This document shows, piece after piece, positions 1 to 49,013 of a stretch of DNA of 49,013 nt. The number at the start of each line of letters is the position of its first letter. Position 1 is the first letter of the stretch. This DNA is from Bigelowiella natans CCMP2755 (lineage: Eukaryota > Protista > Cercozoa), in assembly GCA_000320545.1 (NCBI GenBank), contig ADNK01001300.1:1-49013 (forward strand), in the 5' to 3' direction. The notes beneath the pieces were generated by a model that did no database searches, was not told the origin of the DNA, and was given only the letters and a program-made list of their open reading frames with translations. A program made the position numbers and the translations under genes.

Positions 1-657
1 GAATTTCACACCAGCGGTATCCATACAAATCTCGTGATTAGTCTAGAAGTGATATGGTTGCCAAATTTTTTTCCAGGCTATGTGGGAAAAAGCAGCGGCT
101 CCCCCTTGGCAGTTTCTCAAAAATGCTATTTAGAATAATATCGTTTACCAATTGCCGTACTGTAACTAAGGTTAGCAGCCTAAAGGAAGCCAACATCCGA
201 TGTCTGGGACTTGGCTGCATGGCACCGCTACCAAAACTATCCTTGTGGGGGGGGGGGAGAGGGAGATGAGAGAGAGAGGGGAGAGGTGCGACCGTCTGCT
301 CTTCTACCACACACCTACGCATCATGCACGCACTATATTCTTAGGTGCATAACGCTCCAGCTTCGTGAAGAGCTTGTCCTCCTCGTCACGTACAGCCCCC
401 AGGACTCCTTCAACACGTGTCGCTCTTGCAGCGCAATAGACATGCTCGGTACTACTACTGCTACTGCGACAATCCATACGCTGGTTTATTTTATATTTTT
501 TTAGGAGAGGGGGGGGGGATACCGTGCGTGAGCTGCTTACACGCACAATCGCATGCGTGCGCGCGTGTGTACCGAGCCACGTCGTGGCCCGACTGTTTAG
601 GCAAATAGAAGCCATGGATTATATGCTCCCTGTCGTGGGCACCACGCGCTGAACTCT

Positions 658-828
658 TTAATTTTTGGCCTTTGCGATTGTAGAGGGAGGGCACGGAGGA
701 ATCGGCACGTCAGAGCGCAGGAAGCTCCTCGTGAGTTGCAATCGAAGGGCATGCCTCTCTGCTGCTCTAAACTCTTGTTTGAGGCCCATCCTCCTTATGC
801 GTATATTTTGGCGAATTGTGTGTGTTTG

Positions 829-861
<33 letters not shown>

Positions 862-2229
862 CTGCATCAGGCTCTCTCTCTCTCCCCCCCCCCCCCCCCC
901 CCTCTCTTTCTATACCCATGTAGAACCAATCACAGATACCTTGCTTCCGAACGCAAGTCTGGGTAAGTAGTAGTAGTAGTAGTAGTAGTGCCTTCTTCAG
1001 CTGAGAACTTTCTAGAAAGAGAGAGAGAGAGAGAGGGAAGGAGAGAGAGAGAGCCTGATGCAGTTGAAGGAGGGCACCGACCAATTCAGCATATAACGAA
1101 TGCTTTTACAAAATATAATGTGCATGTGCATCTTTGCATATGTGCACACAAACAAACACACACACGCACGCACACATATACATATTTATATAATATCACC
1201 ATTCTCTGTGTATTGTGCGTGCGTGGTACGGCTTCGTTCGTGGCCGTGGGGACTGATCGCTGCACGTGCCGCCACAGGACCGCGCGTTGCGCAAGTATAT
1301 CTCCAGCCTGCTGTCTGAGCCGAGAAAGAAGCACCTGATTTGGTGTGGGGTAGGACGTGTGTCTCGCTGCGTGAAATACATCGAGTATTTTGTCTATCAC
1401 CCACTCACCATTACTAAGATGCCTTTTATGAAGGATATGAACGCCCTCCACGACGTGAAGAAAGACCGACTCTTTCGAAACAGGGGCGAAGGTGGGACCT
1501 AAGCAAGGAAGGAACACTGGGAGAGGAGGGGGGGGGGGAGGGGGCTGAAAGATGGGAATGCATGGGTTTTGTGCGCGTCGTTATTGCCATGTCGCTGCTG
1601 GTAGGAGCCAGTGCCAAGTCATATGTGTATCTTCACGTGCCGAAGGGCAATCGAGCTGAAAAGGAAAAGGTGCGTAATAGCAGTAGCAGCAGTAGTCGTA
1701 GCAATGGTTGCAGGAAGAGGAGGAGGAGGAGGAGGAGACGGGGCAGGTGTTTACTTGCTGCTGCAATGTACTGATCTGTATTCCATAAGCGGAGTGGTCA
1801 CTCGTCATGACGACGACGTGAGGTCGTTCGTGAAACGCACGCGCCCCGCATGATACGTACGCGCTCGCACACTTCCAGGTGAAAGAGCTTGGAGGCGTTT
1901 TCCCGCCTCATATCGAGATGGATGAAAAACGGTATTTCTAGTAGTATTTGCCGTAGTAGTGGTGGTGATACTGTCCGGTCGGGAAGCTTCGATGTATTTT
2001 GGACAAATAAATCAACGATGTTGAAGCTAAGCGTGCACGTGCCATCAGCGGTGCAAACTCGTTCATGTGGGCGGTCCCTCCAGGGCTCGATCCTAGCGCT
2101 TTCGAGCGATGGTACTGGGCCTTTTCTTCTGGCGGGAGGCGGGGGGGGGGGGGGGGGGGTGGTAGATTTCCACAACGAATCATATGCTTATGGTTTGACC
2201 AAAAGTCACCTGCCATTCTTACAGTAGTT

Positions 2230-2262
<33 letters not shown>

Positions 2263-2574
2263 CTACCTCTCTTCCTCCTCTTACAGTTCTAGTTAGTGTA
2301 GAGACAGAGCAAATATCGCACAATATGCCCTGCACAAATAGGTGGCCGAAGGAAGTCCGCGTCACCCGAAACTTCAGAAAGTAAGGGAGAAGACACATCC
2401 AACAAGCAGAGCGATCCCCTCGCTAACTCCGATCCCTACCGCCCCGCTCTCTAGATGATAATAACTTAGTTTTTTTTTGGAGAATACTCATGATATTGGG
2501 AAGGCTTGAGATGGCCTGGAGCAGACATCATTTCCTTCCTCTTCTTCTCCGCATCGTCTTTTCAGTTTGGTTAT

Positions 2575-2619
<45 letters not shown>

Positions 2620-3007
2620 TGTTGCTGCTGCTGAAGGTACTTCGATCTCCTCGGTCTTGTGGATGCATTTCGCTGCCTGCACCCCAAGAACAACGGCCAT
2701 CATGGTATGGCAGAAACACCACACCCAGCAACGCTATGAAACAACAACGATGACAAAAACAACACAGCCAACAATGATTATTTGTATACACACATACATG
2801 TACACATGCCTTGACGGTGAGTATCACCAGGAGAAGACGATGAGTGCTTCACGAATCTCCCCTGCAGAAGGACGCGCTTAAGGTAGTACGGTGGTGCTAA
2901 AGCTCGTGCAAGAGCATGATGAATCATAGCCAGAAATGGGCTTATCTTTGTCGTACAGCGACTGCAATAGCGCGCGTCGGTGTTGCTATTGCACGCCTAT
3001 ACTTGCC

Positions 3008-3045
<38 letters not shown>

Positions 3046-3472
3046 CGCAGACTACGATGCTGCGCTTACTCACTGTGGCGATGAGTAGAATGAATCAAAT
3101 GATTTCGCGCCTCATATGCCTCTGATAATACACAATAATAAATGGTAACGACGAACAAAGATTGGACTACTTCATCGTGTCTCCGAGTTTGAAGTCTCGT
3201 TTGGCAGAATGCATCATCGACAGGTGACGGTAGCGTGTTTACCGCCCGGTCGGTGGGGGAGGGGGAGGGGGAGAGGGGGGGGGCAGTGGATCATAATCTT
3301 GCGATAATTCTGGGGTTTGAAGTTGATATTCTGCATTTTCTTACATGACATGAATGTCTCCCAAACTATGATAATTGATGGCGCGAATGTGCGTTTCTGC
3401 TGGTGGTGTCGTTGTCTATCTCCTCTCACGTGTTTGTATGGTTCGTGTCGTTGGAATCGAATAGGCACTCAT
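658..3472 (-). CDS. Uncharacterised multi-exon gene; boundaries tentative and it may extend left of 658
   Basis: Protein-like segments between microsatellite introns with minus-strand GT..AG ends: MSAYSIPTTRTIQT|gtgag at 3472, an exon at about 1409-1499 ending ATG|GTGAGT, and a last segment RMGLKQEFRAAERHALRLQLTRSF...AKN* at 658. No family recognised. Confidence 0.35.
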
Positions 3473-4040
3473 GCGGCTCGGATCATCTTCCTGTCATTTT
3501 AAAGTTTAAAGCACAGTAGTAGGGACGCTGGGTGAAACAGTGGACACATTTATAAAGTGCTGGCTCTCGAAGGTTTAGTTAATCAGATGCCGCTATATAT
3601 CTAGACGACATCAGATCGACGAAAGAACACGCGCAGCTTCTATCGACCTCATTTGCGCGCTCATTGCATCCCTTATAGCACATGCCATGCGTGATGTGCT
3701 GCGATGTGCTGCTGGTCATTACGTACGTCGTTGGGTAATTTATTACGTGCCTAGCTATTTGTGCGCGCATATTTAAACGCTATATGTAATGTTCGTTCTG
3801 CGTGCAAGACAAGCTGTTGTCAGTTTAGCAGTGTACGCAAGCGAGCAAACACGGCGCAAGCACAAAATACTCAGTACGTTAAATGTTAAGTTACCCGTAA
3901 CTTCCGAACTAACCGCTACGCCTAAACGCATGTTTGACCATGCGCCACACACCGAGCTGCTGCTTTTTACGCATATCACATGCATAGGCTGCATGCTCTT
4001 TCTATGCCCTTACTAGCTTAATGCTAATGGCACTTCATGT

Positions 4041-5094
4041 TTAGCTTTTAGAAGGTTTCTCTAAGACCCCGCTTGCGATTAGAAAGTCTCTGTAGCGGTG
4101 GAAAGCTTCAGGACTGCACGGCACAACATGCCCGAGTTCGTGTTCGTAGAGCTAGATCAAAAGCGAAGAGTTTATGAATGCAAAATAAAGGAATAAAACA
4201 CCAAAAAATGCAATGCAACCTCAGAGCAGTCATACGCGAAGCTGTCGCACACTCGCCGTCCTTGTTCCGGCGGGTTGATCTACCATGCGGATTGCGTAAG
4301 AGGGGGGTGGCAGTCAGTGTGCAGGGCAATACAATATCAAGGCGAAATGTGGTGATGGGGTGCGAGGAAGCAATATGGACAGTAAAATCGGTGGAGGGAT
4401 AAACGCCACCGTGTCGGCTGCCCCAACCACATGAAGCAGCATGGTTCTCTTCGTCGGAGAGCTGCCATCCCCCTTCCCCATTACGCCTTTCTGCTTTTTT
4501 TCTCTCTCACGGAAGGACTCCAGATGATTCTCGAAGGGTTTCGGCCACGCACAGCCGTTCAGAATGACGTTCTTAGCACTGTGGAGAGGCGATTTGTCGG
4601 GAGATGCCTAATTTCAAGCAGAATTAATCTCTGGACAATCGTTAACATAACGCCGAGCCGCGCAGAGAGAGGATGGGAGGAAGGGGGGGTGAGGGGAAAG
4701 AATGTGTAGCATGCCTCGCACCATGATCGCCGCGAGGAGAATCGCTCCTTGTGAGTGACCCCACAGAACATCAAAGGGGCCCTGCGAAAGAGTATTTATT
4801 ACGCAGGACGATGAATGTTGGATATTCAACGTGAAAAGGGAGAGGAAGCCAGGCGCAGGTGTGCAGAGAGAGTGGGAGGGAGGGGGGGGGTACGGGAACA
4901 AGAAAGAGAACCACCGACAGGTAAGAAGAACTTTCAATTTCATGGTAGCGGGGAGAATTGGTCGAGCGATTGACGCCATTCTTTGGTGTACGATATAAGA
5001 AACCTCTTCGTTCCATAGTTTTTCGAGCATGTTTATGGATTCCCTGACCCTTACATTTCGTACAATTCAACAGTCATGATGCAGCACATACATG

Positions 5095-5182
<88 letters not shown>

Positions 5183-5987
5183 TACGAACGTATACTACAC
5201 CCGATGTACTCTTCCGCTTCGAACGACCGTATTCCTTCCGGAAGTGTCCACCAGGCTGTTGAACATTTTAACGGGAAGAGAGCGTGTTATTGCATCGTTG
5301 CTACCTAGTCCCTTGCTTTGTTGTAAAGCGATTATGATGATGATGACAATGATTATCATCAATCCGAACGATGATTAGAGACTACGATGGTGAGGATATT
5401 TGCTACAGCCACCATGGCAAAGACAAAACGATGAAGGGAAGGAGAGGGAGAGGGCAGCCAAAGAGCGCAAAGTAGAGGGCGAATGGAATGTGTTTGACGT
5501 CGTTCGCGGTACAAACCATAGCCGTCGCTCCTCGAATCCAAGAGAAAGGGGGCCGTCGGGAAAACGAAATCAATCTCGCTGATTAGTGTCACATCTGCTA
5601 TTATTTACCCTCATAAACGACGCACATTAAGCCGTGTTTGGACCTCGAGAATTCGTCAACTAAAGGTGCCAGCCGCCTCCGAAACTCGCTGCCATCCCCC
5701 CCCTTCCCATGCAGCATTAGGGCATGGGTGCGACGTCCTTCCGCGTCCGCGAAGGTTCGAAGACACCGTCGAGCTCCGCCCGCAGTGCAACGGCCAGACG
5801 TATACGCACGCCGTACGAGGTGCGCAGCAGAAGAGCCCACCCGCCGCACAGATGAAGCTGCCACGGCTACGAAAGCAGCCATGACGAGCGTCCCAACAAC
5901 GACGACGACAACGACAAGGAAAGCGGCGATGATAGGCGCGGCGACAACACCTCTCCTTGTCCTCGTCCTCCCCGTCGTCCTCTGCAT
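4041..5987 (-). CDS. FSH1/DUF341-type serine hydrolase (alpha/beta hydrolase) with an N-terminal hydrophobic plus Ala/Ser/Arg-rich leader
   Basis: Spliced exons give ALMLHGKGGDG, IDFVFPTAPF, AWWTLPEGIRSFEAEEY, GPFDVLWGHSQGAILLAA (GxSxG nucleophile), VILNGCAWPKPF, LHVVGAADT|INPPEQG (Asp), and LYEHELGHVVP (His), with TAA at 4041-4043. Confidence 0.85.
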
Positions 5988-6254
5988 GCACTCTCTTCTC
6001 CTCAACAGCCCGATCCGAAGGGTCGGGTGGTCGTTCGCCGACCTTCCGAACTAGCAGTTTCAGTTGAGTTTCCGCCTCGCTCGACCTGTCGCAGGTCAAA
6101 AACCGCTCATATTCTGTACTTGTCGCAGCGTGCAAATCCCCCTCGTTTTTGCCGTAGAAGCAGCCGTTTCGGAAATAAAAACGGGTCCCCCAACCGGGCT
6201 GAACAGGCCAGAACCGAGCAAACAGCTCAGGAGCAAGCCAGTGCTCGTACTGCA
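5988..6254. promoter_or_regulatory. Short bidirectional promoter region between the hydrolase and the channel gene
   Basis: Head-to-head starts 267 bp apart, CpG-rich and free of microsatellites. Inferred from gene geometry only. Confidence 0.45.
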
Positions 6255-6996
6255 ATGGCTTCCACCAGCGGGACGCGGCTAACCTCGGCCAGCCGTGAGT
6301 CCTCCTTCCATCAGGACTATGGGGCCATAACGCAAGATCTGGCCCGATCGGATAACGAGGAGGAAGGGAAGGAGGAGAAGAAGGAGGAGGACAACCAGCG
6401 AATTTCCATAGGGGGGAGTAGGCGACGGCTCAGGATCAAGACACTCGGCGGCGGAGAGAGGAAGAAAAGATCCATTAGGTTTTTGGGTGACGAGCAAGAA
6501 GAGAGGGTGGAACTTACCCCTTCTAGTCCAGGGAAGAGCTTGCGAGAGTTAAATTCGAGCTTACCTAAGACTGAGGAGAAGACTGCCTTAGAGTCCTCAT
6601 CGGCCTTCATCTCCATCGCAGAAGTCGCAAAGAAGAGTAGAGCCGGGGGGGAGGGTGTCGATGCAGATAATCTCATGTCTAGCATCAGCGAGAAAAGGGG
6701 TACCGATGACGGCTTGCTCGCTTCTCAAAGAAGACGGAGGATGATGATGCGGCGAGCTCGGAAGAGTCGGCGTGGGGCCACGTTCTTCAAGTCGCGGTAT
6801 TGTTTCCAAATGAATGACGAGAGGAGTGTCACCTAAATTTGAAGCTTGGCAATGTGCATGCTATCCTCTCTCAGGATCAACCTCTTGGGTGGAGGCACAA
6901 CAATGCTCAAAATCTCACGGAACAGCCTCGATGCAGAAGTAGGAAGCGGCAGCCGACTAGGGGCTCGGCCTTCTCTCAGTCGCGGCGTTTGTAATA

Positions 6997-7049
<53 letters not shown>

Positions 7050-7503
7050 AGTAGCAATATCACGCGCTCGCATACATGAACACACACGAATATACACGAA
7101 CACTCGAACACACACACACACACACACACACACACCTCACAATATCGACAGAAAGACACACTCACGCGCACAGATACGCACACGAATATGGCGCACACGC
7201 ATGGCAGCAGGATGTCACGAATATTGGCTCATAGCACTAAAACAAAGAGATTACTTATGATATATATATATATATATATATATATATCTAATTATGTATA
7301 ATATGCCTCATAGTACGTGCCATGACAAGAAGAGACCTCTTCAAGGGCAGTGAGAAGAATAAGAGCCGCATTATCGGAACCGACTCAGACACCATACCGG
7401 AAAAAGACATCACTCCCAAGATCAATCACTCGTACACGAAATATACCTGTGCATGACTATGAGTATGATAATGATAATGATATATATATATATATATTTT
7501 TTT

Positions 7504-7549
<46 letters not shown>

Positions 7550-7607
7550 TGTATCAATGATGAAGAGGCGAAAGAGAGGAGAGAAGGAGGGCGGGGAGAA
7601 CGCGGCT

Positions 7608-7642
<35 letters not shown>

Positions 7643-7863
7643 GATAACCTGATTAAACACAAACAGATGGTTGTACTCCATGCTTAACCCGAGCTCCAAA
7701 AAACCTCAGGTGCTACTTGTATTTCTTCGATATTCGCCAATAAACAAAATCATCATGAGAGCAAAACTGAGAATCCATAGCAGTATAAAGAAGAACGTAC
7801 ACGGATTATTGGGACTTTTTGTAGGGCATACCCTGTTGCGCACACACAAATAACGAGCGTACA

Positions 7864-7904
<41 letters not shown>

Positions 7905-8443
7905 ATATGGCCTTCTATGCATGAATTTCACCTGTAAAGGACGAGATTAATATCTCCCACTGTTCTTCTCTCCCTTTCTTGCTTTATCTCCTGGCTCCAA
8001 ATCGGCACCCCCACTCCTTCCCACCCCACCCCTTCCTGCTGCATAGGCCATTGTGTATAAGTACATAATGGCGTTGTTGATCGTCGTGGACACAATCATG
8101 TTCATCCTCTCCACGGAGCCAGCCTTTCAAGATCGGATTTCAATGTAAGAGGAGGATTTAAAAGGGTGGGGGGGACAAAGAAGATAACGAGCACAGGGAG
8201 GGGTGGGGCTTGGAGACCATGTTCCCGCCAACCACTAATATAAAATTAATTCGTGATATTCTACGGCTTCACATCTTCTATGCTATGCTTTCCGTCGTTG
8301 CTATGAATTGCTACTCTCGCCTACCCCTCCTCCTACCTTCCCCGTCTCTCAGCGTCTTCGAGTTTGAAGTGACCCTGATGAGCGTCATCTTCCTTGTGGA
8401 GTACTCTTTGAGATTGTAATTGTTCTCCAATAAAAACTTGCAC

Positions 8444-8485
<42 letters not shown>

Positions 8486-8509
8486 ATGCGCACATACATA
8501 CGCAGGCAC

Positions 8510-8554
<45 letters not shown>

Positions 8555-9085
8555 AACTTATTTATATGTAATGAAGTGATGGTGAGTAGAGGAGGAGACG
8601 AAGGAGAAGTAGACGGACATGTGTGTTAAGTAGAAGTCGTTCATCCCAATCTCGTGCCATAATACTACTTGCTGCGAGGGGAAACCGAGGATAGCAATAA
8701 CGACGCTGTGGCGACGTCTCCCACAGTCCCTAATTCACGCACCCCCCCCGCATACTAGATACGTGGTCACTGAGAGTCGAAAATACCGCGACCCTTTTTG
8801 GGGTAGAATAAGGTCATCCTACTACGATCATCATATAAACTTACTATTTATATTCTACCTGATACATGTGCGTGAAGTGTGGTAGTTGCGCTCAGTCCTC
8901 AATTATCGGGCCCTCCCTTCCTTTACCGTTATTCATCCTTAGGTTCGTTGGGTCAATGTCCGCTCTCATAGACGCAGCGGCGTTCATGCCTTTCTTCCTT
9001 CGCTTCCTGTTTTGGTAATAGCATTGGTACTAGTATTAGTAGCAGCGACAGTGGGAATGGCAGTAACGTTAGCCTAGTGATAGAT

Positions 9086-9121
<36 letters not shown>

Positions 9122-9561
9122 TGTTTGCGTTTGCACGCGCGCGTGTGCGTATGCATGTAAGAGTGATAGCATTTAGATGTACCCTGTGCTCGTCTCAGGG
9201 AAGATTTCATCGTTATTAGTTCCCTTTAAGAATGCTTTTGTCCGCCCCTTCTTTTCCTCTTCCTAACCCTCCGACGTATTTCACTTCTCCTCCTCCTCCT
9301 CCTCCTCCTCCTCCTCCTTCTCTATACTACAACAAAACACACTGCCACCACAGGCATCCGATCCCAACTTTATCATACCTACGCGTCCTTCGGCTCCTCC
9401 GAATACTGAAGACAGAAAGATATGCGGAGGCGTGCGCGTCGGCATGGCGGGTGATCCGATTTAATGGCGAGATTCTCATCGTCGCTGTCATGATGTGCCT
9501 TTTCCTCCTGCTCTTCACCTCCACGGCACTGTCAGTAAGCGGACGAGTGGGCGAGCAAGAT

Positions 9562-9603
<42 letters not shown>

Positions 9604-9698
9604 TTATATTAATGTGATGGAAGGAAGTGCGAAGAGAGAGAGAGGAAGAGCTGGGGAGAGCTTCTCTTTCGTTCTCATGAACGTGATATTGATATTTT

Positions 9699-9735
<37 letters not shown>

Positions 9736-9759
9736 CAATTATATTTTAATTATCTCATA

Positions 9760-9802
<43 letters not shown>

Positions 9803-12299
9803 CGTGTGTGTGTTGCGTGCTTCATTTATTCCCCTTTGTGCTATCACTCGACATTTATTCTCTAGTCCTCTAACCCCTCCTCTCCTTTCCATTTCGCCTC
9901 CCCATCCCCTCCATCGAAATATGAATAAAACAGCTACTACCTTCAACCCGGACTCAAACACGATACGGAAGATTTTCAATCGATCCCTGCATGCATGTAC
10001 CTCGCCCTTCTCATGCTTACTGGACAGGTGCTAGGGAAATAATGTGATGATGATGATGATGATGAAGACAATGAAGGAACTGTTGTTCAAAGGACCTGAT
10101 AATTGGTTGTTCCTATCTTTTATATTATATCCTCTTTCTCCTCCTCCTTCTCCTCCTCCTCCTCCTCCTCCTCCTCCTCCTTCTCTTGCTGCTGCTGCTT
10201 CTTATTCTCATTCTCATTCTTATTTTGGTTCTTCCTTTGCTGCACTTATCCACAACATCATCTTCGCATTTGAAATTGAAAGGGGGTTCCAGAGGGCCAG
10301 TTGCCGTGGTACACAAAGTTCATTGTTATCATGACTACGTGCTTTTCAGTGGCAATGTTCGCCATTCCATCGTAAGTGCCCGTGGAATTGATAAAAAGGA
10401 TGATCACAGCGCTGATGATGACGAGGAGGATATATCTCGTATCTTTTGTCCTCCCCTCGCCCCCTTTCACCCATATTTTCTTACTTATCCGTTTCCGATC
10501 TGTTTCGCTTCGTTGTGGTGTGATGAGAGTGGCACGGCTATTCATCATGTTGCGTGCAAAATTGGGATCCTTTATTGCGAAGTTTAGAATCCAATTTTGA
10601 GCTTACCTTTTGCTAAGTTTTGGTATGTTCTGAATGCGGCGATGTGGGATGCAGATCTATGTTGACGTGGGGGTTTGAGGCGGAGGCCATTCGCATGGCG
10701 CGTAGCAAATATATCAAGGATAAAAAGAAGGAAAAGCACTTCCAGCTTCATAACGAGGTTTGAGGGGAAGCTCATGTTGTCATTCTGTTTCCTCTCCAGT
10801 AGCTAGGAGAGAAATAGTCTAATAAAATGTTAGATCGACGTATACAATGAGGGCACGTAGATGCATAAATGTGCAAGCGCATCTTCACGTCCCTTTCCTC
10901 CTCAAATACACGCACAGGAGATGCCCGAGAGCGATAGCTCATCTACGTCGAGCGAGGGGGGAGGCAATTCCAGTGACGAGGAGTATTTTAGGCAGATTGC
11001 TGGGATTGTCGTTGAGCAGGTCCTTAGTGATACAGAGCAGCTCTCTTCCACAAGTTCGCAACCCCCCCTCCTCTTCCCGTAGTCATAACTGCCGCAATGT
11101 CTATGAAATAGTTACAAAATACTGCGTCCTCCACAGCAAACATGTTGTGGCGGAGACTTCTACTGTTCGCCCCTCTCTTCTGTTGGTAACATTTTCACGA
11201 TGATTCCGTTTTGCCAAGGAAATAGCAGAAGAGGCCATTCCGATACCACAATTTTGGGTTACAATATTTCTTGCCACAATTCATGCGTACGTAGGGTGAT
11301 GAGGAGGAGGAGGAGGAGAAGGAAATAGAGAACGAGGCGAAGGAGATTTTTAACGAAATTGATTCGAACCACTCCGACAATGTGTCCTTCAAGGAGTTCC
11401 TTGATTTTTGGAAACGTCACTGCGCACAGGTGAGTAGTAACCAACAATAGCAGTAGCAGTAGTAGTAGCAGTAGTAGTAGTAGTAGTAGCAGCAGCAGCA
11501 GTAGCAGGATTATTGAACAGGTACTACTAAGTGTGTCCACGATGGCTTCCTCTTCTCACTTATTTTTCTCCCTTCAATCAATAGGGCATGCTAACGTCAG
11601 GATCTCCCAGGAACGACAACATCAGCGGCCCATTTCCAAACGCTCTCCACATGCATAATTTTCCACCACCATCCCCCCCTCCACAGCCACTGGATGGTGA
11701 CAACAGTCGTAAACATCATCATCATCATCACCACCACCACCACCACCGCAGTAATCATCATCAGCATCAGCAAAGACATCAGGGCTCTTCTTCACCACCA
11801 TATGCTCACAATCATCGAAAGCCTGATACGGTGCCGCGCCGAAACTGCAGGGTGGCTAGACAAGCAAGGAAATCAAGGGAAGGTGAGAAAGCACCATCGC
11901 TTTCACCGCACTCGAACTCCCACGTCGGAGATAATGATGAAGAAGCTATGGCTACTAGACCTGGTCATGGAAAAAATCATTATTACAAAAGTTTTCGTTA
12001 TAAAGACGCGCACATTCGCCGTGGCTGACAATGTTCCCCCCCCACACCCCTTACTCCCATGAGTTTCTGCTTTTGTCCGTTGCGTGAAAGTTCGAATGTC
12101 GATGTGAAATAGAACTAATATATCTTTTCTGACTGAGACGTCCGGTTGCTTGATTTTGATGTGCGAAGATCTCTCATCCAGAGCCCGACAAGACATATTA
12201 GACCTGAAGAGAGATGTTGAAAGTGTGAAAAGCATGCTGCAGAACATCCTAAGTCTGATGGAAGAGCAGAAAAGGACGTCATCGTCATTGCTGCGATGA
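6255..12299 (+). CDS. Voltage-gated-type 6TM cation (K+-channel-like) ion transport protein with C-terminal EF-hand, poly-His tract and coiled coil
   Basis: Exons give IMALLIVVDTIMFILSTEP (S1), VIFLVEYSLRL (S2), SALIDAAAFMPF (S3), YLRVLRLLRILKTERY (S4), FQSIPACMYLALLMLTGQ|GVPEGQLPWYTK (pore), FAIPS|MLTWGFEAEA (S6), EIFNEIDSNHSDNVSFKEFLDFW (EF-hand), and an end LDLKRDVESVKSMLQNIL...LLR*. Confidence 0.85.
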
Positions 12300-13260
12300 A
12301 CCTGGTGACTTTGGCCGCAACAGGTACGCTTAGCTGCTTCATTAAACTTTCAAATAAAGTCACTGTGTCAATAGCTAGATAGACAATGTACACGTGTGTA
12401 TAAGATGTTTCTAGCTGTATCTGTACAAAACATTTTGCTCATCACTTACATGAACAAAGTACACAGCTGTGAAGGTGTCATGATAGCGATGCATGCAAAT
12501 GAATGCCAAACGAGCCAAACGAGCTATGGCTAGATGGAAGCACGCTAGCACGTAGAAGAGGGCGGAGTGTGCATTGACATCGAACGCGGCCTACCTAGAT
12601 TCTGTAACAACATGATTGAATGTACTACGCTACATGCACAACTCTACCGACAGATGAGTGAACATGCACATTTAGCAAGCGGATGGATCATGCCAGCATG
12701 AGTGTGGTTGTTCATCTGGGATGACATGCTAGCATGTGCAAGCAAGCAAGTCCCAGCCCTAAATCACGTTGCACATCACCGCAGCACCGTGCTGGCCCGA
12801 CAAAAGCCTAGAATCTATCATTCTCAGGATCCGTGCAGTGTCGCTTCGACTAGTCGAACGCGTTTCCGACTCATTTTGGCTTGTTGCTGTGTTCCTGGGT
12901 CGAATCTGTCTAGCTGTCTAGCTGTGGGTGAACCAATTCCTGGCATCTCTCACAATTTCGTGTACGAATTTTGAACTCATCTGATATGGCGTCTTGCGCC
13001 GCGAGGGACCGCAATCCTAGAGTTTTTACATGAAAAGAATCATGCGTGCTGTGCTGAAAATGTAGATGCATGCCAAGTAGCTTCATTGAATAGCAGCTGT
13101 GGGTGCGGCATGAAAATCGGCGCAACCAAATCGAAATGCATGCGCACAGAAGCTAGTCATATGGATGATCAAATGATCCGCGCTGCTACATGTGTAATTC
13201 GGCTGAAGGTGCAGCATTGTAATTGTCAATGTAGATCTCTTCAAAGGTCTTCAGTTTTTG

Positions 13261-13549
13261 CTACATCTGCAACAACATTGTAGATGGTACATATTCAATA
13301 TACAGGTCGCCAGAAGGGATGCTATTTGAAATCTTGTAGGATTCGAATCTTCTAGCTGCTATGGACTGCATGAAGCGTTGAGCTAGAGGTGGATGCTGCG
13401 GCAAGCTTCCAAGCGCCATCATGATGAATGAATATAGCATGTGAATTTCTGGTATGTCTCTCTCAAATACATCTTGTAGGATCTGCATCGCCTAAATGAA
13501 TACTCAACCTCAGCAAGCATTTATGAACTGGAAGTCTTGGATAAAAAGA

Positions 13550-13616
<67 letters not shown>

Positions 13617-13624
13617 GTGTGTGT

Positions 13625-13664
<40 letters not shown>

Positions 13665-14313
13665 CCTGGGCAGCTTCTAAATAGCTCACTGCTTCATCTA
13701 CAAAGTAATTATAATTGTTGAAACCAATGTTGGGTATATTTGCGACTTCCCATTTGTTGATGTAAGTATTCACTTCCCCAACTAGGTATCTCAAGACCCT
13801 AAGTTCTCCCCCCCAAGCTGCTATCATGGAGAGTGTCCATCCGTTGGCGTCGATATGATCGGACCTTGCTCCAACCTTTTCTATTAGTGCCTTCACTAGT
13901 TCGATGTTCCCGTTGAGAGCGGCATGCATTAGAGCTGTTCTTCCAGAAGCATCCTTAGCTTCGACGTTGCTACTGGCCTCCATCAGGTACCGCATCGTTC
14001 ACATGTGCCCAGGTGAGTTTTTAAGAGAAGCACAGAGTAGTGGAGTCCAACATTTTGTGTCTCTAGTATGAACATTAGCCTTGGCATCTATCAAAACTCG
14101 CACAGCGGAGGAACGGCCCTCTCTTGCGGCAAGAAGCAAGGGAGTTCGCCCTTCATCATCCTTGAGCAACACGCTGGCCCTCATCTCAATGAGCTCTTTC
14201 AACAACTCACAATTGCCTACTTTTGCCGCTGCAAGGACTCTGTGATCATTGACAATCTTAGCAGGGGGAGATGACGGGGGATTGGACGAGAGGCCGGATC
14301 CACAGCCCCCCAT
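13261..14313 (-). pseudogene. Ankyrin-repeat protein with an MGGCGS acylation-like N-terminus, interrupted by an in-frame TGA at 13999-14001 (possible pseudogene)
   Basis: Ankyrin motifs GRTPLLLAAREG, CWTPLLCAS, GRTALMHAALNG and GWTLSMIAAWGG. ORFs 13999-14376 and 13510-13995 are in the same frame (GHM*TMRYL). A microsatellite intron precedes a last exon AMQILQDVF...QM*. Confidence 0.75.
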
Positions 14314-14496
14314 GCTGAACGGAAAGGTAGTGCTGCATTCGAGTGCGCTCTGCGAGGGATTTTTGCCAACAAGCATTGGCCGTTCGTGCTACACTCTGAG
14401 GCCGTTTTTGAAGAGCGACAACATCTTTGGCCTCAAGCGCGTGGTGCTGATTGGGGACTCCTAACCAGGTTTTCTGTTTGTGCAACTTCAACCACA

Positions 14497-14845
14497 TGTG
14501 TTGCAGGGCAGGCGCAGTGGCGCACGGGGCTAGCAACAAGGTGACTCTCAGTGGAGAGTTTGAATTCTTGTTTTATTAAACGATTAAATTTTGTTAGAAA
14601 TTGCGGGCACAAATATTAGTTTGTTCTAGAAGGTTTCTAGAAGGTTTCCGGGTAGTCTCCGGAAAGCTCTCGACTATTCTCGTGGTTCGAGAATACTTCC
14701 GGAACCATCGGGAAGACTAAGGTGGGTACTAACTACATTAACTATACGACATAGGTTGGGTTCCGACTGGGTCCCGATATTTTAGGTTCCGATATTAGTC
14801 TAAGGAAGGAAGGCCTACTTCGAGGTAAGCGGCCTCGACAGGACA
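14497..14845 (-). repeat. 3' LTR (TpA-rich copy)
   Basis: Aligns without gaps to 17657-18005 with 24 substitutions. Carries AATAAA on the minus strand at about 14572-14577. Confidence 0.93.
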
Positions 14846-14857
14846 ACACCTCCCCCC
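14846..14857 (-). other. Polypurine tract
   Basis: GGGGGGAGGTGT lies immediately 5' of the 3' LTR on the minus strand. Confidence 0.75.
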
Positions 14858-15193
14858 AGCTCGAAGGTAGGATCTTCCTCGTTTTTTTTCGTTTTCGCAA
14901 TTGGGGAGCGTGGTAACTTCATCGAGGGTCCTTAGTGACAATGGATGGAGAGAGAGATAGGCAGAAAAACTTGCAGAATGGAGTTCGAGAGAGAGTGAGA
15001 TAGCGAGAGATATTTTCGAATGGTCATGGAAGTTAGATGCATAAAGGAGAGAGAGTCAGAGAGAGAGAGAGAGAGAATGACTGCAAGGAATAATGCACAA
15101 TAGTCATCAGGCCTGTCTGGTGCTGTGGGCCTTGATCCCATGTAGCCTGGTTTCGGTGCGGTCGCTCTTGTCCCATTCTCCGTGTCGGGTGCC

Positions 15194-17593
15194 TTAGCCG
15201 TTTCCGACGCACTTGCCAATCCACCAGGAGAGGTACTCGCTCCTTATCTTCCTTCCCTTGTCATCTTGCCAGAAGGGTAGCTTATCCTTTGGGTCGTTCA
15301 CGTGCCATTGCACATTGTCTAGGCCGCAAGAGTCTTGGTGCCACTCATCGGAGGGAACGTCGGGCATGATGAAGGTACATGTCTTGTAGTTTCGTAGCTT
15401 GAGCTTGTCGTAGAACCTGGGCATGTTCTTTAGACCGGGACATCCAACGTAGACGTCCTTTCCTTTCCAGTCTTCGTCCGTGTTAACCACAGTGTTTTTG
15501 TAGGAGAGGTCGAAGGTCTTCACATCCCCAACTTCCTCTTCAGCCTTCGCCGCAACATCCGAGGTAATGGTGCAATCTTTCAACACTTCGTCGTTAACAG
15601 TGCAATCCTTTGACACTTTGTCGTTCTTTGATGTCTTGTCTTTCGTTAGCCTACCTTTCCCTCCCCTCAATCCGAAGGATTTGACTTGTGTGGGCTGGAC
15701 GTGGGGCATTGCTGGTTCGTCAAGCAGTCGTTTGGTACTGGCTTTGTTTCGCTGATGTTTTTGGTCGCATTGGTTTGGAGCAGTCATGCTCTTAGCAAGA
15801 GATTTAATTTCGTTTCGAGTGTGGAACTTGAGCATGTTATTGTTGTTCATCTTGCACTCGTAGTTCCTTTTGGTCAATTCAACACAATGAATGGTGTGGT
15901 CGCAGAAGTTGATGACAGCGCCTACTTGATTTAGGAAGTCGTTTCCTAGAACAACATCCATGTCTGAATCTGACACGGTGAATGTGTGTGACACTGCAGG
16001 GCATCGTCTCCCTCCTAGCTGGACTTTCAACTTGATGGCACCGATGGAGCCAAAGTTTCCAGAAACTGTTTTGTGAAGTTCGCGGTTGATGTTCACCCCT
16101 TGTTGTGATCCCAAATTCTGGAGTGTTTGTGGTGAAACATGCGATTTTGGGAAGGCTCCTGAGTCCCAGAGAGCGTCAGTTGGCGTCATTTCGTCATTTC
16201 TGTTCGCGATGTTCACCCGAGACATCGCGATGTGACTGTCAATGTCATGGGCCGGGAGTTGGGCTGGGCTTTGAGGTTTGATGTGGTGCAAACCTGCCAA
16301 TTCTTCAAGTGCAATGTCTGAATGACCGTCGTTGTCATTGTCCTTCTTGTCCGTGTTTGTCGATGTGTTTTCGTTCTGTGCCAAGATTTGATTCACAACG
16401 TTTTGCATTTGTTGCAGTGAGCATTTCTTCGTTCCATCGCCGTGTGGCGTGGTCCCTTTTCCTCTTCTGCGGTTGCTTTCGAATTGCAACCTGTCCTTGA
16501 GGGTGGTTCTTGGCCTGTTGGCAAGGCGGCTTCTGCATTCCTGGGCCTTGTGCCCGATGGCACAACAATGCCCACACCGTCTGTTTCCCTTCTTGTCGGT
16601 GAAGTCTTTGGTGTGGACCACGTTTGGCTTTGGCAATGTTTGCTGAGTTGGGTCGTGTCGGCGCATCGTTTCTCTGGTCGCCAAGTCATTGACGATCTGG
16701 TCGATTGTTGTCAAATGGGGCCGGTCCAAAGTCAATTTAGCTGCGTCGATGCATGCACTCCTGAACTTCAAAAATCTTGAGTCATCATCGCCAGTGTTGA
16801 ATCCTTGTCGATCCAAGTCGTTCACCAAGTTGTCGAACCTCGTCCTGAATGCCAAAATGGACTCTCTGTTGTTTTGCCTGAGCGAATTCCATTTGGTGAT
16901 GAGCGTGTTGAGTGTGCCATTGTCGAATGCTGCCACAAATGCTGCTTTGAGCGTGTCGAACGAGAGGTTGTTTTGCTTTTCCAGCTTGCGCTGCAAGTTC
17001 ATGAACACGCCGAGGAGGTTCTCGTTCGGAAAGCAGTTGCTTTCCAGCACCGAGATCCAGCTGTCTTTTTCGTGCTGGCTGGGATTGGGCGCCATTCGGG
17101 TGAGTGAGCGTTCGATGTCTTCGAACCAACGTGCAGCTGTGCCGGGCGCACCGTGAAACTTTTCCAATTTGATTGAGACCCTTGAAGTTTGAGCAATTTT
17201 GCGTTGTTGAGCCGGAGCTTGTTGTGCTTGAGCATGCGATTTGACATCGCTGTCCGCTGGTGCCGGTGCTCTCGCCCCCGCGCGGCGAGTTGACGCGGCG
17301 TTGAAGAGGTCGTTCCATCCAGTGAGGTTCTCGTCGTTGCGAGTTCTCTGTTGCTCCTTGACTTCGAGCGTCCTTTCGTCGACGATGGTTGCACGCAGGG
17401 CTTCCCAAACCTCTGCTCCTTCGTCCGTGGTGATCCTCCTTTGGATTTTTGCAAACCAGAGCCTGGAGGGCTTCTTCTTTGAAAAGGCTTGAGCCAGCTT
17501 GTTCTGGACCAAAGGGTCGGAAGTGTCCTCTTCCTCAGAGAACTTGTTGATTGCTTCAATGAGCTGGTCGATCGGGGTTTTCCGCTGGGACAT
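15194..17593 (-). CDS. gag: Gag-protease polyprotein (799 aa) with a possible degenerate N6-adenine methyltransferase-like C-terminal domain
   Basis: Retrotransposon-gag-like region (KLEKFHG...W; LRQNNRESILAFRTRF), zinc knuckle CGHCCAIGHKAQEC, and aspartic protease ALWDSGA...VVLGNDFL. No YxDD RT, RNase H or integrase motifs. Confidence 0.88.
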   Translation of the reverse strand: MSQRKTPIDQLIEAINKFSEEEDTSDPLVQNKLAQAFSKKKPSRLWFAKIQRRITTDEGAEVWEALRATIVDERTLEVKEQQRTRNDENLTGWNDLFNAASTRRAGARAPAPADSDVKSHAQAQQAPAQQRKIAQTSRVSIKLEKFHGAPGTAARWFEDIERSLTRMAPNPSQHEKDSWISVLESNCFPNENLLGVFMNLQRKLEKQNNLSFDTLKAAFVAAFDNGTLNTLITKWNSLRQNNRESILAFRTRFDNLVNDLDRQGFNTGDDDSRFLKFRSACIDAAKLTLDRPHLTTIDQIVNDLATRETMRRHDPTQQTLPKPNVVHTKDFTDKKGNRRCGHCCAIGHKAQECRSRLANRPRTTLKDRLQFESNRRRGKGTTPHGDGTKKCSLQQMQNVVNQILAQNENTSTNTDKKDNDNDGHSDIALEELAGLHHIKPQSPAQLPAHDIDSHIAMSRVNIANRNDEMTPTDALWDSGAFPKSHVSPQTLQNLGSQQGVNINRELHKTVSGNFGSIGAIKLKVQLGGRRCPAVSHTFTVSDSDMDVVLGNDFLNQVGAVINFCDHTIHCVELTKRNYECKMNNNNMLKFHTRNEIKSLAKSMTAPNQCDQKHQRNKASTKRLLDEPAMPHVQPTQVKSFGLRGGKGRLTKDKTSKNDKVSKDCTVNDEVLKDCTITSDVAAKAEEEVGDVKTFDLSYKNTVVNTDEDWKGKDVYVGCPGLKNMPRFYDKLKLRNYKTCTFIMPDVPSDEWHQDSCGLDNVQWHVNDPKDKLPFWQDDKGRKIRSEYLSWWIGKCVGNG

Positions 17594-17635
17594 GCTTGCA
17601 GTGTGCTGCTGGGGTCGTTTGGGTCAGTTGTTGAT

Positions 17636-17653
17636 TTCCGTGAGTGGAAGCCA
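17636..17653 (-). other. Primer-binding site
   Basis: TGGCTTCCACTCACGGAA begins 3 nt after the 5' LTR on the minus strand. Its complement ends ...GGAAG-CCA like a tRNA 3' end. The tRNA identity was not determined. Confidence 0.7.
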
Positions 17654-17656
17654 GTT

Positions 17657-18005
17657 TGTGTTGCAGGGCAGGCGCAGTGGCGCACGGGGCTAGCAACAAG
17701 GTGACTCTCAGTGGAGAGTTTGAATTCTTGTTTCATCAAACGATTGAATTTTGTCAGAAATTGCGGGCACAAACATCAGTTTGTTCTGGAAGGTTTCTGG
17801 AAGGTTTCCGGGTGGTCTCCGGAAAGCTCTCGACCATTCTCGTGGTTCGAGAACACTTCCGGAACCATCGGGAAGACTGAGGTGGGTGCTGACTACATTG
17901 ACTACACGACATGGGTTGGGTTCCGACTGGGTCCCGACATTTTGGGTTCCGATGTTGGTCTGAGGAAGGAAGGCCTGCTTCGAGGTGAGCGGCCTCGACA
18001 GGACA
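17657..18005 (-). repeat. 5' LTR (TpA-poor copy)
   Basis: Aligns without gaps to 14497-14845. Only three TpA remain (GCTAG and two GACTAC). Confidence 0.93.
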
Positions 18006-18017
18006 CACACACGCGCG

Positions 18018-18086
<69 letters not shown>

Positions 18087-19026
18087 CACTCACATCACAT
18101 CACTCACATCACATCACACACTCATTGCTGCACGGCCGCACTTGGTGTGCGTTGTCCACTCCGAATGCCAAGTGGACCAGTCTGGTGGTGCCAGAGTGGA
18201 GGGCTGGAGGGGCACAGCCAGACGATTGGTTGCATTGCACATTGTCCACATCGCGCGAGGTGTTGCCACAACAACGTTGCTGGCTCCAGGGCTGTTTGGC
18301 TGCCTGGTTGTGTCCACGATGGCGCAGGCAGTGGCTGGACAATTGTGTGTGCACGTTGCTAGTCTTTCGGGAAAATGAGTGTGCATTGTCATGTTCGGAC
18401 ACAGCTAGCTAGCTAGACAGCAATGAAGCCTGATCCTTGTGATCTTGACGGCTAGGCGGTGTCGCTCAAACGATCACACGTCGTTCAATGCAACCTAGCA
18501 ACTCCAGAACGTCTGGCGTGCGTAGCCTCAAACTTGTGTCTCAGCTGAACACATCAGCCCCCGTGCTAGCAGTCTAGCAGTGCTAGCCGTCAGCAGTGCA
18601 CGCCATGCTTTCCTAGCCTAGTAGCATCTTGCACGCCTCACAAGCTAGCAAGCTAGCAAGGGAGATGTGTAGCCTCACTCTAGCACACTCCTGGCGTCGT
18701 TTTGATGGTGGACCGTGCGTCCTTGTTTCGCTAGTTCTCGCTGTTTCAAGTGCCATGAAATAAAGAATTTTTTGCAGCAGATCTTGCCGCGATCACTGAG
18801 CATTGCACCAAAGGTTCTACAGCATCTTGCTCAACTTTCAGATTCCGTATGTGCGTACACATGTGTGGATGCATCTAGCAGTCAAAGGACGAATTAATTT
18901 ACCTCGGTGTGGGAACTAGATGACCATGAAACTGTACTCAATGCGAATTCTCTTTCGTTTTATACACGTTTACATGTAAACTAGGTCGCGCCTGTACGCG
19001 ATATTGATCATTGAAATCATTGATAT

Positions 19027-21560
<2,534 letters not shown>

Positions 21561-22422
21561 TGGCTGATTCCTGTAGATCGTAGTAGCCAAGGCGTCTTCG
21601 ATTCCGACGAAGGCTTATAAAACACGGTAGTCCACTACGCAAAAGAGGGGGCGGGTAAATTTGAGAGGAGAAAATTGCTCGTTCGCGTTTTTTCTTCTGC
21701 GTGAGCTTTCCAATTGTTCAAGCTTACTACCCCACAAGAGCGAAAGCAATATCATAAAAACTAATGTCATTGTTACAGTGCGACAATCCTTTTCTCTGCC
21801 CTTCTTGTCCACGGACCGAGATATCAAGCAACGGCATGGATTGTTGAATCTGAAATCTAATGAGCACGGGCTTCCCCAGATCATTCATGTCCATTTCTTT
21901 TTTGGGTGCGACAGAAACTACATCATGTCGCACTGGGAATCCGCATATGAACCTTTTTTTGGTACAAATCGACCGCACGTGCAGCAAGCCATCTGTCAGA
22001 AAAAAGCTTGCGAGCTCCGGTAGAGAAAGGGACAGCGGCAGTCTGCACTATTGATCGTAATTATTTGCGATTTATTTTTAAAGACATCAATTATTTACGC
22101 TTTCACCGAAAAACGGCCAAGCATCGTGCGACCTCCCGCCAGCACAAAAATAAAAATGTTACCGTTTCCGTTGTGTTGTGCCCCTGTGTTCTATGGTGCA
22201 GCACATAGCATTTTGCTATTGTCTTTCGCATTGGTTGTGGCTGTTGATTTTCTTTGACCGACTTACTCTACTGGTAAAATTGGAGGAGATAACCCGTTTG
22301 AAAGATCACCAATTTTGCTCATGTGAACTAATATGCTCCGGACACGAGCACGCGCGTGGGTGGGTGGGGCAAAAAACTTTGGTGCAAAAGTTCATTCTGC
22401 TGCGAAGGCATAGAATCCAACG

Positions 22423-24936
22423 ATGCAGCGATTGATCCTGCTTGCCTGCATCGCCACGTTATGCCTCGCAGACATTTACATGCACTGTCCTGTGGTATAC
22501 GAGTAGAGAATACGACTAACTTTGAGTATGTTGTTAGCGTCATCCTCTTCAATGTTCCACGGTTATGTTTTTTTAAAATTTAGGGATCCAATAACAGGAA
22601 TAGAGAGAGGAATGAAAATCGAGCGAATGCTAATCGCCTATTCGACTCTCAAAACAATGGGAAAGGAGGATATCCCTACCGAGGAGATCCTAGCATTCGT
22701 GCAAATCCTGACCCGTTAACTTATTATTCTCAGTCGACACTTCGTATTGAGTGGACAAATCAGGTATGATTTTTTAAAATTAAATAAATTTAAGTTTTGT
22801 TCACAACTGTGCTTATCAATTAGCACGGGTGTGGTCCAGATTCCAACGTACACTGCCAACTTGTCATTCAATACGCGTGTGATGATACTCTAGAAGGTCT
22901 CCGTGACGGATATCCAAATGGCGAGACATGTTATGACTCTAGTCAAAATAACCAAAACAATATTGTTCCATGCAACGATAACACTACATGGACAGCCCGA
23001 ACATTTGTAGAAAACAATGGCCAAGGAACGAATACAATTCCTAATCCAAACCGTAACGAAGATCCAGCAGAACTAACAAGACTTTATATTAATGGGGAAG
23101 ACGATTATGTGGAATACGGTCTACACGAAAGTCCATTTGATTACATCGAATGCCAAGAGACACAGAGAAACATGGGTCTCTACACATCCGATCAAGATCT
23201 TAATGGGGACAGTGCAAGGTATACACGCCAGAACCCCAATGGGGCACGTCGTGGCCTTGAATGCCCTGAGGAACGTGACTATTATCCATACTGGCGCCCG
23301 AACCCATGGAAGGATATTGCAATTCTGGCATCCAATACAAGCCACTGTCCATTCTTTCAGTCCCAATCCCACAATGTTAGGTCGTATGGGAGATGTAATT
23401 GCATCAACCCAAGCCCTGGCAATCCATGTCCCATCAATCAGAACCAATGTAATGCCCAAGGATTTAATTGGGAAATTATTCCTTCCCACGGGATCCCAGC
23501 ACCAGATTGCCTTTATCATCCTTTTAATAGAGACAATCATCTCGGAAACGCTATTCCAGTAAATGAGGACGGGGTACCATTTCAAGAAGGCTCCCAGCCT
23601 GAAAATCCGTTCTACGATTGGGTTATTCCGAACGACTTAATTGGACGCCAATGCATAGTACGTATTCGCTACAATATGTCAACGGGGGACTATGATTCTC
23701 AAGCATTCGCAGATGAGTCTAATGCTGCATGCAACAACGTTCCAGTGAGTAACGGGCTAACGCAGGATCTCGAATCTTGTGGTCAAGGCGTTGGATTGAA
23801 CAACGGCGGGAACTGTCCCTTTATTACAGTCAGCACAGACTGTATGAATGAACAGGATGGAAACCCTGACTGTTTCAATTTTGTTAATGGAGCCCCTCCA
23901 CCAGGAGCAAAATCAACATGCTACAACGAACTTACTCCGTTTACTGTTCCACTGTACAACCGTCCATACATCAATCTATTCGATCGGTAAGTTTGTTCAT
24001 ATTGGTTATTATCTCTTCCATCAGGCTGACTTCAAATTTACCGTTTTAGGCCACTAACTGCTCAAAATGGATTACCGCCACAGGGATTTCGCCTCGGACT
24101 TGCGATTAATACTCACCAAACTGGACGCACTTTCCAGGATCGTAGCTACGTGTTCCAAGTTGCACAAGCCCCTATTGATGCAAAGATTTACAATCTTCAA
24201 CTCCGGGGGAGACGTGGAAACATTGTGCAGGTGATGTGATCATTTAGACTATCATATGCAAATAGATACCTTACGATATTTGCTTTTTTTGCAGGCTTAT
24301 CCATCTGTGGAATACGACTGGTGTCCTTCGGTTCTTGAGTGCGAGCAGGGTGCGTACATCCACCTGCAAGTCCATGGCTCAGATTTCAACGCGGCAAGAA
24401 ACGCGAACAATGGTGAGGGATGGCAGTACTCTGATAGATCCAATATGGTGGAAATGGATGCAAGACAGTGGAACTACCCCCTTCATCATTTAAACTTGCG
24501 ATTTTTTTCCGAAGCTGAAGCTGTATTCTGGGCTTGGGTTGGACAAGACCCTGCTCGATGTGATACTACAATTGAGGATGATGGGAACAACAATCAGAAC
24601 TCCTACACGAACTGTGGTAAGTTGAATCAGGCTCCAAATAGGTTCCCTCAAAATCCAGCAGACGGCCTCATATCATGCGACCGTCCTTTAGGAAGCTACT
24701 TTTTCATGAGCACTCGCAACAACAACTTTTCAAACCGCTCACAAAAATCCCAGATTGTTATTACTGAGGGTAGCTCTGAGGATGGATTAAGCGTTGGGGC
24801 AATTGTGGCTATTTCCTTTGCTGTCGTATTCTTCGTTGGTATGGTTGGAGCTGGAGTTGCAATCTACATGAAAAAGAAACAAAAGGGTTGCTTTGCTCCA
24901 AAGGAGGGAGCTTACGCTCATGATGATGAGCTCTGA
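22423..24936 (+). CDS. DD3-3-like type I membrane protein (signal peptide, large Cys/Asn-rich ectodomain, C-terminal TM)
   Basis: [23 protein letters not shown]|GSNNR...RLFDSQNN; EWTNQ|HGCG; [25 protein letters not shown]; [11 protein letters not shown]; RGRRGNIVQ|AYPSVEYD; [13 protein letters not shown]; [25 protein letters not shown]. These motifs match the Dictyostelium DD3-3 family from memory. Confidence 0.88.
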
Positions 24937-25059
24937 CTGCAGGGGAATCTCAAAAAAGCTAAGATTACGTCATCTTAGCTTCAACACCGCGACGACACAC
25001 TTTGCACACGCAGCATGGCAAAACACATGCGTACAAATTGCAACGCTAGACTTGACAAT

Positions 25060-25745
25060 GACACTGGGACATGTCGTACTAAGCAAATTTGGTACTAGTA
25101 AGAATGGTCATTTTTTTTTAAATCATTTCCATCGAGTTGCACGCAACATGAAAAGTGGCGTCGCTGAGTGCTCTAGTGCTGTGTCATCTTAGCACTGTGG
25201 CACTTTGCCCAGTCGCACAAGGTCACACGCTCCTTTCACAATGCAATGCGGACAAATCATGCCACATGAGGATGCCTATTGAACAAATCTAATTGATTGA
25301 TTACATCCTTGTCTTCCAACCCATGCCAAACCACCAGAATGATGACTTTCTACCCTGCTAGCCAGCGTAAATCTGCTCTAGCTAGCTAGCTAATGCTGTC
25401 TAACTACGAAGCAGGTCTAGACGTAGAAATGCACTCGTAGAGATCAGAGATGCGAAAGCGTCAAGCCATGCTAGCATGTCTAGATGTGATCATGCCGGAT
25501 TCAATTTGTCAGTACTAGCTAGCTAGCTAGCTAGAGTAGCTAGGTAGATTTGTACTTTCAATTTGTCAGTAGATTCGTACTCACTCTAGTTGCTACCGTA
25601 CACCACTAGACCATCACATCGATAGCGCTAGCTAGACGCGTATTGTGAGAGATCTAGAGATGTCTCAGTGTGATTAACTGCTGCTTCGAGCGGTGTTTAG
25701 CTAATTACATAGTACTTGACTGCAATGGATTGGAAGGAGGCTAGC
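25060..25745. repeat. CTAG-rich intergenic tract between convergent genes
   Basis: (CTAG)n runs at about 25378 and 25515, and more than 20 CTAG in total by eye. Confidence 0.85.
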
Positions 25746-26356
25746 GCTTGTGGTTCTTATTCTTACCACCACCATTCCTCCCCTTTCTCCGTTTATTTCC
25801 GCGTCGCCGCTTGAGAGAGGGCTTCGAGGCCTAATGAGGGAGACATTTATAACTTTTCACAAACATGGTGCGCAAGAATGTAGGGGTGCTGGTTTCTACC
25901 TGTATTTCCAGGAACTTCGCCTTGATGTACCCTCTCGTTCCATGGCTGGTAGTAATTTGAAGGGTGGGGAGAGGGTTCCAGTTTAGAAGTCATAAAGTGA
26001 GGGAGTAAGTGATGCTAGTTTGTGTCTTGTATGTATCAAGCGAGAGAGAGAGAAGATGATGATTGACAATGATAATGATGGCAAGAAAGAAGATATTGAC
26101 CGCAAAACTCATAGTTTTATTCAGGAAACAAGATCAGAAGCCAATTCTCATTTAATGCTAGTATATTTCGCAAATATATGAATAATCTTCTTCTTATTAA
26201 TCTTCTTCTTCTTCATCTTCTTCTTCGATTTTCCCGTACTCGTTGAGAACGGCTTCGAGATGAGAACGCTTAGCTTCCTTCTTGGTGGACCGATCGATGT
26301 ACCTGCATAATCACCATTAGAAAGTCAAACAAAAATAATACTACATAATTTGTGCA

Positions 26357-26399
<43 letters not shown>

Positions 26400-26882
26400 A
26401 AATGTGTGTGTGGAGTATATGGGTAGCCAAGCCTCACTCACCAGGATGATGCATCGTCAATAATGCGACCAATCTGACGTGGGGAAGTGTTGCGTTTTTG
26501 AATGAGTATTATTTCTGGGACGATATCATAACACTCCATCCCGTCACCTCCCTCCCTCCACCCACCAACCCCAACCACTACTTTCTCCCATGATCCACTT
26601 TCCAACAATATCCTTCATCATCCGAACGGTCTCTAAGAGCAGCATGCCGCCAAGATGGCCATTGCTACTAAATTCTGCTGCTGCCACTGACCTGCACATT
26701 TGTGTTAAGCTTGCGCTTCTTGCCTATGTGATGATGGGGGGGACAAGGGGAGGGAGGGGTGGGAGAAAAAAAAGGCAAACGGTGTTTAGAATGCGGGAAT
26801 AGAAAGAAAAGGACTCGGTACTGAAGAGATAAGAGAGAAATACCATGCAATATACACGGTGTATACGAACGCATACACAAAG

Positions 26883-26925
<43 letters not shown>

Positions 26926-27508
26926 TACACACTATTATGCTTGTCAATAGTAGGATGAGGAGAAGGATGAGGAGGAGGAGGAAGAACAACAAATCGGCCA
27001 CACACACACTCACACAAACACACACACTCACACACATACACACACTACCTTCTCTCTTGAAGAAATGCTTGGGATCAAGATGCGCCCGCGCGGCTAAAAC
27101 ACGTAGCTCCTGCTTCAGCTAATAAACAGTTAGCATAAAATGAGAGAGGGAGAGAGGGAGAGAGAGAGAGTAAAGCACACGCCTCATTATCACCACTTTT
27201 ATCGCCATTATTGAATCATCACCCACCATTGGCGTCATCTTCGTTGGGCGGAATTTTGTCCATTCGTCAGCACGCGAAGAGGACATCTGTTTCTTTTGAA
27301 GGGAAGAGGACGACGAATACGATGATGAAGATACCACCCCCTTTGCTCCTTCTATATCCTTATCAGTCTCTTCGCCGATGTCGTCGTTCTCGCTCTTGTT
27401 CCCCCTCCCCCTCCTCCTCCTTCTTCTCTGCCCTTTACCTCTATTACCGCCCAGCACCATGGACACGTCAAGGTTCCTTATTTAAGATCAAAAGGGTTAG
27501 AAGATGTA

Positions 27509-27551
<43 letters not shown>

Positions 27552-28577
27552 TATAAATTTATATATTGTATCACAGCTTTTTTATTGTTACTTGAAGGAT
27601 CCCACAGTCTCGCTGTTTCGTAAGACGAATCGCCCAGATGATGACTTGGAGGAGGATTTAGATATCATCTTCTGAGAAGCAAAAATAGTACCCGGCCAAG
27701 AAAACAGCAAGGGCGTGAGGAGGATGAAAATGGGAAACAACCAAGAACACGAGCAGGAACTGCACCTTGCTTTCGTCGACGATGCTGGGCAGAATGTCGT
27801 GCGTGTGTGCCGCCTCGGGAGCCTCACCAAACAGCTTCCTGCAAGAAAGAAGGAGGAGAAGGAGGAGCAATAGGAATATAAGGCATAGGAAGGTGGAGAA
27901 CACAACGGAAGGATATATAGTAAAAGAGAAGCTAGGGGAGGCTCCTCCCACCATGTGCATAGTTGCAGTGTGAATTGTTATAATGAGCATTCTAATTCAT
28001 TGCAAGGAGTGAAAATGACCATATCTCGCCATCATCATCGTCATCTTCGTCGTTCTCGTTGCTCTCCTCATCCTCCTCCTCATCCTCATCGTCGTCGTCC
28101 TCTTCCTCGTCTCCATTACTCTCCGTCCCATTTGGCTGGAGGTGTTTCGTGAGGGCTTCAGCTATGCGTTGTGCAAGGCCTGAGAGCCCGACAGGAGTAA
28201 CTCCCTTTTCCGTATTGTTCCCCCGATCGCTTTTATTTATTTGACTGCTGTCGATTTCACCGCCATCTTCCTCCCCTTCCCCCTCTTTCCCGTCTTTCTC
28301 ATCATCGTCGTCCTCATCGTCCTCATCGTCGTCGCCGCTGTCACCCGCATCGCCATTCTGTTAAACATCGGGGGCAAATGAGAATTAGAAGTATCGAACG
28401 TGATTTACAGCATGGGGTCTTTCTGAGTTGTTGGCTATGCGAATGGTAAAGGGGTTGAGTGTGCGACAAACCGAGGCGGCATCAGCCGTTTTCTGTTTTA
28501 TTTGTTTTGCGACTCCAGCTGCCTCGGCAATGAACTCAGCTGGAAAATATACACACATACAAGCACATATTATATAC

Positions 28578-28638
<61 letters not shown>

Positions 28639-28995
28639 AGTGTGTGTGTGTGCTGTGTGTTATTTTAATTGATTTTCATCTATTTTCTCATATATATGCT
28701 CAAGTATTGTTCGTTCTTATGTATTTTGTGCTCTTAATTCTTTTCAATGCTGTTTTCCACCTCCAAAATTGTCCTCCTCTTCCTCCTCCTCTTCGTTGCT
28801 GGGTAGGTATATCAAAATGTCCAAGATGATGTTCGGCGAATTGCGAATGTCGGTTACAAGATTTTCACCACCGACCGACAACATCAATAATGCACTCTCA
28901 TAAATCCACATTCATTTTAGTGCATGCCATATTAGCATTTGGTGAGCAGTTCGCTACCTCTCGTAGTCGCTATCGTCGAAGCGGATGTCAGCCAT
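25741..28995 (-). CDS. FCF2: Fcf2-domain pre-rRNA processing protein (Fcf2/DNTTIP2 family); start tentative
   Basis: Spliced C-terminus DEWTKFRPTKMTPM|LKQELRVLAARAHLDPKHFFKRE|KKRKLNTNVQ|IGRIIDDASSW|YIDRSTKKEAKRSHLEAVLN|HGTRGYIKAKFLEIQ|ASKPSLKRRRG...KR* matches the Fcf2 pattern. The N-terminus is acidic and low-complexity. Confidence 0.75.
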
Positions 28996-29741
28996 TCTTT
29001 CCCAGATCTGTAAGACCAGCGAGATTCATAGAATTGTACCGAAATACAAATATAATGCCGGAAACTACTAACGACATCAATAAATATTTATTACATACAC
29101 ATTTACGCCTTGTCCCAATCGAACGGAGGAATGAAAGAACATAGCAACTCTACTACAATGTTTCCGGGTGATATTCTCTCCCAAATACGCAGGAGCAAAG
29201 TCTTGCTATGAGCGGAGAATATCCCATTATGACCGAGAAATTAAGTTTGGGATAATTCACCGAATCTAAATTGTGTCTTTCTGTCGCAACATTGAAATCT
29301 TCTACATTTTCATAGAAATTCAAGTCGCAGAGAAGCAAATCGGAAATCTCTATTCCACTTTTTTTTTCTTTTTGAACTTAGCGTCCGAACGGCAAACAAA
29401 CCATCGACTCGCATGTGGAAGAAGAGAATGAGAATCAACGACTCTGATCAGCATGTTTTTTTCCAAGCTGGCAGCACAGAGTGTGTTTATTTCACACGCG
29501 CGGTAGCTGGGCGTTAGTCTTTCGTCCAGCAGAGAGCGAGCATAGTTCGCTTTGTCACCCTCCAACCGTAATCTTCAGACTTTTACAATTTCATTTACCC
29601 AAAGACGGCGTCTTTCTATGGAAATTGAAGCAAATAAAACAATGTCGGAGGGTCTGAATCCAAGGCTTGCTCCTCAGAAGTTTAGAAAATTTATCCAACG
29701 ACACTTTCCGATCGAAAGCCACAGCACATAGCTTTCGATCG

Positions 29742-30614
29742 ATGGGGGGCGTCAGCTGCACCAAACGGAGCTGCTGCAGCGTTTCCTCCAAGGTGCTGTT
29801 GGACGAAGATGCCGACAGCGAATCGTTGTCCGCAGTAATGGGAAGTGAGCAGACGAATGAGCAGGAGGTTGACGTATTCGATGACGGCACGACCCAGGGT
29901 GGCGCTAGTGACGGTGAAGATCATCTGAGAAGTAGTGAGGAACCCTTTCCAGTTGCTCCCGAACAACGCAACTCTACCAGAGATCCTCTCCGGCTTGATA
30001 TAGAAGAGATTCTCGTAGATGATAATGTAGAACCGTCGAACCATACTAATGCCGTCAAGAGAGCTACCATAAGTGGAGAAGCGCCGGGACAATCAATTCA
30101 TGATTCTCCCGTTCGAAAAGATAGAACGAGCACCTGCTCTACAGAGAGCAAGAAGGGACCATACCTGCCAGTGGACGTCACAGTCAACGACATCGAGCTT
30201 GCTGATGATGGAAACAACTGCAATCAGAATGTCAATTTCTCCCCGAAGGATAGAAGGCACTGGGTGGAAGAGATGGTGGCAACCCCGCAATCTATTCACA
30301 CGCCAACGATGGAGGGGAACCTGAGTGTGGAAATCGCCCTAGACGAACCTGTCAATATGCGCTGCCTTGAAACCCCCCCAAGGCACACTCCTGACTTTGG
30401 AACAAATCCAGCTGCTCTGAACTTTTCATCTCCTATTGTCAAGTGGCCGGGTGATAGCATTCGACGTCCTGTGAAGAATGAACAGAGAGTCAATCGAAAG
30501 CTTGGCGCTGTGTTCCAGACGTTTCCTTTCGCTGCCGCTGTTCCATCACCACGAGCATATAATTCCGCTCAGAACCCATTAACTATTGATGTTGCCGAAG
30601 GAGAATCCTCATAG
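29742..30614 (+). CDS. Uncharacterised intronless protein (about 290 aa), MGGVSC N-terminus, disordered and acidic
   Basis: Long ORF (29667-30614) free of microsatellites, with coding-like composition. No domain recognised. Confidence 0.6.
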   Translation: MGGVSCTKRSCCSVSSKVLLDEDADSESLSAVMGSEQTNEQEVDVFDDGTTQGGASDGEDHLRSSEEPFPVAPEQRNSTRDPLRLDIEEILVDDNVEPSNHTNAVKRATISGEAPGQSIHDSPVRKDRTSTCSTESKKGPYLPVDVTVNDIELADDGNNCNQNVNFSPKDRRHWVEEMVATPQSIHTPTMEGNLSVEIALDEPVNMRCLETPPRHTPDFGTNPAALNFSSPIVKWPGDSIRRPVKNEQRVNRKLGAVFQTFPFAAAVPSPRAYNSAQNPLTIDVAEGESS

Positions 30615-30659
30615 TTTTAGTACAAACAATAGATAGCCATTAGACGAATTCACAAAGCA

Positions 30660-31870
30660 TTTCAATGAGCGTATTTCGCATCTATGATGTGTACGCACAC
30701 GTACGTGCTAGCGTGTCAGATAGAATTAGCTGGTACATGCACATCTAATCTTGTCTACACTGCCATGGCTAGTGTCGTAGCGCCACGGACCAAAACAACA
30801 ACGTACCGCCACGTGTGTGCGCAAGAAGTCGAGCGACAATTCAATATATATGTCTAGTATATGTGGACTACGCAAATGTCACAAAATCCAACAACAGTAC
30901 GTACAAACAAGCACGCATCTAGATCTAGTGTGTAAGTACTTATACATATCTAGATCTTTCTAGCTCTAGCTAGCTAGCTAGAAACTAGTAAATCTAGATG
31001 CGCGATGTGACATGCTAGCTATAGCTAGGTAGCTAGATGTACAAACAACGGCATGCTTGCAGTAGCTTACACTAGCAGCTCCAGAGCTAGCTAGCTAGGC
31101 AGTGCTATGGAGTGCTGCATGGCCATTGCTAGAGCACATTGCAATCTTGTCTAGCTAGCTAGCACTGTCTAGGCTAGTAGTGGGTGATACTATGTTGTGT
31201 TGCAGGTCTTGCATAAGATCTAGCTAGCTAGCTAGCTAGCTAGTCCTAGAGTCCACAAGATCGATCTAGAGATCTCCAGATCGCGCTAGGGATGTGCGAT
31301 GGACTACCAAACTAGCTAGCTAGCTAGCTATTAGCTAGTAGTGCAGGCACAGCTACACTAGCTATCTAGCTATGCACCATGCTAGCATGATGGGCATGCG
31401 ATGACGCATCGCTAGATCGTCGCAATCAGTAATGTACGTACATGGAAGTCTAAAAGTAGATCTAGAGAGCTGCATGCAACGTTTGGAGCGCATTCTAGTA
31501 TCATTTGTTGTGCATGTATACTAACAAGATATGCTAGCTAGCTAGTGTGTCTGCTACTACTAGTTAGCTATCTAGCTAGCTTTAGAGCTAGATGTGTGCA
31601 TGCATAGCTATGTACGGCTTTGTTAAAAATTCTATCATGCATGCAATGCTCTCATCTGTAGCAGCTAGCTCTATCAACAACGAAATAAACAAAGAAAGGC
31701 CCATGAAAATAAACACATGAAGTGTTGCACTGCTAGACTGACCAATTATTAACTACAGTTAAATAGACTAGTAGACACAGTGCGTCCTACAAGCGTGATG
31801 CACACTAGCACAGTATTTACGTACTAGAGTACAAGGGTAGCTACTCTGTCATGGGCTAGAAACAATCAAG
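30660..31870. repeat. CTAG/(GCTA)n-rich intergenic tract between convergent genes
   Basis: About 55-60 CTAG by eye in about 1.2 kb, including perfect (CTAG)3-6 runs. Also rich in CATG/TGCA/GATC. Confidence 0.9.
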
Positions 31871-32134
31871 CAAGCAATGGACGGATGAGAGGCATCGCTT
31901 GGCATAAATCAAAAAAATGGTAATGATGAACAATCGCGACTCTTGATATGTAAGATTTAACACCGTGCTTTGAATTTCATCATGCCATATTTTTCTCTTC
32001 GTTGATTTTTATTGCATCGTTTTACACGTGTGCCATGTCAGTCAGTTTTTAGCTGGATGTGCATATCGAAATCCCTTGCAATGATTTCTTTGACACATTT
32101 TATTTTCTAATGCTTTTCACATTATCTCTCCTCC

Positions 32135-33574
32135 TTACACAGTGTTGACATCACGTGAGGCAAGCTTTTTCGTCGCGCCAGGGGCTGTGCGCATTGTCTC
32201 GAGAGTGCACTTCAAGTCCTCAATTTGCGTTTCGTAGTCATCGATTATATCATCCTGAATATGAGTTTGACAGTAAAAGTTAATCAGAGTAAAAAATTAT
32301 AGCGCTTCTGAAATTTAAGGCCTAACTCAAATCTGTGCAGTATCTTTATGAGCATATATATTATAAACTGTTGTTTTGGAAGATCAAAGCCGCTTGGTTG
32401 GTATTGGTACACTTCACGCTACACAGTGCCATTATCGTGTCGACACCCTCAGAAACTCCCCATATTCAGGTGCAAAATTGCGTGCTGGTGTTGTTGTTGC
32501 TCCTGTGCCATGTCTTACACTGCGACTACCTTCTCTTGTTCCGACTCTGCAAGCTGGCATTTGAGCTCGGCAACTTTCATCTCAAGCTCTCGGAGCGCAC
32601 TACCCTCCTGTTCAAGCTTCATAAGGCCTTCCATGCTGATGATTTTCTCCGTAGCCTCTTCCTTTTCTGTCACTGCTTGTTCATACCTATTTGATGTGTA
32701 AGGTATCCCCCCCATTAACAAAACTCGCTCCCTATCTCGCACACAAAGGGACATACGGCATTACGATACCGGTGGATATGTGTTGCATGTGTCTGCCATA
32801 TATGTACAATTTTCAATGCCATGCATGGTGTTGGCGTATTGCTATTACTTCTGTTTGAGTATTTTAATGCCGTTATAAGCTTGGTCTCTTTGCTTTAAGG
32901 CTTTCTCCCTCCTAATCGTGTGGGTGATGCATACACATAATCAATAATACGCGTAGAATGCAGTAGGGATTGAGACTGTTAATTTACTTTTCCTTGTAGA
33001 ATTCGACAACTCGGAACAGTTTGGCTTGATCTTTCTTCAAGTCAATAATTTGAAGGTCCTTCTCTCTTAGGACATTTAGATGCGTGTCTACGCTGACTTT
33101 ATCCGGTGATGATGGCTTCTCTGATTTATCATTAGGCTCTTCTTCCTTTAATTCTTTTGTTTTAATTTCGGGAGGGGCATCATTTGCGCTCTGATGTTTT
33201 TCATCATGTCCCCCCTTACCATTTAGGAAAGGCTGCGAATCGGTCCCCACACCCACCGATCTAGTGGAAGGTACAGCCAAGACCGACTTGCTGACTTGCA
33301 CTGTGTTATTTTGATGAGATTTAGACTCTTTCAAGTGCGAACACCCTCCGGGAGGTGTATTGGAGATTTTACGAGAGAAGAAGCTTTTGCGCGAGTGGAG
33401 GGTACTGCGTCGGTTCTGATGAAAATTTGATTGTTTTCGGCGTCTCTTCTCCGGCATGAATGGGCGTAAAAATGCTCCGATTAAGTATTTAGGGCCCCCA
33501 CCACCTCCGAGTGAACATATTGTGGTCTCCCCCACGGTTTTTTTGCCATCAATTAAAGAGCTACTATTTGACAT
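32135..33574 (-). CDS. Uncharacterised coiled-coil protein
   Basis: A 196-aa first exon plus heptad-rich exons (LREKDLQIIDLKKDQAKL; LRELEMKVAELKCQLAESEQ; DDIIDDYETQIEDLK...NTV*) with GT..AG introns. Confidence 0.6.
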
Positions 33575-34543
33575 TGAAGCTGCTCGTAATTAAAACACGT
33601 AGGTCTAATTCCTCCTCCACCTGTTCAGGATATAAATGAAAAATACCAGAATAAGTTAGGAATATAGCGTATCAATGTTGAATATAGCCGGCATGCATCA
33701 AGAGGCCTTGCCTCTCCCCCTTGCTCGCTCACTGCTGCCATACCGATGGCCCCTTCTTATTAATGCTCGGTCAAAAAATCAACGACATTTTGACAAAACG
33801 CCGTTCTTTTTCCAAAAGAACTCGATAGTTTTATTGTCGTTACCTTAAAATCACATGTTCCTCCGACCAGTGTTTCGAACAATCCCGTTTAAATAACACG
33901 TTAAGTCACAATATGTGCCAACTTAAAAAGAATATTTTAGTTCAAATAAACAGACGTTTTCTCTGACGCAAAATTTAAATAATGCTGCATATAGTAATGC
34001 GACAACTACATGTCGTAATAATTGTCTCGTAAAAAGTGGAATTTGCATTCCTTATTCTGAGACTTTATCTGAAAAAAACTTGATGCCTAATCCCGGCTTT
34101 TCGTCGTTCGTGTGGAAATCAACCTTTCTTTCGGTTTCGGACGCAGCATGTATCTTGTCGCAAATACTGATTTCCATGCTCATTGGTCGTACTCAACGGT
34201 CATATGCCGTTGGAAAATTCCCCTCCACTTTTTCGCTTGTGTCTTGGGAATCGCAAGTCGCTCCGTGACAGCCGCAACCCAGGCTTTCTTTTTTTTCCAT
34301 GCGCCGTTAAAATCGCCTAATATTTGGATGATTTAGGCATGAATAGTTGTCGCAGAGAGAAAATAAACGGCTGTAGGTATCCCTGCAAACTCCTGTAATT
34401 CCGATCTAGCGGTTGGGATTTCATTCGCATCGTTCGTTCGTACCTGAGCGTCCAACCTCACGCCTTCATCATTGCTGAGTGCCCCCTTCCATCTGCGAGT
34501 GCTGCACGTCAAGCCTTGCGGTTTGTTTTCGATCAGCGGCGAG

Positions 34544-35898
<1,355 letters not shown>

Positions 35899-36534
35899 TC
35901 TCGGTGGTAGCATCAAGATATAGGAGGCGCTTTTGCTCAGTCTTTCGTACTACACGGCCTCATATCGTATCGTTAATGTCGTATATATTCTTCGCCTTTA
36001 GTAGCGGGATTTGTGATAATTAGAGTGTTTGAAATGCTTTGTCTACCATGATATTGCATGCATAGCAGCACAAAAATGCTAGCATGCCTAGAGCATAGCA
36101 TGCATGGCCGCGTACACATTCATGAATTGCTCATTGCAAGAGGCATACACAAAATAATACAATGTATTATAATAATAGACACAGTAATATTGTATATGTG
36201 TATATTATAATATATCTTAGATATATGTGTACGCTATGCTAGCATGATGCAATACGATTTGTTCGCAGTCGCGTACATGCTTGCATGACCTACATGCACT
36301 TATACGACGCTGCGCCGTTCGCCTTTTATTTGTGCATATTTTGTTGCGCGGCGAGGGTTTTGCTAAATTGCTGTTGTCCCGTTTGTGTGTTCGTGCTAGC
36401 GTGCGTGCGTGCGTGTGTGAGCATCACAGCTCTAGTTGTGCTTACGCGTACGTGTTTTCTAGTGCTGAACTTATATACATGTGGCAGAAGAGAGCGACTT
36501 TTTGCAACTATCTCGCTCGCTGGCTACTTCCGGG

Positions 36535-37699
36535 CTAATATAGATGCGATGGTGTTCCAGAGTAGTAACGGAATGGCGGGGACAGCGTCCTCCATCTATT
36601 CCTTCGCAGTGTTAACAAAGAACAAAGAATAGACAGGGGTCTGCACATGCCCCCTCCCTTCCCCCCTCCGCTAGTTTGTGTCGATGTAAGACTCGATAAA
36701 CGATAGGATCTTTTCGTTTTCGGTGTCTTCTTCGGGGTCAGTGTTTTCATGTTTAAGGGGCTCCTCCTCCTCGTCGTCGCCGCCATCCTCAGAGGCAGAG
36801 CCATTCCTATGATTTTTCGGTGCTTCGCTTCCTGCCATAGTTATAGATTTACACAGGAGAGGCGCAAATTAGCACGGAAAAACACCTGTGATTTTTGCTC
36901 TGCAAAATGCAATCGTTAGCACCCCCTCTTCTGCCAAGCAAAAACAACCCAACCAAGCTGGAAAAAACGAGGGGCTCATTTCGCGCAATTTCCCGCTCAC
37001 CGCCACCACCACAAATGTAGGATTCCACGCATTTAGCATGGTTCGCATGTTTAAAAACAAAATCCTCGGAAATCAGCGAATTGCGTGGAAAGGAAGGACA
37101 ACAGGCGAGAACAGACAGCCAACAAGCAACACGCAACCGTGTGTACTGCTGCAGTCCCCATCCCCCATCGGCGTGCTCCTGGCTACAACTTTGAGGCCTC
37201 CCTGCCCGCTACTACGTGTCAGATCCATTCTTTGCTCGAGCTGGTCAACACACTTATGCAGCCTGGCGAACGCAGCCTCGAGCACCCCGACCAACATATC
37301 GAGGCTCTCCCCCCCTTCCTTCTGCCTACTCACAGCTTTCCGCACTAGCTGCTTCGTCGTCATGGAGGAGGTGTGCGCGACGTTTCCTGGCCGTCTGTTC
37401 TCAGAGTCCTGGCCGTTTTGGGCTGAGGCACTACCACCATTGTCGCCGCAAGATAAGGGGGGGGGGGGGGTACCGGGCAGTGGAGTATGTAGCACATAAC
37501 ACACGAAATTCAAGGAACGATCTCACAACGCGATGGGGCCGTTAGGTAACATACCCTGTTGTCGTTGCTACTGCTGTTGTTTGGTGCCATGGTGGAAGAG
37601 TAGTCGTGGAGGGCAAACGGCTGCCCTCCTCTATCAAATCTTCCCACACTGGTACCGGCTTCTATAATGCATGTAGGGGGAGGGATGGAGAAGAGGATT

Positions 37700-37733
<34 letters not shown>

Positions 37734-39576
37734 TGAAGACATATATGTTTTATATTCTTTCCCCTCCCTTCTATTACACAATGAGTGAAACGGTGCTCTA
37801 CTTCGTTAATTGTTACTTCCACACCCCCCCCCCCCCCCCCCCTCCCTTACGACTATTTGGCTAATGCTACCGAGTGTTTTTGCTCTCTAGCTTGAGAAGG
37901 GGCATGATCTTCACCAGCATCGACAGCAAGCTGGACATCTGCTACTTCTTCGGTGCGCAGCACGATGCTACGAGTACCTGGTTTTCCATCCACCTCTTCT
38001 TTCTGCTCCGCCCCCCCCTTTGTAGACTTGATCTTCTTCTTCTTATTGTTCCTTTTCTTCTTTAACAGCGTTTTTTTTTGCTTCCCCGTCGTCGTCTGCA
38101 TTGACGAGACACAACGACGACACGACACACGACGAAGCGTCGATGGTCAGCCTCACTCGTCAGATGTGGGTGAGTGAATGCGTATCTCTCTCCCTCCCCC
38201 TCCCCCCCCCCCCTCCCCCTCCCCCCTTCCTTTTTTTTGTCTCTCGCTTTCTCGATTCTTGCTCTATTGCGTTGCTTACTTTCTTACTGGCAGTGGCTTT
38301 CCCCCCCACCCTACTGATGGAAGCTGGTGCATTCGTAAGCTTGCTTCTTTTCCTCCGCCTGCCGCTGCTGCCGCTGTTACTGATTTTATGGCTCCTTGCT
38401 AGCAGCCTACTTGTCGCTGTTTTTTTCCGGCCAGATAGCTGTTTCTTGCTAGGATAGCCCGAGCTTTCTCTTGCTGGCCGCTCCCTCCTACCGGATGATA
38501 CTACCAACGCCATACTGTTCGCACCGCGCTTTCCTTCCTGCTCCTGTTGGCGAATGGAAAGGAACTTAGTTGTGAGTCTACAGCACGCTCTCTCTCTCTC
38601 CCCCCTATCTGGAAGGTCCAATATCTCCATTAAACATCCTTCCCCCCCCCTTGACACAACCAAGGATGAATGGTACATAATCTCTTCGGTCGTCGTTGTC
38701 GTTATCGTTATCATGTTTTAGTTGTTGGCACCTTCTTCTTCCCTCCACCTGCGACTGTCCCCTTGTTCTTTTTCTTCTTCTTCTTCTTGCTTTCTGGGAG
38801 ATTCACCGTCAGCCGCTGTTTGCCTCTACTCGTTGCCCACCGTTTTTTCTGCAGCCCTGCTCGCTTCTTCATCTTCTTCCTCTTGAGAACAGGGGTGATG
38901 TCGTTCGCGGCCTCGCGGGAGATCTGCTTCATCTCCTCAAGTTTGGCTTCCATGCGACGGTTTTCCTCGACGAAACTCTCGATTCCGATTTGTTGGTAGA
39001 CCTAAGAACATAGCACGAGCGAGAGCACCAGTTATCATCACTACTACTGCCACTATTTACTACTGCTACTACTACTACTTCCACGCTACCTACTAGTGGT
39101 GGTATTACTACGGGAGCACTGCTGCTATTATGCATATTGAAACCTTTAGGATCTCATCGATCATTGCCTGCAGTTTTCCCCCTTTCTTCGCGTCCACTTC
39201 TTCACCTTCACCACCCCCCCCCTCCCCCCAAGTAGCAGTAGCCAAAGGGTCATCTTGCATTATCGTCATCAGCATATTCTTGTCCGAAAAATCAAGGGCC
39301 GCCCCCCCCACTTCCGCGCCGCCAGCTTTGCTGCTATTGTTGGCTTCAGCGGCGCTGTCGTACGAAACCGTGCCTTTCAAGAAGGGTTCCTTATTATCGA
39401 TTTCAAGTGGTGGGGGACTCTTCTTCTTCCCCCCCCCGCCTCCTCTCCTTATCTTTTCTTCTTTCCGCTCCGCGGCCTTCTTCTGCGCTTGAAGACGATT
39501 CTGTCTTATGCGGCTTGCAAAACGGGCTGAAGGGCGAGCACCGTTGGCTGCCTTCGACTTCCCCACCTGTATACGA

Positions 39577-39612
<36 letters not shown>

Positions 39613-40744
39613 CAGTGGCTCAAGGAGGATGCATAAACGACAAGCGAAAAAATTGGAAGCTAACAAGATGTCATCTGGCTGAAGACTGGCTCTCCGCAGA
39701 AAGTACTCGCGTGTAGCTGGGCGAAATGCTTCTATGCGTGCAACGGGGGGTGGGGGGGGGGTGTATGTGTCTGTGGTTTCTGGTTTAATTGTCTTTAGGT
39801 AGATAATACCACGACAACTTCATTGGACTCCAACATGCTCAGGTTCAACGCCCCGCGCCCTGTGCAACAGCAGCAACAGCAACAACAGCAGCAACAGCAG
39901 CAACAGCAACAACAACAGCAACAGCAACAACAACAACAACAACAACAACAACGACAACAAAGCATTATTGGCGAGAGAGGACCAACAACAGCCGGAGCAG
40001 CAACAACAACTGGCTATCACGCTGACGACGAGGACGACGAGGACGGTGACTTCTACTAGTAGTTGCTTACCAACGTTATTAACATCTTTCTCCGCAGCCA
40101 CCTCTTGTTTCTCCGCGACATCCATCGAGGACCTACGGCTCCTGCTCCTGGAAGGGCTTCCGTCTCGTGATCCCCAGCGAGAGCTCACAACCGTCGATGC
40201 CCCTGAGCCAACCTGCGTGCCGGTGATTCGGCATCATTGGGGGGAGGGGGAGGCGAGACGGGTGAAAGGGGAGCAGGAAAAGAACCACGATGGCATAGGT
40301 TTTTTGGGCTCAATTGCTTTCTTGAGAACTTTAGTTGATCGATGTCGTAACCGTTCTCACCACAACCACCACTACCACCACCATCGACTAGAGCTGAGGA
40401 CTTTAGACAGCCAAACCAGCGACTAGGCGACATCATCGCCATGAAACGCGCGTAGGATGATCATGAATCATCGACCGACAAGCATGATCGACCACACACG
40501 CGCGCGCTCGTGTGTGTGTGTGTGTGTTTGTGTGTGTTGGCGTTGTTGATTTACCCTCGTCGAGTTCCCGGGATCCCACCTGATAATAACACAGCATCGT
40601 ATCATTTAAAACAGGGTTCACTACCAACAACAACAGACACCATCCACATTATCATCTCGCACTGATAATACGAGCAGAATCATTCTCCTTACTCAACTGC
40701 GCCCAACCCCCTCTATCCTCCTATATTACAATATGTATATTTAT

Positions 40745-40786
<42 letters not shown>

Positions 40787-40985
40787 AATGTGTGTGCGTG
40801 CGCGCATTGCACAGCAGTAAGTTTTATACCCTCGATTGCATCTTTGAGGACGCTTGTGATCCTGCCCTTGACCTTCCTCTAGTTTTTCTCCTTCGCGACT
40901 TCTTGACGTACGTGTGCCACCAAGGCCGTGACGCCTTGTCGCCTGCAGATCGTAGTAGATATTATGATACAAAACTATAATTTAT

Positions 40986-41043
<58 letters not shown>

Positions 41044-41051
41044 TATCGGAA

Positions 41052-41084
<33 letters not shown>

Positions 41085-41271
41085 ACATGACCTGTTTCTA
41101 GTTTGCTCATGGTAAATTCTGCAAACTTTTCTCTTCGCCGCGTTGACATCTTCTCGCGCAGACTTTTGACAATCGCTTTTTCTGCCAGTCAGCGTTGTTG
41201 GTCGATCAAAGATATTAAGTTGGAACCGTAGATATGAGACGGGTATAAAACAACAAGACTGGTGCTACTTC

Positions 41272-41321
<50 letters not shown>

Positions 41322-41785
41322 ATATATATATATATATATATTTATAAATGTATATATTTACAAAGTAGACCTTGTGGATCTTTCCAGCCTCTTCCAACAC
41401 GGATCTGGAGCAAGGTTTCATTATCCTGTCGTCGGCCAAAAGGAAGCATCATAAATCAGATACAACAGGCACAAAAACGAAGAATAAGCACGACTTCATC
41501 GTCATCATCATCGTTATCGCCTTCTTCTGCCAGTAGATTTTGGGTGCGGTTGTACACATTCGCAGAAGTAAGCAACAGTGTCGTGGTATCCGAATACTCA
41601 TCGCATCGTCGGTGTTAGTCGCACCTTGAGCATTTGCATGATGTGCTCAAGTCCCACTCGCGTCATCGCCGTGGATTCTAGGTCCAAGGCTAACACCACA
41701 TGCATCGAGGACTATATCAGTATCATTATCATCACTATCTAAACCACCAGTAGTGTAGCAACGAGCGTGAATGCAGCAGGCACAA

Positions 41786-41829
<44 letters not shown>

Positions 41830-43275
41830 CCTCGTTGTTATGTTTATCTATGCCGTCACAACGCGCCTGCCTACCACTAGTCCACCGCCCCCAACCGCAA
41901 CTATCCGCGTTATTACTTAAAACCCATTTGTCAGATCGCAGAGTGTGGCACAGCTCCTCCACGAATTCATCTCCAAGCTGGTTGTTGCTGATATCCAGCT
42001 GTGTGTGTGGGCATCGAAGGAGGAGGAGGAGGAGGAGGAGGAGGAGGAGGCGGTGTCATTGGTTGTGGCGATGGTGATGATGGAAATGGTGATGCTTCTA
42101 GCTATGATGATGATGATGATGATGATGGTCATGGTGATGATGAGAGTAGTATTTCCCTTGTATAAGTGCGCATGGTTGGACAAGTGATGCAAAACAGAAC
42201 GAATAGGATCAAAGCATTTCAAAAACGCTTTAATATTTCTGGAAGAGCTGCCTTTATCATCTACGGCACGAGCATCGCCAACACGGACAACAGGGTGGCC
42301 CGCGAATACAATCCGCGCATCTCATTGCTTTTTAATCCACTCGTTTCTCACCCCAGATTGCTGCCATTCCATGCACTCTCTGTGGATGATGTTCTTTTCA
42401 AAAGATGGTGATGATTATACCGATACTATCCCTTGCTGTGTTGTCCGGTCAACGGACATCAGTCGTTGCACCTCCGTCGGTGCGTTCTTGCCATATCCTG
42501 TGCGCAGACCTGAAAAGGGACGAGAGCGGAAGGTGAGGGGGAGAGGGGGGGAGGTGATAGGGTAAGAGAAGTGTTGTATCAGAGAATGGTAATAATAATG
42601 CCATATCGGGCTCTTGTGCCAAACGCCAGATCTACGCATTGGCAGGCTACATATAAGAAGAATCATCAAAATTTCTGTGCTGTCGTCAATAGTCCCTACT
42701 GTGCTCCCACTGTAGGGTATCTCGGCGGCATCCGTGATAGGCAATGATCTTGCACATGTTATAGGCGCTCTTTGCGCGTCAGCTTGCAGCCGGAGAGGGT
42801 GACTTTCTTGAGTGGGCATCCTAGCATACATGGCAAGAATGACGTCAATCGCGCGTCTCCTAGGTTGCAATTGCGTATCCGGAGAGTTTCTAACCCCGAG
42901 CACTGAGATAGGACCTGCATATATGGTGGGTATGATGTTCGCGCAACCATGGTCTCAATTAGAGCGCAAGCTGTTGTTTGTCAGTTTGAGCAATGCGCTC
43001 TTACTATTGTCATGACCCTTGTTTCTTAGTCACCTTTCCGATGTAGGAAAAATTCGACTGTTGTACCCCTTCGAGAGACATCATCTCGAGGTAGGGTTTG
43101 TTCGCATGGAGCGCCTCTGGCAAAACACTGGATGGATTATCAATGATATGGGTTAAATATAACAAAATTGGAGCATTCTTCAAGTATGCCTTGCAAGTGT
43201 GTTTCAAAAATAACTTGTAGTTATATATCTTTAAAACTACAGATATTTTTTTATAATTTATTCCTGCTGTTTATC

Positions 43276-43335
<60 letters not shown>

Positions 43336-43941
43336 CTCGCTCTTCAATATACGCACAACACACAATACACAACACACAATACACAACACACTATCTCTGT
43401 TGTGTGCGTGCAAGAGAAAGTATTTTAGTACCTGGCAAGTCGGTTCCGAATCTCATGAATTGGAGGAAATCCATGACGGGTGATTCGTTTCTTCTTTTTA
43501 CCCTTGCCCTTTTCCTCCCGTGCGTCTGTGTATTGGACATGAATCTGTTAGTCTCCGACCCAAATTTTTAATCGAATAATGCCGTTCGTACGAGTTCTGC
43601 TGAGAAATTGAATTTTCATGTTCTTTATGGTTGGAACTTGGCGCAGGAATCCCAAGCACAGCTTCATGTTTTCCACGTCGAGCTTGGAAAAATCGCACTC
43701 GTACGTACCCTCCAACAACTTCCGATACATATTCTTTACCCTCGGATTTTGCCATGCCTTAATATCATTTTCAAATGTTCAGTGAGAACTATGGTAGAAT
43801 GTTTTTTCCTTGTTATCCAATCAGCACATTCAGCAAGTCACTTATGGCAAGGACCTTGGGGTGTGATTTCGCGAGGGTCTTCGCGAGTCTCTTAATATAT
43901 TTCACATCAATTCGCTTCTTCTCATCATCTGCAACTGGCAT
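36535..43941 (-). CDS. RNI-type LRR protein resembling centriolar CEP78, with a long low-complexity/coiled-coil C-terminus (could be two genes)
   Basis: Exons LETLRIRNCNLGDARL, LKKVTLSGCKLT, HGCRRDTLQWEHS, LDISNNQLGDEFVEELCHTLRSDKWVL, ALDLESTAMTRVGLEHIMQMLK and DNETLLQI follow the CEP78 LRR pattern as I recall it. The start is MPVADDEKKR at 43941. Confidence 0.55.
39865..39960 (+). repeat. (CAG/CAA)n trinucleotide tract
   Basis: About 32 mixed CAA/CAG units, seen directly. It lies within the minus-strand LRR gene and is probably intronic. Confidence 0.9.
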
Positions 43942-45505
43942 GGGGTATTCCCAATACCGTCGAAATACGACGTGCTGTCCTTATACGAAAAAGGGCTTCT
44001 TCGAACTTAATGAGGAGAAGCGAGTCCACCCCCTCCGAGTAATAGTGTGGTCTTCAAAACTCAGTTTCGCTGAGGGCACGAAAATACTTGTTAACCAAGG
44101 AATACTCAGGTACGACATAAAATTCGAGGAACAAATAGCCATAATTAGGCTCCTTCGCCTGCATTCGCCTGTATTGGGGCACTATTCATGTTCCAATGTT
44201 CTCGTTGATTACAGACTACGACAAATTTGATTCTCTGTCGGATTATAGGAATGTCCTAACATTTTGGATAAGACATACAACGCGAAATATTAAGTACTCC
44301 TTCTCAACGGACAGGACAGCTAACAATTTTCTTGTCGGAAGCTATCTATCCTGGATCTACGAGACAAAGTCCTTCGATTTTGACTTTATAAAATAAAATC
44401 CCCGGTAGTTACGAATGCATTGGAAAGTGGTTGAAATAATATGCAGAGATTTTATAGAATCATAATAAGTTGTCTCAAGATAAAAATGGGAAATTTCATA
44501 GAATTGGAAATCGCATTTCATTGAAGGAAACCCAGGCTCTTTTCCCTGACCATCATTTCATTCTTCTAAAATCGCGAGTTCGAGGTTCGAAATCCATGGA
44601 AATCCACTGGAAATCTACGACGAAGATCGTACGAGCTGGAAGCGAGTAAAATCCTGGATTTGTGGATTTTACCAGATTTTTGTGGGAAATTTATGGTTTT
44701 GAATTGGAAAAAGATGAAAGAGGCGTTGAATTTGTATTCTAAGACAACTGACTACGAAGTCTCGGAAACGAAAAGGATCAACCTTCTGGCATCATCAAAC
44801 CCTGGAATGATAGAAAGAAAGATTTTACTTTACGACTTATTAACCATGCTCTAAAGAACGAGAAATAGACTCCATTGGTACCAATTTCCGAAATCCTCGG
44901 GGATTTTTTTCTTATTCAATGTCAGCACAACAAGAGCAATTTTTTAACATTTCTATGCGAGTGAGAACTTGGTTGCATCGATACCTCGGGAAAATACGAA
45001 GTCTCTTATCTTAAATTCTGTACATTTATCATCTTCGTGTAAAACAGTTTCAAGAAAAATTTGCTGACAGCTGATGAAAGACACTGCAAAAGAAGAGACA
45101 GAGAGGCACGACCAAATTCGACTCGTGCGAATCAAGTATCTTGAGAAAGTTTAAATGACAATTACTGACTGTATTTTTAGATAGCGTCTTATTTAATTTC
45201 AAATTACTGCACATATTCGTCCTATCTGCGCTTGCCGACAAATACTCAGCTGCAAGGCTAACATCTGACACCCGTCACCTTGAATACTGCCTCCCCCCCC
45301 TTCACAACTCTTGTGTGGGTTCAAAACGGAGGTGGGGACACAGTCTGTCATAATAACAACGTGTCAGAGTTGGGTTGGCTGTGGAGGAAAGGAGTGAGTT
45401 GTTTCCTTGTGCCTCGATTATTACAAGGCTGGGAGCATAATCACTCCATATTATTGGGCGGACTCCGATTAATTTCCCATCTGGGGGGAGTTATCAGGGA
45501 AAGTC

Positions 45506-47663
45506 ATGTCTCTTGATGAGCAGCTCGCTCGAGTTCGAAGCAACATCACACGTAATTTCGCATCAAGAGATGATTTCGACCCGTGGGCATACGAGTCTTC
45601 ATCCATGGCGGACGACCTTCCATCAACACCGACAGTCGAGGCTGAGCGGATTCCGCGGGAAATGAAAGAAAAAAGGAGGCGTCGAAGCCCGGCGCCAAAT
45701 AAAGTCCGGTCTCGTTCCCCTGCTACTAGATATAAACCTGAACCGGAAAAGCCGCTGAGCGAAGCAGAAAAGAGACAAATTGAGGAGCGAAGAAAAGCCA
45801 AAGAAAAAGATGAGGAGGATCAGGCAAGACAAAAACAGGCCGAATTGGCTGCATATGAAGATAATCTCAAGGAACGTGAACGCGCACAGCATAAAGCGAA
45901 GCAGCGGAGGGAGGAGCGCGAAAGGTTAAAGGATGAGAAGCGAAAGAAACGAGAGGAGGAAAAACTCCAAAAACAGAAGGTACAGTATAAATCGTGTGTG
46001 CATACAAGAAATAATGTTGTCGACCACACCCCTAAAAAATATCTTCCACTTGCTTCCTAATTGCTGTGTATGTTTTATTTAGGATCTCGAAATGAAGAGA
46101 AGGGAACGCGAAAAGGCCATGAAAATGGCAAATACGAACGGGTTGGCGCTCTTAGTTACCTAGTTTCGATTATACTGCAAGGCCTGCTGTGTGCATTTCG
46201 CGTGAGTTGTTGTGGGAGGACCCGACTTGACAAATTGAATTTAACGACCTCTGTTGTTCGCCACAATCTTGGTCGCACCTCACCTTCCCTCTCCTCCTCT
46301 TCTCTCGTAGGAATCATCTCTCTTCTGCCGGGCAAAATTCCTCTGGGCAAAGACCAAGAAGGTGACTACGCCTGCCGTGTTTATATTAATGGTGCGGTAT
46401 CTCGATGTGGTACAAAACAAGTGTTATTTGAGAACAACATTTGCGTCCCTCCCTTTTTAGATAGATGATTCCTGCGATTGCTAATAGTGTTCTCCATCTC
46501 GCTTACTCGTTGCTTTCTCCAAATATCAACCTGTATTAGTCGAAATTCAAGTTACGTAAAGTCGTTACTTCTGAAGCGTGGAAGAGGTATCTGGACCTTG
46601 CCCCGCCGCCCCCGCCCCCCGCCTCCCTTATTTCTCCGATGAATGTAATGTATTTTAAACTAATACTTGACCGATATTCAACAGGGAAGTCCCCCGCCCC
46701 AAGAACTCGGTCCCCCGCCCCATCGCCACCACCCTCGCGCCGGCCGAAAGTTTCGAGTGGATGCACAAGGGCCCGGCCATCCAGGTTTACGAAAGATGCG
46801 ATGCTACGCAACCTTCCTTTTATATGATCTGACTCGCCATGCGTCGATTGATTACAGCAGCAACATCAGCGCGTTTTGGCTCACACTGTTGATGATGATG
46901 ATGATGATGATGATGATAATATTCCCTTCAGGTACGAGCCAAACAGCTTCCAAATACTGGACATGCAGGCGGAGGATCTTGGTTTCGAACAGTTTGACGA
47001 AAAGGTAGACACCGGCTGCTTTGCTAAGATAGATGATGGAGCAGGGGGGGGGATATAGTTTGCTGTGAGGCACCTCTGTAGCCACCGTGCAGAAATAGTG
47101 AATCAATCATGGGCAACGCTCTGTTGGGGATATGATGGGCTATTACGGAATATACCAACAGTCTTCTGCCTCCAACTGTATACCTCTACTTCCCCTCGCC
47201 CCCCCCCCCCCACCCACCCTCTCTCTCGTCCATAAGATACGTATGAAAAAATTACTCACCATTTCTTCTTTCCTCTTACCTGCTATTACCTATAGAGGAA
47301 AAGGGAGAAGATCCTCGCCCGCGAGGAGAAGAAGAAGAAGCTAGAGAAGCAGCAGCAACAGCCAGGGCACGACTCGGACTCGGACTCATCATCTTCGAGC
47401 GATAGCGAATCTCCTCCCAAGCCTCAGCAACAGCTCACGAGGGGAGGAGGGGGGGGCGAAGCTGGTGACAGCTCATCCTCCTCTTCGTCCTCAGACGATG
47501 ACGACGAGCAGGCAGCTAGCAGCCGAAGGAAAAGGACGCCTATGCGGTCGTCGTCGTTCAAACCGGTGAAAAGGAGCCCGGTAGCACCCCACCACGAATC
47601 CTCCGCCACCACCAGTAGCAGCAGCAGCAGAAGTGCTCCTGTGCGGCCTCGAGCGGGCACAAG

Positions 47664-47696
<33 letters not shown>

Positions 47697-49013
47697 CACG
47701 GCGAAGCGGAGACGGTCCATACCTAGGAGGTCCTCCCTTGGAGCACCGTCGCCTCGCAAAAGAATCAGCGGTGTGAGGGAACCCTCGCCCCGTCCTCTCG
47801 TTGGCTCGGAAGTGGGTGGTGTGAGGAGGCGGCGGCCCTCCCCAGGAGTAGTAGCATCGTCTTCTTCTTCGTCCAACAAAAGGATATCACCTGCAGCTGC
47901 GGCCTCCTCTACGGAAGAGGAGCAGAAGAAGAACCTGAAACCCACAAAGGCTGACGCAGCTTTAGATAAGGGAGGAGAGGTTGGGGGGGGGGCAGCAGCT
48001 CCCTCTTCCTCCATTATATCGGCAGCGCATTTAAACGACAGCTCTGATTCTAGTTCCGATGACGACGACGACGACGATGGCGGCGGCGACGGTGCTGCTA
48101 GTTCCAACCAGCATCTTCCTCACACCCAAGACCCGGCGGCAAGCAGTCCGAAAAGGCCAAGTAGTAGTACCGCAACAAAAGGCCCCTCGGCAGCGAGGGT
48201 TGTCGACGGTGATGTTGTCGTCGGAATGGTGGGTGGAAAGCAGCCTGCGATGCCGGCTGCTGATGCTGCGGGGCAAGGGCGTTTGGGGGGCAAGCAGCCA
48301 GCGGGTCTTGCAGGTGATGATGCTCATCACCATCAGCAGCAGCAGCAGCAGCAGCAATATGATCAGAAGCAGAGGCGGAACAACATGGTTGGTGGCAAAC
48401 GACCGATGATGGTGGGCGGAAAGCAGCCCATGACGACAGGGGGCAAAATGCCGAGAAAGCATCCCACGATAGGCGGGAAGCAGCTTCTTATGATGGAAGC
48501 AGCAGCAGCAGCAGGTGGTGGTGAGAGAATGGGGGGGGATTTTGACGTGAGCTCATCCTCGTCCTCAGAATCTGAGGAAGAAGAGAAAGAAGAGACTGCC
48601 TTCCTCGACGGCAAGGGCCCAAAGAAGATGGAGGAGGAGGAGGAGGAGGTTGGGGGAGGAGAAGAAGAAGAAGAAAAGACCCATCCTACCTCAAAGAAGC
48701 AGCAACAGCAGAACGCGGGGGGGGGAGGCGGGCAAAGCAATCCTGTGAGCAAGACAAACAAGCGCGGAACCAAGCGACGAAAGAAGGGGGAGGAGGAGGA
48801 TCGTGCCGCTGGAGAAACCAAGGAGAAGATCATGAGTAACAGCAAACTCTTATTCTCTCATCGGGGAACAAAATCATAATACTCACCCTGGAAAAATCAA
48901 GCAGATGAAGAAAGAAGCAGCAACAGTCAAGGCGGCGGTACGGCGGAAAAGGAGAAGGAAGGTTTTCCACAGGCATTCCAGCACTAAGAAGTCTGACTAG
49001 CAAAGCGAAGCAG
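45506..49013 (+). CDS. Large charged/low-complexity nuclear-type protein with a possible degenerate PWWP-like segment and GGK repeats; 3' end not resolved and may run off the window
   Basis: 184-aa first exon with a K/E/R coiled coil, an exon FLWAKTKKVTTPAVFILM (PWWP-like beta strands), and a 445-aa ORF 47542-48879 with repeated xGGKQP/TGGKMPRK. Confidence 0.55.

Follow-up and report, generated by a model that had tools for sequence, protein, structure and literature searches.

A probable scar of regional TpA hypermutation on an integrated LTR retrotransposon of Bigelowiella natans

Regional hypermutation of TpA to TpG or CpA has been measured in mutation-accumulation lines of the alga Bigelowiella natans (Mettrop et al. 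2026, bioRxiv 10.64898/2026.01.13.699255). In two viral regions 230 of 231 mutations were A>G or T>C, all of them at TpA. The regions measured directly are insertions of NCLDV and virophage DNA of 25-186 kb that are far from saturation, and transposons were deduced as targets from Pfam enrichment only. A plausible candidate ADAT2/ADAT3 pair was named, the role of the enzymes being deduced, and guidance by RNA was proposed; LTRs, retrotransposons and CTAG are not mentioned (bioRxiv 10.64898/2026.01.13.699255). A literature search found no other TpA-directed hypermutation apart from this preprint.

Several better known mutators resemble this process in part. Fungal RIP, the textbook CpA/TpA process, is a post-integration hypermutation of DNA that inactivates mobile elements by transitions only, on both strands, and it is likewise tied to one dinucleotide pair (CpA/TpG, as against TpA). 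APOBEC3 enzymes leave clustered, deaminase-type transitions in integrated LTR elements of vertebrates (PMC4866542). Decay of methylated CpG by deamination of 5-methylcytosine turns a self-complementary dinucleotide into TG or CA by transitions on either strand. ADARs, which hyper-edit double-stranded RNA arising from repeats, change A to G and prefer a 5' U/T neighbour. They are a metazoan family; the B. natans genome has a single A_deamin locus, which is ADAT1-like.

The locus described here lies on contig ADNK01001300.1 of B. natans CCMP2755, of which positions 1-49,013 were analysed (the window). A retroelement polyprotein encoded in this assembly shares 99% identity with JGI Bigna1 gene models. 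It is very probably the scar of regional TpA>CpA/TpG (T:A>C:G) DNA hypermutation on an integrated LTR retrotransposon. The phenomenon, erasure of TpA by a genome-defence-like mutator in a eukaryote, has already been reported for this species; the idea of such a mutator, put forward for this DNA in an earlier note, is right and not new. As in the mutation-accumulation lines, the changes are T:A>C:G transitions only (24 of 24 between the two LTRs, with polarity taken from the surrounding tract and from outgroup LTRs) and occur at TpA only, on both strands. They are confined to a region in which TpA is depleted and CpA and TpG are enriched, single-copy DNA is targeted, and the data would fit a rate about 1000-fold above background. 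The target is of foreign origin, although 0.75 kb of host flank was hit too. The locus differs from the regions in the preprint in that the target is a 3.5-kb LTR element and the tract is short (2.7-2.9 kb) and saturated, with a step-like edge inside the element, host DNA included and an identical LTR spared 2.8 kb away.

The element lies on the minus strand. Its 5' LTR (LTR B) occupies positions 17657-18005 and its 3' LTR (LTR A) positions 14497-14845. The polypurine tract GGGGGGAGG (minus-strand reading; 14846-14859) abuts the 3' LTR and sets the orientation, with which the minus-strand gag-protease frame agrees. The earlier note had recognized the two copies as an LTR pair, which holds, with the orientation now corrected. 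An open frame of 799 amino acids (15194-17593, minus strand) encodes a Retrotrans_gag domain, a CX2CX4HX4C knuckle, an aspartic protease (DSG) and, downstream of it, a further short piece. With direct LTRs that end in TG...CA, a polypurine tract, a zinc-knuckle gag and an aspartic protease the element has features of the Ty3/gypsy type. Pfam searches of the 799-aa frame found no reverse transcriptase, RNase H or integrase, and the internal part measures only 2811 bp; the element is therefore an internally deleted, non-autonomous Ty3/gypsy-type LTR retrotransposon. Its gag-protease is 26% identical to an abundant family of 1659-aa polyproteins of the same genome and had no match in a collection of 5.8 billion proteins. 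In the genome this internal DNA occurs only once. A possible 4-bp target-site duplication, CACA at 14493-14496 with its partner at 18006-18009, is a weak candidate, the right flank being a CA repeat. The element lies between an ankyrin gene and a CTAG-rich spacer. Raw RNA reads (X22) formed a local pile at 16400-16870 only, fitting partly.

The LTRs, which form the sole long repeat of the window (repeat family D7), align over 349 bp without gaps at an offset of 3160, with 24 differences and no indels. At all 24 sites the 14497 copy has TA and the 17657 copy has CA (9) or TG (15), and the remaining 295 aligned positions are identical. These counts, as well as the intact CpGs reported in the earlier note, were reproduced. 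Each LTR has 19 CpG, all intact, in contrast to CpG methylation decay; here it is TpA that is lost. The 14497 LTR contains 27 TpA (TA observed/expected 1.07), none of which had been converted; at none of them does it have CA or TG opposite a TA in the other copy. In the 17657 LTR 24 of the 27 had been converted (Fisher p=4e-12), and the three TpA left are common to both copies, each with a C before it. The locus is in this respect a natural experiment with a built-in control, two LTRs 2.8 kb apart with opposite outcomes. Along the LTR the strands of the 24 sites gave 10 runs against 12.25 expected (z=-1.0), so that a runs test for processive action on a single strand was not significant. A hand count of the sites having G after the A on one strand only gave no flanking-base rule for the choice of the mutated strand (6 on the strand without G, 5 on the strand with G). 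Within the LTR TpA survived at 3 of 16 sites in CTA/TAG context and at 0 of 11 others by hand count, which are too few to test.

Repeats are prone to assembly errors, and the first 77 bp, which are identical between the LTRs, break the contigs. It is nevertheless hardly credible that one LTR is an artefact of assembly, polishing or base-calling. A single contig of the 2025 DNA run (X3) spans 14544-17686 with 0 differences from the assembly, and contigs of the 2021 DNA run (X1) over 14200-14526 and 14544-15043 agree with it. The 17657 LTR is represented at 17704-18000 by a contig in both the 2021 and the 2025 run, again with 0 differences. For the 14497 LTR 0 differences were found over 14446-14867, 14544-15043 and 14544-17686 in contigs from these DNA runs and in RNA-derived contigs of 2018. 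The single variant listed, 14816 T>C, came from short contigs with 3-6 further differences, which are paralogous LTR fragments. Instead of identical or mixed LTRs, independent DNA runs yielded both LTR versions, and the pattern of TpA loss runs on into unique DNA. The contigs of both runs at the locus are identical to the reference; the tract is saturated, and rare variants are hidden in contigs.

The insertion was hit, as the earlier note had claimed, but the mutations are confined neither to the LTR nor to the element. A tract of 2.7-2.9 kb, from ~15839/16017 to 18760, is nearly devoid of TpA. Besides the 17657 LTR it holds 1.6 kb of gag DNA, which is single copy, and 0.75 kb of the host flank (18006-18760). 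This flank is made up of a (CA)n microsatellite, a stretch of unique DNA and, at 18359-18734, a CTAG-rich spacer. The tract runs across the LTR/host and LTR/internal borders alike, and its host DNA is unique in the genome. Between 16017 and 18359 only 4 TpA are left versus 101-124 expected. Counted by context, all 22 TpA at 16017-18760 stand in CTA/TAG, 16 of them in CTAG, while CTA/TAG makes up 37% of the background; from 15839 to 18760, the spacer included, TpA outside this context is absent. TA observed/expected is 0.02-0.06 in the tract versus 0.81 in the rest of the window, and that of CA+TG is 1.15-1.7 in 16001-18500. Two TCTAGA sites inside the LTR were converted, so that the sparing of CTAG is a rate effect and not immunity. 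Within the element TA density changes step-like between 15839 and 16017; its distal 1.2-1.3 kb and the 3' LTR lie outside the tract, and 64 TpA are still present in 14497-16016. Tyrosine is absent from residues 1-525 of the 799-aa frame, the erased part, and makes up 2.2% of the rest and 3.8% of the related polyprotein. In an alignment with the 1659-aa polyprotein 0 of 16 Tyr were kept and 2 were replaced by His, a count that is uninformative for Tyr>His/Cys at 25% identity.

The LTR pair by itself gives no polarity, and a RIP-like C>T change at CpA in the 14497 LTR, with the 17657 LTR ancestral, has to be weighed. Three diverged relatives (C486, C974 and C1473), each within its own TA-erased tract, were compared with both LTRs, polarization by other LTR copies having been proposed in the earlier note. 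At 20 of the 24 sites that differ, the relatives carry the dinucleotide opposite to that of the 17657 LTR (CA for TG or vice versa), and at 3 they have TA; where both LTRs share CA or TG, the opposite dinucleotide occurs at 6 of 29 sites (Fisher 6.5e-6). Since relatives mix CA and TG at the same sites, and TA alone is a single step from both, TA is ancestral. Together with the TA-poor tract context, the Tyr-free gag part and the mutation-accumulation data, this shows that TA was changed to CA or TG in the 17657 LTR and that the 14497 LTR is pristine. A change in the RIP direction would demand that the ancestral LTR had just 3 TpA, that gag was devoid of Tyr and that the host flank lacked TA, and the direct measurements in B. 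natans are of TpA loss. RIP, moreover, makes TpA, depends on a duplication and mutates each of its copies. At this locus TpA was destroyed, unique DNA was mutated and one repeat copy was left untouched. Its hosts are ascomycete fungi and not chlorarachniophyte algae. A RIP-like origin is thus highly improbable. Of the precedent seen in fungal RIP by the earlier note the restriction to a single dinucleotide class stands, and its direction is reversed.

The step-like shift in TA density could also mark a junction at which recombination or gene conversion fused an unmutated LTR and distal part with a mutated copy, the two LTRs then stemming from separate integrations. This is very unlikely, as the LTRs are identical at 295 non-TpA positions, at which their nearest relatives differ from the pair by 13-17%. 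The assembly has no second copy of the internal DNA that could have been the donor, and the tract passes seamlessly into the unique host flank.

Reverse transcription makes both LTRs identical, so their discordance arose after integration. This strict dating applies to the LTR changes only; some of the internal erasure could in principle descend from a mutated master copy, and the flank might have lost its TA before the insertion. Editing before integration, either A>I on RNA by an ADAR-type enzyme or on cDNA by an APOBEC-type one, would have been fixed by retrotransposition. ADARs do favour a 5' U next to the edited A, and APOBEC editing of LTR elements has been described, yet such an origin can practically be dismissed. 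ADARs act at the RNA level and are unable to split two LTRs or to alter flanking chromosomal DNA. APOBEC3 acts on minus-strand cDNA and leaves G>A changes, restricted to one strand and to GG/GA context, while the present changes are A:T>G:C at TpA, on both strands (9 CA, 15 TG), made after integration and including the host flank.

From the figures in the preprint a rate of 211/(6169 TpA x 3132 generations) = 1.1e-5 per TpA per generation is obtained. At this rate 24 of 27 TpA would be converted in ~2e5 generations, a time in which the two LTRs together should acquire 0.04 ordinary substitutions, matching the 0 found. In other words, 89% of TpA can be converted before one ordinary substitution accrues. 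The earlier note had spoken of a very young insertion, mutated after integration by a targeted enzymatic mutator in a non-fungal eukaryote. Youth and timing are borne out by the absence of ordinary substitutions and by the discordant LTRs. The targeting of one dinucleotide is likewise evident; that the mutator is enzymatic we still infer.

The following course of events very probably lies behind these data. A single-copy, internally deleted Ty3/gypsy-type element inserted on the minus strand between the ankyrin gene and the CTAG-rich spacer. After integration a contiguous domain of 2.7-2.9 kb was mutated on both strands with loss of nearly all TpA. It took in the 5' LTR, gag over its first 1.6 kb and the adjoining 0.75 kb of host DNA, and the 3' LTR with the distal 1.2-1.3 kb remained outside it. 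Unique DNA was mutated and one identical LTR was spared, so the targeting was not repeat-induced. This argues against a homology sensor as in RIP and constrains the RNA-guide idea of the preprint; sequence identity and repetition were neither necessary nor sufficient. Targeting may instead have been positional and not read from the sequence. The mutator would then be licensed by a chromatin-like domain with its approximate centre at the 5' LTR and the start of gag, and neither homology sensing nor an RNA guide would suffice by itself. We advance this tentatively, as a possibility somewhat short of probable. It was suggested by the opposite fates of identical LTRs 2.8 kb apart and the step-like edge in single-copy DNA, by the rough symmetry of the tract, which reaches about 1.4 kb to either side of the 5' LTR and gag start, and by the spill into host DNA, since two comparable CTAG-rich spacers at other places in the window are not erased. 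It may be speculated, with the same reserve, that the domain was nucleated at the active end of the newly inserted element and halted close to a host gene with high expression. If targeting is positional, half-erased elements show where the targeting machinery is to be sought.

As to chemistry, the adenine of TpA is presumed, following the preprint, to undergo deamination (A>I, with I read as G) on one strand or the other. At the self-complementary TpA a T>C and an A>G change look alike in sequence, so that the thymine might be modified instead (e.g. hydroxylated, mispairing with G), or a TpA-specific adenine modification might come first. In dinoflagellates thymine is replaced by 5-hydroxymethyluracil, preferentially at TpA. 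A chemistry of this kind is unlikely at this locus, which offers no evidence of base modification, while the ADAT2/ADAT3 pair of the preprint is plausible and there are well-known adenine deaminases that favour a 5' T/U. Deamination of adenine remains the favoured chemistry.

Another difference from RIP concerns coding capacity. RIP gives stop codons, which TA>CA/TG cannot do; it removes stop codons and never makes them, and erased elements therefore retain long frames despite wrecked proteins. Such stop-free erased frames call for caution in gene annotation of B. natans. In the LTR family studied here four of the five copies are TpA-erased. Among copies of an active gypsy family, compared pairwise without a consensus and thus not independently of one another, 76 of 160 substitutions were exchanges between TA and CA or TG.

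The two LTRs of the retrotransposon (14497-14845 and 17657-18005), the sole long repeat of the window, align over 349 bp without gaps at an offset of 3160 and differ at 24 positions. At all 24 the 14497 copy carries TA where the 17657 copy carries CA (9) or TG (15), numbers that the hand count in the earlier note had given exactly. Its further claims, that no other substitution or indel separates the copies and that the CpGs are intact, were also borne out: the remaining 295 aligned positions are identical and each LTR retains 19 CpGs. Contigs of independent public runs, among which two DNA runs (2021 and 2025), were placed on 14200-18900, and they match the reference in both LTRs, for which the earlier note had suggested confirmation by read data. 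A single contig of the 2025 run spans 14544-17686 with 0 differences, contigs of the 2021 run cover 14200-14526 and 14544-15043, and 17704-18000 is covered in both runs with 0 differences; RNA-derived contigs from 2018 match 14446-14867, again with 0 differences. The sole variant listed, at 14816, stems from short contigs with 3-6 further mismatches, which represent paralogous LTR fragments. A polishing or assembly artefact in the LTRs is ruled out by these matches; since reference and runs may come from a single strain, polishing errors are excluded but a strain-specific history is not.

On the minus strand, the element interior (2811 bp) has an open frame of 799 aa from 17593 to 15194. It matches Retrotrans_gag and includes a CX2CX4HX4C knuckle and an aspartic protease with DSG. 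A polypurine tract on the same strand adjoins the 14497 LTR. This orientation makes the 17657 copy the 5' LTR and the 14497 copy the 3' LTR of a minus-strand element. Reverse transcriptase, RNase H and integrase are absent from the element, which has thus undergone internal deletion and is non-autonomous. At 26% identity, its gag-protease resembles that of an abundant Ty3/gypsy-type family with an intact 1659-aa polyprotein. One polyprotein of that family, encoded on a different contig, shares 99% identity with JGI Bigna1 gene models, which places the assembly in Bigelowiella natans. Searches of the 91.4-Mb assembly showed that the internal DNA is single copy and that the LTR has three relatives only, all diverged (73-78% identity), on contigs C486, C974 and C1473. 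The 4 bp CACA occur on both sides of the element, but a CA microsatellite forms the right flank, so this is weak evidence of a duplication. The microsatellite is a long (CA)n stretch at 18006-18100, immediately next to the mutated 17657 LTR and broken by one CATG and by CGCGCG; (CA)n, (CT)n and (TA)n runs are unusually frequent across the window.

Pairwise comparison of the LTRs alone carries no polarity, and four independent lines of evidence were used. The TpA map of the window revealed a background observed/expected ratio of 0.81, against 0.02-0.06 across ~16.0-18.4 kb. Within 16017-18359 only 4 TpA are left (101-124 expected), and from 15839 to 18760 there is none outside a CTA/TAG context. 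Besides the 17657 LTR, this tract takes in unique DNA on either side of it, 1.6 kb from gag and 0.75 kb from the host flank; the 14497 LTR, with a ratio of 1.07, lies outside it. The three LTR relatives each lie inside a TpA-free tract of their own. Of the 24 discordant sites, 20 have the opposite dinucleotide in one or more relatives, with TG facing CA in the 17657 LTR or CA facing TG, and TA is kept in three observations. A single change turns TA into either CA or TG, but two are needed to get from one of these to the other, which accounts for their mixture at one site; CpG as the ancestor is excluded by the intact CpGs and by the TA of the 14497 copy. At control sites, where both LTRs share CA or TG, the relatives show the opposite dinucleotide at 6 of 29 (Fisher 6.5e-6). 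Polarisation of LTR copies, as suggested in the earlier note, thus gives TA as the ancestral state. The TpA-free tracts of the relatives run some hundreds of bases past the LTR, on C974 over the entire 3.3-kb locus, and their identity to the pristine LTR rises from 77-82% to 83-87% when columns with TA in the latter are dropped. Tyrosine is absent from the 525 residues of the gag part inside the tract (2.2% in the rest of the frame; 3.8% in the related polyprotein), TAY codons having become CAY or TGY there. Fourth, the same change was caught happening in mutation-accumulation lines of B. natans (Mettrop et al., bioRxiv 10.64898/2026.01.13.699255, 14 Apr 2026). It is therefore the 17657 LTR that lost TA dinucleotides; the 14497 LTR is pristine.

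TpA hypermutation in B. natans has thus already been published, and the 17657-LTR locus is one more instance. In the mutation-accumulation experiment two integrated viral regions took 231 of the 302 nuclear mutations, 230 of these 231 being A>G or T>C and all at TpA, at a rate of ~6e-7 per site per generation compared to 3.5e-10 elsewhere. The authors also described 124 clusters of 1-kb windows depleted in TpA and enriched in CpA and TpG, found low-TpA genes enriched in RT and DDE domains, and proposed an ADAT2-like adenine deaminase (Mettrop et al. 2026). LTRs, retrotransposons and CTAG are not mentioned in this preprint. In the assembly, an ADAR/ADAT1-type deaminase domain (PF02137) was found at one locus only (contig C2414:14438-15741, several exons), presumably ADAT1, and an expanded PF02137 family was not seen. 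The earlier note had interpreted the LTR differences as the work of a targeted mutator in a non-fungal eukaryote, with fungal repeat-induced point mutation (RIP) as precedent. The targeted mutator is supported, and the host is a chlorarachniophyte alga; the direction of change, however, is the reverse of RIP.

Conversion of 24 of the 27 TpA in the LTR amounts to 2.2 events per TpA, and the per-base rate at TpA is more than ~100-fold above the upper bound for other sites (0 changes in 295). From the 211 mutations, 6169 TpA and 3132 generations in the preprint, a rate of 1.1e-5 per TpA per generation was computed. At that rate the 17657 LTR needed an exposure of ~2e5 generations, over which the expectation for ordinary substitutions is 0.04 for the two LTRs together, in agreement with the 0 observed, and the lack of ordinary differences limits the insertion age to at most ~1.5e7 generations; these figures assume constant rates, while the process is episodic, with rates that are not constant (Mettrop et al. 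2026). Copies of the active gypsy family with the 1659-aa polyprotein (L043-L053 compared with L047) are 0.05-2% apart, and 76 of their 160 pairwise substitutions, summed over comparisons that are not independent, are TA<->CA/TG. A TpA bias is visible at low level in these young, intact copies with ordinary changes mixed in, so that the pure, saturated pattern of the 17657 LTR stands out.

RIP and the B. natans mutator also differ in effect, the latter inactivating by missense change and by erasure of TA-containing signals. Codon enumeration showed that no sense codon can become a stop through TA>CA/TG, and that TAA and TAG are removed; on both strands of the tract 6 TAA/TAG are found versus 91 TGA. 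As stops are removed and none made, long ORFs are to be expected as artefacts wherever TpA has been erased, and the intact 799-aa frame does not indicate function. Many overlapping ORFs of 80-257 aa indeed occur on both strands of 16017-18412. The 2018 RNA-derived contigs (run X15) trace a transcript from the plus strand of 14446-17738 that is spliced and runs antisense to the gag-protease frame. Its five GT..AG introns (14864>15109, 15230>15321, 15372>15502, 15561>15648 and 15733>15999; the one donor checked, at 14867, reads GTAGGA) are all in the TpA-retaining part, and the erased part, 15999-17677, is one unspliced piece. The lack of introns there is read as a consequence of TpA loss, not its cause, because erasure removes splice signals with TA in them (GTA donors, TAG acceptors).

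Conversion of TpA is 0/27 in the 14497 LTR and 24/27 in the 17657 LTR (p=4e-12). Since unique DNA was erased while one of two identical repeats was spared, the process is not repeat-induced. A guide recognising the LTR should find both copies, so sequence alone is not decisive. Among the five LTR copies of the family, four have been stripped of TpA, along with several hundred bases of adjoining DNA. The LTR itself may draw the mutator in, with the 14497 copy presumably shielded by its local environment. An ankyrin-repeat ORF on the minus strand (13999-14376; Pfam Ank_2, 4.7e-11) starts 120 bp from this spared LTR, and RNA-contig depth, a rough guide only, is 7000-12000 at 14200-14513 versus ~240 inside the element. 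The 14497 LTR may lie in, or act as, the promoter region of the ankyrin gene. The tract has a step-like left edge between 15839 and 16017 and a right edge at 18760, roughly symmetric about the 5' LTR and gag start. The locus is a natural control, arguing for positional over homology-based targeting.

CTAG-rich spacers are not TpA-erased as such, since those at 25358-25744 (19 CTAG) and 30708-31859 (59 CTAG) still have ordinary TpA at 2.3-3.2 per 100 bp, against none in the spacer beside the element. This hints that the host flank was erased along with the element, not earlier. A third spacer, at 12729-13020 (6 CTAG), is partly depleted (0.68 ordinary TpA per 100 bp). All 22 TpA surviving in the tract are in CTA/TAG, 16 of them in CTAG, compared to 37% of background TpA in CTA/TAG. 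Together with the conversion of two TCTAGA sites in the LTR, this indicates that the context slows the reaction and does not block it. At the GC-rich end of the window (48001-49013), which overlies an ORF without Pfam match (47542-48879), the TpA observed/expected ratio falls, perhaps through coding bias or another partial tract, to 0.36-0.43.
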